Shown here: piece after piece, positions 1 to 53,065 of the stretch | Numbering within the stretch: the stretch's first letter is position 1 | Layout of the letters: each line of letters starts with the position of its first letter | Origin: Oscillospiraceae bacterium | GTDB lineage: Bacteria > Bacillota > Clostridia > Oscillospirales > UBA929 | Direction of reading: 5' to 3' | Length of the DNA stretch: 53,065 bases | Assembly (NCBI GenBank): GCA_031546715.1 | Contig: JAVBKA010000086.1 | Coordinates: 1 to 53,065, forward strand | The notes under the pieces: generated by a model | What the model was told of the DNA's origin: nothing | The model's input: the letters and a program-made list of their open reading frames with translations, nothing else | Database searches by the model: none | Made by a program: the position numbers and the translations under genes

Positions 1-546
1 AATCAAATTCTTTTAACCTTGAATGTTTTCTTTTAGGTAAGCATGTCAATACTATCACCACAATATCTTGTATTAATAAAATTTCTTGTTAATCGCTCCT
101 TGAAAATAAAATAACTAATGACAGGATGCACATTATATAAATAACAAAAAGCTCATACCATCTCTTGCACCTAGAATAATAAAAGTATCTATTAAATAAT
201 ACTAACACAATCTTATGGACAAAACAACATAATTTTCCTCATTATATCTCTTTTGGCTCACCTTGGACAAGCGAACAACCCCTCAACTCTACCGCTAACC
301 CCTAATACCTCACTAACTACCCCTATAACACCCCTCACCTACCCCCCCCAAGTGGGGGTCAGGTGAGAATTAGGTGAGAATATTCCGCAACCTTCTGCAA
401 CACAGAGCAACATATAGCAACGGGATTTCTCGCTACGGACATTAATTGCATTATTATAAGTCATATATTTTTACCTCAAACCATCCCATTTACAAGCACT
501 AAAACGCCTTGTAACCCTTACGATTCAACAATATTTCAAAAACCTC

Positions 547-575
547 TTTACAAATTGCTTGTACTATGGTATACT
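547..575 (+). promoter_or_regulatory. putative sigma-A type promoter for tRNA-Gly
   Basis: TTTACA (547-552), 17-nt spacer, TATACT (570-575). It ends about 17 nt before the tRNA 5' end. Confidence 0.5.
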
Positions 576-591
576 CTCCAAAGTGAAGTTT

Positions 592-665
<74 letters not shown>

Positions 666-666
666 A

Positions 667-714
667 AATACTAAAGCTGCCAAATGGTCATTTGGCAGCT
701 TTAGTATTTTTTTT
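667..714 (+). terminator. rho-independent terminator after tRNA-Gly
   Basis: Perfect 18-bp stem AATACTAAAGCTGCCAAA / TTTGGCAGCTTTAGTATT with a 6-nt loop, followed by a T-run. Confidence 0.8.
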
Positions 715-825
715 GTGCTATACTTTTTTATTTTTGGCACTGCCATATTATCATATAGGTGCATAAAAACACTCCCCACCTACCTAAAACGTTATCCTTT
801 TGCACCATCTTTGTCAGAAAAACCC

Positions 826-854
826 TTTACATACGTATATCAGTATAGTATAAT
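826..854 (+). promoter_or_regulatory. putative promoter of the V-type ATPase operon
   Basis: TTTACA (826-831), 17-nt spacer, TATAAT (849-854), about 100 nt upstream of the first ATPase ORF. Confidence 0.5.
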
Positions 855-950
855 ACTACAGATTGCATAAAACTAAGCTGTGTTACAGATATATATAGAT
901 GCAGATAGTCTAAAATGCAAAACCATTGTAACGTGATAGAAGGTGAAACA

Positions 951-1265
951 ATGTCACTGGAATCCTTAAAAAAGGTAGAAATTGCAGAAGCGAAGGCTAA
1001 AGAAGCTATCGAACGAGCGCATCAGGAAGCCCTGAACATTCTTGCGGGGGCGGAATCTGAGGCACACAAAATCCTTGATACCGCCGCAAAGACTGCCGAA
1101 GTACAGGCGAAGGCTCTGCTGTCAAAGGCGGAAGAGGATGGAGCAGGCAAAATCGAGGGTATCATCAAAAAGTCCAACGAGGACTGCACCGCACTTACTC
1201 GTGCCGCTGAGGAACGGCTGGCAAAAGCGGCAGCATTCATAGTCAAAAAGGTGGTTGAAGCGTAG
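951..1265 (+). CDS. V/A-type ATPase small peripheral-stalk subunit (G/H-like coiled coil)
   Basis: Small Ala/Glu/Lys-rich helical ORF at the first position of the operon. GAAGGTGA lies 4 nt before the ATG at 951, and the ORF-track start at 915 lacks an SD. Same position as subunit G in G-I-K-E-C-F-A-B-D operons. Confidence 0.6.
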   Translation: MSLESLKKVEIAEAKAKEAIERAHQEALNILAGAESEAHKILDTAAKTAEVQAKALLSKAEEDGAGKIEGIIKKSNEDCTALTRAAEERLAKAAAFIVKKVVEA

Positions 1266-3203
1266 ATGGCGATAGTTAAAATGAAACGCTTTTCCCTGCT
1301 TGGCTTTGAGCAGGACCGTGATGCAATTATGCGTTCTCTCCAACAAGGCGGCTGGGTTCAGATTGACGAAATTGAGCTTGGCGAAGATGCTTCACCGGAT
1401 ATTCAGCGAACTACCTCGGTAAGCGGCGAGGTGAAACAAAAGGCGGTTTCAGTTCAGTCGGCTATTGAAACGCTGTACAAAAGCGGAGCAAAAAAACGCA
1501 GCTTTTTCAAGGCGAGAGATTTAGTTAAGCAGACGGATTTCAGCGATGAAAGCTCGATTGAACAAGCAGTTTCCGTCGGTGATGAAATCAACGAGCTGTC
1601 TAAGCGCATAAAAACCCTTCATGAAGAGCGGCTTAAGGCACTTTCCTCTATTGACGCGTTAATGCCTTGGAAGCTCCTTGATATTCCGCTCAACATTCGG
1701 CCCACTGCGCACTTAGCCTTTGTTTTCGGGCATTGTCCGATTACTCTTGAACCCTCTGAGCTGACTAACGGTTTAGCCGCCCATATCCCCATGTCCAAGG
1801 TTTACTGGGCAGGAGAGGACAAGGAATCTAAGTACTTACTGTGCGTATGCCATCCCGAGGTTGAAGCCGAGATGCTTACTTACTTAAAGACCCTGAACTT
1901 CTCACGCCTAACCTTTAAGGACGTTCAAGGCACTGCCACACAGCAGGTGCTTGCGCTGAATACTCTGGCGGTAAATTTAGAGCAAAAAATCGAAGATATC
2001 AAAGCGTTGCTTTCAACTAAATGTGACAAAAAAGCGGTTTTGGAGCTGTCTTATGACAGACTTACCTCTGTTTTAGAGCGGGAAACCGCAAAAGAACGTT
2101 TGTTGGAAACTGAAAGAACCTTTTATCTCACCGGCTGGACGCCTGCGGCTAAGGTCGCTGCTGTCAGCAAGATGCTGGCGACTTATGACTGCGCTGTCAG
2201 CTACGATGAACCCTCCGCGGAGGATGCTGTGCCTGTACAGTTAAAAAGCAACAAATTCTTTGAATCCTTTAACTTCGTTACCGAGCTTTACAGTTTGCCC
2301 AAGTACGGCACAATTGACCCTAACCCTTTAATTAGTATATTTTTCTCGATTTTCTTCGGAATGATGTTTGCTGACGTGGGATATGGTGCGGTTCTGCTGA
2401 TAATCGGCACATTAATGCTGGCAAAAACCCGACCACGCGGAGGCATAAAGCTGATGATGCGGCTGATGATTATCTGCGGTATAACGGCAATCGGCTTTGG
2501 CGTAGTATTCGGCAGCTTTTTCGGAAATATTATAACAGCTTTTTCCGGAACTTTTCTTTCAAGAGAAGTCATTTGGACACCGATTGTTGACGTTGTCAAC
2601 GACCCCATTACCCTGATGGTCATAGCTCTTGCTATGGGCGGAGTGCAAATCGTTGTGGGTATGGCTGTTAAGGGTTATCTTATGATTCGTGACGGCAGAC
2701 CTTGGGATGCACTTATGGATGTAGGCTCGTGGTGGCTTTTGTTTGCAGGTATTGCCGTGATGGTTATTTACGGTACGCCATGGGTTGCTGTGGCAGGTGC
2801 TGTTGCGCTTGTCTGCACTCAGGGACGGAGCAAAAAAGGCTTTGCGGGTAAGCTGATGGGCGGACTTGGAAGTCTTTACGATATCACTGCCTACGGCTCG
2901 GACATTCTCTCATATCTCCGCTTAATGGCTCTGGCTCTCGCAACTGCCATTATCGCTAATGTCTTTAACCTTTTAGCTACACTACCCGGCAAAAGCGTAA
3001 TCGGTTTTATTTTCTTCGTTGCTATATTCTTGTTCGCCCACACATTTAATATGGGCATCAATATTATAGGTACCTTTGTCCACGCCGCCCGTCTGCAATT
3101 CCTTGAATTTTTCGGCAAATTTTATACTGACGGCGGAAAAGCATTTAAACCCATGGCATTAAAGACGAAATATGTCGATATTTTTGAGGAGGAAACAAAA
3201 TGA
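1266..3203 (+). CDS. ntpI: V-type ATPase subunit I (membrane a-type subunit)
   Basis: 645 aa with a soluble N-terminal half and a polytopic C-terminal half carrying the conserved SYLRLMALALA motif. Operon context supports the call. Confidence 0.9.
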   Translation: MAIVKMKRFSLLGFEQDRDAIMRSLQQGGWVQIDEIELGEDASPDIQRTTSVSGEVKQKAVSVQSAIETLYKSGAKKRSFFKARDLVKQTDFSDESSIEQAVSVGDEINELSKRIKTLHEERLKALSSIDALMPWKLLDIPLNIRPTAHLAFVFGHCPITLEPSELTNGLAAHIPMSKVYWAGEDKESKYLLCVCHPEVEAEMLTYLKTLNFSRLTFKDVQGTATQQVLALNTLAVNLEQKIEDIKALLSTKCDKKAVLELSYDRLTSVLERETAKERLLETERTFYLTGWTPAAKVAAVSKMLATYDCAVSYDEPSAEDAVPVQLKSNKFFESFNFVTELYSLPKYGTIDPNPLISIFFSIFFGMMFADVGYGAVLLIIGTLMLAKTRPRGGIKLMMRLMIICGITAIGFGVVFGSFFGNIITAFSGTFLSREVIWTPIVDVVNDPITLMVIALAMGGVQIVVGMAVKGYLMIRDGRPWDALMDVGSWWLLFAGIAVMVIYGTPWVAVAGAVALVCTQGRSKKGFAGKLMGGLGSLYDITAYGSDILSYLRLMALALATAIIANVFNLLATLPGKSVIGFIFFVAIFLFAHTFNMGINIIGTFVHAARLQFLEFFGKFYTDGGKAFKPMALKTKYVDIFEEETK

Positions 3204-3721
3204 TGGAAACTACATCACTAGTAACAGAAGCATTTAATATCTGGGATTTCCTTAACGGCAACACTCTTGCATACCTCGGCGTTATTCTCGCAGTAGTCCT
3301 TGCGGGTATCGGATCTGCAAAGGGTGTTGGTCTTGTGGGTGAAGCCGGAACAGGGCTGATTGTTGAAGACCCTAACAAATTCTCTAAAATAATGATTCTT
3401 CAAATTATCCCCGGTACACAAGGTCTATACGGCTTTGTTGTTGCACTTCTTGCTCTTATTAACCTTGGCGTTCTCGGCGGTACACCTGCAACTCTTACTC
3501 TTGCACAAGGCGGCGCATATCTGATGGCATGTCTGCCAGTCGGTATTGTGGGTCTTTTATCCGCTATTTCACAGGGACGTGTAGCCGCTGCTGCTGTAAA
3601 CATTGTTGCAAAGCGTGAAGAAGAAATGTTTAAGGGCATTATGCTTGCCGTTATGGTTGAGTTCTATGCGATTCTTGCTCTTCTTGTTTCAATCCTCATG
3701 ATTACCGGCATTAAGTTGTAA
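3200..3721 (+). CDS. ntpK: V-type ATPase proteolipid subunit K (c-ring)
   Basis: Very hydrophobic, Gly/Ala-rich four-helix protein with an acidic residue in the last helix (VMVEFYAIL). ATGA overlap with ntpI. Confidence 0.85.
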   Translation: MMETTSLVTEAFNIWDFLNGNTLAYLGVILAVVLAGIGSAKGVGLVGEAGTGLIVEDPNKFSKIMILQIIPGTQGLYGFVVALLALINLGVLGGTPATLTLAQGGAYLMACLPVGIVGLLSAISQGRVAAAAVNIVAKREEEMFKGIMLAVMVEFYAILALLVSILMITGIKL

Positions 3722-3724
3722 GCC

Positions 3725-4330
3725 ATGGACGGACTTGATAAAATCATCGAACGCATCGCTTCGGACACAGGCAAGGAAGTCGGTGCAATAATTGACGCCG
3801 CTAAGGTCAAGGCTGACGCTCTTTTGGCCTCCGCCAAGGAAGAAGCCGCTCAATTTACATCCCAAGCAAGGCTTGACAGTCAAAAGGCTGCCGAGCTTCA
3901 ATTACAGCGCATTGTGGGAACTGCCGAGCTGACAGCCCGCAAAAATTCCCTATCTGCAAAACAGACATGTATTGACAAGGCCTTTGAAAGTGCCGCTAAA
4001 TTACTTAGAGAGAAATCCGAAAGCGACACTGTTTCACTTCTTGCAGGTCTTGCCGCTTCCGCCGCGCGTAAGGGTACAGAAGAAATAGTGATGTCCTCCG
4101 CAGACCATTCCCGTTTTGGCAAAAAAGTTGCCGAAGCCGCTAACGAGAAGCTTTCCAAGAACGGCAAAACCGCCGCTCTCCGTCTTTCAGCGTCACCCCG
4201 TGACCTAGAAGGCGGCGGAGGTTTAATTCTTAATGATGGCGACATTGAAATTAACTGCTCCTATGGTGCGTTGATTGAAAATAGCCGAAATGAGCTTTCC
4301 AGTGAGGTCGCAAAAATACTGTTTGCCTAA
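3725..4330 (+). CDS. ntpE: V-type ATPase subunit E
   Basis: 201 aa with a long Ala/Lys/Glu-rich N-terminal helix and a globular C-terminus. Operon position supports the call. Confidence 0.8.
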   Translation: MDGLDKIIERIASDTGKEVGAIIDAAKVKADALLASAKEEAAQFTSQARLDSQKAAELQLQRIVGTAELTARKNSLSAKQTCIDKAFESAAKLLREKSESDTVSLLAGLAASAARKGTEEIVMSSADHSRFGKKVAEAANEKLSKNGKTAALRLSASPRDLEGGGGLILNDGDIEINCSYGALIENSRNELSSEVAKILFA

Positions 4331-4417
4331 AGCCTTTAGTGGCGCAATCGTTAAGGGCTGTGAGTACACATACCTGTCATCTCGCCCGTTTTGTCATAGT
4401 AAAGTCTATGCTAACGG

Positions 4418-5437
4418 ATGAAGGAGTTGAATTTATTGCCAAAAAAAATTAAGGATACTGAATACGCCGCTTCGACTATGCGCATTCGTGCACTGGAACG
4501 AGGCTTGCTTAATGCTGAACGTTTAGAGCGTATGCTCGACGCTAAGACAGCAGAGGACGCCGCCAAAGTCGCCTCAGAATGCGGTTACGGCGAGCTTATA
4601 CCTCTTACGGCCGCAACCCTTGAAAAGGCTCTCGCCTCTGAGCGTGCCAAGTTGTACGACCTACTGACGTCCATTGCCCCTGACAAAACGGTGCTGGATG
4701 TATTCCGTATTCGATATGATTACCATAATGCCAAGGTTCTTGCCAAGGCTGAGGCTCTGAACATTGATGCCGCCAGACTGCTACTGCCGTCAGGACGTTA
4801 TTCAGCAGAGCTTTTAACCGAATGCTTTACAACCAGAAGTTATAAACCTCTTTCTGCCGCCTTCGGCGCAGCAATTGAGGAGGCGCGCTCCGTTCTGGGA
4901 CGGACAACTGACCCTCAAAAATGCGACATGATTCTTGACCGTGCCGCCTTTGAAGAAATGGCGGCAACGGCTGACGCAGCAGGTAGCGCATTTGTTAAAA
5001 AATACGTTTCTCTGCTAGTTTCCTCTGCAAATCTTCGCACTGTCGTCCGTGCTGTTAAGCTAGGGCGTGACGAGGTGTTTCTCGGTACTGCGCTTTTCCG
5101 TGGCGGTGCAGTAAACACCCAAGACCTAGCCGCCTGCACAACAGCCTTTGACAACATTCCCGCACTGTTTCCTGACGAACTGAAAGCCGCCGCACTCCTT
5201 GGCGTGTCAGCGTTAAAGGGTGAAGCCGCTCTTACTGCCTTTGAGAAGAAATGTGACGACTCTATGGTGGAATACCTGCGGTCGGCGCAAAGAGTTCCCT
5301 TTGGGGAACAGCCCTTGGTGGCTTATCTTGCCGCTCGTGAGGCTGAAATGGTGGCAATCCGTACAATTCTCACCGGACGTTTAGCAGGTGTTCCTGTGAC
5401 CTCCCTAAGAGAAAGGCTGCGTGAAAGCTATGTATAA
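4418..5437 (+). CDS. ntpC: V-type ATPase subunit C (d-type)
   Basis: 339 aa helical protein in the expected position. The start is uncertain, because an internal AAGGAG could instead serve a TTG a few codons downstream. Confidence 0.8.
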   Translation: MKELNLLPKKIKDTEYAASTMRIRALERGLLNAERLERMLDAKTAEDAAKVASECGYGELIPLTAATLEKALASERAKLYDLLTSIAPDKTVLDVFRIRYDYHNAKVLAKAEALNIDAARLLLPSGRYSAELLTECFTTRSYKPLSAAFGAAIEEARSVLGRTTDPQKCDMILDRAAFEEMAATADAAGSAFVKKYVSLLVSSANLRTVVRAVKLGRDEVFLGTALFRGGAVNTQDLAACTTAFDNIPALFPDELKAAALLGVSALKGEAALTAFEKKCDDSMVEYLRSAQRVPFGEQPLVAYLAAREAEMVAIRTILTGRLAGVPVTSLRERLRESYV

Positions 5438-5744
5438 GATTTCTGTTTTAGGCGACCGTGACAGTGTTTCAGGCTTCTGCGCCCTTGGGCTTGACGTTCA
5501 CTTTTCGGACACAGCCGCCGAAGCGCGTCCTATCCTTAAAGCTCTCGCTCAAGGCGACACCGCCATCCTTTACATCACAGAACAGCTTGCTGCGGAGCTT
5601 CGCCCTGAAATTAACGCATATAAGGAAAAGCTCACCCCCGCCATAATCCCCATTCCTGGGAAATCGGGCTCATTGGGCATCGGCATGGATCAACTGAAAA
5701 GTGCCGTCGAGCGTGCTGTCGGTGCAAACGTTTTAGATACCTAA
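5421..5744 (+). CDS. V-type ATPase subunit F
   Basis: About 105 aa ORF (ISVLGDRDSVSGF..., ILYITEQLA) typical of V-ATPase F. It overlaps the end of subunit C. The start is GTG 5421 or ATG 5430. Confidence 0.8.
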   Translation: MKAMYKISVLGDRDSVSGFCALGLDVHFSDTAAEARPILKALAQGDTAILYITEQLAAELRPEINAYKEKLTPAIIPIPGKSGSLGIGMDQLKSAVERAVGANVLDT

Positions 5745-5894
5745 GCAACCACTGCTTAACGGTCATTATCATGCTCCCTTAACCCTGTCGCTTCGGCACC
5801 CAGCAATGCCTTGGAAGGCATAGCTGAGCACCTGCGCTTTTCGTGAAAATATGCAAGCATATTTTCACTGCCGGGTTAATCCGCACTTACCAAG
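5741..5894 (+). repeat. copy 1 of a ~145-nt structured intergenic repeat element
   Basis: Near-identical 5' and 3' parts shared with 23038-23195, and a variable central hairpin. It starts at the ntpF stop codon (CTAAG) and ends at CCAAG. Confidence 0.8.
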
Positions 5895-5914
5895 CTGCAA
5901 GCATTGCAGCTTTT
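5892..5914 (+). terminator. weak terminator-like hairpin between ntpF and ntpA
   Basis: AAGCTGCA-agcat-TGCAGCTT followed by TTTTCC. It lies inside the operon, so at most it is an attenuator. Confidence 0.3.
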
Positions 5915-5956
5915 CCATATTACCATTGATGACCCCCTTTAGAAAGGATTGATTAC

Positions 5957-7720
5957 ATGGGCAAAATTGTAAAGATATCTGGACCGCTGGTAGTTGCGGA
6001 AGGTCTTTCTGAGGCTAACATGTTTGACGTTGTACGAGTCGGCTCGCAACGTCTTATTGGCGAAATAATCGAAATGCGCGGAGACAGAGCTTCTATTCAG
6101 GTCTACGAAGAAACCGCAGGACTTGGACGGGGAGACGAAGTTGAATCCACAGGTGCACCACTGTCCGTTGAGTTAGGACCTGGCTTAATGGAAACCATTT
6201 ATGACGGCATACAGCGTCCTCTTGAGAAAATCCGCGAACTTACTGGTGACGTTATCACCCGTGGTATAGAAGTTTCACCTATCCCTAAGGATAAAAAGTG
6301 GGACTTTAAGGCTACGGCCAAGGTTGGCGACATGGTGGTGGGCGGCGACATATTAGGCACTGTTCAAGAAACCACCGTAGTTGAGCATAGAGTTCTTGTA
6401 CCTCGTGGTACACAGGGCAAAATTAAGAGCATTAAATCCGGAAGCTTTAACGTTACGGAAACTATTTGCGTAGTTACCACCGACAAGGGCGATGTAAACC
6501 TGCCTATGATGCAACGTTGGCCTGTCCGTGTAGGTCGTCCGTTTAAAGAAAAAATGGTTCCTAATGTTCCTATGATTACAGGACAGAGAATTATTGACAC
6601 TTTGTTCCCATTAGCAAAGGGCGGTACTGCGGCTGTTCCCGGACCTTTCGGCTCTGGTAAAACCGTTGTTCAGCATCAGCTTGCCAAATGGAGCGACGTT
6701 GACATTGTTATTTACATTGGCTGCGGTGAGCGCGGCAACGAAATGACAGACGTTTTGCGTGAATTCCCTGAAATCAAGGACCCAAGAACAGGCGAAAGCC
6801 TTATGAAGCGTACTGTTTTGATTGCAAACACCTCCGACATGCCTGTTGCCGCCCGCGAAGCGTCAATTTACACAGGTATTACAATCGCTGAGTATTATCG
6901 TGACATGGGCTATGACGTTGCCGTTATTGCGGACTCAACCTCACGCTGGGCGGAAGCTTTGCGCGAAATGTCAGGACGTTTAGAGGAGATGCCCGGTGAA
7001 GAAGGCTATCCTGCATACCTCGCCTCCCGTCTTGCTCAGTTCTATGAGCGCGCAGGACGTGTGTACACCCTCGGTTCAGGTGAACGCAAAGGCTCAATCA
7101 GCGCAATCGGCGCAGTTTCACCGCCGGGCGGCGACTTATCCGAGCCTGTCAGTCAGGCGACTATGCGTATTGTTAAGGTTTTCTGGGCTCTTGACAGTGC
7201 CTTGGCGTACCGCCGTCACTTCCCTGCCATAAACTGGCTAAATTCTTACAGCTTGTACGAGGATCGCCTTGCAGGCTGGTATAATGAAAACATTGACAAA
7301 ACCTATACAGCCCAGCGTGTTTGGGCAATGACTATATTGCAGTCTGAGGCAAGTTTAGACGAAATCGTTCGCCTTGTCGGTATGGACTCACTTTCCGCAG
7401 AGGACAGACTGACCATGGAAGTCGCACGTATGATTCGTGAGGACTTTTTACAGCAGGACGCCTTCTCTGATATTGACGCATTCAGCCCTTCGGAACGCCA
7501 ATTCGCGCTGATGAAAATTCTACGCCAGTTCCACATTCTAGCGCAGGACGCAATCAGCAAAAATGTTCCTATACAAAAAATCGTTGATATGCCTGTCCGT
7601 GAGAAAATCGGTCGCACTAAGCACACAGAAACAAGCGGCTACAAGGCATTATTTACAGAAATTGAAGCTGAAATGAAGGCTCAAATGGATGCTGCTGAAA
7701 GAGAGGCGAATGCGAAATGA
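5957..7720 (+). CDS. ntpA: V-type ATPase catalytic subunit A
   Basis: 587 aa with Walker [10 protein letters not shown] and the sequence around [26 protein letters not shown], both typical of A subunits. Confidence 0.95.
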
Positions 7721-9093
7721 TTAGAGAATACCGTACCATTCAAGAAGTCGCTGGTCCTCTGATGCTTGTTAAGCGCGTTGAAGGCGTTACATACAACGAG
7801 CTAGGCGAAATTGAGCTGCCCAACGGCGAAAAACGCCGCTGTAAGGTACTCGAAATCAACGGCTCTGACGCTCTTGTTCAGCTTTTTGAGTCCTCTGCTG
7901 GAATTAACCTTAAAGACAGCAAGGTTCGCTTTTTAGGACGCAGTCTTGAGCTTGCCGTGTCCCCCGATATGCTTGGTCGTGTTTTTGACGGTCTTGGCAA
8001 TCCCGCCGACGACGGCCCCGCAATATTAGCAGACAAACGCTTGGATATTAACGGACTGCCTATGAATCCTGCCGCTCGTGACTATCCTAACGAATTTATT
8101 CAAACAGGCGTTTCTTCCATTGACGGACTAAACACCCTCGTCCGTGGACAGAAGCTGCCTATTTTCTCTGGGTCAGGTCTGCCCCATGCTCAATTAGCTG
8201 CTCAAATTGCCCGTCAAGCTCAGGTTCGCTCTGCGGACTCACAGTTTGCGGTGGTATTTGCGGCAATCGGTATTACTTATGAGGAATCCGAGTTCTTTAT
8301 CTCGGATTTTAAGAAAACAGGAGCTATTGACAGAACTGTTCTGTTTATTAACCTCGCCTCCGACCCTGCTATCGAGCGTATTGCAACACCTCGTATGGCT
8401 CTGACTGCCGCTGAGTATCTTGCGTTTGAGCAAAATATGCACGTGCTTGTTATTTTAACCGACCTTACTAACTATGCCGAAGCTCTTCGTGAAGTTTCCG
8501 CCGCTCGTAAGGAAGTCCCCGGACGGCGTGGATACCCCGGATATCTGTACACCGACCTTGCAACCATGTATGAGCGCGCAGGGCGACGTATCGGTAGAGA
8601 AGGCTCTATTACCATGATTCCTATTCTCTCCATGCCTGAGGACGATAAAACTCACCCAATCCCTGACCTTACAGGTTATATTACCGAAGGTCAGATTATC
8701 CTCTCCCGTGAACTGCACCGCAAAAACATTCAGCCCCCTGTTGATGTTTTGCCGTCGCTGTCACGTCTTAAGGACAAGGGTATCGGCAAGGGCAAAACCC
8801 GTGAAGACCATGCAAATACAATGAATCAGCTATTTGCATCCTACGCAAGAGGCAAGGAATGCAAGGAGCTTATGACAATCCTAGGCGAAGCCGCTCTTAC
8901 TCAAACTGATAAGATGTATGCAAAATTTGCAGACGAGTTTGAAACTAAGTACATCAGTCAAGGCTACGAAGAAAACCGTACAATTGAACAAACTCTTGAT
9001 TTAGGCTGGAAGTTGCTGACAATTCTACCAAAGTCCGAGTTAAAGCGCATTAAACCGGAGCTTATTGAAAAATATTATCCGGAAAGTAAGTAG
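7717..9093 (+). CDS. ntpB: V-type ATPase subunit B
   Basis: 458 aa with the typical B-subunit sequence ([30 protein letters not shown]). ATGA overlap with ntpA. Confidence 0.95.
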
Positions 9094-9101
9094 GTAAGAC
9101 T

Positions 9102-9776
9102 ATGCCTAGGTTGAACGTAAACCCGACCCGCATGGAGCTGACACGCCTTAAAGTTAGGCTGAAAACAGCTCGCAGGGGGCATAAACTTTTAAAAGACAAG
9201 CGCGACGAGCTTATGAAGCAATTTCTGGAATTTATGCGTCAAAATCGTGACCTCAGAAAGAAAACTGAGGCTGCTTTGCAACGCTCACACAACAGCTTCA
9301 TAGTAGCCGCCGCACTTATGAGTCCTGAATTTCTTGAGCAGTCCTTGCTTTATCCGAAGCTGACTGCGTCACTGTCCATGACGACTAAGAATATAATGAG
9401 CGTCAACGTTCCACAGTACTCCTTTGAAACCTCCAACAGCGACAAAAGCGACATCTACCCCTACGGCTTTGCATCCACCTCCGGCGAACTAGACGACGCC
9501 TTGACCGAGCTTTCCGGCGTTTTTGAAGACATGCTGAAGCTTGCTCAAATGGAAAAAGCCGTACAACTCCTAGCCGAAGAAATCGAGAAAACCCGCCGCA
9601 GGGTAAATGCTCTTGAGCATGTCACAATCCCTCAGTTAATAGAGACGATTCGTTATATTACCATGAAGCTAGACGAAAACGAGCGCGGTAATTTGACAAG
9701 GCTGATGAAGGTCAAGGATATGATGATTAAGGCGCAGGTTGAGGCGGCGGAGGCTGCACGGGCTGAGCAGGTTTGA
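9102..9776 (+). CDS. ntpD: V-type ATPase subunit D (central stalk)
   Basis: 224 aa starting with the characteristic N-terminus LNVNPTRMELTRLKVRLKTARRGHKLLKDKRDEL. Confidence 0.9.
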   Translation: MPRLNVNPTRMELTRLKVRLKTARRGHKLLKDKRDELMKQFLEFMRQNRDLRKKTEAALQRSHNSFIVAAALMSPEFLEQSLLYPKLTASLSMTTKNIMSVNVPQYSFETSNSDKSDIYPYGFASTSGELDDALTELSGVFEDMLKLAQMEKAVQLLAEEIEKTRRRVNALEHVTIPQLIETIRYITMKLDENERGNLTRLMKVKDMMIKAQVEAAEAARAEQV

Positions 9777-9855
9777 GGCATGGCTCTTTTGCTATTAGTG
9801 TTGTTTGCGATTCAAGTTCTTTATGTTGAACGTCGCTTTAGAAAGAGGTTATGAC

Positions 9856-10167
9856 ATGACAGAAATAGAGCTCCAGTTTCACAACGAAATGTTAGAGATT
9901 TATTTTAAGATAAAACGAGAAGTAAATTATTTTGCCAGAAGGTTTTTAGCCATGGTTAAAAGACGAGGTGGGTTGGACGCTGCAAAATGCCTAATATTAA
10001 AAAAGACGCCTTCACAAGGATTAAAAACTATTGGAAATGCAAATAAACCTGAGCTTACCGTGGAATATCTGGTGTTAAAGCCAGAGTATCATGGATTATT
10101 TACTGAACAGGAACGCCAACTGTGCCGTGAGAAACTCGCTGGACTTGCAAGTTTAGAAGAAAAATAA
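9856..10167 (+). CDS. conserved hypothetical small protein
   Basis: GAAAGAGG lies 7 nt before the ATG at 9856, and the track start at 9805 looks spurious. I could not assign a domain. Confidence 0.55.
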   Translation: MTEIELQFHNEMLEIYFKIKREVNYFARRFLAMVKRRGGLDAAKCLILKKTPSQGLKTIGNANKPELTVEYLVLKPEYHGLFTEQERQLCREKLAGLASLEEK

Positions 10168-10179
10168 CGGTTTTAATTA

Positions 10180-10222
10180 AAGAAGGGTTGTGTTATTTTT
10201 TGATACAACCCTTCTAATTTTT
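10180..10222 (+). terminator. rho-independent terminator
   Basis: Stem AGAAGGGTTGT / ACAACCCTTCT followed by AATTTTT. Confidence 0.7.
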
Positions 10223-10286
10223 AATAAATAGAGCACTGTTTACATTTTCAATGATATGGGTATAATGCTCTTCGGAGGATGATAAC

Positions 10287-10469
10287 ATGGTTAAGCAAGA
10301 AGCAATTGATTGTATCCGCTCGCTTCCTGATAATGCAACATGGGAAGATGTTCTCTACTCTCTAATATGTCATCCAAAAGGTTGAAAAAGCTCGTATAGA
10401 TGTTAAAACTGGCAAGGGTTTTACAATTGATGAAGCACATTTTGCTACATTTAATCTAATTAAAACCTA
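10287..10469 (+). pseudogene. frameshifted small antitoxin-like gene (orphan)
   Basis: It has a good promoter (TTTACA-16-TATAAT) and SD (GGAGGA). The ORF MVKQEAIDCIRSLPDNATWEDVLYSL stops after 32 codons. The reading continues in the +1 frame as YVIQKVEKARIDVKTGKGFTIDEAH...; one extra A in CTA-A-TATGTC explains the break. The LPxxxxxEDvlYxLYVxxK pattern is typical of small antitoxins. Confidence 0.5.
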
Positions 10470-10988
10470 ACTGGGATAAGCACTCTAACCAAACTCCCCG
10501 CACTTCCCCCACAAATATATAAATAGGTTGGCACTAAACAAAGTAAATGTTTAGTGCCAATTTGCCGTATTAATGCGAGATTATAATAAACAATGCTTAT
10601 GTAATACCTCAGCTTCTTTCCAATATCTAGGAAATTTTTCTTGAAATAACTAATAGTGCGGATGTTTAGAATCATCTAGCAAATTATCATTTTTAATAGC
10701 TTTCATAACATGACCACGGATAATATCATGTCGATATTGTGGTAACTCTTGTTGTTTTCACTAGAATATGATATAATAACCTCACGGCGTAAACGAAAGC
10801 AGAGCTTTCCACTCCTGAGAGAACATTGAATCACAAAAGTTTTGTCTGCGACAAAAATCAGCTACGCCGTGACGCTTTGCGTCTCTTTTATGATATAGTA
10901 TAAATGGCGAAATGACTTTCAGTTTAATAGTCAGAAGCAGTGTTTCTAAGAGTTTGAATAACTAAAATCCCCCTTGGAGGCGAAAAGA

Positions 10989-11276
10989 ATGCTTTCACAC
11001 GAAATAATTAGCAAACAGCTTGCAAAAGTTGCGTGCTCATACCCTGTAAAAAGATTGGCTTATTTTGGCTCATATGCCACAGGTAAACAAACTGAAGAAA
11101 GCGACTTGGATGTGTTGGTCGAATTCTTAACACCATCAGTTTCCCTCATTACTATTTCGGATATGCGTCTGAAAATTGAGGAGTCACTTAATATTTCAGT
11201 TGACTTAATTCACGCACCATTGCCAAAAGATTCCTTTATAGAAATTGGAAAGGTAGTTTCTGTCTATGAACAGTAG
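10989..11276 (+). CDS. mntA: nucleotidyltransferase-domain antitoxin (MntA-like)
   Basis: Minimal NTase motif FGSYATGKQTEESDLDVLVEF (GS...DxD). GGAGG lies upstream of the ATG at 10989. It overlaps the HEPN gene by 11 nt. Confidence 0.8.
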   Translation: MLSHEIISKQLAKVACSYPVKRLAYFGSYATGKQTEESDLDVLVEFLTPSVSLITISDMRLKIEESLNISVDLIHAPLPKDSFIEIGKVVSVYEQ

Positions 11277-11595
11277 AGAAGATCAAATTATTAGTAAAAT
11301 TCTAGGCGAAGCGACTTTAATAATTGGACTTATTGACGGGCTAGAGCGAGAAGCCTTTCTTACAGATGAGAAGACAAAAAGGGCAGTATGTATGACGTTG
11401 ATTAATATCGGCGAATTAGTTAAACTACTGTCGAGTGATTTTAGAGAATCTCACAGAGAAATCCATTGGAAAGCTATTGCTGGGTTGAGAGATATCACAG
11501 CTCATCGTTATCAGGCACTGCAGATGGGAGACATTTGGGTTACAGCGAAAGAGGATATACCATCATTGATTGAGAAACTTACCCAATTGCAATAA
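11266..11595 (+). CDS. hepT: HEPN-domain (DUF86) toxin (HepT-like)
   Basis: 109 aa helical protein with the Rx4H HEPN motif (LRDITAHRY), immediately downstream of the MNT gene and overlapping it. Confidence 0.8.
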   Translation: MNSREDQIISKILGEATLIIGLIDGLEREAFLTDEKTKRAVCMTLINIGELVKLLSSDFRESHREIHWKAIAGLRDITAHRYQALQMGDIWVTAKEDIPSLIEKLTQLQ

Positions 11596-11672
11596 GTCAG
11601 ATTGAGCCTGAGGCAATGTCAAAGACATGAAGTAACTTCATCTCGACTCCACACACTTTCCCAGAAAAACAA

Positions 11673-11707
11673 AAATTCCGCATTTCCTCACAGGAAATGC
11701 GGAATTT
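11673..11707. terminator. bidirectional terminator between hepT and lepA
   Basis: 15-bp perfect stem AAATTCCGCATTTCC / GGAAATGCGGAATTT with an A-run before it and a T-rich run after it. It lies between convergent genes. Confidence 0.75.
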
Positions 11708-11753
11708 CTTCATCTATCCAAGCTGCCTCGCAGCCGCTATCGCCTTACTCAGC

Positions 11754-13568
11754 CTACTCGTCAAGCTTCAGCACCGCCATAAACGCTTCTTGCGGCACTT
11801 CAACAGAGCCTAGGTTGCGCATACGCTTTTTGCCTTCCTTTTGCTTTTCGAGAAGCTTCTTTTTGCGTGTAATGTCACCGCCGTAGCATTTGGCGAGAAC
11901 GTCCTTGCGCATTGCTTTAACGGTCTCGCGGGCAATGATTTTACCGCCCACGGCGACTTGTATGGGCACTTCGAAGAGCTGGCGTGGGATGTGTTCCTTG
12001 AGCTTTTCTGCGATTCGTCTTGCTCTTGCGTACGCCTTTTCTGTGTGAACTATAAAGGACAGCGCATCGACTATTTCAGCGTTCAGCAGAACGTCAAGCT
12101 TAATCAGCTCCGACTCACGGTAGTCAAGTAGCTCATAGTCTAATGACGCGTACCCACGTGTGCGTGACTTTAGTGCGTCAAAAAAGTCGTATATAATCTC
12201 ACCTAGGGGAAGTTCATAGTGCAGTTCCACACGTCCTGTGGTTGAGCCGTCAATATACTGCATGTCCTTAAAAATGCCACGACGTTCCTGACACAGCTCC
12301 ATCAGACTGCCCACATACTCCTGCGGTGTGATAATCCCCGCTTTTACATATGGTTCCTGTGCGCTTGCAATTCGGGAGGGGTCGGGGTAATTAAGGGGAT
12401 TGTCAATAAGCATTTCCGTGCCGTCAACAAGGGTGAGCTTATAGATAACACTGGGGGCTGTTGTTATAAGGTCTAGGTTATACTCACGTTCAAGGCGTTC
12501 CTGAATGACCTCCATATGCAAAAGTCCCAAAAATCCGCATCGGAAGCCGTAACCTAAGGCGACAGAGGTCTCAGGCTCAAAGGTCAGTGAAGCGTCGTTG
12601 AGGTATAGCTTTTCCAAGGCGTCACGAAGGTCGGGGTACTTGTCCCCCTCGGTGGGATACATGCCTGAGAACACCATGGGCTGAGCCTTACGATAACCCG
12701 GCAGTGAATCCTTGGCGGGGTTTTCTGCCAGCGTAATAGTATCGCCCACAACGGTATCACGCACTGTTTTAATGGACGCAGAGAAATATCCTACCTCCCC
12801 CGCCGTAAGCTGACCGCTGGCTTGAAAGCCGATGGGCAGAAGATAGCCTACCTCTACCACCACATACTCAGCTCCCGTACCCATCATACGCACGGTTTGC
12901 CCTGTGCTGAGCGCACCGTCCATAACACGGATGTATACGATAACGCCGCGGTAGCTGTCGTACTGGCTGTCAAAAATAAGAGCCTTTAATGGCGCGGACG
13001 GGTCGCCCTTGGGCGCAGGAACATTTGCCACAATATCCTCTAAAACAGCTTCAATGTTTAAGCCTTGTTTTGCAGATACCAGCGGCGCATTCTGTGCCGG
13101 AATTCCGATTATATCCTCAATTTCCCTGATGGCTCGGGCGGGGTCGGCGGCAGGCAGGTCAATTTTGTTGATAACCGGCAAAACCTCAAGGTTGTTTTCC
13201 AGTGCAAGGTATGTGTTTGCAAGGGTTTGCGCTTCTATGCCTTGAGCGGCATCAACCACTAAAATCGCACCCTCACAGGCGGCAAGACTGCGTGAAACCT
13301 CATAGTTAAAGTCCACATGCCCTGGGGTGTCAATGAGGTTTAGCTCATATGTTTCGCCGTCCTGCGCTTTGTAGGAAAGGCGGCAGGCACGAGCCTTGAT
13401 GGTAATTCCGCGCTCTTTTTCAAGGTCCATATTGTCAAGTATTTGCTCTGACATAACACGCTTTTCAACCGCTCTGGTGGTTTCAATCAGGCGGTCGGCA
13501 AGGGTTGACTTGCCATGGTCAATATGGGCAATTATTGAGAAATTTCGGATGTTTTTTTGATTTGTCAA
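11754..13568 (-). CDS. lepA: translation elongation factor 4 (LepA)
   Basis: 604 aa with G1 motif [14 protein letters not shown], then DTPGHVDF, and the LepA-specific C-terminus. TTG start preceded by GAGGGAG. Confidence 0.95.
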
Positions 13569-13591
13569 GTAAAGTACTCCCTCGTTTTTGC

Positions 13592-14164
13592 TCAGTCATC
13601 TAGTTCCACAAGCCCAAACATATCAGGTCTGTGAAAGTCCGGCTGCTGGGCTTCGGTATCGTTCCACATACCGAAATATGGGCTGGGTACGCTCTCTGCG
13701 CAGCTATAAAAATTCATTCTGTAGCGTTTTGTCAGCTTTCGTCCGTAAAGCTGTTCAAGGCTGGCAAAGGGTATGCTCATTTCCACATACCATAGTCCGT
13801 TTTCACTGTCGATTCCAGCCTTGATGTTAAAATCGTTTTTGTAATGGGTGATATCTGTTTTGTTTTTACGGTCTGTGCGGTATCCGATTAGTGAGTACCC
13901 AAGGGAATTTGTTTCGATGTTCAAATAGTGGGTATCATCCTCAGGACGTAAGAACACTTCTAGGCAATTATCCTCAAAAACCTTGCCGCCGTCTTCCTTG
14001 GCATTTGCCACAGGGCTTGGCTCGTGGGACGTCAGCCGTATATGCATCGCCGTTTCATCATAGGACAGCTCCGCATATGCCCTCGCCCCTGCCGAAAAGG
14101 CAGGGTGAAAGCAGTCTATGGGCATAAGAGCGGTTTCGCCCTTTCTAACGGTTACTATTTTCAT
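13592..14164 (-). CDS. carbohydrate-binding family 9-like / DOMON-like protein
   Basis: 190 aa. The overall pattern ([22 protein letters not shown]-terminal FHRPDMFG) resembles CBM9-like proteins. Assignment is by recollection only. Confidence 0.45.
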
Positions 14165-14165
14165 G

Positions 14166-15134
14166 CTACTTCGCTTTGCGCTCTATAGCTCTCAGTGCGG
14201 CGGCGGCGATGTCCACTGGCATCAGGTGGAAGCGTCCGCGCAGGTAATCCTCAGGGCCGACCTCGCCGAAAATATCTTGAACGCCAATCATTTCAACAGG
14301 TACTGGCTTGGTTTTCACAAGCACCTCGGCAACTGCTCCGCCTAAGCCGCCCACCACGTTGTGGTTTTCGCAGGTGACAATTGCCCCTGTCTCAGCCGCA
14401 CAGCGTTCTAACAACTCAGCGTCAATAGGCTTCCATGTAAACATATTTACAACTTTAACGGATTTCCCTTGCTCCTCAAGAAGCTTAGCCGCAGCAAGAG
14501 CCTCTGGAACCATAATTCCTGAACATACCAAGGTTACGTCAGTGCCCTCGCGCAAAATCGCGCCCTTGCCGATTTCAAAGGTACTGCCTTCTTCATACAC
14601 TGCAACAGCGTTCTTGCGAAGCAGGCGAATGTAATACGCCCCATGTTGATTGGCAATTTTGGGAAGCAAATCCTTGAGCTGCACAGTGTCCGTCGGCTCG
14701 ACTAAAATCATCTCAGGGATTGCACGAAGCACCGCCATATCTTCAAGCGGCATATGTGTTCCGCCGTTAAAGGCAGCGCACACGCCGGGGTCAGTTCCTA
14801 CAATGCGGACGTTAAGCTTTGCATATGCAACAGACATAAAAATCTGGTCACATACACGGCGGGTTGCAAATGTACCAAAGCTGTGGGCAAAGGGGATTTT
14901 TCCAGTTGCAGACAGTCCTGCCGCCACGCCAACCATGTTCGCTTCGGCAATGCCTACATTGACAAAGCGGTCGGGGTATGCGTTTTTAAAAGGCTTCATG
15001 CCTGAAGAGCTCATGAGGTCAGCGTCAAGAGCCATAATACGGTCGTCCTTTGCCGCAAGCTCCATCAGGGTGCTGCAATAGGTCTCACGAAGCATATGAG
15101 GTTCTTTTTCAAAGGTCTTTTTAACTGTAATCAT
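14166..15134 (-). CDS. transketolase, C-terminal (pyrimidine-binding) subunit
   Basis: 322 aa of typical split-transketolase subunit B sequence (GIAEANMVGVAAGL, FTWKPID). Confidence 0.9.
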   Translation of the reverse strand: MITVKKTFEKEPHMLRETYCSTLMELAAKDDRIMALDADLMSSSGMKPFKNAYPDRFVNVGIAEANMVGVAAGLSATGKIPFAHSFGTFATRRVCDQIFMSVAYAKLNVRIVGTDPGVCAAFNGGTHMPLEDMAVLRAIPEMILVEPTDTVQLKDLLPKIANQHGAYYIRLLRKNAVAVYEEGSTFEIGKGAILREGTDVTLVCSGIMVPEALAAAKLLEEQGKSVKVVNMFTWKPIDAELLERCAAETGAIVTCENHNVVGGLGGAVAEVLVKTKPVPVEMIGVQDIFGEVGPEDYLRGRFHLMPVDIAAAALRAIERKAK

Positions 15135-15964
15135 TATGCTTTCACCTCCGCTAAACGCTTTTCCGCGCTGTGTATAGATTCATCAATTTGTTCCGCTGTA
15201 AATTGGACATGGTGGTTAGATTCAAAGCCTTCAACAAAGAAGCAGCCGTTGCCCTTACGGGTATTCAGCACTATCATTGACGGTGCGCCCTTGTGTGCGT
15301 CAGCCTTTGCGACGGCTTCGGCGATTGCGTCAACGTCATGTCCGTCCACGGTTTGGGTGTAGAAGCCAAAGGCGGCGAATTTTTCCGCTAAGTCAGTGGT
15401 ATCAAGGACATCTTTAACATATCCGTCAAGCTGTTGACCATTTCTGTCACAGAAAACAGTCAGGTTATCAAGCTTTTGATGAGCCGCAAACATCAGCCCT
15501 TCCCAAACCTGACCTTCGTCACACTCACCGTCGCCCACGATTAAAAACGTGCGCGCATCGGTTTTGTCCAAGCGTTGTCCCATTGCGATACCGATTGCGG
15601 TGGAGACGCCTTGCCCAAGTGAGCCCGTAGTCATGTCAACGCCTGGAGTTTTCAGGCGGTCGCAGTGAGAGGGGAGGGTAGTACCTGGCTGGTTTAGGGT
15701 GCTAAGCAGTTCCATTGGGAAAAAGCCTTGCATTGCAAGGGTTGCGTACAGCGCAGGTCCTGCATGTCCCTTTGACATAACAAGCTGGTCACGGTCTTTT
15801 TTGGCGGGATTCTTAGGGTCAACCTTCATAACAGAGCCGTAAAGCACTGCAAGGGTTTCAACCACGCTGAGTGCTCCTCCCACATGTCCAAAACCTCGTG
15901 CCTTGAACACTTTCAGCGTTTCAAGTCTGATTTCTTCTGCAAAAATCTTAAGATTGCTACTCAT
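15134..15964 (-). CDS. transketolase, N-terminal (TPP-binding) subunit
   Basis: 276 aa with GHVGGALS, the GDGECDEGQVWE TPP motif, and a 1-nt overlap with the C-terminal subunit. Confidence 0.9.
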   Translation of the reverse strand: MSSNLKIFAEEIRLETLKVFKARGFGHVGGALSVVETLAVLYGSVMKVDPKNPAKKDRDQLVMSKGHAGPALYATLAMQGFFPMELLSTLNQPGTTLPSHCDRLKTPGVDMTTGSLGQGVSTAIGIAMGQRLDKTDARTFLIVGDGECDEGQVWEGLMFAAHQKLDNLTVFCDRNGQQLDGYVKDVLDTTDLAEKFAAFGFYTQTVDGHDVDAIAEAVAKADAHKGAPSMIVLNTRKGNGCFFVEGFESNHHVQFTAEQIDESIHSAEKRLAEVKA

Positions 15965-16006
15965 AGTTCACCTCATAATTTATTTATTGTATTTATTCTC
16001 GTAAGA

Positions 16007-17404
16007 CTAATATGCAAGCTTTTCCGTCAAGTAGCTAACAAGCCCTTCAACTGGTACACGCTCCTGCGCCATGCTGTCGCGCTCACGGACAGTGACACAG
16101 CCATCGGTTTCCGTTTCAAAGTCAACGGTGATGCAGAAGGGAGTGCCGATTTCGTCCTGACGGCGGTAACGCTTGCCGATTGAACCAGCTTCGTCAAACT
16201 CAACCATAAACTGCTTGCTTAGCGTGGTGTAAATCTCTCCCCCACGGTCAGACAGTTTCTTGGACAATGGGAGAATGGCGCATTTATACGGCGCAAGAGC
16301 AGGATGCAGTCTCAGCACCACACGAACGTCGTTCTTCTCTGCGTCCACAACCTCTTCGTCATAGGCGTCCACTAAAAAGGCAAGGGCGGCACGGTCAGCT
16401 CCGAGAGAAGGCTCGATTACATACGGGGTGTACTTGGCGTTTTTCTCTTGGTCAAAATATTCCATGTTCTCGCCACTGCTGGCTTGGTGAGATTTTAAGT
16501 CAAAGTCCGTACGGTCGGCGATGCCCCAAAGTTCGCCCCAGCCGAAGGGGAATAAAAATTCAAAGTCCGTGGTGGCATTGGAGTAGTGGCTAAGCTCTTC
16601 TTTCTCATGGTCACGAAGGCGCAGACTGTCCTCGCGCATTCCAAGCCCCATGAGCCAGTTTTTGCAAAATTCTTTCCAGTAGGCAAACCACTCAAGGTCA
16701 GTACCCGGTTCGCAGAAAAATTCCATTTCCATTTGCTCAAATTCACGGGTGCGGAAGGTGAAGTTACCTGGTGTAATCTCGTTTCTAAAGGATTTACCCA
16801 CCTGTGCAACGCCGAAGGGGATTTTTTTGCGGCTGGTGCGCTGAATGTTTTTAAACTGAACAAAGATACCCTGTGCAGTTTCGGGACGGAGAAATATCTC
16901 GTTTTGGCTCTCCTCCGTAACGCCTTGGAAGGTTTTAAACATCATGTTAAACTTACGGATAGACGTAAAGTCTGACCGTCCGCAATTAGTGCAGGAGACC
17001 TTTTGGTCGGTGATATAGGCGGACATATCTTCGTTTTTCATGCCGTCAACCAACATTTCGATGTCCTTTGACTTATTAAAGTCCTCAATAAGCTTGTCTG
17101 CTCTAAAGCGCATTTTGCAGCCTTTGCAGTCAATCAGCGGGTCGTTGAAATTAACCACATGCCCAGAGGCGACCCATACCTGCGGATTCATAAGAATGGC
17201 ACTGTCAAGACCCACGTTGTATGGACTTTCCTGAACGAACTTTTTCCACCATGCCCGCTTGACGTTATTCTTAAACTCCACCCCAAGAGGACCGTAATCC
17301 CAAGTATTTGCCAGACCTCCGTATATTTCTGAGCCTGCATAGACAAAGCCTCTGCCTTTGCATAGAGCAACGATTTGATCCATGGTTTTATCCGTGTTTT
17401 TCAT
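16007..17404 (-). CDS. glyQS: glycine--tRNA ligase (alpha2 type)
   Basis: About 465 aa of class II GlyRS sequence ([24 protein letters not shown]). GGAGGG lies 4 nt before the ATG at 17404. Confidence 0.93.
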
Positions 17405-17503
17405 AATGCCCTCCATCTGTTAAAGATTGTGTAATATTATATATTATTTCCAAGGTTTACACAAGATAATTTTAGTTTTTTAAAAGAAGAATTCAAATAA
17501 CTA

Positions 17504-17532
17504 TTGGCAATACATGTCGTATATGGTATTAT
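17504..17532 (+). promoter_or_regulatory. putative promoter of rlmB
   Basis: TTGGCA (17504-17509), 17-nt spacer, TATTAT (17527-17532). Confidence 0.45.
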
Positions 17533-17579
17533 GGTGTGTAATATTATGTGCGTTAGCTGTGAAGGGATACTTTTACCAT

Positions 17580-18311
17580 ATGGAAAATCACCAAATTGAA
17601 GGACGCCGTGCAGTCCGAGAGGCATTGCAGGCTAAAAAAATACCTGATAAGGTGTTTATACTCCGCACCGCTGAGGGTATCGGCGGGCTTATTAAAGACG
17701 CGAAGGACGCAGGGGCAACCATAGTTGACTGCGACAAGACGCGCCTTGACCAAATGAGCCAGACTGGCGGAAACCATCAGGGTATTATTGCCCGCCTTGC
17801 CGAATGTGACTATTCAGAGATTGATGATATTTTTAAGCGTGCCGAGAGCCGTGGGGAACAGCCCTTCATTATCGTGTGCGACAGCGTAGAGGACGAACGA
17901 AACCTTGGCGCAATCATTCGTACCGCTGAAGCCGCCGGAGCTCATGGCGTAATTGTTCCAAAACGCCGAAGCGCAGGACTTTCCGCCGTAACCGTGAAGG
18001 CAAGTGCAGGTGCTGCACTTCACCTCCCAGTTGCTCGAACCCCAGGTGTGCCCATGCTACTGCGTGAGCTTAAGGAGCGCAACATTTGGGTCTACGGTGC
18101 TGACGCAGACGGCGAGAAGGACGTTTTTCAAACGGATTTCTCAGGAGCTGTTGCAATCGTCGTCGGCTCTGAGGGTCGAGGTATATCAAGGCTTGCCGCC
18201 GAACATTGCGACTTTCTAGTTAGCATACCAATGAAGGGCGAGGTCAGCTCGCTGAATGTATCTACTGCATGTGGAATATTTGCGTATCAGGTACTTAAAT
18301 CCAGACTATAA
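17580..18311 (+). CDS. rlmB: 23S rRNA (guanosine-2'-O)-methyltransferase RlmB (SpoU/TrmH family)
   Basis: N-terminal IEGRRAVREAL and C-terminal SpoU motifs (NLGAIIRTAEAAG, VGSEGRGIS, LNVSTACGI). The start is set at MENHQ, because the upstream part of the track ORF overlaps the promoter. Confidence 0.85.
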   Translation: MENHQIEGRRAVREALQAKKIPDKVFILRTAEGIGGLIKDAKDAGATIVDCDKTRLDQMSQTGGNHQGIIARLAECDYSEIDDIFKRAESRGEQPFIIVCDSVEDERNLGAIIRTAEAAGAHGVIVPKRRSAGLSAVTVKASAGAALHLPVARTPGVPMLLRELKERNIWVYGADADGEKDVFQTDFSGAVAIVVGSEGRGISRLAAEHCDFLVSIPMKGEVSSLNVSTACGIFAYQVLKSRL

Positions 18312-18343
18312 ATTCAGACGTACTGAAGATTAGGGGTGATTTC

Positions 18344-20944
18344 TTGAAGAATTTTGATCCTACTCCCCGTGAAGATGATATTTTCGATGGTATTGACGAG
18401 CTTCTCAATTCGGGAGCTCCTATGAGTGACGACCCAGACACTGCCTATGAGGACATTATTTCAGAGGTTAATTTTAAGCGCGCCACCAATAACAGCATCG
18501 ACACCTCTGCTATCAGCATGGCAATGGGTTCAGAAAGCTCTAAACGCCGTCCATCCTCAAACGAACCCCAAAAGAAAGAGCCTTCCCCGCCCCCAGGCTT
18601 TTTTAACACTGCCACCTCACCTATTACAGATGATTTTGATAAAATATTCCAAGAAATAACATCAGGATTAAATTCCAATCTTTCCGATATACCCTCAAAA
18701 CCCGCAGCTCCCGCCCCTGTCAAGCCGTCTCCTGTGGCTGTAGCCGAAAAGGGCGTGACTGCTCCTGTCAAACCGTCTGCCGTGGCTGTAGCCGAAAAGG
18801 GCGTGACTGCACCTGTCGCCGCCAACGTCACCGCCCACGCCAAAGCTCCCCAAAAAACTTCCGCTAAGACTTCCTCTGGGGCTGGTGCCAATAAAGGGCT
18901 TATTTCCGAGGGCAGTAAGTCTGCCATTGAATATGGCATTGCAGGTACTGAAACCCCTGATACCTCTGAGTTTGCGCCCAAGCTTGCGCCATCTAAGACT
19001 GCGGCAACTAAGCCCGCTGACGGCAATATAATTTCTTCTATTGCCAAAAGAGCCAACTCCGCCCCTCCAGAAAAAAAGGAAGATAAACCCGCCCCTGCAA
19101 AAGATGACGCCGCCTTTTCGGAGGACTTCGCCAAGGTGTTCACGCCTATTAAAAACACAGAGCATGAATCCGACGAAGATTTTGAAGAAAGCGAAGTCAA
19201 CTACAAGGAAGCACCTACAATCACCCAGAGAATTCTCAAACATTTGCGCAAGCCTCTTCCTCCCCTTGAGGCACTGCCTCAGAACGCCTTTGCACGGGCA
19301 CAGAACTATGCACTATCTCTACGAGCACGTTCTTTTGTAGCGTTTTTGCTGACGTTGCCACTTATATATATTTCCCTATGTCAGGTTTTCCGCTTTTTAC
19401 CTGCTCCCGACATGTTGCTTTATAACCACGATTCCTATAGGTACATGCTTATTACCTCGGTACTGCTGATTTTAATTATGCTATGTGCCGTGGATATTAT
19501 CGCCAAGGGTTTTTCTGACTTATATCATTTGCGCCCCGGCGTTGAAACCTTAGTCGCCATTTCTTGCTGTACATCTCTGATTCATGTGATTTCCCTGTGC
19601 ATTGAGCTACCCGAAAGCATCACAATTATAGGCTTCACTCCATACACTGCCGTGACGGGGGTTGTGCTGTTCTTTACCTTGTGGGCAAGCTATTATCAGT
19701 ATAAGGCGTATCTTAAAACCTATGAAGCCTCTACACAATCTGAGGACGTAACCCCTGTGTACCACGTTCAAGGGCTGTGGAACTCCTCCTCCGGCTTCAT
19801 TAAAGCATCTGGGTCGCTGGAAGGCTTTGTGTCCAGAACGGAAGCCCCCGATTTGTCTAGACGCTTTATGTCCTATTTAGCTCCTTTGTTACTGGTCGCT
19901 TCGCTTTTGTTTGCGGTTATCGTTTCTGTGGGCAAGGGTCGTCCGGGGTATTTTTTCTGGGCATGGTCGGCTATTAGCCTTGCTACAACACCTATTTCTA
20001 CGTTATTTGTCTTTGCGCTACCCTTTTCTCGTGTTGCAAGCCGCCTTTTCCGAATGGGCGCGGCTGTTGCAGGTTGGTCTGCCGCTCGTGATTTCCGTGA
20101 CGGTGTCTACGCTGTTTCAAAAGATAGTGACTTTTTCCCAAGCGGAACTGTGGCTCTAAACGGGCTTAAGGTTTACGGCGAAAAAAATTCCTATGAGAAA
20201 ATCACCTCTTACGCATGTACCCTTTTGAAGGACACTGACAACTCTCTCTATCACGCCCTAGACAAAATCGCAAAGGACAGTGGACTTCCCACCTTGGAGG
20301 TTTCACATCTGGAATATGACGAAGGCGGCGGAATCAGAGGAGAAATTCTTGGTGACCGTGTGTTAATCGGCAACTCCGCCTTTATGCTTCGCATGGGCGT
20401 ACGGCTGCCAAAGGAGCTTAATATTAAAAAGGCTGTTTATGTGTCCGTTAATATGCAGCTTGGTGGAATATTTGCCGTTAATTATATTGCCGCCTCACAG
20501 GTTGAAAACGCTCTGCGTATTCTAAACCGAAGCAAAATTACGCCATTGTTGGCTGTTAAGGACTTCAACATCACTCCACTGATGCTAAAAGAGAAATTCG
20601 GAATCGATACCAATGACGTTGAATACCCTACTGTTGAAGGACGATTAAACCTTTCCGCCGCTACCCGTGAGAACTCGAGTATTCCACTGGGAATTGTTAC
20701 CAAGGAAGGGCTTGCTCCCTTTGCCGAATGTGTTGCAGGTGCGGCACGGCTGTACAAGGTATCCCGCATTAACCTGTTTTTGAACATACTATGCACCATC
20801 CTCGGCGTTTTAGCAATGTTTTACCTTACATATCTGGGAACTGCTGACGCTGCCCTATCCATTCTCCCAGGACATGTGCTTTTATACTTCTTTGTGTGGT
20901 GGCTGCCTATATGGTTAATATCTGCCGTCGCTAATCGTTATTAA
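18344..20944 (+). CDS. large membrane protein: disordered Pro/Ala/Lys-rich N-terminus plus degenerate P-type-ATPase-like C-terminal region
   Basis: 866 aa with a TTG start after AGGGGTG. The C-terminal part (GEILGDRVLIGNSAFMLRMGV...) resembles heavy-metal P-type ATPases, but the DKTGT and GDGxND motifs are not recognisable. Confidence 0.55.
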   Translation: MKNFDPTPREDDIFDGIDELLNSGAPMSDDPDTAYEDIISEVNFKRATNNSIDTSAISMAMGSESSKRRPSSNEPQKKEPSPPPGFFNTATSPITDDFDKIFQEITSGLNSNLSDIPSKPAAPAPVKPSPVAVAEKGVTAPVKPSAVAVAEKGVTAPVAANVTAHAKAPQKTSAKTSSGAGANKGLISEGSKSAIEYGIAGTETPDTSEFAPKLAPSKTAATKPADGNIISSIAKRANSAPPEKKEDKPAPAKDDAAFSEDFAKVFTPIKNTEHESDEDFEESEVNYKEAPTITQRILKHLRKPLPPLEALPQNAFARAQNYALSLRARSFVAFLLTLPLIYISLCQVFRFLPAPDMLLYNHDSYRYMLITSVLLILIMLCAVDIIAKGFSDLYHLRPGVETLVAISCCTSLIHVISLCIELPESITIIGFTPYTAVTGVVLFFTLWASYYQYKAYLKTYEASTQSEDVTPVYHVQGLWNSSSGFIKASGSLEGFVSRTEAPDLSRRFMSYLAPLLLVASLLFAVIVSVGKGRPGYFFWAWSAISLATTPISTLFVFALPFSRVASRLFRMGAAVAGWSAARDFRDGVYAVSKDSDFFPSGTVALNGLKVYGEKNSYEKITSYACTLLKDTDNSLYHALDKIAKDSGLPTLEVSHLEYDEGGGIRGEILGDRVLIGNSAFMLRMGVRLPKELNIKKAVYVSVNMQLGGIFAVNYIAASQVENALRILNRSKITPLLAVKDFNITPLMLKEKFGIDTNDVEYPTVEGRLNLSAATRENSSIPLGIVTKEGLAPFAECVAGAARLYKVSRINLFLNILCTILGVLAMFYLTYLGTADAALSILPGHVLLYFFVWWLPIWLISAVANRY
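18716..18811 (+). repeat. 48-bp tandem duplication inside the 866-aa ORF
   Basis: Two 48-bp units encode PVKPSPVAVAEKGVTA / PVKPSAVAVAEKGVTA, and a third unit starts but is partial. Confidence 0.85.
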
Positions 20945-20985
20945 TAGCTATTCTGAGAAATTGAAGGGCTTGAAAGGAACTTTTT

Positions 20986-22056
20986 ATGATTAAAGTAGCA
21001 GTAATCGGTCATGGTTATGTGGGTTCAGGAGTTGCGGAGCTTCTGCTTCGCCGCGAGGCTCAAGTGTCAAAAGTGCTGGGCGAGGAAGTAAAACTTGCCG
21101 CCGTTTGTGATGTCAAGCCCCTCCGCGCAGAAAGCTATGCGGATTTATACGTAAAAGACTTCTCAGTTATTGAGAACGACCCTGAAATTAATATAGTTGT
21201 TGAGACAATTGGCGGAATCGGCGCCGCACTGGACTTTACTCGTAGGAGCTTAAACGCTGGCAAGCATGTCGTCAGCAGTAACAAGGAGCTTGTTGCAGTC
21301 CACGGTGCGGAGCTTCTTGCGCTTGCACAGTCTCGCAACGTCAACTACCTGTTTGAAGCCAGCGTGGGCGGCGGCATTCCCGTTATCACCCCCATGACTG
21401 ATTGCATGACTGGCAACAATATTACTGACATTATCGGTATTTTAAACGGTACTACTAACTATATTTTAACCGGTATGGGCAATTGGGGAATGGCTCTTCG
21501 AGACGCTCTCGCCGAAGCTCAGGTTCAAGGTTATGCCGAACAAAACCCCACTGACGATGTGGAGGGTAAGGATGCAGCACGAAAAATCAGCATCTTGGCA
21601 TCCTTAGCATTCGGACGGCATGTCCGCCCCGAATGGGTGCCCACACAGGGCATCATGAGTATTACAAAGGAGCAGATAAAGGAAGCCGCAGATTTAAAAA
21701 TGACCATCAAGCTCCTAGGTCGCGCCAAGCTCTTTGACGACGGAAAAATTGCCGTATTGCTTGCACCCCATCTTGTTCCTGAAAATCACCCACTGCATAG
21801 TATTGCTGATGTTTTCAACGCAATCGTCGTCACAGGCGACGCCGTGGGCGACGTTATGTTCTACGGCAGAGGCGCGGGCAAGCTACCGACTGCCAGCGCA
21901 GTTATAGCTGATATTATGGACTGTGTCAGATATAAGTTAAACCGCAAGCCTATTTTCTGGACAGCGGAAACAGAAAACTTTTTACTCCCCGAAAGTGCCT
22001 TCGCCTATGAAAAGCACATTTTTGCTGACGGCTCACAAATGAGGATTCTCTTATGA
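20986..22056 (+). CDS. hom: homoserine dehydrogenase
   Basis: 356 aa with an N-terminal Rossmann fold (VIGHGYVGSG), NKELVA and LFEASVGGGIPVI motifs, and the C-terminal region. Confidence 0.9.
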   Translation: MIKVAVIGHGYVGSGVAELLLRREAQVSKVLGEEVKLAAVCDVKPLRAESYADLYVKDFSVIENDPEINIVVETIGGIGAALDFTRRSLNAGKHVVSSNKELVAVHGAELLALAQSRNVNYLFEASVGGGIPVITPMTDCMTGNNITDIIGILNGTTNYILTGMGNWGMALRDALAEAQVQGYAEQNPTDDVEGKDAARKISILASLAFGRHVRPEWVPTQGIMSITKEQIKEAADLKMTIKLLGRAKLFDDGKIAVLLAPHLVPENHPLHSIADVFNAIVVTGDAVGDVMFYGRGAGKLPTASAVIADIMDCVRYKLNRKPIFWTAETENFLLPESAFAYEKHIFADGSQMRILL

Positions 22057-22937
22057 TACGTGTCACCGTCCCTGCAACAAGTGCCAACATGGGCAGTGGC
22101 TTTGACACCATCGGAATTGCCTTGTCCCTGAGTAACGAAGTTCTCATTGACGAGAACGACCATCTGGACATCTCCTGCAAAACAGGGCACAATATTCATG
22201 CGGACACTAGAAATCTCATTTTTCGCTGCGCCCGCCGTGTTTACGACGAAGTCGGAAAGCTGCTTCACGGGCTGACTATCGTTGAATCCTGCAACATTCC
22301 CATGACAAGGGGTTTAGGCTCGTCCTCCGCGTGCACCGTTGCAGGGGTTATGGGTGCTAATGCGCTGTTAAAAAACCCGCTGAACAAACAGGATGTTATT
22401 GACCTTTGCGCCGTCATTGAGGGACATCCCGATAACTCAACTCCCGCTATTTTGGGAGGTTTCGTGGCGGCACTTTTAGAGGACGGCAAGGTTTGGCAGG
22501 TGCGTGTACCCATTGCAAAGCGTTTGCAATTTTGCGTTTTTGTTCCGGATTTCGAGCTAAAAACAGAAAAGGCCCGCGCTGCGCTACCGTCACTTATTTC
22601 GCATAAAGACGCTGTGTTCAACCTAGCTCGTGCGGCTCTCCTTGCAGGTTCCCTTGTGTCGGGCGACCTTCACAATATCGGCGTTGCAACAGAGGACAGA
22701 CTTCACCAGCCCTACCGCTTCGGTTTTATCCCACAAGGTGAGGAAATTATGCAAGCCGCCCGTCAGTTAGGCGCACTAGGCGTGTATCTTTCAGGGGCAG
22801 GGCCTAGCATAATCGCCATCGTCAACGACACCACCTTCGGCGACAGAGCTTCTATCCACTTTGCCCAGCATTTCCCAAGCTGGAAAGTGCTGACACTGGA
22901 GTGTGACGAAGTGGGCGCAGTGGTGGAAATCATATAA
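22053..22937 (+). CDS. thrB: homoserine kinase
   Basis: 294 aa with the GHMP kinase motif PMTRGLGSSSA. ATGA overlap with hom. Confidence 0.9.
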   Translation: MIRVTVPATSANMGSGFDTIGIALSLSNEVLIDENDHLDISCKTGHNIHADTRNLIFRCARRVYDEVGKLLHGLTIVESCNIPMTRGLGSSSACTVAGVMGANALLKNPLNKQDVIDLCAVIEGHPDNSTPAILGGFVAALLEDGKVWQVRVPIAKRLQFCVFVPDFELKTEKARAALPSLISHKDAVFNLARAALLAGSLVSGDLHNIGVATEDRLHQPYRFGFIPQGEEIMQAARQLGALGVYLSGAGPSIIAIVNDTTFGDRASIHFAQHFPSWKVLTLECDEVGAVVEII

Positions 22938-23037
22938 TTTTCTCGGAACACGGGATTTATTTAACTTTTTATCGGTAAACACATATAATAGTGATATGCG
23001 CGTTTGACTACCTTGATAGTTTTATCTTTTTGGCAGG

Positions 23038-23195
23038 CTAAGTAACCACAAATTAACTCTACGGCATTATCACGCTCCCTTAACCCTGTCGCTCCGGTAC
23101 CCTTCAATACCTTAAAAGGTCTTGACGAGTTCCAGCGCTTTTCGTGAAAATATGCTTGCATATTTTCACTACCGGGTTAATCCGCGCTTTCTAAG
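23038..23195 (+). repeat. copy 2 of the ~145-nt structured intergenic repeat element
   Basis: Same element as 5741-5894, with a collinear 121-nt core at 23065-23185. It is flanked by CTAAG on both sides and ends about 20 nt before the lysC start. Confidence 0.8.
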
Positions 23196-23212
23196 TTTTA
23201 TAGTATAAAGGT

Positions 23213-24430
23213 GTGAGTTTTTTGGCATTAATTGTGCAAAAATTTGGAGGCTCTTCTCTGGCAGATAACGAGCGAATCCGCCACGTTGCGAAGATAATTA
23301 CTGATACGTACAAAAAAGGCAACGATGTTGTGGCGATTCTATCCGCTCAGGGCGACACTACTGATGAGCTAGAGGCAAAGGCGCATGAGCTAAATCCAAA
23401 GGCTTCAAAACGTGAAATGGATGCTCTCATGGTCAACGGCGAAAATATTGCAATTGCCCTTGTGGCAATCGCAATTGAAGCTCTTGGTTTCCCTGTAGTC
23501 TCTCTGACAGGTCGTCAAGTGGGCATATTGACAGACAGTAATTATGCAAACGCCCGCATAAAGAAAATCGACACTGAGCGTATGCAGTCCGAGCTTTCAA
23601 AGAAAAACATAGTTTTAGTTGCAGGTTTTCAGGGCTATAACCGCTTTGACGACAACACTACGCTTGGTCGCGGCGGCTCAAACACTTCGGCTGTTGCAGT
23701 GTCGGCAGTGCTAAAAGCCGACATGTGCCAGAACTATACAGACGTTGACGGGATATACACCGCAGACCCAAGAATTGTTAAGAATGCCCGCAAGCTGCCA
23801 GAAATCACATATGACGAAATGCTTGAATTAGCGTCCCTCGGGGCAAATGTTTTGCAAAATCGCTCCGTAGAAATGGCAAAAAGATATAATGTACCCTTAG
23901 AGGTACTGTCTAGCTTCACTCCGGAAGTGCCCGGAACTAAAGTCATGGAGGTTATGAAAATGGAAAGTATGCAAGTATCTGGTGTCGCCCGTGATAATAA
24001 CGTCGCTCGAATCGCTCTTATTGGTTTGCCTGACCATCCGGGTATTGCATCAAAAATCTTCACATTGCTAGCCTCGCAGAAAATCAACGTTGATATTATT
24101 TTGCAGTCCATCGGACGCGACGACTCCAAGGATATAAGCTTCACCACGACCAAGGGCAACATGGAGCTTGCCAGAGAGCTTCTCGGGTCCCATAAGGATA
24201 CCATTGGCTTCAAAGAAATCGTAATATCCGATGCTGTCAGCAAGGTTTCAGCCGTGGGCGCAGGAATGGTAGGTAATCCTGGTGTTGCCGCGCAAATGTT
24301 TGAGGCATTAGCAAATGCGGGTATTAATATTCAAATGATTTCTACCAGCGAGATCAAGGTTTCTGTTCTTATAGACAAATCTGACTCTGACAGAGCCGTT
24401 CAGGCGATACACGAAAAGTTTTTTAAATAA
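23213..24430 (+). CDS. lysC: aspartate kinase
   Basis: 405 aa with the KFGGSSL motif and two C-terminal ACT-like repeats. The start is ambiguous (GTG 23213 or TTG 23222). Confidence 0.9.
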   Translation: MSFLALIVQKFGGSSLADNERIRHVAKIITDTYKKGNDVVAILSAQGDTTDELEAKAHELNPKASKREMDALMVNGENIAIALVAIAIEALGFPVVSLTGRQVGILTDSNYANARIKKIDTERMQSELSKKNIVLVAGFQGYNRFDDNTTLGRGGSNTSAVAVSAVLKADMCQNYTDVDGIYTADPRIVKNARKLPEITYDEMLELASLGANVLQNRSVEMAKRYNVPLEVLSSFTPEVPGTKVMEVMKMESMQVSGVARDNNVARIALIGLPDHPGIASKIFTLLASQKINVDIILQSIGRDDSKDISFTTTKGNMELARELLGSHKDTIGFKEIVISDAVSKVSAVGAGMVGNPGVAAQMFEALANAGINIQMISTSEIKVSVLIDKSDSDRAVQAIHEKFFK

Positions 24431-24443
24431 GGAAGATATATAC

Positions 24444-24812
24444 ATGGACAAAAGCAAGCGCAAGGAGCTGCTTGAGCAATACAAAGAGGTTAAGACGTTT
24501 TTTGGCGTTGTGTGCATAAAGAACACAGTCAACGGTAAGATTTTTCTTAACGGCTATCCTAACCTTAAAAACAAGTGGTCAACAATTCAATCTCAGCTCG
24601 ACATGGGTCAGTTCCCAAACGCTCCACTGTTAGCCGACTGGAAAGCTCACGGCAAAGACGCTTTTACATTTGAGGTGCTAGAGGAAAAGTCTACTGAGGA
24701 TGTATCTGATGTTGCCTTTGAGGTAAAAATGATGCTGAAGTCTTGGCTGCAAAAGCTTGAGCCATTCGACGACAAGGGGTATAATACTAGAAAGTCCGAT
24801 GCTGCGTTATAA
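24444..24812 (+). CDS. GIY-YIG-like small nuclease-family protein
   Basis: 122 aa with FGVVCIKNTVNGKIFLNGY ... NAPLLADWKAHGKDAFTFEVLE, which fits the short GIY-YIG family pattern. Confidence 0.55.
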   Translation: MDKSKRKELLEQYKEVKTFFGVVCIKNTVNGKIFLNGYPNLKNKWSTIQSQLDMGQFPNAPLLADWKAHGKDAFTFEVLEEKSTEDVSDVAFEVKMMLKSWLQKLEPFDDKGYNTRKSDAAL

Positions 24813-24830
24813 GGTTGCTTGAAAATATTA

Positions 24831-24858
24831 AAGCCGTCCGGCGACAACCGGACGGCTT
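24831..24858. terminator. hairpin terminator between convergent genes
   Basis: 11-bp GC-rich stem AAGCCGTCCGG / CCGGACGGCTT. The U-rich tract is better on the - strand. Confidence 0.55.
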
Positions 24859-24869
24859 ATCTGTGGCTA

Positions 24870-24998
24870 TTATCGCAATTCCCGAAGCTTAATATCATGC
24901 ACCCCGACATATGTATCGAGATTGTCAACCTTAGTCTCAAGACGATTAAGAATCTCCGTGTGCTCATCAACTTTGTCTCTAATTGACGATGTACAATC
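24870..24998 (-). other. in-frame 42-codon continuation of the coiled-coil ORF beyond the TGA, ending at TAA 24870-24872
   Basis: Same frame as 24999-25478. It translates to DCTSSIRDKVDEHTEILNRLETKVDNLDTYVGVHDIKLRELR, which continues the coiled-coil character, and it ends right at the terminator hairpin. Confidence 0.5.
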
Positions 24999-25478
24999 TC
25001 AAAGTGCCTTCAAATGGCTGCCATGCTCTAGCTCCATTTTTAGTGCAGTAGTTCGTGTAAAGTTCAAAGATTCCTCAACAGTACCAAGTCGTTTTTTAAC
25101 GCTGACGATGCTCTTGTCAATTTCGGTTAGATGCAAATCAACTGCGACAAGATGTTGATCGATTTCGTCAAAACGTTGATCCATTCCGTCAAAACGTTGA
25201 TCCATTCCGTCTAGACGTTGATCCATTGCGTCAAAACGTTGATCCATTCCGTCAAATCGCTGCTCCATTGCGTCAAATCGCTGCTCCATTGCGTCAAAAC
25301 GTTGATCCATTCCATCAAGTCGTTGATCGATTCCGTCTAGCCGCTGCTCTACGCCTTCTAGACGCTGTTCAACGCCATCTAGTCGTTGTTCAATTCTTTC
25401 AACGTTGACTTCAATGGCGGACAAGCCAGCTTCAAGTCTGACCTGACCTTCCCCTAGACGAAAAATTGAGCCTTGCAT
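24999..25478 (-). CDS. heptad-repeat coiled-coil protein (ORF ends at an in-frame TGA)
   Basis: 159 aa dominated by (D/E)QR(L/F)D(G/A)(M/I/V) heptads. No clear SD, so the start is uncertain. Confidence 0.55.
   Translation of the reverse strand: MQGSIFRLGEGQVRLEAGLSAIEVNVERIEQRLDGVEQRLEGVEQRLDGIDQRLDGMDQRFDAMEQRFDAMEQRFDGMDQRFDAMDQRLDGMDQRFDGMDQRFDEIDQHLVAVDLHLTEIDKSIVSVKKRLGTVEESLNFTRTTALKMELEHGSHLKAL
25146..25397 (-). repeat. about 12 tandem 21-bp units (coding heptads)
   Basis: Unit GTCAAAACGTTGATCCATTCC (+ strand). Several units are identical (for example 25167-25187 = 25188-25208) and others are diverged. Confidence 0.9.
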
Positions 25479-25586
25479 ATTTTCAAGTATTGATAAAATT
25501 TTTTCTTAGTTATTCAAATACTTCACCCTCATATTTAACCCATAGATGAAGTATACTCCATTTCAGAGCGTAACGCAAGCATTTTA

Positions 25587-26252
25587 TCAATCCACTTTAT
25601 CCGACTTTTTGCCTCTTTTAGGCATGGGGATTCCCTTAGTGTAGGTGGCGATATTGCGGTTAATTCCCAGCAATCCCAGCACTCCGATACCTAGAGATAT
25701 GCCTAAATCTTTTAGAAAGCTACCATCTTCAATGAGATATTGCGTTACAATTATCATGTTTTCCATGGTAACTGGATAATCTTCTTGCTGTAGTGCAAAC
25801 GCTATGGAAACAAAGTTCATTGCAAGTATAACCAACAGCGAAAGCGACCATATTACCCCGACTGCAAACTTGTGATTTTTCGGACCTTTAAACAGCTTGT
25901 AGCCATAAAATGAGACATAACCCGTTAAAAATGCCAACCAACCAATTAACCACCCTGCATTTAACACCACTAACCATGGAATCGACCCTATCACCGCTCC
26001 TAAAAATGCACCGATGATACCCATTAAGAACGAAACGCTTGTTGGCGGCTCCGGTGGCTCAATTTCCGCTAGATAATTGTAGTCATGGCTTGAGTCGCCT
26101 TGTTCTTGGTTGTCTCTAGGGTAATCTAAGCTCTGCGATTGTTCTGAGGTGCTGCCCGAATCTTCATTAGCGAGGTATTTAGTGCTGTCAGTGTTACTAT
26201 TTGGTGTTGGTTCTCCCATTGGATTGCTTACCTTTTCGTCGTTATCGTTCAT
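25587..26252 (-). CDS. hypothetical membrane protein with disordered N-terminus
   Basis: About 220 aa with an acidic/Ser-rich N-terminal region, about four predicted TM helices and a basic C-terminus. The ATG at 26252 is preferred over the TTG at 26285. Confidence 0.6.
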   Translation of the reverse strand: MNDNDEKVSNPMGEPTPNSNTDSTKYLANEDSGSTSEQSQSLDYPRDNQEQGDSSHDYNYLAEIEPPEPPTSVSFLMGIIGAFLGAVIGSIPWLVVLNAGWLIGWLAFLTGYVSFYGYKLFKGPKNHKFAVGVIWSLSLLVILAMNFVSIAFALQQEDYPVTMENMIIVTQYLIEDGSFLKDLGISLGIGVLGLLGINRNIATYTKGIPMPKRGKKSDKVD

Positions 26253-26399
26253 AGTTGACCCCACTTTCGCACAATTGCTATTCAATAGGTAATTACCAAG
26301 CCAACCTCAGTTGGAGAGGCGGTTGGCTTCCCACCGCTTGGTGACGAAAAGTCTACAAATTAGTATTATACGAAGATACAACACTAATATACCAAAGAA

Positions 26400-26433
26400 A
26401 GACAGTCTCCTGATAGCAAGACTGTCTTTTTTT
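26400..26433 (-). terminator. terminator downstream of rplQ (end of alpha operon)
   Basis: 9-bp stem AGACAGTCT / AGACTGTCT flanked by A-rich and T-rich runs, so it would be usable in both directions. Confidence 0.7.
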
Positions 26434-26450
26434 GAGTAAATTACTCTACA

Positions 26451-26792
26451 CTATATTAATTCTAAAACTGCCATCTCAGCAGCGTCGCCGCGGCGTGCGC
26501 CAAGGCGGGTGATGCGGGTGTAGCCGCCGTTACGGTCGGCATATTTTGGCGCAATTTCATCAAACAATCTCTTGACGACAGTTTCATTAGTCATGAAAGC
26601 AATAGCTTGACGGCGTGAAGCTAAGGTATTAGCCTTGCCGAGGGTAATCATTTTCTCAACCAAGGGAGCAACCTCGCTCGCACGGGTAATTGTAGTCTCA
26701 ATGCGTCCCTTACTTAACGCTTCGGTAACCATGGTTTGAAGCATGGCCATACGGTGCGCTGTGGGGCGACCTAATTTTCTTGTTCCGGGCAT
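26451..26792 (-). CDS. rplQ: 50S ribosomal protein L17
   Basis: N-terminus [19 protein letters not shown] lies 7 nt before the ATG at 26792. Confidence 0.93.
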
Positions 26793-26841
26793 ATACATAT
26801 CCTCCAGTTCTGAGTTGCGCTAACTAATGTAATGTGTACTA

Positions 26842-27789
26842 TTATTGATCTTCTGCAACAAGATTCAGCCCCATTGCATTGAGCTTGCCAATAACTTCCT
26901 CAAGGGATTTGCGTCCTAAGTTTCTGACCTTCATCATGTCGTCTTCGGATTTATTAACTAAATCCTCAACGGTATTAATTCCGGCACGTTTTAAGCAGTT
27001 AAAGCTGCGGACAGATAAATCCAGCTCTTCAATAGTCATTTCCAAAACCTTGTCTCGATGGGACTCAGCTTTTTCCACAACTGTTGACTTACCGATGAGG
27101 TTTGCAGAAAGGTCTGTAAACAGCATCAGATGGTCAGATAAAATTTTCGCAGATAAGGAAACTGCATCACGCGAGGAGATTGTAGAGTCAGTCCAAACCT
27201 CAAGAGTCAGCTTATCAAAATCGGTCATGTTTCCTACACGGGTATTTTCAACTGTAAAGTTGACCTTAACCACCGGAGTGTAAATACTGTCAATAGGAAT
27301 AAGACCAATTACATTTTGTGCGGGTTTGTTCTTGTCGGCGGATACGTATCCACGACCGTGAGAAAGCGTCATCTCCATATCAAGATGTGCTCCCGGATTT
27401 AGCCAAGCTATATGAAGCTCAGGATTAAGAATTTCAACTTCACCGTCGGTTTTAATGTCGCCTGCGGTGACTTCGCCTTCGCCCTTTGCTTCAATATAAA
27501 CGGTACGGGGACCTGCGCTGTGAATTCGAGCAATGATGCCCTTAATATTCAGAACTATTTCGGTAACATCTTCTTTTACGCCAGGAATTGTGGAAAATTC
27601 GTGGGAAACGCCCAGAATTTTCAAAGTAGTAACTGCTGTGCCGGGTAAGGACGACAGCAATATACGGCGCAGAGAATTGCCCAGAGTAGTCCCATAGCCT
27701 CTTTCCAGAGGTTCAACTATAAACTTGCCATATGAGGGATCATTCTCATCTTCAATACATACTATGCTCGGCTTTTCGATTTCTATCAT
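26842..27789 (-). CDS. rpoA: DNA-directed RNA polymerase subunit alpha
   Basis: 315 aa with [18 protein letters not shown] and the C-terminal domain sequence [16 protein letters not shown]. Confidence 0.97.
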
Positions 27790-27889
27790 GAAAACACTCC
27801 TTTATCGTAGCATTCAATCGACCCTATCCACAGAGGCTTGCGCCTCTGCCATACACCCTGACACTTTTTGTAAAAGTGCCTCTAATGCG

Positions 27890-28516
27890 CTACTTAGAGT
27901 AGAGCTCAACGATGAGATGCTCCTCAATTGGAAGATCAATGTCCTCACGAGTAGGAAGGTTGATAACTGAAGCTTGGCTGTTTTCACGATTTAAGTCCAG
28001 CCATTGCGGAGCTGGGCGTGATGCATTAGCTTCAATTACGTTTTTAAACTTATCAATTCCACGGCTCTTTTGCTTAAGGGCAATAACCATACCCGGACGA
28101 ACCAAGAAAGACGGAATATCTACGCGATGTCCGTTAACTGTGAAATGTCCGTGGGTTACCAATTGGCGTGCTTCAGGACGGCTCATAGCAAAGCCAAGAC
28201 GATAGATAACATTGTCTAAACGTCTTTCCAGAAGTGACAGCAGGTTGTCGCCTGTTTGACCCTTCATTTTAACAGCAAGCTCAAAATAATGTTCAAACTG
28301 GCTTTCTAAAACGCCGTAGTAACGTCTTGCTTTTTGCTTTTCACGAAGCTGCAAACCGTACTCAGAGGTTTTTTTGCGGCCTTGTCCGTGCTGGCCGGGG
28401 GCGTATTCACGACGGCTTACGCCGCATTTTTCAGTAAAGCAACGGTCGCCTTTTAAGAAAAGTTTTTGACCTTCTCGACGGCATAGGCGGCAAACCGCTT
28501 CGGTATATCTCGCCAT
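27890..28516 (-). CDS. rpsD: 30S ribosomal protein S4
   Basis: N-terminus [26 protein letters not shown] and conserved operon position. Confidence 0.96.
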
Positions 28517-28519
28517 TGA

Positions 28520-28921
28520 TTACACTCTCCTTCTCTTTGGGGGACGGCAGCCATTGTGAGGAATTGGAGTTACGTCTTTAATAAGAGTAACATCCAAGCC
28601 CATTGCCTGAAGTGCGCGAATAGCAGCTTCACGACCGGAGCCAGGACCCTTAACATACACTTCAACAGATTTCAACCCATGCTCCATAGCGGCTTTTGCA
28701 GCAGTTTCTGCTGCAACTTGAGCTGCGTACGGAGTAGATTTACGGCTTCCGCGGAAACCAAGTCCACCTGATGATGCCCACGACAATACATTGCCCTGTA
28801 CATCGGTAAGCGTTACCATTGTATTGTTGAAGGAGGAGCGGATATGTGCCGCGCCTTTTTCGATATTTTTACGTTCTCTGCGTTTGCGAACCACGCCGCG
28901 TTTTGCTTTAGGCTGTGCCAT
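28520..28921 (-). CDS. rpsK: 30S ribosomal protein S11
   Basis: Sequence [14 protein letters not shown] ... [20 protein letters not shown]. Confidence 0.96.
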
Positions 28922-28935
28922 ATTTTACACCCTCC

Positions 28936-29304
28936 TTATTTCTTCTTATTTGCGATTGAACGTCTTGGACCCTTGCGAGTACGTGCATTGGTTTTGCTGC
29001 GCTGTCCGCGCACCGGAAGACCCTTACGGTGACGCTGACCGCGGTAGCAGCCAATTTCAACAAGTCTCTTAATATCAAGAGCGACGTCACGGCGAAGATC
29101 ACCTTCGACCTTTAAGTCCTTCTCAATAATTTCACGAAGACGGGCAACCTCGTCGTCCAACAGGGCTTTAACACGCTTGGAAGGGTCAATACCGGTGGAT
29201 TTGAGAATAGAATTTGCTGTGGTGCGACCAATACCGAAGATATAGGTCAAACCGATGTCAATGCGTTTTTCATTTGGCAAGTCAACGCCGGCAATACGCG
29301 CCAT
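28936..29304 (-). CDS. rpsM: 30S ribosomal protein S13
   Basis: N-terminus [10 protein letters not shown] ... YIFGIG. Confidence 0.96.
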
Positions 29305-29451
29305 ACGGCACCTCCTGATTATTTTTACAACAACCTCATTAGTCCTAGTTCGTCCTTTGGGATATGAGGTGTTCTGCTTGCAAGACTTCTCGCAAACAAG
29401 GTGATCTGCCTGAATTCAGGCAAGTTACAAGACGATTACTCAAATGGTAAA

Positions 29452-29565
29452 CTAGCCTTGTTTTTGTTTGTGCTTAGGGTTATTGCAGATTACCATTACA
29501 CGTCCGTGACGTTTGATAATCTTGCAGTTTTCGCACATTGGCTTAACGCTTGGTCTGACTTTCAT
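29452..29565 (-). CDS. rpmJ: 50S ribosomal protein L36 (zinc-binding form)
   Basis: Not in the ORF track because it is too short. The reverse strand reads [37 protein letters not shown], with GGAGG upstream. Confidence 0.93.
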
Positions 29566-29682
29566 GGGAAAACCTCCAGACTTGATATGTGGTGACGGCA
29601 CTGAGCCGCCTGTAAAGGTGACTTAGCCGTCAACGCCGGTAATACATAGGCGTGCTTGAGCAACGAACGTAACAAAAGATGC

Positions 29683-29901
29683 TTACTTGGAACGCCAAGT
29701 AATGCGTCCTCTGGTCAGGTCGTATGGGCTCATTTGCACTGTAACCTTATCGCCGGGCAGGATGCGGATAAAATTCATACGAAGTTTGCCTGAGATATGC
29801 CCTAAAATTTTATGTCCGCCCTGAATTTCAACTGAAAACATGGCGTTTGGTAAGGCTTCCAGAACAACGCCCTCTACTTCGATTACATCATCCTTTGACA
29901 T
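29683..29901 (-). CDS. infA: translation initiation factor IF-1
   Basis: 72 aa from [13 protein letters not shown] to RITWRSK. GGGAGGG lies 6 nt upstream. The longer track ORF is a spurious extension. Confidence 0.95.
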
Positions 29902-30229
29902 TTGCATCCCTCCCTTTCTTAGCAGAAGATAATTTTTTGGGTTCAAGGTCATTTGCGTCTTGATACTCTGCGATTGCTCGACGGAGTTCAGAATTAGTAA
30001 GCTTTTCGCCGCTTCGAATTTTCTCAGCGACAGGAGAATCGGGACTTGACACCCACATAATATGGGAAGGATTTTTGACCTTTGGCTTTTCAATATGCCT
30101 AAGTCTTCCGTCAGCAACACTGACAGCTTTTTCCTTTGCTTGAAGAACAAACATCAGCCGATTAGCGTCACGCCCCATGCGTGATATCACTAAATCTCCC
30201 TTTCGGAATGTGACTGGTTTTATCGTCAT
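29888..30229 (-). CDS. KOW-domain RNA-binding protein (between map and infA)
   Basis: 113 aa with [18 protein letters not shown], a KOW-like motif. A small KOW gene between map and infA is, to my recollection, common in Firmicutes. Confidence 0.65.
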
Positions 30230-30984
30230 AGGCTTCCCTCAACCAGCGTTAAGAGCTCCGGCTCACCATCGGTTATCAGAATCGTATGCTCGTAATGAGC
30301 AGACAGCTTTTTGTCTGCAGTGACAACTGTCCAGTCGTCACGGAGAACGTTTATGCTGTCAGTGCCGCTGTTAATCATTGGCTCAACGCATATTGTCATG
30401 CCTGCCATAAGCCTAACTCCACCCCGCTGGGAGATAAAGTTTGGAACCTCTGGGTCTTCATGAAGTGCCTTGCCAATGCCGTGCCCTGTATAATCCTTAA
30501 CCACTGAATAGCCTGCGCCTTCAGCATGTTGCTGTACCGCTCTTGATATATCAGTCACACGAAAGCCAGTTTTTGCAAACTCCAACGCCTTATAGAAGCA
30601 CTCGCGAGTAACCTTAACCAGCCGCATGGCCTCAGGGTCAGCCTTACCGCATATAACGGTAGCGGCAGTATCACCATGAAAGCCATTGATATAGGCACCT
30701 ACGTCTAAGCTAACTACATCGCCGTCGCGAAGCTTGCGTCTTCCAGGTATTCCGTGGATGACCTCATCGTTTACCGAGATGCATATGGCTGACGGATAAC
30801 CTCTGTAGCCAAGAAACGACGCTTTAGCACCGTTCTCTGCCAAAAACTTGCGCACAAACTGGTCAATTGAGGCAGTCGTAACGCCTGGGGCAACCATCCG
30901 ACAAGCATCCCGAAGGCAAAGACCGGCAATTCTGCCGGCTTGCCTCATTGCTGAAATATCAGCATCGGATTTAATCGCAATCAT
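30226..30984 (-). CDS. map: type I methionine aminopeptidase
   Basis: 252 aa with metal-ligand context VIHGIP, DVGA...GFHGD, TGHGIG and HYEHT. Confidence 0.95.
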   Translation of the reverse strand: MIAIKSDADISAMRQAGRIAGLCLRDACRMVAPGVTTASIDQFVRKFLAENGAKASFLGYRGYPSAICISVNDEVIHGIPGRRKLRDGDVVSLDVGAYINGFHGDTAATVICGKADPEAMRLVKVTRECFYKALEFAKTGFRVTDISRAVQQHAEGAGYSVVKDYTGHGIGKALHEDPEVPNFISQRGGVRLMAGMTICVEPMINSGTDSINVLRDDWTVVTADKKLSAHYEHTILITDGEPELLTLVEGSL

Positions 30985-31616
30985 ATAATCTGTAATGCGT
31001 CAAGAGTTCTCTGAGAGGTCACCTTCACTTCGTCATGAGAAATGACATGGCGGAGGATTCCTTTGTTCTCATAAAAGCCTTTCAGCGGTTCGGTTTGCTG
31101 GTGGTACACACGCAGACGGTCACGGACGGTAGCAGGGTTATCATCATCACGTTGGATTAATGCTCCGCCGCAATCATCACAAACACTTTCTAACTTCGGG
31201 GGACTGAATACAGTGTGGTATGGCTTACCGCACACTCCACAAACTCTGCGTCCTGTAAGACGCTGCTCAATTTCTTCGTCAGCCACCTCAATTGATATAA
31301 CTGCATCAATTTTAACGCCTGCGTTGTCAAGAGCTTCTGCCTGCGGTTTTGTACGTGGGAAGCCGTCTAAAATATAACCCGCTTCACAATCCTGCTCCGC
31401 AAGTCTCACCTTAATAATCTCCAGCACCAGTTCATCGGGCACTAACTGACCTGCGTCAATAAAAACTTTCGCTTTCAGACCGATGTCATTCTGTGCTTTG
31501 ATGGCGGCACGAAGAATGTTTCCGGTGGATATTGTGGGTACGTGAAGCACTTCTTGAAGATTCTCAGCCTGCGTTCCCTTGCCTGAGCCGGGTGCGCCTA
31601 GCAAAATAATTTTCAT
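30981..31616 (-). CDS. adk: adenylate kinase (zinc lid type)
   Basis: P-loop GAPGSGKGT and a lid with CGVCG...CDDCG. The ATG at 31616 is preferred. Confidence 0.95.
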   Translation of the reverse strand: MKIILLGAPGSGKGTQAENLQEVLHVPTISTGNILRAAIKAQNDIGLKAKVFIDAGQLVPDELVLEIIKVRLAEQDCEAGYILDGFPRTKPQAEALDNAGVKIDAVISIEVADEEIEQRLTGRRVCGVCGKPYHTVFSPPKLESVCDDCGGALIQRDDDNPATVRDRLRVYHQQTEPLKGFYENKGILRHVISHDEVKVTSQRTLDALQII

Positions 31617-31621
31617 CAGCA

Positions 31622-32893
31622 CTATTCCAAGAAGCCTTTGTAGTGGCGCATCAGCATTTGAGACTCAATCTGCCTGACTGTTTCCAGTGCAACACCAACC
31701 ACAATTAGCAAAGAGGTTCCGCCAAGGGCAAGACCTTGAAGCTGATTGCTGAAGTTACTCATAATGTTAGGAATAGTAGCGATTACGCCAAGGAAAATAG
31801 CTCCGAAAAGAGTAATTTTGTTAAGAACCTTTTTAATGAAATCGCTGGTGGGCTTGCCGGCTCTAAAGCCGGGGATAAAGCCGCCGTTTTGCTTGAGGTT
31901 GTTGGCGATTTCAATGGGGTTAAACTGAATACTCTGATAGAAATAGCTGAAAGCAATGATTAAAACAAAGTAAAGGACAATATAGAACGCTGAGCCGTAC
32001 GCAATGAAGTTCGAGAAACCAAACCAGAAAGTGCCTTCGTCTGGCTTAGGGAAAAACATTCCGATTGTCGCCGGCATAGACGCGATTGCCTGAGCAAAGA
32101 TGATAGGCATGACGCCTGACATATTTACCTTAATCGGCAGGTGAGTTGACTGACCGCCGTACATTTTACGTCCTACCATGCGCTTGGAGTACTGAATTGG
32201 AATGCGGCGTTCTGCGTTTGTGATAAATACCACGAATACGATTGCAGCCACACCTAAAATCAGAAGTAGTGGAGCAAGAATCATTCCCTCGCGGGTTTGA
32301 ACCATTGCGACAAGGGAGGATACCATTGCCGGACCACGTGATACGATTGATGCAAAAAGGATAATTGATATACCGTTGCCGATACCGAATTCTGTAACCT
32401 GTTCGCCAAGCCACATAATAAATGCAGAGCCTGCGGTAAAGGTGAGAATGATAACGACAGCAGCAAAGAAGGATTCGTCAACAAGTGTGCCTTGAGATCT
32501 AAGCAGTGAGTAGTAAGCCCAGCCCATAAGAAGACCTAAGCCAACGGTTGCATATCTAGTTATAGACGCAATTTTCTTTTTGCCCTCTTCGCCGCCTTCT
32601 TTTTGAAGTCTCTCAAGAGCAGGAATACCTACTGTCAAAAGATTCATAATAATGGAGGCGTTGATATACGGCTGAATAGAAAGCGCAAACAAAGTTCCTT
32701 TGCTGAAAGCACCGCCGCTCATCATGTCGAACATGCCAAAAATAGTGGCTGTATCGAGTTTAAACAAACTCATGTCAACGAATGGAACGGGAATTTGAGC
32801 GCCGAATCTGTAAACAACTAGAATGAAGACTGTAAACAGTATTTTCTTTCGCAGATCCGGAATTCGCCACGCATTACGCAGCGTCTCTAACAT
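31622..32893 (-). CDS. secY: preprotein translocase subunit SecY
   Basis: 423 aa, 10-TM pattern, conserved operon position. Confidence 0.95.
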   Translation of the reverse strand: MLETLRNAWRIPDLRKKILFTVFILVVYRFGAQIPVPFVDMSLFKLDTATIFGMFDMMSGGAFSKGTLFALSIQPYINASIIMNLLTVGIPALERLQKEGGEEGKKKIASITRYATVGLGLLMGWAYYSLLRSQGTLVDESFFAAVVIILTFTAGSAFIMWLGEQVTEFGIGNGISIILFASIVSRGPAMVSSLVAMVQTREGMILAPLLLILGVAAIVFVVFITNAERRIPIQYSKRMVGRKMYGGQSTHLPIKVNMSGVMPIIFAQAIASMPATIGMFFPKPDEGTFWFGFSNFIAYGSAFYIVLYFVLIIAFSYFYQSIQFNPIEIANNLKQNGGFIPGFRAGKPTSDFIKKVLNKITLFGAIFLGVIATIPNIMSNFSNQLQGLALGGTSLLIVVGVALETVRQIESQMLMRHYKGFLE

Positions 32894-32895
32894 AG

Positions 32896-33336
32896 TTATT
32901 TCACCTCTGCTTTTGCGCCTGCTGCAGTAATTTTTTGCATTGCCGCCTCAGAAAACGCAGCAGCCTGAATGGTTACTTTCTTTGTCAGTTCGCCACCGCC
33001 AAGAATTTTCAGTCCGAACTTGCAGTTGTCAACGAGTTTTGCCTTTATAAGCTCATTAACGCCGACGACAGTACCGTCTTCAAAGCAGTTAAAAGCAGAT
33101 ACATTTAGAGATGTGTACGGTTCAGCAAAAATATTGTTGAAGCCGCGTTTTGGCAGACGGCGGTGTAAAGGCATTTGTCCGCCTTCAAAGCCGCGCTTTG
33201 AGGCATAACCGCTACGAGCTTTTGCGCCCTTATGACCCTTGCCGCAGGTCTTGCCATTGCCGGAGCCTATACCACGACCGATTCTGAAGCCTTCAGTGGT
33301 TGCACCAACGGGAGAAGCTAAATCATGCAGTTTCAT
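32896..33336 (-). CDS. rplO: 50S ribosomal protein L15
   Basis: MKLHDL...GRGIGSGNGKTCGKGHKG. The ATG at 33336 is preferred over the GTG at 33345. Confidence 0.94.
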   Translation of the reverse strand: MKLHDLASPVGATTEGFRIGRGIGSGNGKTCGKGHKGAKARSGYASKRGFEGGQMPLHRRLPKRGFNNIFAEPYTSLNVSAFNCFEDGTVVGVNELIKAKLVDNCKFGLKILGGGELTKKVTIQAAAFSEAAMQKITAAGAKAEVK

Positions 33337-33341
33337 TGTGT

Positions 33342-33521
33342 TCACCGACTTTCTTCAACACGGATAAGATAGCTGATTTGAGCAAGCTTACCCTTTGTCT
33401 GTGCATTGTCAGGCTGCTCGGTGGTATTGCCAATTCTGCGTAAGCCCAGTGACTGCGCAGTAGCAATATGTTTATCGTTGCGGCCAGCTAGGCTCTTGAC
33501 CAACGTAATTTTTATCGCCAT
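33342..33521 (-). CDS. rpmD: 50S ribosomal protein L30
   Basis: Not in the ORF track. The reverse strand reads MAIKITLVKSLAGRNDKHIATAQSLGLRRIGNTTEQPDNAQTKGKLAQISYLIRVEESR. Confidence 0.9.
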   Translation of the reverse strand: MAIKITLVKSLAGRNDKHIATAQSLGLRRIGNTTEQPDNAQTKGKLAQISYLIRVEESR

Positions 33522-33535
33522 GACTGTATACCTCC

Positions 33536-34084
33536 TTAACCCTCTTGATTAGCCTTGACCTGAGCAGGTCTTTTCAGTCCTAGAATTTCAGCGGTAGAGC
33601 GTCCACGAATTCTCGAGACTTCCTCTAAGCTTTTCATGGACTTCAAGGCTTCCATAGTAGCAGTAACAACGTTTTGCGGATTATTTGAACGTAAAGATTT
33701 TGTACGGATATCGCGAATACCGGCCATTTCAAGCACAGCACGAACAGGACCGCCAGCGATTACGCCAGTACCAGGTGCGGCAGGCTTAAGAAGAACCTTG
33801 CCAGCTCCGAAAATTCCTACAGCCTCGTGAGGGATTGTTGTCCCCTTAAGGTTTACGAATACCATGTTTTTCTTTGCATCTTCAATTCCTTTGCGAATTG
33901 CATCAGGAACTTCAGAAGCCTTGCCTAAGCCGTAGCCGACATTGCCTTTACCATCACCGACTACAACAAGGGCTGCAAACTTAAAGATGCGTCCGCCTTT
34001 GACGGTTTTGGATACACGATTGAGCGCCACAACTTTTTCATGGAGATCAACTGCTGCCGGGTCAAATTTGTTATTTTGCGCCAT
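33536..34084 (-). CDS. rpsE: 30S ribosomal protein S5
   Basis: The start is set at MAQNNKF. Contains [10 protein letters not shown] and [14 protein letters not shown]. Confidence 0.94.
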
Positions 34085-34103
34085 TATTTTTGTTCCTCCC
34101 CGT

Positions 34104-34463
34104 CTAGAATTGGAGTCCGCCCTCACGGGCGCCCTCTGCAAGCTCTTTAATGCGTCCGTGGTAGACATATCCGCCGCGGTCGAAAACTACTGCGGTGATA
34201 CCCTTGGCAATTGCCTTTTTGGCGACTGCCTTGCCGACTTCACGAGCTGCTGTTTTGTTTCCGCCGTAGGTTGTAAATTCCTTTTCTAAGGAGCTGGCAC
34301 TGACAAGGGTGTTACCTGTAGTGTCGTCAATAATCTGTGCATAAATGTTTGAATTGCTGCGGAATACGTTGAGGCGAGGGCACTCGGAACAACCGGAAAT
34401 CTTTCCGCGGACTCTGAGATGCCTCTTTTGACGTTGTGCGTTTGAATCACGTTTTGATACCAT
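34104..34463 (-). CDS. rplR: 50S ribosomal protein L18
   Basis: Sequence [11 protein letters not shown]...[16 protein letters not shown]...VFDRGGY.YHGR. Confidence 0.95.
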
Positions 34464-34478
34464 TGGTTATTCCCTCCC

Positions 34479-35030
34479 TTACTTTTTCTTGCCGCCGGTC
34501 TTGCCTTCTTTGCGGCGAATGACCTCGTTGACATATTTGATACCCTTGCCCTTGTACGGCTCAGGCGGACGTTTCTCTCGAATTTCAGCGGCTAGCTGAC
34601 CGACTTTTTGCTTGTTACAGCCCGAAACAATAATCTTGTTTGGTGCTGGAACATCAATTGTCAAGTCAGAAGGCTCGTCAAATGTAACTTGATGGCTGTA
34701 TCCGATGTTAAGGACTAATTGCTTACCGTTCTTAGAAGCACGATAACCTACACCGTTAATTTCAAGCTCTCGCGTGAAGCCGGTGGTTACGCCAACAACC
34801 ATGTTGTTGAGCAAAGTACGTGTTAATCCGTGAAGTGAGCGGTTTTCCTTTTCATCGTTAGGACGGGTGATGACATATGCGCCAGAGTCGTCCTTGGTGA
34901 TGGTCATTGCGGAGTGCAGCTGCTGCACTAATGTGCCTTTTGGACCTTTTACGGTTACTACGTTACCTGTTTCAACCTTTAATTCGACACCTGCCGGTAA
35001 GGTGACAGGTAATCTACCAATTCGTGACAT
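34479..35030 (-). CDS. rplF: 50S ribosomal protein L6
   Basis: N-terminus [15 protein letters not shown]; GVGYRA; EPYKGKGI. Confidence 0.95.
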
Positions 35031-35041
35031 AGTAAACCCCC

Positions 35042-35440
35042 CTACCAGACAAACGCAAGGACTTCGCCGCCGACATGTTCAGCGCGAGCCTTTTTGTCTG
35101 TCATAATGCCTTTTGAAGTAGAGACAATGGCAATACCTAAGCCACGGAGAACCTTTGGCATTTCGTCAGCACCTGCGTAGTAACGCAGACCGGGCTTGGA
35201 AACACGGCGAAGTCCTGTAATAGCTTTTGTTTTGCCTTGAACGTACTTTAAGGTAATGCGAAGAACACCCTGACCGCTGTCTGCAATAAAGGAAAAGTTC
35301 TTAATGAAGCCTTCCTCCAGCAAAATTTCTGCAATGGCTTTTTTCAAGCCAGATGCAGGAACATCAACAGTATCATGGCGTGCGGAGTTAGCGTTGCGGA
35401 TACGGGTTAGCATATCTGCTACTGGGTCTGTGATGTGCAT
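35042..35440 (-). CDS. rpsH: 30S ribosomal protein S8
   Basis: The start is set at [17 protein letters not shown]. The C-terminus is GGEVLAFVW. Confidence 0.94.
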
Positions 35441-35742
35441 ACATTTACCTCCATGAATTAATGTGAGGTACAAAAGCAGAGGGTATTTGGAAAACCAAAC
35501 CGATTCTGCCCGCGACTAAGCAAATTAAAATCTGCCCATTGTACATGTCAAAATTTTGCAAGTAACTAAATAAAATAGCAGTCTCCGCAAACCTAGGCGT
35601 TGCGAAGCCACACGCCGTCGTTCCCATCGTTCCAACTGAAAGAGTGCGCAGAGATTTTTTCGCCAGACAAGGCGTGAAGGCGCAGCAATAATCCATTATT
35701 GCAAGCCTTTACAACGCAGTAAGGCGGAAAAAGATCAAGCAC
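35441..35742 (-). other. unusually long (~300 nt) structured spacer between rpsN and rpsH
   Basis: No credible ORF. Inverted repeats are present (GCAATAAT-cca-TTATTGC; CACGCC...GGCGTG) and there is a promoter-like TTGACA-17-TTAATT on the - strand. Confidence 0.5.
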
Positions 35743-35928
35743 TCACCAGGAGGCTTTGCGGACGCCGGGGATTTGTCCCTTATACGCCAGCTCACGGAAG
35801 CAAATGCGGCATACGCCGTAGTTGCGGAGAACTGAGTGAGGACGTCCGCACAGCTTGCAACGGGTGTATGCGCGAGAAGAAAACTTAGGCTCAGCTTGTT
35901 GCTTTAGTATCATTGACTTCTTTGCCAT
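35743..35928 (-). CDS. rpsN: 30S ribosomal protein S14, zinc-binding type Z
   Basis: 61 aa with CKLCGR...CRIC. The start overlaps the rplE stop (TAATG). Confidence 0.94.
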
Positions 35929-36482
35929 TATCTGTCTCCTCCTTGTTTTGCAAACGGTGCGCCCAGAAGTGTTAAAAGCTCACGGGCTTCTTCGTCGGTT
36001 TTAGCGGTTGTGCAGAAGATAATGTCCATACCGCGGAGCTTATCTATCTTATCATAGTCGATTTCTGGGAAAATCAGTTGTTCCTTTAAGCCTAATGCGT
36101 AGTTTCCGCGGCCGTCAAAGGCGTTTGGATTGATGCCTCTAAAGTCACGGACACGAGGCAGAGCAACGTTAAACAAACGGTCTAAAAACTCCCACATCAT
36201 GGACGCGCGAAGTGTTACCTTTGCGCCGACGCTTTGACCTTGGCGAAGCTTAAAGTTAGCGACAGATTTCTTGGATTTTGTAACAACAGGCTTCTGACCT
36301 GTTATTTTGTTAAGGTCTGCAAGGACAGCGTCAAGAATTTTTGCATTATCGCGAGCGTCTCCGCATCCGACGTTGACAACTATTTTGTCAAGCTTTGGGA
36401 TTTGCATCGGGCTCTTGTAATCAAATTTCTTCATTAGCTGGGGAGCGATGTCCTTACTGTATTTGTCTTTCAAACGTGGCAT
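35928..36482 (-). CDS. rplE: 50S ribosomal protein L5
   Basis: Sequence MPRLKDKY...[16 protein letters not shown]. Confidence 0.95.
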
Positions 36483-36496
36483 TTACTTCGCTCCTC

Positions 36497-36823
36497 CTAT
36501 ATGGCTTCTTTGCAGTGTGTGCAACGGCGGGTTTTCTTTGCTTCCTTACCCTCGCCTGTAATTGAATACGAGGCACGGGTTGGCTTGCCGCATTTATTGC
36601 AAACATGCATGACTTTGCAGACGTAAATTGGGCTTTCCTTGTGCTGAATGCCAGCAACCTCAGTTGCACGGCGGGCTTTTCTGTGCTTTGTCGCCAAGTT
36701 GATGCCTTCGACTAACACTTTGCCTTCAGTTGGGAAGGTAGAAATAACCTTACCCTTGCTGCCTTTGTCCTTACCGGACAGAACAATAACGACATCGCCT
36801 TTGTGGATATTTAAACTATTCAT
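36497..36823 (-). CDS. rplX: 50S ribosomal protein L24 (with Cys4 C-terminal segment)
   Basis: N-terminal KOW motif IHKGDVVIVLSGKDKGSKGKV. The C-terminus carries CNKCG...CTHC. Confidence 0.93.
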   Translation of the reverse strand: MNSLNIHKGDVVIVLSGKDKGSKGKVISTFPTEGKVLVEGINLATKHRKARRATEVAGIQHKESPIYVCKVMHVCNKCGKPTRASYSITGEGKEAKKTRRCTHCKEAI

Positions 36824-36835
36824 ATTGTACCTCCC

Positions 36836-37204
36836 CTATATGACTTCGGGAGCTAATGACAGGATTTTCATGTAATCCTTATCACGAAGCTCGCGCGCCA
36901 CTGGGCCAAAGATGCGTGTGCCCTTTGGGTTTTTGTCATCACGGATGATAACTCCCGCATTGTCGTCAAAACGGACGTATGTGCCGTCGTTGCGACGAAT
37001 GCTGTCCGCTGTGCGGACGATAACTACCTTAACGACTTCACCTTTTTTAACAACGCCACCTGGTGTTGCCTTACGCACTGATGCGATGATGACGTCGCCT
37101 ACTCCGCCGTATTTACGACCTGAGCCGCCTAATACACGGATGCATTTAATCTCCTTGGCGCCGGTATTGTCGGCTACCTTGAGGTAAGATTCTTGTTGTA
37201 CCAT
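36836..37204 (-). CDS. rplN: 50S ribosomal protein L14
   Basis: Sequence [20 protein letters not shown]. Confidence 0.96.
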
Positions 37205-37223
37205 TGTTGGTAGACCTCCTTAA

Positions 37224-37493
37224 TTACCGAGCTTTCTCGATTATTTCAACTAAACGCCAACGCTTTTCTTTTGAAAGTGGGCGGGTTTCCATTACACGAA
37301 CCTTGTCGCCCACGCCGCATTCATTGTTTTCGTCATGCGCTTTGAGCTTGTATGTTTTCTTAACGATTTTATTGTAAAGAGGATGACGAACTCTATCCTC
37401 AACTGCTACGACAATGGTTTTGTCCATTTTATCAGATATTACAGTACCGACACGGGTCTTGCGGAAAGCTCTGTTATCTATAGTCTCACTCAT
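37224..37493 (-). CDS. rpsQ: 30S ribosomal protein S17
   Basis: Sequence [19 protein letters not shown]...HPLYNK. Confidence 0.95.
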
Positions 37494-37693
37494 TTGCCGG
37501 CCTCCTTAATCTGTTTTTGGCGGATGGTTGTCATAACTCTGGCGATGTCGTGCTTGAGGTCACGGATGCGGATAGGATTTTCAAGCTGATTCGTAGCATG
37601 TTGCAAACGAAGGTTGAAAAGATCCTTTTTAAGGTCAGAATACTTGCGGTTTAAGTCCGCAAGGCTCATTTCACGTAGCTCACTGGCTTTCAT
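37490..37693 (-). CDS. rpmC: 50S ribosomal protein L29
   Basis: Sequence [40 protein letters not shown]. Confidence 0.94.
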
Positions 37694-38124
37694 TTGGAGT
37701 CTCCTCCTTCATCAGCGTTCTGGCGTGCAACGAATTTGCATTTAACAGGAAGTTTGTGGGCTGCAAGGCGCATTGCCTCACGAGCTGCATCCTCTGGAAT
37801 TCCTGCCATTTCAAACATTACACGACCGGGCTTTACTACTGCAACCCAGTACTCAGGCGAGCCTTTACCGGAACCCATGCGGGTTTCAGCGGGCTTTTCT
37901 GTAACAGGCTTGTCAGGGAAAATCTTAATCCATACCTGACCACCGCGCTTAGTGGCACGGGTCATGGCAATACGTGCGGCTTCTATTTGCTGGCTTGTAA
38001 TCCAGCATGGCTCTGTAGCCATTAAGCCGAACTCGCCGTGGGATACAGTGTTGCCGCGGGTAGCAATACCCTTCATGCGACCACGATGTACACGACGATA
38101 TTTAACTCTTTTTGGTAAAAGCAC
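37690..38124 (-). CDS. rplP: 50S ribosomal protein L16
   Basis: Sequence [19 protein letters not shown]. Confidence 0.96.
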
Positions 38125-39194
38125 TAGTTGCTACCTCCTTCGTTATGAGGCGCTGCCGGAGCAGGGCTCGTAGCTGGTGCTGCTGACGGGGCATTGTTGT
38201 TGAAGGTTCCTGCCGGACGATTATTGTTAAAGGTTCCTGCTGGACGATTGTTGTTGAAACCGCCACCTGCTGGACGATTGCCGCCGAAGCCACCGCCACC
38301 CGCTGGACGATTGCCGCCAAAGCCGCCTCCGCCTGCTGGACGATTTCCACCAAAGCCGCCACCACCACCTGCTGGACGATTGCCGCCGAAGCCGCCTCCG
38401 CCTGCCGGACGATTGCCGCCGCCACCGTAGCCGCCGCCTGAGCGATTTCCGCCGTATCCGCCCTTGTTGCCGTCTTTATCGTAGCCACCGCGGTCTGGAC
38501 GTTTGTCACGACGCTCTTCGCGTGGACGTGGAGCTTCGATTGTGCGCGGTCCCATACGGTTACCCGCAGTAAGGACTTCGCCTTTATAAATCCAAACCTT
38601 TACGCCGATACGACCATAGGTTGTGGCTGCTTCAGCAAAACCATAGTCAATGTCTGCACGAAGGGTTTGGAGGGGAATTGTACCCTCATGGTAATGCTCT
38701 GAGCGGGCAATTTCTGCGCCGCCTAAACGACCTGAAACTGCAGTTTTGATGCCACGTGCGCCTGCACGCATTGAACGCATCATGCTCTGCTTCATTGCAC
38801 GGCGGAAGCTAATGCGCTTCTCAAGCTGCTGTGCAATATTTTCGGCAACCAACTGAGCGCAAACGTCTGGGGATTTAACCTCGACGATGTTCAGCGCAAC
38901 AGGTTTGCCAATCATTTTTTCAACATCCAAACGGAGCTTTTCAATATCGTTACCGCCGCGACCAATGACAACGCCTGGTCTTGCGCAGTGTACGAAAAGT
39001 CTGACTCTGGTTGAATCTCTCTCGATTTCAATACGGGGAACGCCTGCTGAATAGAGCTTCTTTTTCAGAAATTCTCTAACCTTAAAGTCCTCGACAATTA
39101 AGTCTCCGACCTTGTTGTTTTTAGCATACCAGCGTGAATCCCAGCCTTTTATAACGCCGACGCGGAAGCCGTGTGGATTAACTTTCTGACCCAA
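38124..39194 (-). CDS. rpsC: 30S ribosomal protein S3 with ~140-aa Gly-rich repetitive C-terminal tail
   Basis: Canonical S3 for about 215 aa ([13 protein letters not shown]...), then a Gly-rich tail with [11 protein letters not shown]-like repeats, 356 aa in total. Confidence 0.93.
38205..38460 (-). repeat. 8 tandem 27-36-bp units inside the rpsC 3' region
   Basis: On the + strand the core CCTGC(T/C)GGACGATT recurs at 38209, 38236, 38266, 38299, 38332, 38368 and 38401, with a variant at 38437. Confidence 0.9.
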
Positions 39195-39208
39195 AATGTT
39201 ATCCTCCC

Positions 39209-39574
39209 TTACTTAGCTGTACTTTTGCTGACGTTTGCTTGTTGACGTTCAGCAACTGTAATGGTGATGTGGGTCGTGCGTTTCAAAATGCGATATGCAC
39301 GTCCTTTGGCTCTGGGCATAATGCGCTTTTGAATCGGACCTGCACCAATCAAAACAGAGGATACATACAATGAATCTCTATCCATTTGGAAATTGTTTTC
39401 GGCGTTGGCACATGCACTGTCAAGAACCTTAATAAGGTATTCGCAACCTGATTTTGGTGTGTGAAGTAGAATTGCACGGGCAATCTTAGCGTCTTTCCCG
39501 CGGATAAGAGCTGCAACAATGCCAACCTTACGGGGGGAAATGCGGACATACTTCATATGAGCTGCTGCTTCCAT
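39209..39574 (-). CDS. rplV: 50S ribosomal protein L22
   Basis: Sequence [17 protein letters not shown]... Confidence 0.94.
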
Positions 39575-39589
39575 GTTCGCTTCTCCTCC

Positions 39590-39865
39590 TTATTTACCGG
39601 ACGTTTTGCTGCCTGCATGACCTCTGAAAAGTCTTGTTGGAGCAAATTCGCCAAATTTATGACCGACCATATCCTCGGTGACGTATACTGGAACATGCTT
39701 GCGTCCGTCATGGACAGCAATGGTGTGTCCTACGAACTGCGGAAAAATTGTAGATGCGCGGCTCCAGGTCTTGACGACCTTTTTTTCGCCTTTAGCATTC
39801 ATAGCCTCAACGCGTTTTAGGAGCTCCGGCGCAATAAATGGACCTTTTTTAACTGAACGACTCAT
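39590..39865 (-). CDS. rpsS: 30S ribosomal protein S19
   Basis: Sequence [10 protein letters not shown]...[14 protein letters not shown]. Confidence 0.96.
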
Positions 39866-39876
39866 TCATGTACCTC

Positions 39877-40710
39877 CTACTTAGCGTTACGGCGTTTAAC
39901 GATAAACTGATCTGTCGGGTTACGCTTCTTGCGGGTTTTGTAGCCAAGAGCTGGCTTACCCCAAGGGGTAACAGGGCCCGAACGGCCGATTGGTGATCTG
40001 CCTTCGCCGCCGCCGTGGGGATGGTCGCAAGGGTTCATAACAGAACCGCGGACTGTTGGACGGAAGCCTAGGTGGCGTGTACGTCCTGCCTTGCCGATTT
40101 GGATGTTTTCATGGTCGATGTTGCCGACCTGACCGATGGTGGCTTTGCAGTTCATACGAACTAGGCGAACCTCACCGCTTGGAAGACGAACTTGAGCCAT
40201 TAGACCTTCTTTAGCCATTAACTGAGCTGCAACACCTGCAGAGCGAACAATTTGGCCGCCGCGTCCCGGATTAAGCTCAATGTTGTGGATAAAAGTACCC
40301 AGCGGAATGCTGGAGATTGGTAAGCAGTTACCTGGCTTGATGTCGGCGTTGTCTGAGGAATAAACCACATCGCCTGTTTTTAGCCCCACGGGGGATAGGA
40401 TATAGCGCATTTCGCCGTCCTCGTATTTAAGGAGCGCGATGTTTGCACTGCGGTTTGGGTCGTACTCAATGCCGACGACAGATGCAGGCATGTTCACCTT
40501 GTCACGTCTGAAGTCGATCACGCGGTACTTTTGCTTGTTTCCGCCGCCGCGATGACGAACAGTGATGTGACCATGTGCATTACGTCCGGCGTGATGCTTG
40601 GAAACTTCTAATAGGCTCTTTTCCGGTTTGTACTTGGTGATTTCGGAAAAGTCGGACACCGTCATATTACGGCGGGACGGTGTGGTGGGTTTAAATGTTC
40701 TTATTCCCAT
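39877..40710 (-). CDS. rplB: 50S ribosomal protein L2
   Basis: 277 aa with [16 protein letters not shown] and [13 protein letters not shown]. Confidence 0.97.
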
Positions 40711-40712
40711 GA

Positions 40713-41003
40713 TTATACCATCCCTTCAAAGAATTCGATTGGCTTAGATTTGTCTGTCAAGCGAACGACAGCTTTTTTGAATGCCGCTCTGCGTCCTAGA
40801 TGGACGCCCATGCGTTTTTCTTTGCCCATGTAGTTCATCGTGTTGACGCTGCGAACTGTTACGCCGAAAATTTCTTCAACGGCTCTGCGGATTTCAATTT
40901 TATTAGCATTGACATCCACTAAAAAGCTGTAAATCTTTTGCTCGGCTGTTGCCATGGAGCGTTCTGTAACGAGTGGGCGGCGGATGATGTCATAGTTATT
41001 CAT
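40713..41003 (-). CDS. rplW: 50S ribosomal protein L23
   Basis: 96 aa with IIRRPLVTE and standard position. Confidence 0.93.
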
Positions 41004-41626
41004 GCTCCGTACACCTCCATGATTTTTGCGACTGCGTCCTTGTCAACCAAGAAGGTGCCTTGATTCAAAATGTCATATACATTTAAAATAGAAGCAATGG
41101 TTGTCTTAACGCCGGGAAGGTTTCTCGCGCTCTTTATAACGTTTTCATTCACATTCGGTGTTACGACAAGAGCCTTGCCGTTGACGCCAATTTTTGTGAG
41201 GAATTCGCCGAAAGCCTTTGTTTTAATGGTGTCCATGTTCAAGCCGTCAACTACGATGATTTCGCCAGCTGCGGCTTTTGCTGAAAGTGCCGACTTAAGA
41301 GCAAGGCGGCGAACCTTTTTGTTGACACTCATGTAGTATGTGCGGGGTTTTGGACCAAATGCGATACCACCATGTGTCCATTGTGGGGCGCGTGTGCTAC
41401 CTTGGCGGGCACGACCTGTGCCTTTTTGACGCCATGGTTTAATGCCGCCACCGCTGACCTCTGCACGGGTCAGGGTTGACTGTGTGCCTTGACGGCATGC
41501 CGCCAAGTGAGCCTTGACGACTAAGTGCATTGAAGGAACGGAAGGTGTAATGCCGAAAATGGAATTATCAAGTTCCATTTCGCCGACAGCAGCGCCGCTC
41601 ATGTTGTAAATCTTAGCTTTAGCCAT
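41000..41626 (-). CDS. rplD: 50S ribosomal protein L4
   Basis: 208 aa with [15 protein letters not shown]. Confidence 0.95.
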
Positions 41627-41651
41627 TGTAATTCAAATACTCCCTTCGTCC

Positions 41652-42281
41652 CTAGTTATTTTTGACTGTGTTGCGGAGAGTGACCAAGGAACCCTTCGGA
41701 CCTGGTACTGCGCCACGGACAGCAATCAAGTTAAGCTCAGCATCCACCTTGACAACGTCAAGATTAAGGACTGTGACCTGCTCAGAGCCCATATGACCTG
41801 GCATGATTTTGCCGGGGAATACTCTGGACGGGTCTGTGTTGGCACTCATAGAGCCTTGATGACGGTGAACAGGTCCACCACCGTGAGACATTGGAGTGCG
41901 GTGTGCGCCGAAACGCTTGATTGTGCCTTGGAAGCCTTTGCCCTTGCTTGTACCTGTTACGTCAACGCAGTCGCCTACGACGAACGCATCAGCTTTAATC
42001 TCATCTCCGACTTTGTATTCGCCAGAGAGCTTAAATTCAACCAAATGCTTTTTGAAGGCGACTCCTGCTTTAACCAGATGACCCTTCTCAGGTTTTGTGA
42101 GCTTCTTTTCCTTGATGTCCTCATATCCGATTTGATAGGCTTTGTAGCCGTCTCTTTCCTCGGACTTAATCTGAGTAACAACGCAAGGACCTGCTTGGAT
42201 AACTGTTACAGGGATAACCTTGCCGTCTGCATCAAAGATTTGCGTCATGCCAATTTTTCTGCCGATAATTGCTTTTTCCAC
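41652..42281 (-). CDS. rplC: 50S ribosomal protein L3
   Basis: 209 aa with [12 protein letters not shown] and GKGFQG.IKR. Confidence 0.95.
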
Positions 42282-42503
42282 GGATTTTCCTCCTAATTGT
42301 TATTGGTTGGTATGGGTGCTCATAGCCCGAACAGTAAAAAATGCTTTGTTGTAGCGTTTGCTAAACCAAGAAATCGCGTAGCGGTTTCTGTTTAGCATAA
42401 GCGGAAACGAAGATTTTTTACGTCCGTGAGGGCGTTATGAGCCTGACATCATCGTCGTAGCCCGCCCTCGCACTTACATCAACACCAACATGACGGGGAA
42501 CGC
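42282..42503 (-). other. unusually long (~220 nt) structured spacer between rpsJ and rplC
   Basis: No ORF. Several inverted repeats: TGCTAAAC...GTTTAGCA (8 bp), GAGGGCG...CGCCCTC, GCTCATA...TATGAGC. Confidence 0.5.
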
Positions 42504-42911
42504 TTACAGTTTTATTTCAAACTCAAGACCGGCCGGAAGATCAAGGCTCATCAGCGCTTCCATTGTTTTTTGTGAAGGCTTGATAATATCGATGATTCTC
42601 TTGTGGGTGCGGCGCTCGAATTGTTCGCGGCTATCTTTATACTTATGAACTGCACTGAGAATTGTTATGATTTCCTTTTTTGTCGGAAGGGGAATAGGAC
42701 CTGAAACTCTTGCGCCTGTGCGCTTTGCTGTTTCGACGATGCGCTCTGCGCTTTGGTCGATAAGCTGATGGTCATATGCCTTCAGGCGAATACGGATAAC
42801 TTCTTTCATTTTAGGAGCTGCTGCAGGTGCTGCTGCCTTTGGGGCTACAGGCTTTGTTTCAACTGTTTTGGTTGCCTTTGATTCTTTTTGAGTTGTTTCG
42901 GTTGTTGCCAT
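42504..42911 (-). CDS. rpsJ: 30S ribosomal protein S10 with ~34-aa Lys/Ala/Pro/Thr-rich N-terminal extension
   Basis: Canonical S10 runs from [10 protein letters not shown] onward. A strong AAGGAGG lies 9 nt before the ATG at 42911, and there is no SD before the internal Met. The track ORF start at 43073 is spurious. Confidence 0.85.
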
Positions 42912-43238
42912 GTTTTGCTTCCTCCTTAATATGCTCGGTGAAATCTTTACCGCCTTGCCGTGTGTGTCGCCAAACTTCATAAATTTTGCCGGAACTGACA
43001 AAACTCGTTTTGCCAAAGTTTCCGGCTGACAGAGGCTTAAAATATCTCTCCCGGCCGCCCGATTAACGGACATACTCCACCGAAGTGACCAAATGCCAGA
43101 TGTTCACTGCCCCAGTATAACAAGGACAAGACGAGCCTTGCTAATCAAATTAGCCGCTCAAAGATGAACTCCCAGATTTGCAATCTACGGTTTCATTGCA
43201 TTTTTGCGCACAAATATCCTGTTAGATAAAAATGGCAC
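42912..43238 (-). promoter_or_regulatory. long (~325 nt) 5' leader of the S10 operon
   Basis: Region between the predicted promoter and the rpsJ SD. It contains strong hairpins, for example GCCGGAA...TTCCGGC nested with CAAAAC/GTTTTG around 42984-43025. Confidence 0.45.
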
Positions 43239-43244
43239 TTGATG

Positions 43245-43273
43245 ATAATATCAGTCAAGTGCCCAAATGTCAA
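43245..43273 (-). promoter_or_regulatory. putative S10 operon promoter
   Basis: On the - strand TTGACA (43273-43268), 17-nt spacer, TATTAT (43250-43245), with an A/T-rich UP-like tract upstream. Confidence 0.6.
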
Positions 43274-43302
43274 GAGTTTTTATAAAATTTTTCTGGTTTT
43301 TT
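43268..43302. repeat. left copy of 35-nt direct repeat flanking the AT-rich islet
   Basis: TGTCAAGAGTTTTTATAAAATTTTTCTGGTTTTTT compared with 46681-46715: 32/35 identical by manual alignment. Confidence 0.8.
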
Positions 43303-43409
43303 TTGATGACACACCTCTGAATATAACTTAAACAAAAAAAATTGAGTTACTGCAGTCCGATTGTCGATTGAACTTAAGCTGTGTATTCGCTTAAAAATTT
43401 GGTTATCTG

Positions 43410-43438
43410 ACAAAAAATCACAGCCAAAAACTGTAATC
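43410..43438 (-). terminator. terminator of the islet operon
   Basis: On the - strand GATTACAG-tttttgg-CTGTGATT (8 bp including two G-U pairs) followed by TTTTTG, 16 nt after the stop of the 399-aa ORF. Confidence 0.55.
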
Positions 43439-43453
43439 ACTTTGAAATTACCT

Positions 43454-44653
43454 TTATTCACATATTTCTTTTGACAATTTACAAATTGATTCACGTGCTT
43501 CTGCAAGTTCTATGACATTCGCACTTACAGAAAATCTGGTTTTATGCAAGGTAGTGTAAAAATTAGTTAAGTCATTAATATGTGATAAGACAAACTTCGT
43601 AAGCAAAAATTTATTTGCTTCTATTGCATGAATTGTTTGCGCGTTACCTTTTTGCAAAGATGTAAAAAAATAATGAACTGAAAGAAATACTTTCAGTAAC
43701 TTGTTTAACTTAACTTTCAAATCTGGCCAGACACTGTCGGTTTGAAATAGCTTTGCAGTTGTTATTAATTCGGTTATTTCAATAATATCATGAGCCACAT
43801 ATGTATAAGTGTTTTGACTATTTGCACAAACACTAAAATCTATTTTTAGTGTTTGTGCAACACTGCGTAATTCACAATCAATGTCTTTAAGAGACTCAGA
43901 GTACTTTGTTACATTGTTGCCTAAAAAACACTCTTGTTCTAAAATTGTTTGTAAGGCAATTCCTCTTAGATGAGACATTTTTGCAACGCTCTTAGCCACT
44001 GGCACAGTTCCTAAAGAAACATCTCCAAACAAATTTAAAACATTTATTATCTCTTTGCAGGTCTTAGTGGCACATAGCCGTAACCATTTATCTCTATTAT
44101 TGCTTTGCCATCTAACAATAATCTGCATATATAAAAAGAACTTAATCAAATCTTTTTTATGTAGGGCTATCATTGCAAAAAAGGAAATAATTATTAAAGA
44201 AAGCATTCGAGAATCAATATGCACTTCTTCAACTTCTTCAACTTTTTCAATTGAACACAATAACCTTGGTGCATAAACGCAATTATTATATTCAACAATC
44301 AATCTTGTGCATGCGTGGAGAGGTTCTGGCAAACGAAAGCAATATCTAACTTTAAGAATGCTATCGTCTTCTGGAAGACTTTCAGAAATTCTTTCAGAAT
44401 TTTTATTATCATATGATGCAATTTTAGTTATATTTATCAAGCTATCATTCGAAATTTTTTCATTTTTTCCAAATGCTTTGTAAGCCTCTATAATTACTGA
44501 TATCAACTGCATATCAATATTGTAATTACCCGTATTTTTATCATACAAACAATTTTTAAACTCTTTAAACTCATCCTTCGCCAATAAGCAATTATATACT
44601 TCAAAAATACAATAATTAATCATATTGCGCATTAATTCACCAGCTTTATCCAA
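43454..44653 (-). CDS. hypothetical helical protein, partner of the PRTase-like protein
   Basis: 399-codon ORF that begins immediately after the upstream TAA (TTG 44653, or ATG 44632). A/T-rich codons. I recognise no motif. Confidence 0.6.
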   Translation of the reverse strand: MDKAGELMRNMINYCIFEVYNCLLAKDEFKEFKNCLYDKNTGNYNIDMQLISVIIEAYKAFGKNEKISNDSLINITKIASYDNKNSERISESLPEDDSILKVRYCFRLPEPLHACTRLIVEYNNCVYAPRLLCSIEKVEEVEEVHIDSRMLSLIIISFFAMIALHKKDLIKFFLYMQIIVRWQSNNRDKWLRLCATKTCKEIINVLNLFGDVSLGTVPVAKSVAKMSHLRGIALQTILEQECFLGNNVTKYSESLKDIDCELRSVAQTLKIDFSVCANSQNTYTYVAHDIIEITELITTAKLFQTDSVWPDLKVKLNKLLKVFLSVHYFFTSLQKGNAQTIHAIEANKFLLTKFVLSHINDLTNFYTTLHKTRFSVSANVIELAEARESICKLSKEICE

Positions 44654-46486
44654 TTAATTTATCTCTCGTTTATTGATATAGTCGTCAACAAATTCTTGCG
44701 CCTTACAATAATTGTTAAACAATTGTTTATCTTCCTCTATACGTTCACAAAAACTCCTATACTCACCAACACCAAGTGCCTTCCATAGACTCAAAACATC
44801 ACTGATACTCTTGGCATTCTGAGTCCAACTACAAAGTTTCTGAATCATTGAACATGGTTCAGAAATTTGAGCGTTAAGAAAACATTCAGTAAAGGCTGTA
44901 ACATTTCTTTTCAAGTTTTCTAAAGTCCCTGATAAAAGGGCGTATCGAAATATGGCAAAATAATAAACGGGAGCATGCCTCACTGATGAAACATATCCCT
45001 CCCCTGCATAGGCGTCTTTGACAATATACGGCGTATTCTCTCGATAATGTATAGACGCAGAATAAGATGCCCCAGACCTGAGTGTAGTACGCAGTGAAGC
45101 CAATCCGATTGCACTTTTCAGTGCTCTATTATTTCTACATGGAAGTACGTGCAGTTTGAAAAAACTAATCAAATGAATTTTGGGCTTTCCAGCAACTTCA
45201 GTGTTGACCGTTTCTAAAACACGTTTCTCAACAGGAAATAGCATCGATTCAATCTCTTGTTCAATCTCTTGTTCAATCTCTTGCTCAATCTCTTGTTTTT
45301 TGCAAAATTCTGTTAATGGTTTATCTAGCGAAGCCACATTAGCGATATCATTCAACGTAATTTCGTCTATGCCGATAGAATTTTCCTCAAAACTAAAAAA
45401 AGTGCACAAATCGATTGAATGATTATAAAACAATTTCAACTCCGTGCTCAGTTCATTTGGAAAATGGTAAGCTTCATATTCAACATCAAATTGAAACAGG
45501 TCTTGTAAGCACGGCACATCGCTGAACAATCGCTTAGCAACGCGCAATGATAACATATATGCCAATATCTTATGAATTAGCAAAGTTGATTTTTGACTAA
45601 TCAGTTGGTCGTTCAGCAAGCATCGAAAATGAACAAGGGAAAGACAGCTTTCTTCTTCCACGTAGGACAAAAGATTCAATAAACTTTTGCGAGCACGCTC
45701 AAAACTAACTGCGGAAAATATGGAGACCGGAATCAATCTAACATTAAATATATTTTCTTCGCAAAAATACGTTACTCGTATCCCCTCAAATAGCATGTTA
45801 GGCATTTGATTTTCAGATATACTATGAATAATAAAGGAGTTTTCTGCGACATAATCATTGGAAATTGGTATATGGAACTTTTCACATTTCCATGTTTGTT
45901 CATCTATGGTCATGTTGATGGAAGTAAGCTTATCAAACTGCTCTTTTGTCATAGAAGCGCGATAAACAGGCAAATCCATTGAAAAAGGAAGTGATAACGC
46001 ATGAGTTAGCTTCATTGTACGAATTGTAAAATCATGTAAATCAACCTCTGGAACTATACTTGAACAAGTCAATGGTGCGGGAAGTTGGATTAAAGGATTA
46101 AACACGTTACTTACAAGCATAACTGCTGGGGTAATATTCTTAATACCACGTTCCTGTAAAATCATGCATATATCTTTTAAGTGCTTTCCTGTTGACACGG
46201 TGTCGTCTATAACTGTAAAATTCAAATTGACCAAGTGTGTCCAGTCAGTAATTTTATCAATGTACCTGTCACTAAAAACTATAGCATTATTATCTTTTAT
46301 ATACCCACACGACAATGCGATCAAGTATAGGCAAAACCCTTTTCGGGACATAAAAACAAACACATCATGCTCAGTTGCCTTAGCAAAAAGCTGTTTGAAA
46401 AAATCTCTGACCGACTCCGCATAGTCACTGCCTAAAAAACTTCTGAGTAATTCTTCTGACGTAGTTTTTGAAAAATATCCGCTCAT
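44654..46486 (-). CDS. large protein with N-terminal phosphoribosyltransferase-like domain and unknown ~480-aa C-terminal region
   Basis: FTVIDDTVSTGKH resembles the type I PRTase PRPP-binding signature (hydrophobic strand, DD, xxSTG). It is preceded by VFVFMSRKGF, a strand-loop segment consistent with the PRTase fold. AGAGGTG lies 5 nt before the ATG at 46486. Confidence 0.6.
   Translation of the reverse strand: MSGYFSKTTSEELLRSFLGSDYAESVRDFFKQLFAKATEHDVFVFMSRKGFCLYLIALSCGYIKDNNAIVFSDRYIDKITDWTHLVNLNFTVIDDTVSTGKHLKDICMILQERGIKNITPAVMLVSNVFNPLIQLPAPLTCSSIVPEVDLHDFTIRTMKLTHALSLPFSMDLPVYRASMTKEQFDKLTSINMTIDEQTWKCEKFHIPISNDYVAENSFIIHSISENQMPNMLFEGIRVTYFCEENIFNVRLIPVSIFSAVSFERARKSLLNLLSYVEEESCLSLVHFRCLLNDQLISQKSTLLIHKILAYMLSLRVAKRLFSDVPCLQDLFQFDVEYEAYHFPNELSTELKLFYNHSIDLCTFFSFEENSIGIDEITLNDIANVASLDKPLTEFCKKQEIEQEIEQEIEQEIESMLFPVEKRVLETVNTEVAGKPKIHLISFFKLHVLPCRNNRALKSAIGLASLRTTLRSGASYSASIHYRENTPYIVKDAYAGEGYVSSVRHAPVYYFAIFRYALLSGTLENLKRNVTAFTECFLNAQISEPCSMIQKLCSWTQNAKSISDVLSLWKALGVGEYRSFCERIEEDKQLFNNYCKAQEFVDDYINKREIN
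45248..45295 (-). repeat. 4 x 12-bp in-frame tandem repeat (QEIE)4
   Basis: On the + strand TTCAATCTCTTG occurs three times plus one variant (CTCAATCTCTTG). Confidence 0.9.
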
Positions 46487-46526
46487 AAATGCACCTCTGA
46501 TATTTTGTGAGTACAATTGGCTTCCA

Positions 46527-46589
46527 TTTCATCTTATGCTGGAAAGCACACAAAGATGAAACACAAACCACCGCACATTGCTGTGCGGT
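46527..46589 (-). promoter_or_regulatory. structured 5' leader of the islet operon (two hairpins)
   Basis: Hairpin ACCGCACA-ttgc-TGTGCGGT (46570-46589) and a 9-bp perfect stem TTTCATCTT...AAGATGAAA (46527-46561), both between the promoter and the SD. Confidence 0.45.
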
Positions 46590-46657
46590 CTATCGTATAA
46601 ATCGGAATTCGCCAAGGCACGACTGGAATAATACAAAATCCCTATTAGTACTATAAT

Positions 46658-46686
46658 AGTATAGTACTCAAACGTCCATTTGTCAA
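46658..46686 (-). promoter_or_regulatory. putative promoter of the islet operon
   Basis: On the - strand TTGACA (46686-46681), 17-nt spacer, TATACT (46663-46658). The palindrome AGTACTATA-atag-TATAGTACT (46647-46668) overlaps the -10. Confidence 0.6.
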
Positions 46687-46715
46687 TAGTTTTTATTAAA
46701 TTTTTCTTGTTTTTT
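46681..46715. repeat. right copy of 35-nt direct repeat flanking the AT-rich islet
   Basis: TGTCAATAGTTTTTATTAAATTTTTCTTGTTTTTT compared with 43268-43302: 32/35 identical. Confidence 0.8.
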
Positions 46716-46735
46716 CCCAATTCCCTCTATCATCG

Positions 46736-48604
46736 TCAATCCTCGTCTGACCGCACAGCCTTTTCTTTATAGAAAAATCTAGCAAGCAAAATAGTGCCCG
46801 CATTAAAAAATGCGTCAACAGCTACTGCCGCAACAGGAGGCAAAATGCCCGTCAAAACTCCTGCCAGACTGACTGCCTTCGCTGAGGCGGCAATAATCAG
46901 CACTGTTTTTGACAGTTTCACTGTCTGCACAGACTGGGACATGGCATTTATCAGCGGGGAAAACTTTGGAGACAGTGACGCTATATCGGTTCTTACAGGT
47001 TCGCCCAGTGCACCTATGACCGCCGTTACGGTAGCCGTGGTTAGGAGTGCGTGACTGTCGTTGGGTTTGCCTATGAACAGCGTTCCTCCACTGTTGGATG
47101 TTTCCGTTACCAGTTCCTTGAGTACTCGAATTTTGTCCGCCGGTTGGAGGTTTACATGGATATCCGAGATGCCCAGACGGTTGGCAAGTGTTTGGGTTGC
47201 GGTGATGGCGTCGCCTGTAATCATGGCGATATCAGTACCCATGCTGCAAAAAAACTGCACAGCTTCATTTGCCCCAGGGCGCATAGCGTCTGACATCATA
47301 AAGCAGCCTAAATATGTATTGTCAAGGGCTAGGTAAACGATGTTGCCTGGTTTTTCGTCTACTGTAATGCCCGCCTGTGTCAAAAATCTTGCTGAGCCTG
47401 CGTGTATGGTCTGCGATGAAAACTTTGCCACAACGCCCAAGCCCGGCTTTTCCTTAAAGGATTCCGGCGGATATCCCACGTCGCCGCAGTATTCACGGAT
47501 TGCTGTACCGATACGGCTGGTGCTTGGGTGCTGAGATATTGCGGCACAGCGGAGAAATGTCGCCCTGTCAATGCCCTTTGCAAGCTCTATGCCTACTACT
47601 GAGTAGTTGTGCTCAGTCAAAACACCGTTTTTATCGAATACCGTAAGCTTAGTTTTTGCAAGGTTTTCAACCACCTTGCCGTTGCGGATAATAACTCCCT
47701 GTCGCGCCGCTTCACTGGCGTTGAGCTTAAAGAACGTACCAATAGAAACGCTTACAGGCTTAACGGCTGCCAATAGCAACACCCCAACCGCCCTCGGCAG
47801 CCACAGTGCAAGCTCTGACTTAAATACAAATGGTATCACCACGCATACAATCGCGGCGACTAACATACCCAAGGCGATAAAAAGCTCAACGCCTTTGGGA
47901 AGAGACTGTAATTTTGAACCGTCCACCGCTGAATTGACACATTTTTCAAGCTCAATAGCAGGTGTGTCGTTCATAGGTTCAGCTTTAAGTGCCAGCAAGC
48001 CGTCAAAGTTACGAGTTCCCGCAATCAAAAAGTCACCCTCTTGAACGGAAATGCGTTCCTTGTCAGCTCCAAGCAGTTCGTAAGAGATTTCGCTGTTGCC
48101 CTTCATTATCAGCCCGTCTACAGGCACAATGCCGTCTGGCGGGACAATAAGCGCGTCTCCGTCCTTAACCTCAGTTCTCGGAACTTCGATGACTTGTTTT
48201 TTTCTAAAAACATGAGCCATTGTCGGTCTGGGGTCAAGTCCGTGATAACAAACCTTTGCAGAGGCCGCCTCTTGATAACGCTGTAAAAACAGCATTCCCT
48301 GCCAAATAAACACCGCCGCTACGCCCAGCCACGGAGTTTTTGTCGCCAAAGCGGCAAATGCGCCAAGCATCAGCAATATTTCAAAATAGGGGACGCCCTT
48401 TTTCCCTTTTCCAAAGGCCTCGATTAATAAATCCGCGGATATTATAAGCATCGAAAAAGCAAATAACGCTATGGAAACTCCGATAGGCGTAAAAAACCCT
48501 ATCCCAAAGGCGACTAAAGCTAGTACGGCTTTAGCGTAAAACAACGTACCGCTGCGTAATTTTAGAAACTGAAAAACAGCAGACAAACGCTTTTGCTCCT
48601 TCAT
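46736..48604 (-). CDS. P1B-type (heavy-metal) P-type ATPase-like membrane protein with degenerate catalytic motifs
   Basis: 622 aa. FDKNGVLTE replaces DKTGTLTE, MITGDAITA is retained, GKPNDSHAL replaces GDGINDAPAL, there is no TGES (GADK instead) and no CPC (KPV instead). Confidence 0.65.
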   Translation of the reverse strand: MKEQKRLSAVFQFLKLRSGTLFYAKAVLALVAFGIGFFTPIGVSIALFAFSMLIISADLLIEAFGKGKKGVPYFEILLMLGAFAALATKTPWLGVAAVFIWQGMLFLQRYQEAASAKVCYHGLDPRPTMAHVFRKKQVIEVPRTEVKDGDALIVPPDGIVPVDGLIMKGNSEISYELLGADKERISVQEGDFLIAGTRNFDGLLALKAEPMNDTPAIELEKCVNSAVDGSKLQSLPKGVELFIALGMLVAAIVCVVIPFVFKSELALWLPRAVGVLLLAAVKPVSVSIGTFFKLNASEAARQGVIIRNGKVVENLAKTKLTVFDKNGVLTEHNYSVVGIELAKGIDRATFLRCAAISQHPSTSRIGTAIREYCGDVGYPPESFKEKPGLGVVAKFSSQTIHAGSARFLTQAGITVDEKPGNIVYLALDNTYLGCFMMSDAMRPGANEAVQFFCSMGTDIAMITGDAITATQTLANRLGISDIHVNLQPADKIRVLKELVTETSNSGGTLFIGKPNDSHALLTTATVTAVIGALGEPVRTDIASLSPKFSPLINAMSQSVQTVKLSKTVLIIAASAKAVSLAGVLTGILPPVAAVAVDAFFNAGTILLARFFYKEKAVRSDED

Positions 48605-48652
48605 ACCAATTTGAATACATTAGAAATCTTGACACTACTTAACAATGCGGTT

Positions 48653-49723
48653 CTAGATAACCGTAGTCCAGCCCATGTCGTCCTCGATTTTGCCCCATTG
48701 TAAGCCTGTTAAATGGTCGTACAGCCTTTGTGAAAGTTGTCCCACTTCGTCGTTGTTGACGGTCATGGTGGCGTCTTTATAGGTAACTGAGCCGATTGGT
48801 GAAATAACGGCTGCTGTACCGGTTGCAAAGGCTTCGTTTAGAGTACCTGCTTGACTTGCCGCAAAAACCTCGTCAATGGAAATCATCCGTTCTTCGACCT
48901 TGATGTTCCATTTTTTAAGAAGCTGAACGGCACTGTCTCTAGTGATTCCGGGGAGAATTGTTCCCGCCAGCGGAGGGGTGATGACTGTATTGTTTATAAC
49001 GAAAAATGCGTTGGAGGTGCCGATTTCTTCAATATATTTGCGTTCCAATGCGTCCAGCCACATAACCTGAGTAAAACCTTTTTTCTTCGCTACCTCTTGG
49101 GCGCGAATGGTTGCGGCATAGTTGGCGGCAGTTTTTGCGTTACCCAGACCGCCACGGCAAGCTCTAACGTCCTCGTCCTCAACAAGAATACTTGTCGGTG
49201 CCATCCCACCTGAATAATATGCGCCCACTGGTGAAAGTATTATAATCATTTTATAAGTGTTTGACGCACGAACTCCCACAAATGGGTCGGTTGCAATGAG
49301 AAACGGACGAATATACAAGGATGAATCCGGCTGAGAGGGAATCCAGTCCATATCCGTTTTTACGGTGTCGATGATTGCTTTTATGAACAGCTCCTCGTCA
49401 ATGGCGGGTACACACAGCCGCTCGCAGGATTTGTTAAAGCGGCGCACATTGTCAAAATGTCTGAACAGGCGGATTTTACCGTCCACGCCGCGGTACGCCT
49501 TTAGTCCTTCAAAAATTTCCTGTCCGTAGTGGAGAACCATGCTTGCAGGGTCAAGCTCAAGGGGCGCATATGGTACGATTCTGCCGTTATGCCAGCCCTC
49601 TGTTTCTGAATAGTCCAGCAAAAGCATATGGTCAGAGAAATACTTACCAAAGCCCAAAGCGGTCTGGTCTGGCTTCTTTTTCGGTGAAATTGTTTTAAAT
49701 ACCGTAATGTTCATATAAGTCAC
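48653..49723 (-). CDS. ilvE: branched-chain amino acid aminotransferase
   Basis: 356 aa of class IV aminotransferase sequence (HYGQEIFEGLKAYR, GNAKTAANY). Confidence 0.9.
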   Translation of the reverse strand: MTYMNITVFKTISPKKKPDQTALGFGKYFSDHMLLLDYSETEGWHNGRIVPYAPLELDPASMVLHYGQEIFEGLKAYRGVDGKIRLFRHFDNVRRFNKSCERLCVPAIDEELFIKAIIDTVKTDMDWIPSQPDSSLYIRPFLIATDPFVGVRASNTYKMIIILSPVGAYYSGGMAPTSILVEDEDVRACRGGLGNAKTAANYAATIRAQEVAKKKGFTQVMWLDALERKYIEEIGTSNAFFVINNTVITPPLAGTILPGITRDSAVQLLKKWNIKVEERMISIDEVFAASQAGTLNEAFATGTAAVISPIGSVTYKDATMTVNNDEVGQLSQRLYDHLTGLQWGKIEDDMGWTTVI

Positions 49724-49731
49724 CTAACTCC

Positions 49732-50523
49732 TTATCTTTTGTTTCTGACGAAAATCAGCTTTCCGTTGCCCTTTTGCAAATTATCCCTAATATCAATTTC
49801 AAAACAAGCGCAAGCCTCCATCATTCTGGTAAGCTGCTTGTAGCCAAAGTTGCGACTGTCAAAATCAGGCTGTTTTTTTTGCAACAGTCCGCCTACCTCG
49901 CCTAAATACGCCCAGCCGTCGTCATCGCCTACATCGTCAATGGTGTCTCCAATGAAGTCGATAATACTTTGAGGAATATTTTCGGCAATTTTAACGGTCT
50001 TTCCGTTGGTTTCAGGCTCAGCGGGCGCAGGTTGCACGCCTCCGTTGGGCTTTTTAGCGGGCTTGGGCTTATCAATTGAGAGTTTGTTGCGGTCGTTAAT
50101 AATTTCGATGTAAATAAACTTGTCACAGGCGACAATAAAGGGCGACGGAGTTTTTTTCTCCCCCATGCCGTACACCTTCATGCCCGCTTCTCTAAGCCTT
50201 GTGGCAAGCCGTGTAAAATCGGAATCGGAGGATACAAGGCAAAAGGCGTCAACCTTACCTGAGTACAAAATGTCCATAGCGTCAATAATCATGGCACTGT
50301 CTGTAGAGTTTTTACCCTGAGTGTAGCCATATTGCTGAAAAGGAGTTATAGCGTTTTCAAGCAGGGCTGATTTCCAGCTCTGCATAGAGGGACTTGTCCA
50401 GTCACCGTAAATACGTTTTATTGTTGGAGTTCCATAAACTGCAATTTCCTCCATTATGCCCTTGATGCTCTTTCTGGGTGCATTGTCTGCATCAATCAAA
50501 ACGGCGATTCGTAGTTCTTGCAT
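49732..50523 (-). CDS. NYN-domain (LabA-like) protein with C-terminal OST-HTH/LOTUS domain
   Basis: Contains VLIDADN and LVSSDSDFTRLATRLREAGMKVYG, typical of NYN. The C-terminal part after the linker (GWAYLGEVGGLL...FGYKQL) is LOTUS-like. Confidence 0.75.
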   Translation of the reverse strand: MQELRIAVLIDADNAPRKSIKGIMEEIAVYGTPTIKRIYGDWTSPSMQSWKSALLENAITPFQQYGYTQGKNSTDSAMIIDAMDILYSGKVDAFCLVSSDSDFTRLATRLREAGMKVYGMGEKKTPSPFIVACDKFIYIEIINDRNKLSIDKPKPAKKPNGGVQPAPAEPETNGKTVKIAENIPQSIIDFIGDTIDDVGDDDGWAYLGEVGGLLQKKQPDFDSRNFGYKQLTRMMEACACFEIDIRDNLQKGNGKLIFVRNKR

Positions 50524-50554
50524 ACAGCAACTCCTTTCTAACGGATAATTTGCT

Positions 50555-50583
50555 ATTTTAATCTAAAGCGGCACTTATGTCAA
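50555..50583 (-). promoter_or_regulatory. putative promoter for the NYN-ilvE transcription unit
   Basis: On the - strand TTGACA (50583-50578), 17-nt spacer, TAAAAT (50560-50555). Confidence 0.5.
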
Positions 50584-50731
50584 GTGGGGGTCTAGCCCTC
50601 GCACTGGTAATTTTGCGGTACAATTGGGTATTATTGGAGTATTTTATAAAAATAAATTTGATTTTAGACGCTATTTCAATTATAATCTTTACATTCAGCG
50701 GTACGCCCGTATACAGCTTAGGAGAAGGTAC

Positions 50732-51292
50732 ATGTCAAAAATTTTATCTTACGGAAAACACGCTCTGTTTTATCTGTTTTTAGCCGCCTATGTTCTCTTA
50801 CTGGCTCAAATATTAATATTTAAAAATGTTTCACCTCAAGATATTCTAAGCGCAGATAGATATATTTACAGAACCTTTAACTTTATTCCGTTTAAGTCCA
50901 TAATAGGGTATTTTCACGGTAAAAATATATGGATTTCCTTAATGAACGTCGTTGGTAACATCGTAATTTTTGTGCCGTTAGGGATATATTTTCAGATTTT
51001 TTGCCGTAATAAAAAAATCTTGAGCAGCGTCTTGCTAGTATTTGCTTTTAGCCTATTTGTAGAAGTCGCCCAAGGCTTCTTAGCAATCGGAGCAACCGAT
51101 GTTGACGATGTTATTTTAAACACCTTGGGCGGTGCTGTTGGCGTACTTATTTATAAATTTTTATTTTCGGTGCTGAAGGACGAAAATAAAGCTAGAACGG
51201 CAACGACTGTTGTTTTTGGCGTTGTGTGTCTGTGCGCTTTGGCTTTCGTGGGTATTGTCAGGGCGTCTGGGTTGATGATTCGGTTTTTGTAG
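50732..51292 (+). CDS. VanZ family membrane protein
   Basis: Contains NFIPFKS, NIVIFVPLG and EVAQ...G.TDVDDVILNTLGG, typical of VanZ. AGGAGAAGG lies before the ATG at 50732. Confidence 0.75.
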   Translation: MSKILSYGKHALFYLFLAAYVLLLAQILIFKNVSPQDILSADRYIYRTFNFIPFKSIIGYFHGKNIWISLMNVVGNIVIFVPLGIYFQIFCRNKKILSSVLLVFAFSLFVEVAQGFLAIGATDVDDVILNTLGGAVGVLIYKFLFSVLKDENKARTATTVVFGVVCLCALAFVGIVRASGLMIRFL

Positions 51293-51406
51293 TTGTTGGT
51301 GGTGTGGGGATTATTTTCTAACATTAACGAATTATTTGAGGAAGTTTAAATCACTGGTAAAGTGCGTGCGCTTTATCGCTTTGCCGTGACATTATGAGGT
51401 ACGTAT

Positions 51407-51958
51407 ATGCATTTACTCTACGACACCTTCTGCAAAAAAATACGATGGTATTACATTGCGGCACTATATATTCTTCAAATGGCTATATTTCAAGTTATGA
51501 TGCGAGTTATTTTCCCCGTGGTTGAGAAAAATTTAGGGGATTATCATGTTCTTGATATGGTAAAGCAAGGTTATAACAGCGAGTATGTTGCAAAGCTTCT
51601 CTCTCTGATGGACGAAGCATCAAAAAATATGTATTTGCATGTACAAATGCCCCTTGATTTCTTATATCCGGTGATTATGGCTGGGGTTTTCTTCTTGATT
51701 TTCGCAAAAACATGGCGTAAGCCTTGGTATGTGTGCTGTGTCCTGCCCTTATTACTGATTATCTTTGACTGGACAGAAAATGTGTGTATTCTGCTGCTCT
51801 TTTCCGATAATCTTATTTCCGAAAGAATTGTAAAAATCAGTAGCTTTTGCACACAGGCAAAGTCAATTGTCGGCGACTATGTGTTGTATTATCTTGCGAT
51901 TCTCTCCATCGGGGTATCGGTTATGAGGTTTGTTATCCGAAGATATAAGCGCAGTTGA
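51407..51958 (+). CDS. hypothetical membrane protein
   Basis: 183 aa with about 5 hydrophobic helices. No motif recognised. Confidence 0.55.
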   Translation: MHLLYDTFCKKIRWYYIAALYILQMAIFQVMMRVIFPVVEKNLGDYHVLDMVKQGYNSEYVAKLLSLMDEASKNMYLHVQMPLDFLYPVIMAGVFFLIFAKTWRKPWYVCCVLPLLLIIFDWTENVCILLLFSDNLISERIVKISSFCTQAKSIVGDYVLYYLAILSIGVSVMRFVIRRYKRS

Positions 51959-52033
51959 TGGTGTGGGGGTGTTGCCCGATTGACCTGTTATTTTATGAAT
52001 GTATCAAATAAATGATGACAAGGAGAAGTTATC

Positions 52034-52558
52034 ATGAACAATTTACCGCAAAGAAAACACGTTCGATTAAAAAATTACGATTACGGCGACAATGGCGCAT
52101 ATTTTATAACGTTCTGCATTAAAGATAGGCACGAATTGTTAGGCGCGCTTGTTGTAGGGAACGGCGTCCTCGACGTTCCGAAGGTTGAGTTATCTGAACT
52201 TGGAGAGATTGTTGAAAAGCAAATTATTGAGCTGGATAATCATTATGACCATGTGGATATTAATAAATACATCATTATGCCTAATCATGTGCATATGATT
52301 GTGATTGTGAAAGACCAAAAAAGCGGTGTGTCGGGGACGCAGAGCGGTGTGTCGGGGACGCCACACCCTACAAATGCGGTTATTCCATCGTTACTTTCTA
52401 CGCTTAAACGGTTCACAAATAAAAGAATTGGTTATTCAATATGGCAATCCTCTTACCATGATCATATTATCCGTGACGAATTAGATTACCAAAACCATTG
52501 GCAATACATTGACGAAAACCCGGCTAAATGGGCAGCAGATAAATATTATGAAGGTTGA
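52034..52558 (+). CDS. IS200/IS605-type Y1 (HUH) transposase-like protein, RayT-like
   Basis: 174 aa with the HUH motif MPNHVHMIV and the catalytic-Tyr region WQSSYHDHIIRDE, a single-domain size. AAGGAGAAG SD. Confidence 0.8.
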   Translation: MNNLPQRKHVRLKNYDYGDNGAYFITFCIKDRHELLGALVVGNGVLDVPKVELSELGEIVEKQIIELDNHYDHVDINKYIIMPNHVHMIVIVKDQKSGVSGTQSGVSGTPHPTNAVIPSLLSTLKRFTNKRIGYSIWQSSYHDHIIRDELDYQNHWQYIDENPAKWAADKYYEG

Positions 52559-52611
52559 AGAAATGTCGTTGCTGTTATATTGACATCAAGCGGATAAGTG
52601 AAAAATGCAGA

Positions 52612-53065
52612 GATTCAAGGCGGGGACGTAAAGCGGTGTGTAAGGACGCGGGGCGGTGTGTCGAGGACGCCACACCCTACACGTGCGGTTATGCTTTCTA
52701 ATACGAATTGTTGGGCGCGGTTGTTGTAGGGAACGGCGTCCTCGACGTTCCGAAGGTTGAGATATCTGAACTTGGGGAGATTGTCGAAAAGCAGATTATT
52801 GAACTGGATAATCATTATGCCAAATCACGTGTATGTGATTGTGGTTGTGAAAGACAAAAAGGCGGTGTGTCGGGGACGCGGGGCGGTGTGTCGGGGACGC
52901 CACACCCTACATGTGCGGTTATCCCGTTGTTGCTATCTAAGGCGTTGGGAACGGTTGTTGTAGGGAACGGCGTCCTCGACGTTCCGATGGTTGAGTTATC
53001 TGAACTTGGAGAGATTGTCGAAAAGCAGAAGACAAAAGAGCGGTGTGTCGAGGACGCCACACCCT
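52612..53065 (+). pseudogene. array of decayed partial copies of the internal part of the RayT-like gene (runs off the window)
   Basis: 52701-52955 is collinear with about 52130-52420, with a 31-bp deletion between ATCATTATG repeats. 52954-53065 restarts the same segment with a larger deletion. 52612-52700 repeats the GGTGTGTCG(G/A)GGACGCCACACC module. Confidence 0.75.

Follow-up and report, generated by a model that had tools for sequence, protein, structure and literature searches.

Two short spacers on one contig, one inside a V-type ATPase operon and the other inside a hom-thrB-ask cluster, carry copies of the same non-coding sequence of about 150 nt, which raises the question of whether this sequence is a small mobile repeat, a structured RNA or a piece of regulatory DNA. 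We studied it in a stretch of 53,065 nt, which is called the window here. The contig comes from an uncultured Oscillospiraceae lineage, and no database relative of its V-ATPase A subunit exceeds 79% identity. The two copies are direct and co-oriented, at 5741-5894 (copy 1) and 23039-23195 (copy 2). Copy 1 is located between ntpF (ends at 5744) and ntpA (starts at 5957) within the V-type ATPase operon, where the ORF ending with TAA at 5742-5744 matches ATP-synt_F (Pfam PF01990). Copy 2 is located between the gene for a GHMP-type homoserine kinase (22053-22937) and that for aspartate kinase in the hom-thrB-ask cluster, and ask starts (at about 23222) about 30 nt downstream of it. Both copies are oriented like their flanking genes and, judging from this gene layout, the plus strand of the element is presumably part of both mRNAs. 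The best-supported reading is that the element is mobile now or was so in the past.

Boundaries and conservation of the two copies

A repeat search of the window aligned 5764-5894 with 23065-23195 in a gap-free register of 131 nt with 83% identity, and similarity between the copies ends exactly outside a pair of flanking pentamers, giving the element sharp boundaries. The parts of the unit are as follows.

5741..5745, plus strand: left flanking pentamer CTAAG of copy 1, which holds the ntpF stop codon TAA (5742-5744)
5746..5889, plus strand: body of copy 1, 144 nt, in the ntpF-ntpA intercistronic spacer
5890..5894, plus strand: right flanking pentamer CCAAG of copy 1, a 4/5 match to the left pentamer
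23039..23043, plus strand: left flanking pentamer CTAAG of copy 2
23044..23190, plus strand: body of copy 2, 147 nt, in the thrB-ask spacer
23191..23195, plus strand: right flanking pentamer CTAAG of copy 2
Conserved end blocks of the element: CTAAGYAACCAC ... CCGGGTTAATCCGCRCTT

The preliminary description of this DNA had proposed collinear and gap-free cores of 121 nt with almost identical outer blocks and a diverged centre. Collinearity holds over the longer register of 131 nt at the identity given above and, in the numbering of that description, the outer blocks agree at 35 of 38 and 48 of 51 positions, while the centre agrees at 19 of 32. The substitutions crowd into the centre (15 of 41 columns against 5 of 75; Fisher p = 1.4e-4). 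The flanks it had listed, CTAAG/CCAAG for copy 1 and CTAAG/CTAAG for copy 2, with the ntpF stop codon inside the left CTAAG, were also found in the sequence. The repeated unit reaches about 30 nt to the left of the stem that had been thought to close the whole element, and about 25 nt to the left of the core can be aligned with a 4-nt indel. Including the flanking pentamers the unit is 154-157 nt long, which is below the 500-bp limit given for miniature inverted-repeat elements (MITEs), and its GC content (45-49%) gives no AT-richness relative to the window (45.8%). The pentamer common to both copies may be a specific target that is duplicated or the element's own direct repeat, and the two cannot be separated because the same pentamer flanks both copies.

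A two-sequence covariance model (R1) scores the copies at 136.5 and 134 bits and the next full-length candidate in the window at 13.5 bits, and chance resemblance of the two copies is therefore excluded. No third or degenerate copy was found in the window by blastn (word size 7) or by R1 with filters off; the lesser R1 matches (21.5 bits at most) are the element's own palindromes on the other strand. The blastn count of further copies, suggested earlier, thus ends at two for the window, and blastn against plasmid and phage collections gave no match. As the only two known copies are 17% diverged, there is no sign of recent amplification.

The window also holds several other repeats. At 25075-25410, at least 11 tandem repeats of 21 nt (7 codons) are located in a minus-strand ORF of 159 aa (24999-25478), which encodes a coiled-coil protein with DUF7310 and XhlA-like matches. 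Tandem repeats of 33-36 nt exist at 38226-38462 in minus-strand ORFs near 38124-39194, and a 48-nt tandem duplication (18713-18808) is contained in an ORF of 866 aa (18344-20944) with no Pfam match. Besides, two 40-nt stretches (115-154 and 36853-36892) have CTAATGACAGGAT...AAGCTC in common and share 70% identity. Apart from repeats, adjacent small ORFs at 10974-11595 encode MNT-like nucleotidyltransferase and HepT-like ribonuclease domains, which looks like a toxin-antitoxin pair.

Predicted fold, strand signals and searches for relatives

Both copies fold better than shuffled sequences do. The RNA fold of the plus strand has -43.4 and -36.0 kcal/mol (z -3.4 and -4.0), that of the minus strand has -56.6 and -49.2 kcal/mol (z -3.65 and -4.5), and with DNA parameters the z-scores range from -3.3 to -5.0. 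The common architecture consists of an outer stem of 3-4 bp, a 7-bp TTAACCC stem, a palindrome hairpin of 11-12 bp, a 3-bp stem and a central hairpin of 17 positions. Its main parts are listed here, with no strand assigned.

5779..5785: 5' arm TTAACCC of the closing stem, which pairs with GGGTTAA at 5873-5879 and is invariant between copies
5795..5832: diverged central hairpin of copy 1 (17 positions), in which two pairs show compensatory change against copy 2
23096..23133: the corresponding hairpin in copy 2, which has three internal mismatches and whose stems are kept via G-C to T-A and G-C to A-T
5843..5868: 26-nt palindrome GTGAAAATATGC-AA-GCATATTTTCAC of copy 1
23144..23169: 26-nt palindrome GTGAAAATATGC-TT-GCATATTTTCAC of copy 2

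The palindrome arms (12 bp) are 100% identical between copies, and reverse-complementing the 26-mer of copy 1 gives exactly that of copy 2, as the two differ only in the central AA or TT. A small hairpin, GCTTCGGC in copy 1 and GCTCCGGT in copy 2, keeps a loop of the UNCG class (UUCG and UCCG). All hairpins of the preliminary description, namely the UNCG-type one, the palindrome with its AA/TT centre and the central one, are therefore present. The pairing of TTAACCC with GGGTTAA was confirmed as well, and the unit continues further to the left of this stem.

Over the 42 pairs of this architecture, 95% of the cells are standard pairs, against 28-44% after the partners are shifted by 1-3 columns. 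In three pairs both bases changed and pairing was kept: T-A to C-G in the outer stem, and the G-C to T-A and G-C to A-T changes of the central hairpin. One further pair changed from G-U to A-U, and the four unpaired cells are all in the central hairpin. The two covarying central pairs reported earlier are thus real and the one in the outer stem is added to them, but the covariation between two copies is not significant, as 49 of 500 shuffles equal it. We also made random mutants of one copy (300), in which the substitutions matched the observed ones in number, type and distribution among regions, and compared these mutants with the real partner copy. On the minus strand the partner keeps folding energy better than 99.3% and 100% of the mutants and on the plus strand better than 86% and 99.7%, figures that depend on the region partition chosen and say nothing on whether RNA or DNA is the selected molecule. 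Since the partner copy outfolds the random mutants, foldability has been retained beyond chance.

To judge between RNA and DNA, the strands can be compared. All three compensatory changes go from one Watson-Crick pair to another, and because of this they are symmetric between strands and fit DNA hairpins equally well. The wobble pairs give conflicting signals. In the central hairpin of copy 1, 16 of 17 positions pair on the minus strand (three of them G-U, with one U-U mismatch), and on the plus strand these three G-U pairs become A-C or C-A mismatches, while the UUCG/UCCG hairpin needs the plus strand and has its G-U pairs there. None of this favours a strand-specific RNA. The probability that the AA/TT flip came from two independent substitutions is about 0.1, and such a flip is what a hairpin-mediated DNA inversion would produce.

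The earlier failure to match the element to an RNA family was borne out by Rfam. For the whole window at the gathering threshold the single match was a tRNA, and for both element regions even E <= 10 returned only noise, scoring 12-14 bits where the thresholds are 48-90 bits. We then searched public DNA collections (185,579 species-representative genomes, JGI metagenomes and IMG/VR) with four independent seeds, all of whose matches were due to chance. The 26-nt palindrome had 0 matches in genomes and 0 in viral sequences, and in metagenomes it retrieved 17 unrelated palindromes in unrelated contexts. The closing stem, searched as a gapped 12+12 pattern, had 0 matches in genomes and 0 in metagenomes. 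A 17-mer from the 5' part gave 34 matches with similarity limited to the seed, and a 17-mer from the 3' part gave 39 matches, 0 of them fitting R1. Besides, R1 had 0 matches in 92 loci from relatives. Both copies share a minus-strand ORF, whose peptide has no counterpart among 5.8 billion predicted proteins, and thus other copies have not been mis-called as genes anywhere.

Several other identities were considered for the element and rejected. As a small protein gene, the shared minus-strand ORF shows 62% protein identity against 83% DNA identity, and its stops differ between copies. An intrinsic terminator is contradicted by the lack of a T-run. Nor do the copies represent att sites or bound a mobile unit of 17 kb, as the remaining part of the V-ATPase operon and housekeeping genes occupy the interval between them. 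An integron attC site was rejected by hand inspection because its core and inverse-core motifs do not fit.

Spacers in relatives and comparison with known repeats

The closest genome compared, GCA_031550325.1, has the same gene order at both loci. Its ntpF-ntpA spacer is 44 nt, against 212 nt in the window, and its thrB-ask spacer is 29 nt, against 284 nt, in a comparator that is itself distant (79% NtpA identity, a different genus-level lineage). Given these lengths, both copies read as insertions. In three further contigs with close ask homologues there are 4-29 nt upstream of ask, where one contig duplicates the GCA_031550325.1 locus and the upstream gene of the other two is not thrB. When the element and one pentamer are removed from copy 1, a spacer of 63 nt is left, which begins with a native hairpin. 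Gain of the element at a CTAAG site in the lineage of the window would be the simplest history. With a comparator at 79% NtpA identity, loss in the relatives may be an alternative to gain.

Among 58 other V-ATPase operons, the median length of the ntpF-ntpA spacer is about 30 nt, and 6 of the 58 have one longer than 100 nt. Because of these six, the ntpF-ntpA junction may be a recurrent landing site for inserted sequence. In a locus of GCA_031556185.1, a relative, the spacer at 9895-10060 contains a GC-rich insert of about 165 nt that has no relation to the element and no unusual structure (z 0.1 and -0.5).

Other parts of the two spacers were also inspected. Immediately next to copy 1, at 5892-5912, is a 9-bp hairpin, AAGCTGCAA-GCA-TTGCAGCTT, whose foot falls within the right CCAAG of that copy and which probably belonged to the ntpF-ntpA spacer from the outset. 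Neither promoter-like nor terminator-like sites were found in or beside copy 1. The element alone leaves about 100 nt of the thrB-ask spacer unaccounted for, and this extra segment (22938-23038), which lies upstream of copy 2 and is absent from relatives, holds a promoter-like TTAACT-17-TATAAT (22961-22989) and a weak terminator-like hairpin (22941-22955).

Among known repeats, the bcr repeats of the Bacillus cereus group are the closest analogues. Like bcr1-bcr18, the element is restricted to a lineage, non-coding, found between genes as those mostly are, and associated with a pentamer at its ends. Kristoffersen et al. in 2011 reportedly predicted that some bcr groups fold as RNA with compensatory changes. 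However, the sequences are not similar, the element has CTAAG as its pentamer and its host belongs to Oscillospiraceae, not to Bacillus; bcr1 copies number from tens to more than 100 per genome, against 2 copies of the element seen in 53 kb. The bcr repeats are 100-400 bp long and their mobility is tied to a TTTAT pentamer (PMC6542083).

The hallmarks of MITEs are a length below 500 bp, flanking direct repeats, intergenic location and stable stem-loop transcripts (PMC10969869). The element resembles prokaryotic MITEs such as Correia, ERIC, RUP and QMITE in being shorter than 500 bp, non-coding and intergenic, with flanking direct repeats and predicted stem-loop transcripts (PMC10969869, PMC2229807), but it differs in having neither inverted repeats at its termini, nor a known parent insertion sequence (IS), nor AT-richness relative to the window. 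The tips do not match as inverted repeats. The best inverted end match, the 7-nt TTAACCC, is set back from the tips by about 33 nt on the left and about 10 nt on the right, and in shuffles this subterminal TTAACCC/GGGTTAA is not significant as a terminal inverted repeat (p about 0.07-0.08). No parent IS with the same ends was found in the window or in the plasmid, phage, genome, metagenome and viral collections. The proposal of a MITE-like mobile element in the preliminary description thus stands in part: the empty sites in the nearest genome and the sharp, pentamer-flanked boundaries agree with it, and the tips, the mere two known copies and the missing parent IS go against a strict MITE. By its sequence features the element resembles MITEs in the broad sense and is not one in the strict sense.

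With REP, BIME and REPIN sequences the element shares its position as a palindromic extragenic repeat between co-directional operon genes, on a contig with a RAYT-like gene (PMC3116915, PMC3733652). The difference is that REPs are 20-40 nt long and REPINs are two inverted REPs, whereas the element is a 150-nt composite with three different hairpins. Nor is it a repeat flanking a RAYT gene with a GTAG or CGTC tag, as GTAG lies by the palindrome only in copy 2, on the minus strand. In lacking terminal inverted repeats and having a fixed left pentamer it would fit an IS200/IS605-derived element (PATE), but its left and right hairpins are unrelated to each other.

The RAYT-like gene (52034-52558) encodes a protein of 174 aa resembling the REP-associated tyrosine transposase, with the HUH motif IIMPNHVHMIV, and matches NCBIfam NF047646 (E = 1.5e-17) with 63.8 bits, which is below the 80-bit cut-off. 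It is accompanied by its own repeat, a GTAG-headed 21-mer GTAGGGAACGGCGTCCTCGAC that occurs four times, confined to 52154-52980 and found nowhere else in the window. The inverted partner of this 21-mer lies inside the RAYT-like gene and downstream of it, making REPIN-like inverted pairs, and partial copies of the gene repeat to the contig end (52034-53065 region).

Explanations of the element and their implications

Taken together, we consider it somewhat better than an even chance that the element is a lineage-specific, non-coding interspersed repeat of about 150 bp, of the MITE/REP/BIME/bcr kind, which was inserted at CTAAG in two short spacers. A transposase or recombinase supplied in trans would insert it by recognising the conserved end blocks, and CTAAG would represent a target of 5 bp that is duplicated or, alternatively, a specific target to which an end of the element is similar. 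The hairpins would be features of the DNA, and the AA/TT flip would arise as by hairpin-mediated inversion. Because the copies point the same way as the flanking genes, the element would be passively carried in the V-ATPase and hom-thrB-ask transcripts, where a structure of -36 to -43 kcal/mol may incidentally affect mRNA processing, stability or translational coupling.

The retention of the fold is also expected of a functional RNA. Such an RNA would act either in cis, as a leader or an intercistronic element of the ntpA and ask mRNAs (plus strand), or as an antisense small RNA from the minus strand, with selection on the fold. The fold z-scores (-3.4 to -4.5), a fold kept beyond the expectation from random mutation, the three compensatory pairs and the UNCG-class loop in both copies (UUCG, UCCG) all agree with it, as do the position of both copies directly upstream of a gene with the same orientation and that of copy 2 downstream of the promoter-like TTAACT-17-TATAAT. 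We nevertheless regard this as rather unlikely. Rfam has no match even at E <= 10; the four seeds, the covariance model and the ORF-peptide search gave no homologue; the relatives lack the element at either site; and the covariation is not significant at n = 2 (49 of 500 shuffles). Besides, the strands conflict, with the central hairpin on the minus strand (antisense to both operons) and the UUCG hairpin on the plus strand, there is no promoter or terminator for an independent transcript, and V-ATPase and aspartokinase have no obvious shared regulatory logic. Beyond the fold itself, the RNA-family reading is unsupported. A still more speculative version, to which we give a small chance, is that something new is present here: a previously undescribed structured RNA that spread as a mobile module and acts in antisense or in cis on the V-ATPase and aspartate-pathway operons, for which the minus-strand form would be likeliest because the central hairpin pairs throughout there, or alternatively a new CTAAG-targeting single-stranded DNA element moved by a Y1/HUH enzyme.

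A single-stranded DNA element moved by a Y1/HUH enzyme of the IS200/IS605 or RAYT type, with the left CTAAG as an unduplicated target, the right CYAAG as the element's own cleavage site and the hairpins as recognition structures, was weighed separately, as a variant of the mobile reading that deserves to be kept in view, and seems improbable. It would fit the absence of terminal inverted repeats, the constant pentamer 5' of the left end with a near-identical one forming the right end, the strong hairpins predicted for single-stranded DNA, and the palindrome loop flip, which points to DNA hairpin extrusion; a RAYT-like Y1 gene is on the same contig (52034-52558). In IS200/IS605 elements, however, the subterminal hairpins at the two ends are alike, while the left hairpin (UUCG) and the right hairpin (26-nt palindrome) here are unrelated. 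Around the RAYT-like gene is another GTAG-headed repeat, dissimilar to the element, and the match of the gene product falls below the curated cut-off (63.8 against 80 bits). On the minus strand, the palindrome of copy 2 is directly preceded on its 5' side by GTAG, which tags one REP super-family (PMC3733652), but copy 1 has GCAG there. Finally, a duplicated piece of regulatory DNA, in which the 26-bp palindrome is the operator of a dimeric transcription factor controlling both downstream genes, is very improbable, even with 12-bp arms 100% identical in the two copies and both copies upstream of a gene start, for conservation extends over 150 nt rather than 26, copy 1 is within an operon and lacks a nearby promoter-like site, and the same palindrome in metagenomes sits in unrelated contexts. 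Operators of Rex, CRP/FNR and CodY had been rejected in a hand comparison with their consensus sequences, as the palindrome spacing misfits.

If the interspersed-repeat reading is right, the element is one more lineage-specific small repeat in a well-known class and its value is mostly practical. It would mark spacers that tolerate insertions, and it may break assemblies. Its strong structure in two essential operons could also alter the expression of ntpA-B-D and ask. Should many copies with strand-specific covariation be found, the element would become a new RNA motif or a target-specific mobile element of the poorly studied gut Clostridia.

What the first reader, a model, noticed from the sequence alone, without database searches (positions are those of the whole stretch)
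43268..46716. AT-rich two-gene islet inserted at the S10 ribosomal operon promoter: candidate undescribed defence / toxin-antitoxin-like system
Between a GC-normal ATPase-like gene and the S10 operon, composition drops abruptly. By eye some 60-nt lines fall to about 20% G+C, against roughly half in both flanks, and codons are A/T3-rich. The segment is a self-contained cassette. It has a consensus promoter with a palindrome over the -10, a structured leader, two abutting ORFs (TAA directly followed by TTG) and its own terminator. There is no recombinase gene. One product carries a PRTase-like domain and the other is unrecognisable to me. Foreign composition, tight two-gene coupling, a nucleotide-metabolising enzyme domain and autoregulation-like promoter architecture are together typical of anti-phage or abortive-infection modules. 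PRTase domains are known in some defence contexts (ShosTA toxin, some retron effectors), but there is no DprA-like or reverse-transcriptase partner here.
Basis: partly seen in the sequence, partly recalled or inferred. Interest (0 to 1): 0.88.

Follow-up and report, generated by a model that had tools for sequence, protein, structure and literature searches.

The report
Foreign PRTase two-gene cassette at rpsJ promoter
A 3.4-kb AT-rich piece of foreign DNA, bracketed by two copies of the ribosomal S10 operon promoter, carries a rare 610-residue phosphoribosyltransferase-fusion protein and an orphan partner gene; relatives of the first gene sit next to predicted immune effectors, so it is a credible but untested candidate anti-phage or toxin-like module.

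Summary
On the minus strand, an AT-rich cassette lies between a P-type ATPase gene and rpsJ. Its GC is 0.34 against 0.47 for the rest of the window, and GC3 is 0.33 and 0.24 against about 0.5. It has a near-consensus promoter, a structured leader and two tightly linked genes, A (610 aa) and B (392 aa). There is no recombinase. The claimed terminator is weak.

New here: the cassette is bracketed by a 55-nt imperfect direct repeat, which is a duplicated rpsJ promoter.

A has an HGPRT-like PRTase domain, shown by family profile and by an AlphaFold model (pLDDT 86). About 450 further residues have no known fold match. A belongs to a rare family: 55 hits among 1.84 billion cluster representatives, named only "hypothetical protein" where named. 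Every member examined is followed by a tightly linked partner gene whose type varies. In six distinct loci the partner is an HD-CE ("conflict effector") plus HSP90-like ATPase protein. B has one detectable homologue, located beside A's closest relative.

A defence or toxin-like role is therefore supported only by association. It is neither ShosTA nor a retron. I rate it a new variant of the defence-type PRTase effector theme, untested experimentally.

The parts
46661..46715 (-). Upstream copy of the 55-nt direct repeat. It is a duplicate of the rpsJ promoter (A/T-rich UP-like element, -35 TTGACA at 46686-46681, spacer, -10 TATACT at 46663-46658) and serves as the cassette promoter.
46647..46668 (.). 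Perfect 9-bp inverted repeat AGTACTATA-CTAT-TATAGTACT overlapping the -10 hexamer of the cassette promoter.
   Evidence: Read directly
46487..46657 (-). Structured 5' leader. It includes a G+C-rich hairpin with a U-rich tail (46589-46570) and an adjacent long hairpin that overlaps the U tract, so it may act as an attenuator. No Rfam family matches.
44654..46486 (-). Gene A, 610 aa. It has an N-terminal type I (HGPRT-like) PRTase domain (about residues 20-165) with an RKGF PPi-type loop and a VIDDTVSTG PRPP loop. This is followed by a beta-rich domain (about 175-260) and a helical C-terminal region containing a conserved G-E-[NG]-S hairpin. The mechanical ORF starts at TTG 46516.
45248..45295 (-). 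Four 12-nt tandem units encoding (EIEQ)4, in a low-confidence linker of protein A (residues about 387-396).
43454..44632 (-). Gene B, 392 aa, with no family, fold or solved-structure match. Its one detectable homologue is the gene downstream of A's closest relative. GGTGA lies 4 nt before the ATG. The alternative start, TTG 44653, abuts the TAA of A.
43410..43438 (-). Weak AU-rich hairpin (10 pairs, 2 of them G-C) followed by U6. This is the only terminator-like element after gene B, so read-through towards rpsJ is likely.
43248..43302 (-). Downstream copy of the direct repeat, which is the native rpsJ promoter (TTGACA 43273-43268, TATTAT 43250-43245). It has its own inverted repeat, GGCACTTGA/TCAAGTGCC (43263-43234), around the -10.
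43055..43204 (-). S10-Clostridia ribosomal leader (RF03136), matched below the gathering score (22.2 bits against 35.1). It is native and not part of the cassette.
42504..42917 (-). rpsJ (S10), the first gene of the S10 operon. It marks the right border of the insertion context.
46736..48604 (-). P-type ATPase gene of normal composition. It marks the left border of the insertion context.

Best explanation
The segment is a horizontally acquired, immobilised two-gene cassette. It is inserted immediately upstream of the rpsJ promoter and is bracketed by two diverged copies of that promoter. It is therefore transcribed from a ribosomal-type promoter through a hairpin-rich, possibly attenuating leader, while the S10 operon keeps its own promoter copy.

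I propose that it encodes a nucleotide-targeting conflict module, meaning an anti-phage, abortive-infection or toxin-like system. Protein A would be the effector. Its HGPRT-like PRTase domain retains both the PPi loop and the PRPP/ribose-5-phosphate loop. When activated it would act on purine nucleotides or PRPP, either cleaving or transferring at the N-glycosidic bond or draining PRPP, and so collapse or distort the nucleotide pool. The roughly 450-residue C-terminal scaffold of A would dock the product of the downstream gene. Protein B would be the lineage-specific partner, acting as sensor, switch or immunity subunit, that keeps A silent until a trigger appears.

Shown here: foreign composition, promoter duplication, the PRTase fold and motifs, the invariable linkage of the A family to a variable downstream partner, and the HD-CE/HSP90-like partner in sister branches.

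Inferred: enzymatic activity, substrate, physical A-B interaction, the trigger, and any defence phenotype.
For: Foreignness:
- GC is 0.338 against 0.467, and GC3 is 0.33 and 0.24 against about 0.5.
- None of 53 related rpsJ loci has a comparable GC drop upstream of rpsJ.
- None of 80 related loci encodes an A or B homologue.

Insertion signature:
- A 55-nt direct repeat at 80% identity with 3413-nt spacing.
- The 35-nt core has 3 mismatches and appeared in 0 of 100 shuffles.
- The local alignment scores 56, against a shuffled maximum of 32.
- The downstream copy sits at the distance from the S10 core typical of relatives.

PRTase domain:
- The family profile hits PurF, HGPRT and PRPP synthetase PRPP loops.
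- The family consensus scores 29.9 bits on PF00156, above the cut-off of 26.3.
- The AlphaFold2 model has pLDDT 85.6 and pTM 0.87.
- Its N-terminal roughly 150 residues match HGPRT structures at Foldseek probability 1.0.
- D94 is nearly invariant and D95 invariant, and R48, S72, D73, R74 and K78 are nearly invariant.

Family and context:
- 55 hits among 1.84 billion cluster representatives, mostly about 600 aa and matching over most of their length.
- In every context read, a same-strand gene follows within about 110 nt, in some cases overlapping.
- Partner type tracks the A subfamily: B-like; 297 aa; 396 aa; 367 aa; about 1085 aa HD-CE (128-159 bits) plus HSP90-like ATPase; or 211 aa followed by an HD-CE/HSP90-like protein.
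- 'CE' stands for conflict effector (PMC12871103).
- A PADLOC DRT-associated gene (RTas1808, 2.8e-52) lies next to one locus, and the HD-CE partner resembles the C-terminal part of RT_UG24.
- IS elements and polysaccharide-locus variable regions flank others.

Precedent: defence PRTases are known, including ShosT, retron III-A effectors, PsyrT and Ophion OpnC (PMC11961720 abstract).
Against: - Neither A nor B hits any PADLOC, Pfam, NCBIfam or PHROG model directly.
- Pfam PRTase-CE is matched only weakly, by 2 of 34 relatives.
- No known defence genes flank the islet in this window. The neighbours are ribosomal, an aminotransferase, an NYN protein and an ATPase.
- The defence link is guilt by association through distant relatives (16-21% identity to A).
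- The B-type pairing is seen in only two loci.
- No empty site could be found to prove the insertion.
Confidence: 0.45

Rival explanations
1. Toxin-antitoxin or addiction module of a decayed mobile element. A would be a PRTase toxin, as ShosT is, and B its cognate antitoxin. The pair would persist because losing it is lethal, with no dedicated anti-phage role.
For: - The genes form a tight pair, with the putative toxin first and the partner 21 nt downstream.
- The same 'toxin' family pairs with unrelated partners, which resembles the mix-and-match seen in TA systems.
- The islet is foreign, has att-like direct repeats and lacks an integrase.
- ShosT is a PRTase toxin that disrupts purine metabolism (PMC11961720 abstract).
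Against: - The proteins are far larger than typical TA components.
- In sister branches the partner is a roughly 1085-aa HD-CE plus HSP90-like ATPase, which is an implausible antitoxin.
- B has no DNA-binding or DprA-like domain.
- Family members match the ShosT model only over the roughly 50-residue PRPP loop.
Confidence: 0.2
2. A cellular function unrelated to conflict. A would be a purine-salvage or PRPP-sensing regulatory protein, for example a PyrR-like PRTase-fold RNA-binding attenuator acting on its own hairpin-rich leader. B would be an accessory factor. The pair would have been acquired horizontally as a niche metabolic or regulatory trait.
For: - The closest structural matches are housekeeping HGPRTs.
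- PyrR appears among the weak profile hits, at E 0.05-0.2.
- The leader has a terminator-like hairpin next to an alternative hairpin.
- No defence model is hit.
Against: - The family is extremely sparse and patchy: 55 hits in 1.84 billion representatives, in clusters of 1-3 members.
- The partner is variable.
- Sister branches are linked to HD-CE/HSP90-like conflict-type proteins, IS elements and a DRT-associated gene.
- The composition is foreign.
- The leader is not conserved with the closest relative's locus.
Confidence: 0.12
3. Decaying or functionless foreign DNA, with ORFs that are no longer expressed or selected.
For: - B is almost an orphan, with only one distant homologue.
- Composition has not drifted towards that of the host.
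- One relative, in Sporofaciens musculi, has a split A-like gene.
Against: - Uninterrupted ORFs of 610 and 392 codons in 30-36% GC DNA are very unlikely without selection.
- A keeps all the family's near-invariant residues.
- With the family alignment, A folds confidently.
- The promoter, the Shine-Dalgarno sites and the leader are intact.
Confidence: 0.08

Closest known systems
PRTase-CE / HD-CE nucleotide-targeting 'conflict effector' systems with HSP90-like modules (Pfam PF24390 and PF24391; Nicastro, Burroughs, Iyer and Aravind, NAR 2023. The paper is not held in the library, so its content is cited from memory and through PMC12871103.)
   Same: - A's family is a PRTase-domain protein encoded directly upstream of an HD-CE plus HSP90-like ATPase protein in six distinct loci.
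- The predicted logic is the same: effectors that attack free nucleotides at glycosidic or phosphate bonds.
- Both are rare, patchy and located in variable regions.
   Different: - A itself does not hit PF24390, and only 2 of 34 relatives do so, weakly.
- The window's partner B has no HD-CE or HSP90-like domain and is unrelated to those partners.
- A's roughly 450-residue C-terminal scaffold has no annotated family.
- These systems are computational predictions, not validated for this family.
ShosTA (PRTase toxin ShosT plus DprA-like ShosA)
   Same: Both are two-gene modules with a PRTase-domain protein encoded first. ShosT perturbs purine metabolism (PMC11961720). The PRPP-loop similarity is detectable in 9 of 34 relatives.
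   Different: - The ShosT model has 237 positions and matches only about 50 residues, the PRPP loop, in relatives. It does not match A at all.
- B has no DprA-like domain.
- A is 610 aa with extra domains.
Retron type III-A PRTase effectors (for example Retron-Eco11)
   Same: Both have a defence-type PRTase-like effector domain. Three relatives give weak PRTase_III-A hits.
   Different: The cassette has no reverse transcriptase and no retron ncRNA. A itself gives no hit.
Housekeeping 6-oxopurine PRTases (HGPRT/HPRT)
   Same: These are the best structural matches for residues about 20-165. The LKG/RKG-type PPi loop and the acidic-DD...TG PRPP loop are conserved, which I read from the alignments using established type I PRTase motifs.
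   Different: Sequence identity is only 10-18%. A carries a 450-residue extension, has foreign composition and an obligatory variable partner gene, and its family distribution is extremely sparse.
Integrase-less genomic islets flanked by att-like direct repeats (cis-mobilisable-element-like remnants)
   Same: A 55-nt direct repeat lies at both borders, the composition is foreign, and the cassette is inserted without disrupting the adjacent operon.
   Different: The repeat is only 80% identical and is itself a functional promoter. No integrase, excisionase or transfer gene is present. No empty site has been observed.

Membership tests
Type I phosphoribosyltransferase fold (PF00156) | PRPP-binding loop (hydrophobic stretch, two acidic residues, then T/S-G) within a Rossmann-like core | tested here: met
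   A carries the motif VIDDTVSTG. The family consensus scores 29.9 bits against a cut-off of 26.3. The family profile hits PurF and HGPRT PRPP loops. Foldseek gives probability 1.0 to HGPRTs. A on its own gives no Pfam hit.
Type I phosphoribosyltransferase fold (PF00156) | Catalytic activity on PRPP or nucleotides | not testable with these tools
   Needs an enzyme assay.
ShosTA | ShosT-type PRTase toxin matching the ShosT model over its length | tested here: not met
   A gives no PADLOC hit at E<=1. Relatives match only model positions about 158-227 of 237.
ShosTA | DprA-like antitoxin ShosA encoded downstream | tested here: not met
   B has no Pfam, PADLOC or NCBIfam hit.
Retron type III-A | Reverse transcriptase plus msr/msd ncRNA adjacent to the PRTase effector | tested here: not met
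   The islet contains only two substantial ORFs. Rfam gives no retron RNA.
PRTase-CE (PF24390) | Match to the PRTase-CE profile | tested here: not met
   A and the family consensus give no hit at E<=1. Two of 34 relatives hit it, with a best E-value of 6e-4.
PRTase + HD-CE/HSP90-like conflict system | Adjacent gene encoding an HD-CE domain fused to an HSP90-like ATPase | tested here: not met
   This is met in six distinct relatives' loci but not in the window. B shows no similarity to those proteins.
Anti-phage defence system (generic) | Protection against phage on expression; enrichment next to known defence genes | not testable with these tools
   Only anecdotal context is available: RTas1808 next to L085 and IS elements in L088. 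No statistical enrichment could be computed and no phenotype measured.
Type II/IV toxin-antitoxin | Toxicity of one product that is neutralised by the other | not testable with these tools
   Needs expression experiments. The protein sizes (610 and 392 aa) are atypical.
Integrated genomic islet | Flanking direct repeats and deviant composition | tested here: met
Integrated genomic islet | Own integrase or recombinase; an empty site in related strains | tested here: inconclusive
   The islet has no recombinase ORF. The empty-site searches found nothing usable. Relatives are too distant and are not syntenic upstream.

The most novel reading that the evidence does not exclude
The roughly 600-residue PRTase-scaffold family defines a previously uncharacterised class of modular immune systems. 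In it, one conserved HGPRT-like nucleotide-pool effector is wired, through its novel C-terminal scaffold, to interchangeable partner proteins. The window's A-B pair would be a new two-gene member whose partner B is a novel sensor or regulator fold. It would be installed under a copied ribosomal-protein promoter, with an attenuating leader, so that it is expressed in step with growth.
Probability: 0.3. Interest if true: 0.75.

Novelty: new variant of a known kind. Interest (0 to 1): 0.55.

Why it matters
If it is functional, the cassette would add a new architecture to the small set of PRTase-based immune effectors (ShosT, retron III-A, PsyrT, OpnC). That architecture has a large uncharacterised scaffold and swappable partners, including an HD-CE/HSP90-like protein. 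It would give an experimentally tractable entry into how nucleotide-pool effectors are kept silent and then triggered. The way it is installed is also instructive: foreign DNA has duplicated the S10 operon promoter, so the cassette gains a strong growth-coupled promoter while the essential operon stays intact. The family is so rare, mostly singletons from SRA assemblies, that homology-based defence finders miss it.

Tried and rejected
- Direct family searches of A and B against Pfam, NCBIfam, PHROGs and PADLOC gave no hits.
- The word-indexed homologue search found nothing for A and only the query itself for B. The profile version also found nothing, probably because of the candidate cap.
- phmmer of A and B against PDB sequences gave nothing. 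The profile built from B and its one homologue also gave nothing.
- Single-sequence AlphaFold of A failed, with pLDDT 34. That used one of the two jobs, so B could not be modelled.
- Foldseek of the good A model against PDB and BFVD matched only the PRTase domain.
- tblastn of A and B against phage and plasmid collections gave no match.
- Pattern-based locus searches with the A plus P0002 alignment found nothing in GTDB genomes, IMG/VR or JGI metagenomes.
- hhalign of B against the HD-CE/HSP90 partners and against all other partner types showed no relationship.
- The search for an empty site or a second strain gave little. The exact L4 protein found one 4.6-kb contig that ends inside the S10 leader, the exact ATPase is not on record, and the promoter 31-mer is absent from JGI metagenomes.
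- The leader is not conserved with the closest relative's locus, and that locus's upstream 92-aa gene has no counterpart in the window.
- Nicastro et al. 2023 (PMC10681802) is not held in the library.
- I considered B as a membrane effector and rejected it. It has only one marginal hydrophobic segment, which is not conserved in its homologue.

Full report
**1. What is at the coordinates**

Every gene in this part of the window is on the minus strand. In the direction of transcription the order is:
- a P-type ATPase gene (48604-46736; E1-E2_ATPase and HAD hydrolase domains);
- the AT-rich segment;
- rpsJ (ATG 42917; Ribosomal_S10, E 7e-35), followed by rplC, rplD, rplW and rplB.

The compositional break is sharp. 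Windows of 300 nt drop from 0.45-0.53 GC to 0.27-0.39 between about 43100 and 46850. The module is 0.338 GC against 0.467 for the rest of the window. GC3 is 0.329 for gene A and 0.237 for gene B, against 0.46-0.56 for neighbouring genes, and the lowest 60-nt line is 20% GC.

**2. Anatomy of the cassette**

- *Promoter.* A near-consensus sigma-70-type promoter, TTGACA-17-TATACT, lies at 46686-46658 (11 of 12 matches). A perfect 9-bp inverted repeat (46668-46647) overlaps its -10.
- *Leader.* The roughly 170-nt leader folds better than shuffled controls (z = -3.2). It contains a G+C-rich hairpin with a U-rich tail (46589-46570), followed immediately by a longer hairpin that overlaps the U tract. 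This geometry would suit attenuation, but no Rfam family matches it.
- *Gene A.* It most likely starts at ATG 46486. AGAGGTG lies 5 nt upstream, and this start matches the N-termini of the homologues. The product is 610 aa.
- *Gene B.* It most likely starts at ATG 44632. GGTGA lies 4 nt upstream, and this start matches the N-terminus of its one homologue. The product is 392 aa, after a 21-nt spacer. The 'TAA directly followed by TTG' junction is the mechanical ORF boundary and remains a possible alternative start.
- *After B.* There is only a weak AU-rich hairpin plus U6 (about 43438-43410). The region is not significantly structured (z = 0.2), and the terminator scan found nothing there.
- *Recombinase.* The islet has no recombinase-like ORF.

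**3.

- A 55-nt direct repeat lies at 46661-46715 and 43248-43302, 80% identical and 3413 nt apart.
- Its 35-nt core (AAAAAACnAGAAAAATTTnATAAAAACTnTTGACA) occurs exactly twice in the window with at most 3 mismatches, and never in 100 shuffles.
- The local alignment scores 56, against a shuffled mean of 20 and maximum of 32.
- The repeat covers the A/T-rich UP-like element, the -35 and part of the spacer.
- The downstream copy (TTGACA-17-TATTAT, 43273-43245) is followed by a sub-threshold S10-Clostridia leader (RF03136, 22 bits). It sits at the distance from the S10 core, about 305-360 nt, at which relatives carry their promoter. It is therefore the native promoter, and the cassette is driven by a diverged duplicate.
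- The native promoter also has an inverted repeat around its -10, with a different sequence (43263-43234). The 'autoregulation-like palindrome' is thus not specific to the cassette.
- I read this as an insertion signature, either an att-like duplication or recombination at promoter homology, that leaves the essential operon's promoter intact. That reading is an inference.

**4. Is it foreign, and is it absent from relatives?**

S10 places the host among Oscillospiraceae-like Clostridia, with a best identity of 89%. None of the 80 related rpsJ loci encodes a homologue of A, B or the ATPase within 10 kb. None of the 53 loci with enough upstream sequence shows a comparable GC drop: the largest is -0.056, against -0.13 here. 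The relatives are distant, and the region upstream of rpsJ is not syntenic.

A true empty site could not be found. The only other contig from this organism (L099, 100% identical over the leader) ends 57 nt downstream of the promoter's -10. The other searches were negative.

**5. Protein A**

Direct searches gave nothing. An exhaustive HMMER scan of 1.84 billion cluster representatives found 55 proteins at E<=1e-3. Most are about 600 aa. The best hit, P0002, is 36% identical over its full length, and the rest are 15-21% identical.

The alignment shows motifs conserved along the whole length: RKGF, SDRY..K, V(D)D..TG, IPY..ELP and G-E-N-S.

Evidence for the PRTase domain:
- The family profile hits the PRPP loops of PurF, HGPRT and PRPP synthetase.
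- The family consensus passes Pfam's cut-off for Pribosyltran, at 29.9 bits against 26.3.
- With the family alignment, AlphaFold2 gives a confident model (pLDDT 85.6, pTM 0.87).
- Its first roughly 150 residues match HGPRT structures at Foldseek probability 1.0.

The remainder comprises a beta-rich domain at about 175-260 and a helical region with a conserved beta-hairpin at 473-494. It matches nothing in PDB or BFVD. By comparison with established type I PRTase motifs, RKGF corresponds to the PPi loop (LKG or LRG in HGPRTs) and VIDDTVSTG to the PRPP loop. The domain therefore looks catalytically competent, which is an inference.

Hits to defence-type PRTase models (ShosT, PRTase_III-A, Pfam PRTase-CE) occur only in some relatives, are weak, and are confined to the PRPP loop.

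**6. Genomic context of the A family**

In every context retrieved, the A-like gene is followed on the same strand, within about 110 nt and in some cases overlapping, by a partner gene whose type depends on the A subfamily.

| Loci | Partner downstream of the A-like gene |
|---|---|
| Window; L082 (P0002) | B-type, 392 and 423 aa; 25% identical, blastp E 2e-5 |
| L083, L090, L091 | 297 aa |
| L084 | 396 aa |
| L086, L092-L094 | 367 aa |
| L085, L087-L089, L096, L097 | about 1085 aa: N-terminal HD-CE (PF24391, 128-140 bits; L085, L087 and L097 scanned) plus weak HSP90-like HATPase in L085 and L087 |
| L095, L098 | 207-211 aa, then an HD-CE/HSP90-like protein |

The partner families show no detectable similarity to one another.

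'CE' stands for 'conflict effector' (PMC12871103, citing Nicastro et al. 2023). From memory, that paper also describes HSP90-like modules coupled to nucleotide-targeting effectors, but I could not read it.

Other context points the same way:
- A PADLOC DRT-associated gene (RTas1808, 2.8e-52) lies directly upstream of the L085 gene.
- The HD-CE partner resembles the C-terminal part of RT_UG24.
- IS66 and rve transposases flank L088, and several loci sit at the edges of polysaccharide gene clusters.

Where a source names a family member, the name is 'hypothetical protein', and the clusters have 1-3 members. The GTDB hits are all Lachnospiraceae. No member was found in the phage or plasmid collections or in IMG/VR.

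**7. Protein B**

B has no family, defence-model or solved-structure match. It has no phage or plasmid homologue. It has no convincing transmembrane segment: one marginal hydrophobic stretch is not conserved in its homologue. It is unrelated to the HD-CE/HSP90 proteins. Its only homologue is the gene downstream of A's closest relative, so the A-B pairing is conserved where it can be tested, but that is only two loci.

**8. Interpretation**

The best-supported reading is a horizontally acquired two-gene nucleotide-targeting conflict module. A would be the PRTase effector, whose large scaffold docks the product of the co-evolving downstream gene. B would be a lineage-specific sensor, switch or immunity partner. 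Transcription would come from a copied ribosomal-type promoter, damped by a hairpin-rich leader.

The evidence is architectural and associative. Enzymatic activity, substrate, interaction, trigger and phenotype are all inferred. My confidence is about 0.45.

The rivals are:
- an addiction-type toxin-antitoxin pair of a decayed element (0.2);
- a non-conflict salvage or PyrR-like regulatory protein (0.12);
- functionless foreign DNA (0.08).

**9. Comparison with known systems**

- It is not ShosTA: there is no ShosT-length match and no DprA-like partner.
- It is not a retron: there is no RT and no ncRNA.
- It does not pass the Pfam PRTase-CE model, and the window copy lacks the HD-CE/HSP90 partner that characterises its sister branches.
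- It works like the defence-type PRTase effectors and belongs to the same broad theme as the predicted PRTase/HD-CE nucleotide-targeting systems.

I therefore rate it a new variant of a known kind, with an orphan partner and an unusual mode of installation at the rpsJ promoter. My interest score is 0.55. It is a well-defined, testable candidate, but it has no phenotype yet, and part of the family was probably already predicted in silico.

Noticed in passing
window 43822-43860: A perfect 17-bp inverted repeat with a 5-nt loop (TTGCACAAACACTAAAA / TTTTAGTGTTTGTGCAA) lies inside the coding sequence of gene B. Rfam flagged it only as a chance-level miRNA-like hit (E 0.37). Its role is unknown.
   Followed up: no
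window 50600-52560 (+ strand): A second AT-rich stretch (GC 0.32-0.42) carries a VanZ-like gene (50624-51292, PF04892, 2e-27) and two ORFs of 183 and 174 aa with no Pfam hit. GC3 is 0.38-0.44. This may be another acquired segment.
   Followed up: partly
window 42815-42917: S10 has an N-terminal extension of about 35 residues rich in Ala, Pro, Lys and Thr ([34 protein letters not shown]) ahead of the conserved core. Most relatives align only from residue about 37 onward.
   Followed up: no
window 45248-45295: Four 12-nt tandem units encode (EIEQ)4 in a low-confidence linker of protein A. The tract could vary in length between strains.
   Followed up: no
L085 7095-7931: The gene directly upstream of an A-family gene matches the PADLOC model RTas1808 (DRT-associated; 2.8e-52, full length). 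It also matches the Pfam ADP-ribosyltransferase exoenzyme family weakly (E 1e-3). No reverse transcriptase was seen next to it among the called genes.
   Followed up: partly
L098 9989-11853 (Sporofaciens musculi WCA-9-b2): The A-like gene is split into two ORFs of 312 and 299 aa. This could be a frameshift or a pseudogene. It is still followed by a 207-aa gene and an HD-CE/HSP90-like gene.
   Followed up: no
L099 1-330 (Logan SRR23967706): A second sample holds the same organism, 100% identical over the S10 leader and rpsJ. Its contig ends 57 nt downstream of the rpsJ promoter's -10. That would fit an assembly break at the duplicated promoter or AT-rich islet, or a polymorphism there.
   Followed up: partly
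window 46736-48604: The P-type ATPase (622 aa) next to the islet has no close homologue among the GTDB species representatives. The best is 27% identity over 78 residues, and it is absent upstream of rpsJ in all 80 related loci. The left flank is therefore itself not conserved.
   Followed up: partly
window 43234-43263 and 46647-46668: Both promoter copies carry an inverted repeat around the -10. The sequences and registers differ, so the palindromic character is kept although the sequence diverged. It could be an operator or a cruciform, or it could be coincidence.
   Followed up: no

What the first reader, a model, noticed from the sequence alone, without database searches (positions are those of the whole stretch)
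43268..43302. 35-nt direct repeats (32/35) bracket the islet and duplicate the -35/UP part of the S10 promoter
TGTCAA(G/T)AGTTTTTAT(A/T)AAATTTTTCT(G/T)GTTTTTT occurs at 43268-43302 and again at 46681-46715. In both copies, read on the - strand, it supplies the TTGACA -35 box and the upstream A/T tract of a promoter. One promoter drives the S10 operon and the other drives the islet. Similarity weakens but continues into the spacer (13/19 identical). This looks like an insertion scar or att-like duplication. It means the islet is expressed from a copy of a ribosomal-protein promoter, coupling its expression to growth-rate control.
Basis: seen in the sequence. Interest (0 to 1): 0.62.

Follow-up and report, generated by a model that had tools for sequence, protein, structure and literature searches.

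The report
One strong-promoter module, present twice
The 35-base repeat on either side of a foreign two-gene islet is real, but it is the RNA-polymerase-recruiting upstream half of two separate strong promoters, a stereotyped sequence that unrelated bacteria also use, so it is promoter reuse and not a proven insertion scar.

Summary
The repeat is confirmed: 43268-43302 and 46681-46715 match at 32/35, are unique in the window, and never arise in shuffles. Read on the minus strand, each copy holds three phased A-tracts (UP-element-like, 11-12/14 to the UP consensus) plus TTGACA. A good -10 follows 17 nt later. These are the two best promoter matches in the region.

The S10-side copy is the resident S10 promoter, because its downstream leader is orthologous to the S10 leaders of relatives. 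The other copy heads a low-GC islet (GC3 0.24-0.33 against about 0.49) that encodes a PRTase-domain protein and an orphan partner. Metatranscriptome contigs stop just downstream of both predicted start sites.

- Similarity ends at the -35. The spacer match is no better than between unrelated promoters.
- The 24 shared bases of the core occur exactly, as promoters, in eight metagenome contigs from unrelated contexts.
- There is no recombinase, tRNA or empty site.

The growth-rate-control inference is not supported, because the known determinants lie in the part that is not repeated.

The origin is unresolved. I favour recombination at the shared module during insertion (about 0.45) over independent convergence or later promoter capture. 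Interest is modest.

The parts
43268..43302 (-). Repeat copy 1: three phased A-tracts (UP-like) plus extended -35 (TCTTGACAT) of the resident S10-operon promoter
   Evidence: UP consensus 12/14. The proximal part AAAAACTCTTGACA is shared with the S10 promoters of relatives L005 and L014.
43245..43267 (-). S10 promoter core: 17-nt spacer and -10 TATTAT (43245-43250) with TG extension. Predicted +1 is the G at about 43238.
   Evidence: 11/12, TG before the second hexamer. The +1 is inferred from spacing only.
43226..43263 (-). Perfect 9-bp inverted repeat GGCACTTGA-N12-TCAAGTGCC that encloses the -10, followed by ATTTTTAT. It looks like an intrinsic terminator for transcripts arriving from the islet.
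   Evidence: inverted repeat of 9 or more in 2 of 2000 shuffles. (-16.9 kcal/mol, z = -5.3).
43055..43204 (-). S10 leader: end-to-end match to the S10-Clostridia leader, with an 80-nt insertion in the first hairpin
   Evidence: RF03136, 22.2 bits, below the gathering score of 35.1. Relatives L014, L015 and L016 reach the gathering score. Local alignment to the relatives' leaders scores 24-42 against a background of about 14.
42504..42911 (-). rpsJ (S10), called as 135 aa with an N-terminal extension. It is the first gene of the S10-spc ribosomal protein cluster.
43303..43411 (-). AT-rich (32% GC) non-coding tail of the islet, between its terminator and the S10 module. No function found.
43412..43438 (-). 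Islet terminator: hairpin GAUUACAGUU-UUU-GGCUGUGAUU followed by U6, directly after ORF2
   Evidence: -10.1 kcal/mol, z = -2.5.
43454..44632 (-). Islet ORF2: about 392 aa, helical, orphan
   Evidence: No hit in Pfam, PADLOC, NCBIfam, PHROGs or PDB. The single-sequence model is unusable (pLDDT 34). GC3 is 0.24.
44654..46486 (-). Islet ORF1: about 610 aa, with an N-terminal phosphoribosyltransferase (PRTase) domain and a large C-terminal region of unknown fold
   Evidence: 56 distant relatives. Relatives hit PRTase Pfam families and, weakly, ShosT and the retron III-A PRTase models. A family profile hits PRTases in the PDB. Model pLDDT is 84.5 and the fold matches HGPRT. GC3 is 0.33.
46487..46651 (-). 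Structured 5' leader of the islet operon, with a terminator-like hairpin at 46570-46589
   Evidence: (z = -3.2). (-14.8 kcal/mol). An RNA contig runs through it (46378-46632).
46647..46668 (-). Perfect 9-bp inverted repeat AGTACTATA-N4-TATAGTACT across the -10 and +1 of the islet promoter. It ends in the same register as the one in the S10 promoter.
   Evidence: 8 of 2000 shuffles. (-8.8 kcal/mol).
46658..46680 (-). Islet promoter core: 17-nt spacer and -10 TATACT (46658-46663). Predicted +1 is the G at about 46651.
   Evidence: 11/12. The RNA contig ends at 46632.
46681..46715 (-). Repeat copy 2: the same UP-like/-35 module, heading the islet and lying 20 nt after the ATPase stop codon
   Evidence: UP consensus 11/14.
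46736..48586 (-). Host-composition P-type (P1B-like) ATPase gene, co-directional, immediately upstream
   Evidence: Nearest relatives are 29% identical or less. GC3 is 0.485.

Best explanation
What it is (shown or strongly indicated, about 0.85). The repeat is the upstream half of two separate sigma-A-type promoters. That half consists of three A-tracts phased about 10-11 nt apart, which act as an UP-like element for the alpha-subunit C-terminal domains, plus an extended -35 for sigma region 4.
- Copy 1 (43268-43302) belongs to the resident S10-operon promoter.
- Copy 2 (46681-46715) heads a horizontally acquired, low-GC two-gene operon: a PRTase-domain protein plus an orphan partner, defence- or toxin-like by resemblance only.

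The module gives strong RNA polymerase recruitment. Everything that could make the two promoters behave differently lies in the unrelated downstream halves:
- different spacers and -10 boxes;
- a different 9-bp palindrome over each -10/+1;
- for the islet, a structured leader with a terminator-like hairpin;
- for S10, the ribosomal-protein leader.

Two terminators lie between the islet and the S10 leader: the hairpin after ORF2, and a hairpin embedded in the S10 promoter. Together they should insulate S10 from islet transcription.

Why it is there twice (inferred, about 0.45). The module is a stereotyped strong-promoter sequence that also sits on unrelated DNA elsewhere. I think the islet most likely entered by recombination between such a module on the incoming DNA and the resident S10 module. 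This could be a Campbell-type event or one mediated by a recombinase acting in trans. It would leave one hybrid module on each side, so that both the islet and the essential S10 operon keep a complete promoter. It is not a transposase-type target-site duplication.
For: - The repeat is real and unique in the window.
- Both copies are the top-scoring promoters in the region and match the UP consensus AAAWWTWTTTTNNNAAA at 12/14 and 11/14 (consensus as quoted in PMC2412878).
- The S10-side copy is the resident promoter. Its proximal part and its leader are conserved in relatives.
- The islet is foreign by composition, and the GC shift coincides with the repeats.
- RNA contigs of a gut metatranscriptome cover 94% of the sampled words of ORF1. 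They end at 46632 and 43188, just downstream of the predicted starts at about 46651 and 43238, and leave gaps over both promoters.
- The module recurs elsewhere. GAAAAATTTNATAAAAACTNTTGACA is found exactly in 8 metagenome contigs, each time with a -10 box 17 nt downstream. The contexts are a non-coding transcript before mreB or folA in genomes of about 60% GC, a LacI-family gene at 37% GC, and an XRE regulator pair at 26% GC.
- The closest relative has a 26/35 version in front of acpP.
- For a link with insertion: the two copies are each other's best match (32/35, against 27-30 for the selected foreign instances and 23 or less for S10 orthologues). Only these two copies exist in 53 kb, and they lie exactly at the two composition boundaries.
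- The gene upstream of S10 differs in all five relatives.
- In contig L009 the same module, with its host-type upstream terminator, is joined directly after TTGACA to unrelated low-GC DNA.
Against: - No empty site, no second genome of this lineage and no DNA-level population data could be found. The origin is therefore inference only.
- There is no recombinase in or next to the islet.
- The longest exact run shared by the two copies is 10 nt, which is short for RecA-dependent recombination (my knowledge).
- Beyond the 24 bases shared with foreign instances, the two copies share only an A-tract (8/9 distal bases). The sequence alone therefore does not show that they are closer to each other than to promoters in other organisms.
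- L009 may be an assembly chimera joined through the shared module.
- The transcription start sites are not mapped. Logan contigs carry no strand, and DNA carry-over is possible.
Confidence: 0.5

Rival explanations
1. Independent promoters. The islet arrived with its own complete promoter. That promoter resembles the S10 promoter only because strong promoters in this group of bacteria converge on the same phased-A-tract/UP plus consensus -35 sequence. Its position next to S10 is coincidence.
For: - 25 of the 32 matches are shared with promoters in unrelated organisms of 26-62% GC.
- A foreign instance (L011) is 30/35 identical to each window copy.
- The acpP promoter of the closest relative is 26/35.
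- There is no significant similarity after the -35.
- The base before TTGACA is C in all six S10 promoters but A in the islet copy.
Against: - Exact instances are very rare: 8 contigs, forming about 4 contexts, in 241 million records, and none in the viral contigs.
- No other promoter in the 53-kb window carries the distal part.
- The two copies sit 3.4 kb apart, co-oriented, exactly at the islet boundaries.
- Other same-lineage strong promoters reach only about 20-26/35.
Confidence: 0.25
2. Promoter capture after insertion. The islet landed upstream of the S10 promoter without a strong promoter. It later gained one when the upstream half of the S10 promoter was copied in front of it, or when gene conversion homogenised an initially weaker similarity.
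For: - Promoter reuse in front of unrelated genes is common in bacterial genomes. The criterion is at least 80% identity over at least 50 nt (PMC3575422), and this pair is 44/55 = 80%.
- The two copies are each other's best match.
Against: - It needs a 35-nt copy placed in exact register 17 nt from a pre-existing -10 box.
- If the whole promoter was copied, the spacer and -10 have since diverged to background level. That implies a long time, yet the islet's GC3 (0.24-0.33) shows no drift towards the host value of 0.49.
Confidence: 0.15
3. Ancestral tandem promoters. The S10 operon originally had two similar promoters in tandem, and the islet was inserted between them.
For: Ribosomal operons often have tandem promoters (my knowledge).
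Against: - Each of the five relatives shows a single strong promoter in front of the S10 leader.
- Only the proximal copy is followed by leader sequence that is orthologous to the relatives.
Confidence: 0.05
4. Target-site duplication made by a transposase, or classical attL/attR made by an integrase encoded in the element.
For: Direct repeats lie exactly on either side of a foreign segment.
Against: - There is no transposase or integrase gene, and no terminal inverted repeats.
- 35 nt is far longer than known target-site duplications (my knowledge).
- The copies differ at 3 of 35 positions although the islet is not compositionally ameliorated.
Confidence: 0.03

Closest known systems
UP-element-containing strong promoters (rrnB P1 type; UP consensus AAAWWTWTTTTNNNAAA plus tcTTGACAt, as quoted in PMC2412878)
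   Same: An A/T-rich block between about -64 and -38 matches the consensus at 11-12 of 14 positions. It is followed by a consensus (S10 side: extended) -35, a 17-nt spacer and a good -10. It sits in front of a ribosomal-protein operon.
   Different: There is a third, more distal phased A-tract. Nothing has been tested for dependence on the alpha C-terminal domain. The organism is an uncultured Oscillospiraceae-like bacterium.
Putative mobile promoters / promoter reuse (Matus-Garcia, Nijveen and van Passel 2012; PMC3575422)
   Same: Highly similar upstream sequence lies in front of unrelated genes in one genome. The pair meets the 80%-over-50-nt criterion at its threshold (44/55). The same sequence is also seen in distantly related bacteria.
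   Different: The real similarity covers only 35 nt (UP plus -35). The two copies are adjacent and lie on either side of a foreign islet, not scattered through the genome.
attL/attR of genomic islands that integrate into the 3' end of tRNA genes and restore the target with their own copy (my knowledge)
   Same: Direct repeats bracket a compositionally foreign segment. The downstream copy keeps an essential function intact, here the S10 promoter.
   Different: The repeat is a promoter half, not a tRNA end. There is no integrase, the repeats are not identical, and no empty site is known.
PRTase-effector defence systems: ShosTA (PMC11961720) and type III-A retrons (PMC12746101)
   Same: ORF1 has a PRTase domain. 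Some of its relatives weakly hit the ShosT and PRTase_III-A models. It is a small, AT-rich, two-gene operon.
   Different: The PRTase domain is N-terminal, whereas in ShosT it is C-terminal after a pyrophosphatase domain. The partner is not DprA-like. There is no reverse transcriptase. The window protein itself hits no defence model.

Membership tests
Sigma-70/sigma-A promoter with UP element | -35 and -10 hexamers close to consensus, 17 +/- 1 nt apart | tested here: met
   TTGACA-17-TATTAT and TTGACA-17-TATACT, each 11/12, the two best in the region.
Sigma-70/sigma-A promoter with UP element | A/T-rich block upstream of the -35 that matches AAAWWTWTTTTNNNAAA | tested here: met
   12/14 (S10 side) and 11/14 (islet side). 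The consensus is taken from PMC2412878.
Sigma-70/sigma-A promoter with UP element | Transcripts start 6-8 nt after the -10 | tested here: inconclusive
   Metatranscriptome contigs end 19 nt (islet) and 50 nt (S10) downstream of the predicted +1 and leave gaps over both promoters. Only contigs are held, without strand and without raw reads.
Sigma-70/sigma-A promoter with UP element | Stimulation depends on the alpha C-terminal domain | not testable with these tools
   Needs in vitro transcription or reporter assays.
Integrase-type att sites of a genomic island | Recombinase gene within or next to the element | tested here: not met
   The islet is filled by two ORFs with no recombinase domain. 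The neighbours are an ATPase gene and rpsJ.
Integrase-type att sites of a genomic island | Identical core sequence in both flanking repeats | tested here: inconclusive
   32/35 overall, with a longest exact run of 10 nt.
Integrase-type att sites of a genomic island | Empty site with a single copy in related genomes | tested here: inconclusive
   No close relative exists in the collections: ATPase 29% identity or less, L3 77% or less, and only one RNA run holds the locus.
Transposon target-site duplication | Short identical duplication, terminal inverted repeats and a transposase | tested here: not met
   The repeat is 35 nt with 3 mismatches. There are no terminal inverted repeats and no transposase.
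Putative mobile promoter (PMP) | At least 80% identity over at least 50 nt upstream of non-homologous genes (PMC3575422) | tested here: met
   44/55 = 80% ungapped, which is exactly at the threshold. The 20 nt beyond the -35 are not significant on their own.
S10-Clostridia ribosomal protein leader (RF03136) | Score at or above the Rfam gathering threshold (35.1 bits) | tested here: not met
   22.2 bits, but the match covers model positions 1-81 with an 80-nt insertion. Relatives score 38.9-42.2. I describe it as an expanded relative of the family, not as a member.
ShosTA defence system | ShosT (pyrophosphatase plus C-terminal PRTase) with a DprA-like ShosA partner | tested here: not met
   The window ORF1 hits no PADLOC model. 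Only 8 of 30 relatives hit ShosT weakly. The PRTase domain is N-terminal. ORF2 has no DprA hit. The ShosTA architecture is taken from PMC11961720.
iNTP / growth-rate-regulated promoters of Firmicutes | Determinants in the -10 to +1 region, such as the T three bases after the -10, and the identity of +1 (PMC3113569) | tested here: inconclusive
   Both promoters have a T at the third base after the -10 and a G at the seventh. These bases lie outside the repeat. Whether they confer regulation cannot be tested here.

The most novel reading that the evidence does not exclude
The conserved UP/-35 module is itself a recombination target. Small cassettes without a recombinase carry a copy of a widespread strong-promoter module. 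They integrate by recombining with a resident copy in front of a highly expressed, essential operon. That would give the cassette a promoter and regenerate one for the host operon. If so, strong-promoter modules would serve as portable attachment sites, and the L009 junction would be a second case in another lineage.
Probability: 0.12. Interest if true: 0.7.

Novelty: new member of a known kind. Interest (0 to 1): 0.33.

Why it matters
The finding shows how a foreign, possibly toxic, two-gene operon can sit directly in front of an essential ribosomal-protein operon without disturbing it. Each unit has its own full-strength promoter, built on the same polymerase-recruiting module, and terminators lie between them.

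It is also a caution for genome scans. Near-identical A/T-rich repeats on either side of an islet can be functional promoter halves that recur across unrelated bacteria, so identity alone does not prove an insertion scar.

If the module really guides integration, that would offer one route by which defence islets that lack recombinases move.

Tried and rejected
- Empty site or related genomes:
  - An exact look-up of the ATPase found nothing.
  - The genome-contig scan with the ATPase returned only an irrelevant 27% hit.
  - ATPase homologues are 29% identical or less.
  - The nearest L3 is 77% identical.
  - Only one RNA run holds the locus, and no DNA run does.
- Relatives of the islet:
  - The word-based homologue search found none.
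  - Nothing was found in plasmids or phages by protein or DNA search.
  - Nothing was found in the viral contigs.
  - The context of the 36% relative P0241 could not be fetched, because only proteins from the search for homologous proteins can be looked up.
- ORF2: no family hit, no PDB hit, and an unusable model.
- Similarity continuing into the spacer: rejected after comparison with 135 control promoter pairs and with shuffles.
- Weak hints that the islet-side spacer start (AATGGA) resembles the S10 promoter of L014: judged to be noise, because the conserved C before TTGACA points the opposite way.
- Similarity upstream of the repeats (AGAGG): out of register and at chance level.
- The inverted repeats over the -10 as a feature conserved in relatives: not found as perfect repeats there.

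Full report
OBSERVATION

The two 35-mers are where the finding says they are. On the minus strand they read AAAAAACCAGAAAAATTTTATAAAAACTCTTGACA (43302..43268) and AAAAAACAAGAAAAATTTAATAAAAACTATTGACA (46715..46681), 32/35 identical.

- The 25-nt core, allowing up to three mismatches, occurs only at these two places in the 53-kb window and in none of 100 shuffles.
- In 60 Markov shuffles of 43200-46800 the best 35-mer self-match was 27, against 32 observed.
- Each copy ends in TTGACA, followed after 17 nt by TATTAT (with a TG extension) or TATACT. At 11/12 each, these are the two best promoter matches in 42400-47000.

The repeat is real and beyond chance.

SURROUNDINGS

Everything from 39.8 to 50.5 kb is on the minus strand. 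In order, it holds:

1. A NYN-domain gene, ilvE and a P-type ATPase (46736-48586).
2. Copy 2 of the repeat, 20 nt after the ATPase stop codon.
3. Two ORFs of about 610 and 392 aa.
4. 151 nt of AT-rich DNA.
5. Copy 1 of the repeat.
6. The S10 leader, rpsJ and the ribosomal-protein cluster.

The segment between the copies is compositionally foreign. GC3 is 0.33 and 0.24, against 0.46-0.56 for nine host genes. The shift coincides with the repeats.

By L3, the organism is an uncultured Oscillospiraceae-like bacterium (nearest 77%) from an invertebrate-gut sample.

WHICH COPY IS THE S10 PROMOTER

Copy 1 is. The sequence after its -10 aligns to the S10 leaders of relatives with local scores of 24-42, against a background of about 14. 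The sequence after copy 2 does not (10-18).

The region 43055-43204 matches the S10-Clostridia leader RF03136 end to end, with an 80-nt insertion. It scores 22 bits, below the gathering score. Three relatives reach the gathering score.

The S10 promoters of five relatives share only the proximal part of the module, AAAAA(A)CTC-TTGACA.

HOW FAR THE SIMILARITY GOES

It stops at the -35.

- In 10-nt bins the identity runs 2, 2, 4 | 9, 9, 9, 7, 5, 5, 6 | 1, 1, 2.
- The 20/40 identity after TTGACA is ordinary for promoters aligned on their -35. Across 135 control pairs the mean is 14.2 and the sd 4.2, and 11 pairs reach 20 or more.
- A gapped local alignment of the 90 nt after the -35 scores 15, against 14.6 +/- 2.2 for shuffles.

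THE MODULE ELSEWHERE

A metagenome scan for GAAAAATTTNATAAAAACTNTTGACA (24 specified bases) found eight contigs. In every one a -10-like hexamer lies 17 nt downstream. The contexts differ:

- In two groups of genomes of about 60% GC, the module follows a terminator and drives a 330-380-nt non-coding stretch that ends in a strong terminator. This lies before mreB or folA.
- In a 37%-GC contig (L009) it precedes a LacI-family gene.
- In a 26%-GC contig (L011) it sits between XRE-type regulators.

Further comparisons:

- L011 is 30/35 identical to each window copy.
- The closest relative (L005) has a 26/35 version in front of acpP.
- The module matches the UP-element consensus at 12/14 and 11/14. 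On the S10 side it also matches the extended -35 TCTTGACAT (consensus from PMC2412878).

Thus 25 of the 32 matches between the two window copies are positions that unrelated promoters also keep. What the two copies share beyond that is a distal A-tract (8/9). The sequence is a stereotyped strong-promoter module.

EXPRESSION

One metatranscriptome run holds the locus.

- Its contigs cover the S10 operon up to 43188, ORF1 almost completely (94% of the sampled words), and the islet's 5' end up to 46632.
- There are gaps at 43189-43295 and 46633-46803, that is, over both promoters.
- The predicted starts are at about 43238 and 46651.

This fits two separate transcription units. However, these are unstranded contigs at low depth, so the start sites are not mapped.

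THE ISLET

- ORF1 belongs to a sparse family of about 600-aa proteins: 56 hits in 1.8 billion representatives, the best at 36% identity.
- It has an N-terminal PRTase domain. This is supported by the profile against the PDB, the Pfam and PADLOC hits of its relatives, and the model (pLDDT 84.5, HGPRT-like fold).
- The remaining roughly 430 residues match nothing.
- ORF2 is an orphan.
- The pair is not ShosTA. The domain order differs and the partner is not DprA-like.

I call it a candidate PRTase-effector defence or toxin-antitoxin-like pair, by resemblance only.

OTHER FEATURES

- ORF2 is followed by a hairpin plus U6 (43412-43438).
- The S10 promoter carries a perfect 9-bp inverted repeat around its -10, followed by ATTTTTAT (43226-43263; -16.9 kcal/mol, z = -5.3). 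Only the right arm of this repeat lies in the S10 transcript. It would terminate transcripts arriving from upstream.
- The islet promoter has a different perfect 9-bp inverted repeat that ends in the same register (46647-46668).
- None of 15 other promoters compared has an inverted repeat longer than 5 bp there.
- The islet leader is structured (z = -3.2) and has a terminator-like hairpin.

ORIGIN

The site has no recombinase and no usable comparison genome, and the only tRNA in the window is 42 kb away. The origin therefore rests on inference.

- Against pure coincidence:
  - Exact instances of the module are very rare in public data.
  - The window has only these two.
  - They are each other's best match.
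  - They sit exactly at the composition boundaries.
- Against an old duplication in place: the spacer and -10 have diverged to background level, while the islet's composition is not ameliorated.
- Against a transposase-type duplication: the length, the mismatches and the gene content.

I therefore favour recombination between a module on the incoming DNA and the resident module (about 0.45). Next come independent promoters (0.25), later capture or gene conversion (0.15) and tandem ancestral promoters (0.05).

Contig L009 joins the same module, with its host-type terminator, directly after TTGACA to unrelated low-GC DNA. It is either a second such junction or an assembly chimera.

GROWTH-RATE COUPLING

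In Bacillus subtilis the determinants of iNTP-dependent control lie in the region of the transcription bubble, for example the T three bases after the -10 (PMC3113569). That region is not repeated here.

Both promoters do have a T at that position and a G at the likely +1. That is two bases, it lies outside the finding, and it is untested.

VERDICT

The scar or att reading is neither shown nor excluded, and the growth-rate reading is not supported.

This is a new example of a known kind, promoter-module reuse next to a horizontally acquired islet. It carries one unexplained detail, the register-matched palindromes, and one speculative but testable idea, promoter modules as integration sites.

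Noticed in passing
L007 about 3440-3815 (minus strand of the locus); L006/L013, L008 and L010 equivalents: The same promoter module drives a 330-380-nt non-coding stretch in genomes of about 60% GC. The stretch starts GAAAGGAA(A)GGTGAGTCCG and ends in a strong GC hairpin plus T-run, lying before mreB or folA. No Rfam family matches it. It may be an undescribed, highly expressed RNA.
   Followed up: partly
L009 1-2149; L012 contig end: The first 84 nt of L009 (terminator plus module) are near-identical to contigs L007 and L010 (59% GC). Everything after TTGACA is unrelated 37%-GC DNA holding a LacI-family gene. Contig L012 ends 22 nt after the -35. This is either real variation at the module or assembly breaks and chimeras caused by it.
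   Followed up: partly
window 43234-43263 and 46647-46668: Each of the two promoters has a perfect 9-bp inverted repeat over its -10 and +1. The sequences differ but both end at the same distance from the -35. None of 15 other promoters compared has more than 5 bp there. They could be terminators, operators or recombination arms.
   Followed up: partly
window 45248-45295: Four tandem 12-nt units (TTCAATCTCTTG on the plus strand) encode (QEIE)n in a low-confidence linker of ORF1 (residues about 400-441). This is a possible in-frame length-variable tract.
   Followed up: no
window 43822-43860: A perfect 17-bp inverted repeat with a 5-nt loop lies inside the ORF2 coding region (pair I5).
   Followed up: no
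window 42504-42911; L005 1736-2125: S10 carries an N-terminal extension of about 32 aa, rich in Ala, Pro and Lys (135 aa as called). The closest relative shares it (129 aa), but more distant relatives do not (104-111 aa).
   Followed up: no
window 43055-43204: The S10 leader matches RF03136 over the whole model but has an 80-nt insertion in the loop of the first hairpin.
   Followed up: partly
window 46736-48586: The P-type ATPase has no relative above 29% identity among 5.8 billion proteins, and its only Pfam hits are E1-E2_ATPase and Hydrolase (no metal-binding-domain family), although its composition is host-like.
   Followed up: no
L003, L005, L014, L015, L016 upstream of rpsJ: The gene upstream of the S10 promoter differs in every relative: Zip transporter, acyl carrier protein, PGA_cap, DnaB_2/IstB-like pair, and PAP2 plus a tRNA. 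This junction is a break point of gene order in the group.
   Followed up: partly
L005 1342-1376 (minus strand): The divergent acpP-side promoter of the closest relative, AAAAAAGATAAAAATTTTTAAAAAAAGACTTGTCA, has the same architecture of three phased A-tracts and is 26/35 identical to the window module.
   Followed up: partly

Follow-up and report, generated by a model that had tools for sequence, protein, structure and literature searches.

A rare two-gene locus of an Oscillospiraceae bacterium pairs a predicted, highly divergent type I phosphoribosyltransferase with a co-diversifying partner

Phosphoribosyltransferase (PRTase) effectors such as those of ShosT, type III-A retrons, PsyrT and Ophion make up a small, recently characterised class of bacterial immune enzymes, and PsyrTA/RqlHI, Ophion OpnC, ShosT and the retron effectors have been reported to belong to one PRTase clade. 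ShosT (424 aa) joins an N-terminal pyrophosphatase-like domain to a C-terminal PRTase domain and is accompanied by the DprA-like ShosA; its toxicity requires PRPP binding and is lost in a mutant of the acidic pair (DD). Activation of Retron-Eco11, a type III-A retron with a PRTase-like effector, depletes PRPP. PsyrT is a fusion with a RecQ-like helicase, while Ophion consists of three genes (radical SAM, PHP and the PRTase OpnC). Besides, Pfam holds a pair of families named PRTase-CE (PF24390) and HD-CE (PF24391), for which our literature search found no descriptive paper.

The window analysed here is the whole 53,065-nt stretch of contig JAVBKA010000086.1 from an Oscillospiraceae bacterium. 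It contains a two-gene module which is similar to ShosTA in that the presumed enzymatic component, gene A, carries a predicted type I PRTase domain with a DD-type PRPP loop, and which differs in that this domain is N-terminal and followed by about 445 aa. The features of the two genes are as follows.

44654..46486, minus strand: gene A, an intact ORF of 610 aa with an N-terminal type I PRTase-like domain and a C-terminal region of ~445 aa
45992..46384, minus strand: predicted PRTase core, residues ~35-165 (Foldseek and family profile against PDB)
46336..46365, minus strand: predicted strand 1 and putative PPi loop DVFVFMSRKG, residues 41-50, with R48 and K49
46252..46272, minus strand: S72-D73-R74...K78 motif, presumed start of a putative flexible loop
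46181..46222, minus strand: predicted PRPP-binding loop NFTVIDDTVSTGKH, residues 89-102, with the acidic pair D94-D95 (conservation and PDB profile alignments)
44657..45991, minus strand: C-terminal region, residues 166-610 (predicted model and family conservation)
44999..45004, minus strand: G495-E496 in the C-terminal region, near-invariant motif GE[NG]S
45248..45295, minus strand: four tandem 12-nt repeats encoding (EIEQ)x4
43454..44653, minus strand: gene B, the 399-aa orphan partner, whose TTG start abuts the TAA stop of gene A (alternative ATG at 44632)

Gene A begins with an ATG behind a Shine-Dalgarno sequence (GAGGTG, 46492-46497), and the same start methionine is used in 54 of 55 homologues, so the coordinates and the length of 610 aa given by an earlier sequence-only reading are exact. 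That reading gave no strand for gene A and left out the partner gene and the island around them.

The PRTase assignment had been based on a PRPP-binding signature matched at 10 of 13 positions. With the PROSITE-type pattern of 13 positions which we take to be this signature, the score was reproduced; it is not significant by itself, since at least 10 of 13 positions are also matched in 16% of shuffles of the gene A protein and in 8 other translated stretches of the window (reading-frame segments of 100 aa or more, which need not be genes). Searches with the gene A protein alone gave no match in Pfam, NCBIfam (E<=10), PADLOC, PHROGs or PDB profiles, and the Pfam families Pribosyltran and PRTase_2, which had been suggested as a check, remained without a match even at E<=10. 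Because these single-sequence searches are empty and the motif score is common in shuffles, the PRTase call is not demonstrable from gene A alone.

The evidence comes from the family. Exhaustive searching with HMMER brought up 55 distant homologues, about 600 aa in length, the closest of which, P0001, aligns to residues 6-584 of gene A with E=3e-101. Gene A shares with them full-length homology (including P173, W199, P253 and G495-E496) and a co-directional downstream partner, which place it in the family as we define it. Mean pairwise identity between subfamilies is only ~17%, and R48, S72, R74, D94, D95 and G100 are near-invariant. In the acidic strand-turn motif FTVIDDTVSTG (residues 90-100), a hydrophobic strand leads through an acidic pair into a turn of the form [ST]-[ST]-G; D94 is kept in 53 of 56 members, D95 in 55 and G100 in 51. 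The last signature position is H102 rather than the canonical Thr, and is S, H or T in the family. We regard the PRPP motif as real because D94, D95 and G100 are conserved across the family and a strand-loop-helix is predicted around it. VFVFMSRKGF, previously read as a strand-loop, is found at residues 42-51 and falls in predicted strand 1 and the putative PPi loop. In the family alignment, R48 is kept in 51 of 55 sequences and K49 in 43, with Arg in 10 more; S72 (51/55), D73 (46/55), R74 (53/55) and K78 (42/55) are similarly conserved. These two groups of residues follow strand 1 and strand 2, respectively, where the PPi and flexible loops are expected, and by topology and PRTase loop nomenclature we infer that the R48/K49 segment is the PPi loop.

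Profile and structure comparisons point to the same fold. The family profile matched PurF (E=8e-8) and PRPP synthetase (2e-6) in PDB, with alignments centred on the PRPP loop, and Pfam Pribosyltran matches 21 of the 56 family members. A model predicted by AlphaFold from the family alignment reached pLDDT 84.9 and pTM 0.87, with pLDDT above 90 over residues 10-190 (the gene A sequence alone gave pLDDT 34). It contains a Rossmann-like core of five parallel strands (41-45, 69-72, 89-97, 117-126 and 140-145) with helices between and flanking them. The best 50 PDB matches listed by Foldseek are all PRTases (HGPRT, HPRT or PyrR) at probability 1.0, with target-normalised TM-scores of 0.34-0.56, and the search of BFVD returned viral PRTases. 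The N-terminal domain of gene A is thus, by family profile, relatives' matches and predicted model, a very divergent type I PRTase (PRPP-binding) fold. The core proposed earlier at residues ~40-135 holds up with somewhat wider limits, ~35-165, and the structure prediction suggested as a further check agrees with it, in that all Foldseek matches listed for the model are PRTases. Housekeeping type I PRTases (HGPRT/HPRT, APRT, PurF, PRPP synthetase, PyrR) have the same core fold and PRPP loop, but gene A shares only 10-18% identity with them, lacks a canonical hood, carries a 445-aa extra module and, unlike them, lies with an operonic orphan partner in an island.

Several defence models also touch the family. 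The PADLOC ShosT model weakly matches 21 of 56 members at the PRPP loop, the PRTase_III-A models weakly match several relatives, PRTase-CE weakly matches four (best family E-value 5.9e-4), and the PsyrT model weakly matches one, at the C-terminal end of its 689 positions. Since the PADLOC matches of the family cover the PRPP loop only, calling it a "defence PRTase" has no more support than calling it simply a "PRTase". One relative carries a fused PNP_UDP_1 domain which matches PADLOC effector models.

None of the described systems is recovered at the locus itself. Gene A has no ShosT HMM match or pyrophosphatase-like domain, and gene B is not DprA-like (no Pfam or PDB match), so that identity with ShosTA is rejected. 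A retron arrangement is rejected as well: there is no reverse transcriptase gene or ncRNA near gene A or in the related loci examined, the Rfam scan found only a distant tRNA (Rfam may miss some retron ncRNAs), and the PADLOC type III-A models do not match gene A. PsyrTA and Ophion are excluded by the lack of a helicase fusion, radical SAM or PHP in gene A or its neighbours. PRTase-CE does not match gene A, and the best relative examined individually scores 17.8 bits against a gathering score of 27 bits; an HD-CE partner occurs only in a sister subfamily of A, and gene B has no HD-CE match.

The C-terminal remainder (~480 aa in the sequence-only reading, ~445 aa here) has no recognisable motif in any library searched, as that reading had stated when it suggested that this part could be a sensor or regulatory module. 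The model of residues 166-610 shows a beta-rich module at 175-261, then a helical region, and a beta-hairpin at 473-494 ahead of the C-terminal helices. This region is a confidently folded part of the full-length family with near-invariant residues of its own: P167, P173, W199, P253, K/R306 and Y310 are conserved, and G495 and E496 are kept in 50 and 49 of 51 members. The family-profile search of PDB gave no non-PRTase match at E<0.07, and Foldseek with the whole model gave none among the matches listed for PDB and BFVD. The (EIEQ)x4 repeats adjoin a low-confidence segment (residues 370-400, pLDDT 46-56) and are missing from P0001.

This architecture admits two readings besides that of a PRPP-consuming effector. 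It is rather improbable, in our estimate, that the PRTase domain is a non-catalytic PRPP or nucleotide sensor of PyrR or PurR type which gates an activity in the C-terminal ~445 aa or in gene B. The domain is indeed too divergent for any PRTase HMM, H102 replaces the canonical Thr, PyrR regulators are among the Foldseek matches and the near-invariant G495-E496 could be an active site; however, all three putative PRPP-contacting loops keep near-invariant charged residues across ~17% identity, which exceeds the usual need of binding alone, and the searches revealed no catalytic fold in the C-terminal region. Also unlikely, though slightly less so, is that these ~600-aa proteins constitute a new class of PRPP-dependent enzymes, in which the GE-motif module would replace the hood, a non-canonical acceptor would be used and the partner would act as a phage-sensing specificity subunit. 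The acceptor could then be phage DNA, RNA, protein or the precursor of a signalling nucleotide, and, if true, this would mean an immune chemistry not yet described, beyond simple PRPP depletion.

Genes A and B form an operon. Gene B has no match in Pfam, PADLOC, NCBIfam, PHROGs or PDB, and a search of 5.8 billion proteins returned only gene B itself, but the gene that follows P0001 is its homologue (z=12-13), and the two proteins share an N-terminal "MD.A.EL", which favours the TTG start of B. A transmembrane or pore-forming gene B is rejected, for no hydrophobic segment is consistent across its homologues. In 15 related loci the partner lies 3' of the PRTase gene on the same strand, with a gap of at most 241 nt in the 11 with gene calls. 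The partner is short and without a Pfam match in 8 of the 15 (one a contig-end fragment) and an HD-CE plus Hsp90-like ATPase protein in 5; of the other two loci, one has an IS607-type insertion and one is on a contig too short to tell. The HD-CE partners, which follow the sister-subfamily members P0005, P0008, P0019, L016 and L019, are about 1,100 aa long, match HD-CE with E=1e-36 to 1e-39 and also carry an Hsp90/TRAP1-like ATPase domain. Mutual homology between partner groups was not detectable by hhalign (all probabilities <1.5%; 0.3% for group g1 against HD-CE), and the subfamily of A agrees with the partner type in 12 of 12 cases. Gene A has co-diversified with its partner, and the order of A followed by the partner is conserved. 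No relation of the C-terminal half of A to the short partners or the HD-CE proteins was detected (hhalign probabilities all <1.5%), and long family members are not A+B fusions, as their C-terminal extensions match no partner.

The HD-CE partners bear on a further explanation, in which A is not a toxin and would make a nucleoside- or nucleotide-like molecule from PRPP, with the partner as its receptor, effector or degrader; the two genes would nonetheless constitute a conflict system. An HD phosphohydrolase-family partner in a sister subfamily would be in keeping with one gene producing a nucleotide that the other hydrolyses or senses, and PRTase_2 weakly matches 9 of the 56 members. PRTases and HAD phosphoesterases of Ter systems have been proposed to make signalling nucleoside derivatives, and the Ophion PRTase works with nucleotide-modifying enzymes and without abortive infection. 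Against this, gene B shows neither an HD domain nor any other that could be recognised as nucleotide-binding or effector, no acceptor-base pocket was identified in A, and the two characterised defence PRTases work by PRPP binding or depletion rather than signalling. We consider it doubtful, while giving it some weight.

The genomic neighbourhood has the following features.

46661..46715, minus strand: upstream copy of a 55-nt direct repeat (promoter core) bounding the island
46658..46686, minus strand: sigma-70-type promoter upstream of A, TTGACA-17-TATACT (11/12, consensus match only)
46570..46589, minus strand: terminator-like hairpin, after the upstream promoter copy and before the start of A
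43248..43302, minus strand: downstream copy of the 55-nt repeat, the S10-operon promoter, TTGACA-17-TATTAT

The A-B pair has a GC content of 31-37% against about 47%, and is a foreign low-GC island with a copy of the S10 promoter on either side. It is flanked by a P-type ATPase gene, for which the genome contig search gave only a distant Sphingobium match, and by the S10 ribosomal-protein operon, with no recognisable defence island. The neighbours of its relatives include integrases, AbiEi/AbiEii, ParE, MazE and SocA_Panacea, while at least three HD-CE-type loci lie in polysaccharide gene clusters. The family is sporadic and rare. Nearly all of its clusters are singletons, a scan of 185,579 species genomes found no relative of gene A, metagenome and IMG/VR scans for the subfamily of the window found none, tblastn against phages and plasmids found nothing, and viral scans with two other subfamilies found no family member.

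A housekeeping or biosynthetic pair, for example in phosphoribosylation of surface-polymer precursors or unusual salvage and without a role in conflict, would fit the surroundings of at least three related loci, which are glycosyltransferase and polysaccharide genes, as well as the position of A-B, which lies between the P-type ATPase and the S10 operon and is preceded by a ribosomal-protein promoter copy. Polysaccharide loci, however, are variable hotspots themselves, and the low-GC island, extreme rarity, patchy distribution and hypervariable partner speak against such a role, as do the integrase, Abi and TA neighbours of relatives and the defence-type PNP effector fusion. No transmembrane segments are present, unlike in the lipid-linked PRTase Rv3806c. 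We consider this explanation very improbable.

Among the PRTase-based modules of phage defence or toxin type, the A-B pair most likely belongs to a branch that is rare and undescribed (DefensePredictor also has a PRTase-containing system). As to how it works, we give about an even chance to a horizontally acquired two-gene conflict module made of a PRPP-consuming effector and a regulator or sensor. This reading is based on the family evidence for a PRTase, the abutting of B on A, the conserved partner order and co-diversification, the mobile-element and TA neighbours, the low GC, the 55-nt repeat at the island's bounds, the PNP_UDP_1 fusion of one relative, the rarity and the precedents of ShosT and Retron-Eco11. 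The pair would act as an anti-phage abortive infection or toxin-antitoxin-like module. Gene A would be the enzymatic component, binding PRPP via the DD/TG loop, R48/K49 and S72-D73-R74/K78; once active, it would consume PRPP through phosphoribose transfer to some acceptor or through futile turnover, and nucleotide synthesis would be starved, in the manner of ShosT and Retron-Eco11. The C-terminal module of ~445 aa may pack on the PRTase domain and control active-site access or the choice of acceptor, and gene B may be the regulator that co-evolves with A, as its sensor, specificity subunit or antitoxin. What we infer comprises catalysis and PRPP depletion by A, its toxicity, the part played by B and any phenotype in defence; an effector activity that depletes PRPP or nucleotides, which the sequence-only reading had put forward, gains plausibility from the analogy to ShosT and Retron-Eco11 and from the genomic setting. 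Several points tell against a conflict module: gene A by itself matches no PRTase, defence or phage HMM, the binding residues would stay conserved equally in a non-catalytic PRPP sensor, H102 stands in place of the signature Thr, no family member was found on the viral contigs or plasmids scanned, the HD-CE-type loci in polysaccharide clusters (at least three) could point to biosynthesis, A-B lies between housekeeping genes, and the partner groups have no detectable mutual homology.

In conclusion, the family of gene A presents another PRTase architecture, with a large conserved C-terminal module for which the searches gave no fold match and with strictly co-diversifying partners that range from orphan proteins of ~400 aa to HD plus Hsp90-like ATPases. 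It also illustrates that a correct domain call can be wrongly "refuted" by single-sequence profile searches. If functional, A-B would widen the known uses of PRPP chemistry against invaders, and with only two genes it would be tractable for asking how a single effector is retargeted when its partner is swapped.

The PRTase-like gene (A) and its partner gene (B) lie in a patch of 31-37% GC (vs ~47% for the contig), which is flanked by a P-type ATPase gene on one side and the S10 ribosomal-protein operon on the other. The coordinates that the sequence-only reading assigned to A proved exact: it is a real ORF, and its start methionine is common to 54 of 55 homologues.

44654-46486, minus strand: gene A, 610 aa, ATG start with GAGGTG ahead of it at 46492-46497
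43454-44653: gene B, 399 aa, directly downstream of A, its TTG start abutting the TAA stop of A
43248-43302 and 46661-46715, minus strand: 55-nt direct repeat bracketing the A-B island, copies 80% identical and 3,413 nt apart
45248-45295: (EIEQ)x4, four tandem 12-nt repeats in A, adjoining a low-confidence segment of the structural model and missing from the closest homologue, P0001

Each 55-nt copy is a near-consensus promoter core, with a UP-like A/T tract, TTGACA, a 17-nt spacer and TATTAT or TATACT; one copy stands upstream of A and the other ahead of rpsJ (S10 operon). The two copies have unrelated leaders. With this promoter-core repeat on both sides of the island, the cassette seems either to have entered at a ribosomal-protein promoter or to have duplicated one. 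A terminator-like hairpin, ACCGCACAGCAATGTGCGGT, with a T-rich tail (46570-46589, minus strand) separates the upstream copy from the ATG of A; it could attenuate the cassette or be the P-type ATPase gene's own terminator, now displaced. The S10 ORF (42504-43073, minus strand) carries ~90 extra N-terminal residues ahead of its Pfam S10 match (residues 94-188), which may only reflect the start codon chosen by the ORF caller, and the ribosomal protein S3 ORF (38124-39194, minus strand) has a long Gly-rich repeat tail at its end. A second low-GC patch (35.5% GC; 10974-11595, plus strand) holds a MntA/HepT-type toxin-antitoxin pair, in which NTP_transf_2 (8.9e-11) overlaps a HepT-like HEPN RNase (2.8e-20).

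The two peptides quoted for the proposed PRTase core were located in A at residues 42-51 (VFVFMSRKGF) and 89-102 (NFTVIDDTVSTGKH), and the score of 10 of 13 against the PRPP signature was reproduced with a PROSITE-type pattern. On its own this score is no evidence, because at least 10 of 13 is also reached by 16.5% of 5,000 shuffles of A and by eight other translated stretches of the window. With A alone, no match was found in Pfam, NCBIfam or PADLOC (E<=10), in PHROGs, in PDB sequences, or by tblastn against phage and plasmid records, and the AlphaFold model from the single sequence was useless (pLDDT 34). Taken at face value, this lack of any significant PRTase profile match would have counted as a refutation by the standard that the sequence-only reading set for itself.

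The family-level evidence reverses this negative outcome. Searched exhaustively with phmmer, 1.84 billion representative proteins yielded 55 homologues, of which only P0001 is close (E=1.5e-90, 34-36% identity across residues 6-584); the alignments of the others (E 1e-15 to 1e-4, mostly 590-700 aa) cover residues 10-350 or more. Across the 56 aligned sequences R48, S72, R74, D94, D95, G100 and P173 are near-invariant (R48 51/55, S72 51/55, R74 53/55, D94 53/56, D95 55/56, G100 51/56), and K49 (43/55), D73 (46/55) and K78 (42/55) are also frequent. Scanned member by member, Pribosyltran was matched in 21 of 56 sequences (best 6.4e-8), PRTase_2 in 9 and PRTase-CE in 4, while the PADLOC model for ShosT matched 21 of 56 and retron PRTase_III-A models matched several. 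Among solved structures the family profile hit PurF (8e-8), PRPP synthetase (2e-6) and purine PRTases (~1e-5), and each of these matches falls at the PRPP loop. With the family alignment, AlphaFold modelled A at pLDDT 84.9 and pTM 0.87; the best 50 Foldseek matches in the PDB were all type I PRTases (HGPRT, HPRT, PyrR; probability 1.0, 134-166 aligned columns), and a viral structure library likewise returned PRTases. Alignment, profile and model together show that the N-terminal ~165 residues of A fold as a type I PRTase whose PRPP loop is intact, which confirms the domain first proposed. Conserved basic and polar residues occupy the expected positions of the PPi loop and flexible loop, a putative assignment by topology.

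The remaining residues (166-610) are no random tail. They are modelled at high confidence except for 368-386 and 427-431, and P167, P173, W199, P253, K/R306 and Y310 are conserved family-wide, as is the near-invariant G495-E496 within a 'GE[NG]S' motif. The full-length family profile gave no non-PRTase match in the PDB at E<0.07, and no non-PRTase protein was among the Foldseek matches listed.

We inspected 15 distinct related loci, all with family members. In every informative locus a gene in the same orientation lies downstream of the PRTase gene; where genes were called (11 loci), the two overlap by up to 32 nt or are separated by up to 241 nt. Eight of the 15 carry a short partner without a Pfam match (217-424 aa; in one locus a 79-aa fragment at the end of its contig), five carry a ~1,085-1,122-aa partner matching Pfam HD-CE (E=1e-36 to 1e-39), one (L018, below) has an IS607-type insertion, and one contig is too short to judge. 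Four of the five HD-CE partners have a weak HATPase_c_3 match, and a PDB search with one of them gave Hsp90/TRAP1 ATPase domains. This HD partner in the sister clade, together with the Ter-system precedent, supports a rival reading in which A would make a signal or metabolite that the partner senses or degrades.

B itself is an orphan: its sole match among 5.8 billion proteins is B, and Pfam, PADLOC, NCBIfam, PHROGs and PDB gave none. Scored against shuffles, B shows homology to the partner of P0001 (z=12-13). The partners of loci L011 and L009 form another such pair (z=15-18), as do those of L005 and L008 (z=12); weaker links lie at z~5. Profile-profile comparison showed no relation among partner groups, HD-CE and the C-terminal half of A. 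The PRTase gene and its partner are inherited and diversify together, because the nearest neighbour in the PRTase identity matrix has the same partner type in 12 of 12 cases (23.5-42% identity within partner groups, at most 22.2% between them). Short partners evolve faster than A (23-25% vs 32-36% identity), while HD-CE partners do not.

Neighbours at the family loci include phage-type integrases, AbiEi/AbiEii, ParE, MazE, SocA_Panacea and ParAB, and some loci lie within polysaccharide gene clusters. For example, L012 (1-13923), with family member P0022 and a 424-aa partner, also has an integrase, an HTH_17 excisionase-like gene, AbiEi/AbiEii, an HD protein and ParAB, and is an apparent integrative element. 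At 7909-9700 of L018, the locus of an HD-CE-type relative, an IS607-like element (MerR-resolvase and TnpB/OrfB_IS605) directly follows the PRTase gene at the usual partner position. One relative carries a fused PNP_UDP_1 domain with matches to PADLOC defence-effector models. The family is rare: almost every cluster is a metagenome singleton, and neither 185,579 species-representative genomes nor IMG/VR yielded a member. The window is a complete NCBI contig of 53,065 bp. Host L2, S19, L23 and L4 each stand alone in their 90%-identity cluster among ~15 billion proteins, so the host lineage is very poorly sampled. Near the contig end, a 174-aa ORF (52034-52558, plus strand; no Pfam match at E<=1e-3) and an ORF fragment (52757-52963, plus strand) share an 'IMPNHVH/YVIV' motif, presumably like that of REP-associated or IS200-type tyrosine transposases, and have odd short repeats (GVSGT; AVCRGR).

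By analogy, the closest counterparts of A in mode of action would be ShosT and the retron III-A PRTases, but A belongs to neither, as their HMMs do not match it. A carries its PRTase at the N terminus and lacks the pyrophosphatase-like domain of ShosT; unlike in ShosTA, B is not DprA-like. In contrast to retrons, A-B has no ncRNA and no RT gene was seen nearby; an Rfam scan of the window gave nothing except a distant tRNA. A-B is neither PsyrTA nor Ophion, and it differs from the Pfam PRTase-CE/HD-CE pair in that A fails the PRTase-CE cut-off and has no HD-CE neighbour, whereas the sister subfamily has one. Our literature search turned up no paper from which the Pfam entries PRTase-CE and HD-CE derive, so the HD-partner branch may already be described beyond its reach.

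Beyond fold, motifs, synteny and context, we infer the rest. In ShosT, PRPP binding is indispensable for toxicity, which is lost in the D331A/D332A mutant, and activation of Retron-Eco11 leads to PRPP depletion. These precedents make an effector interpretation of A plausible; A could instead be a non-catalytic PRPP sensor, or A and B a biosynthetic enzyme pair. In the best-supported reading, A and B would form a mobile two-gene conflict module, in which A would be a PRPP-binding, PRPP-consuming effector gated by its own C-terminal module and by B. The pair would then be a variant among PRTase-based conflict modules, a class already known.
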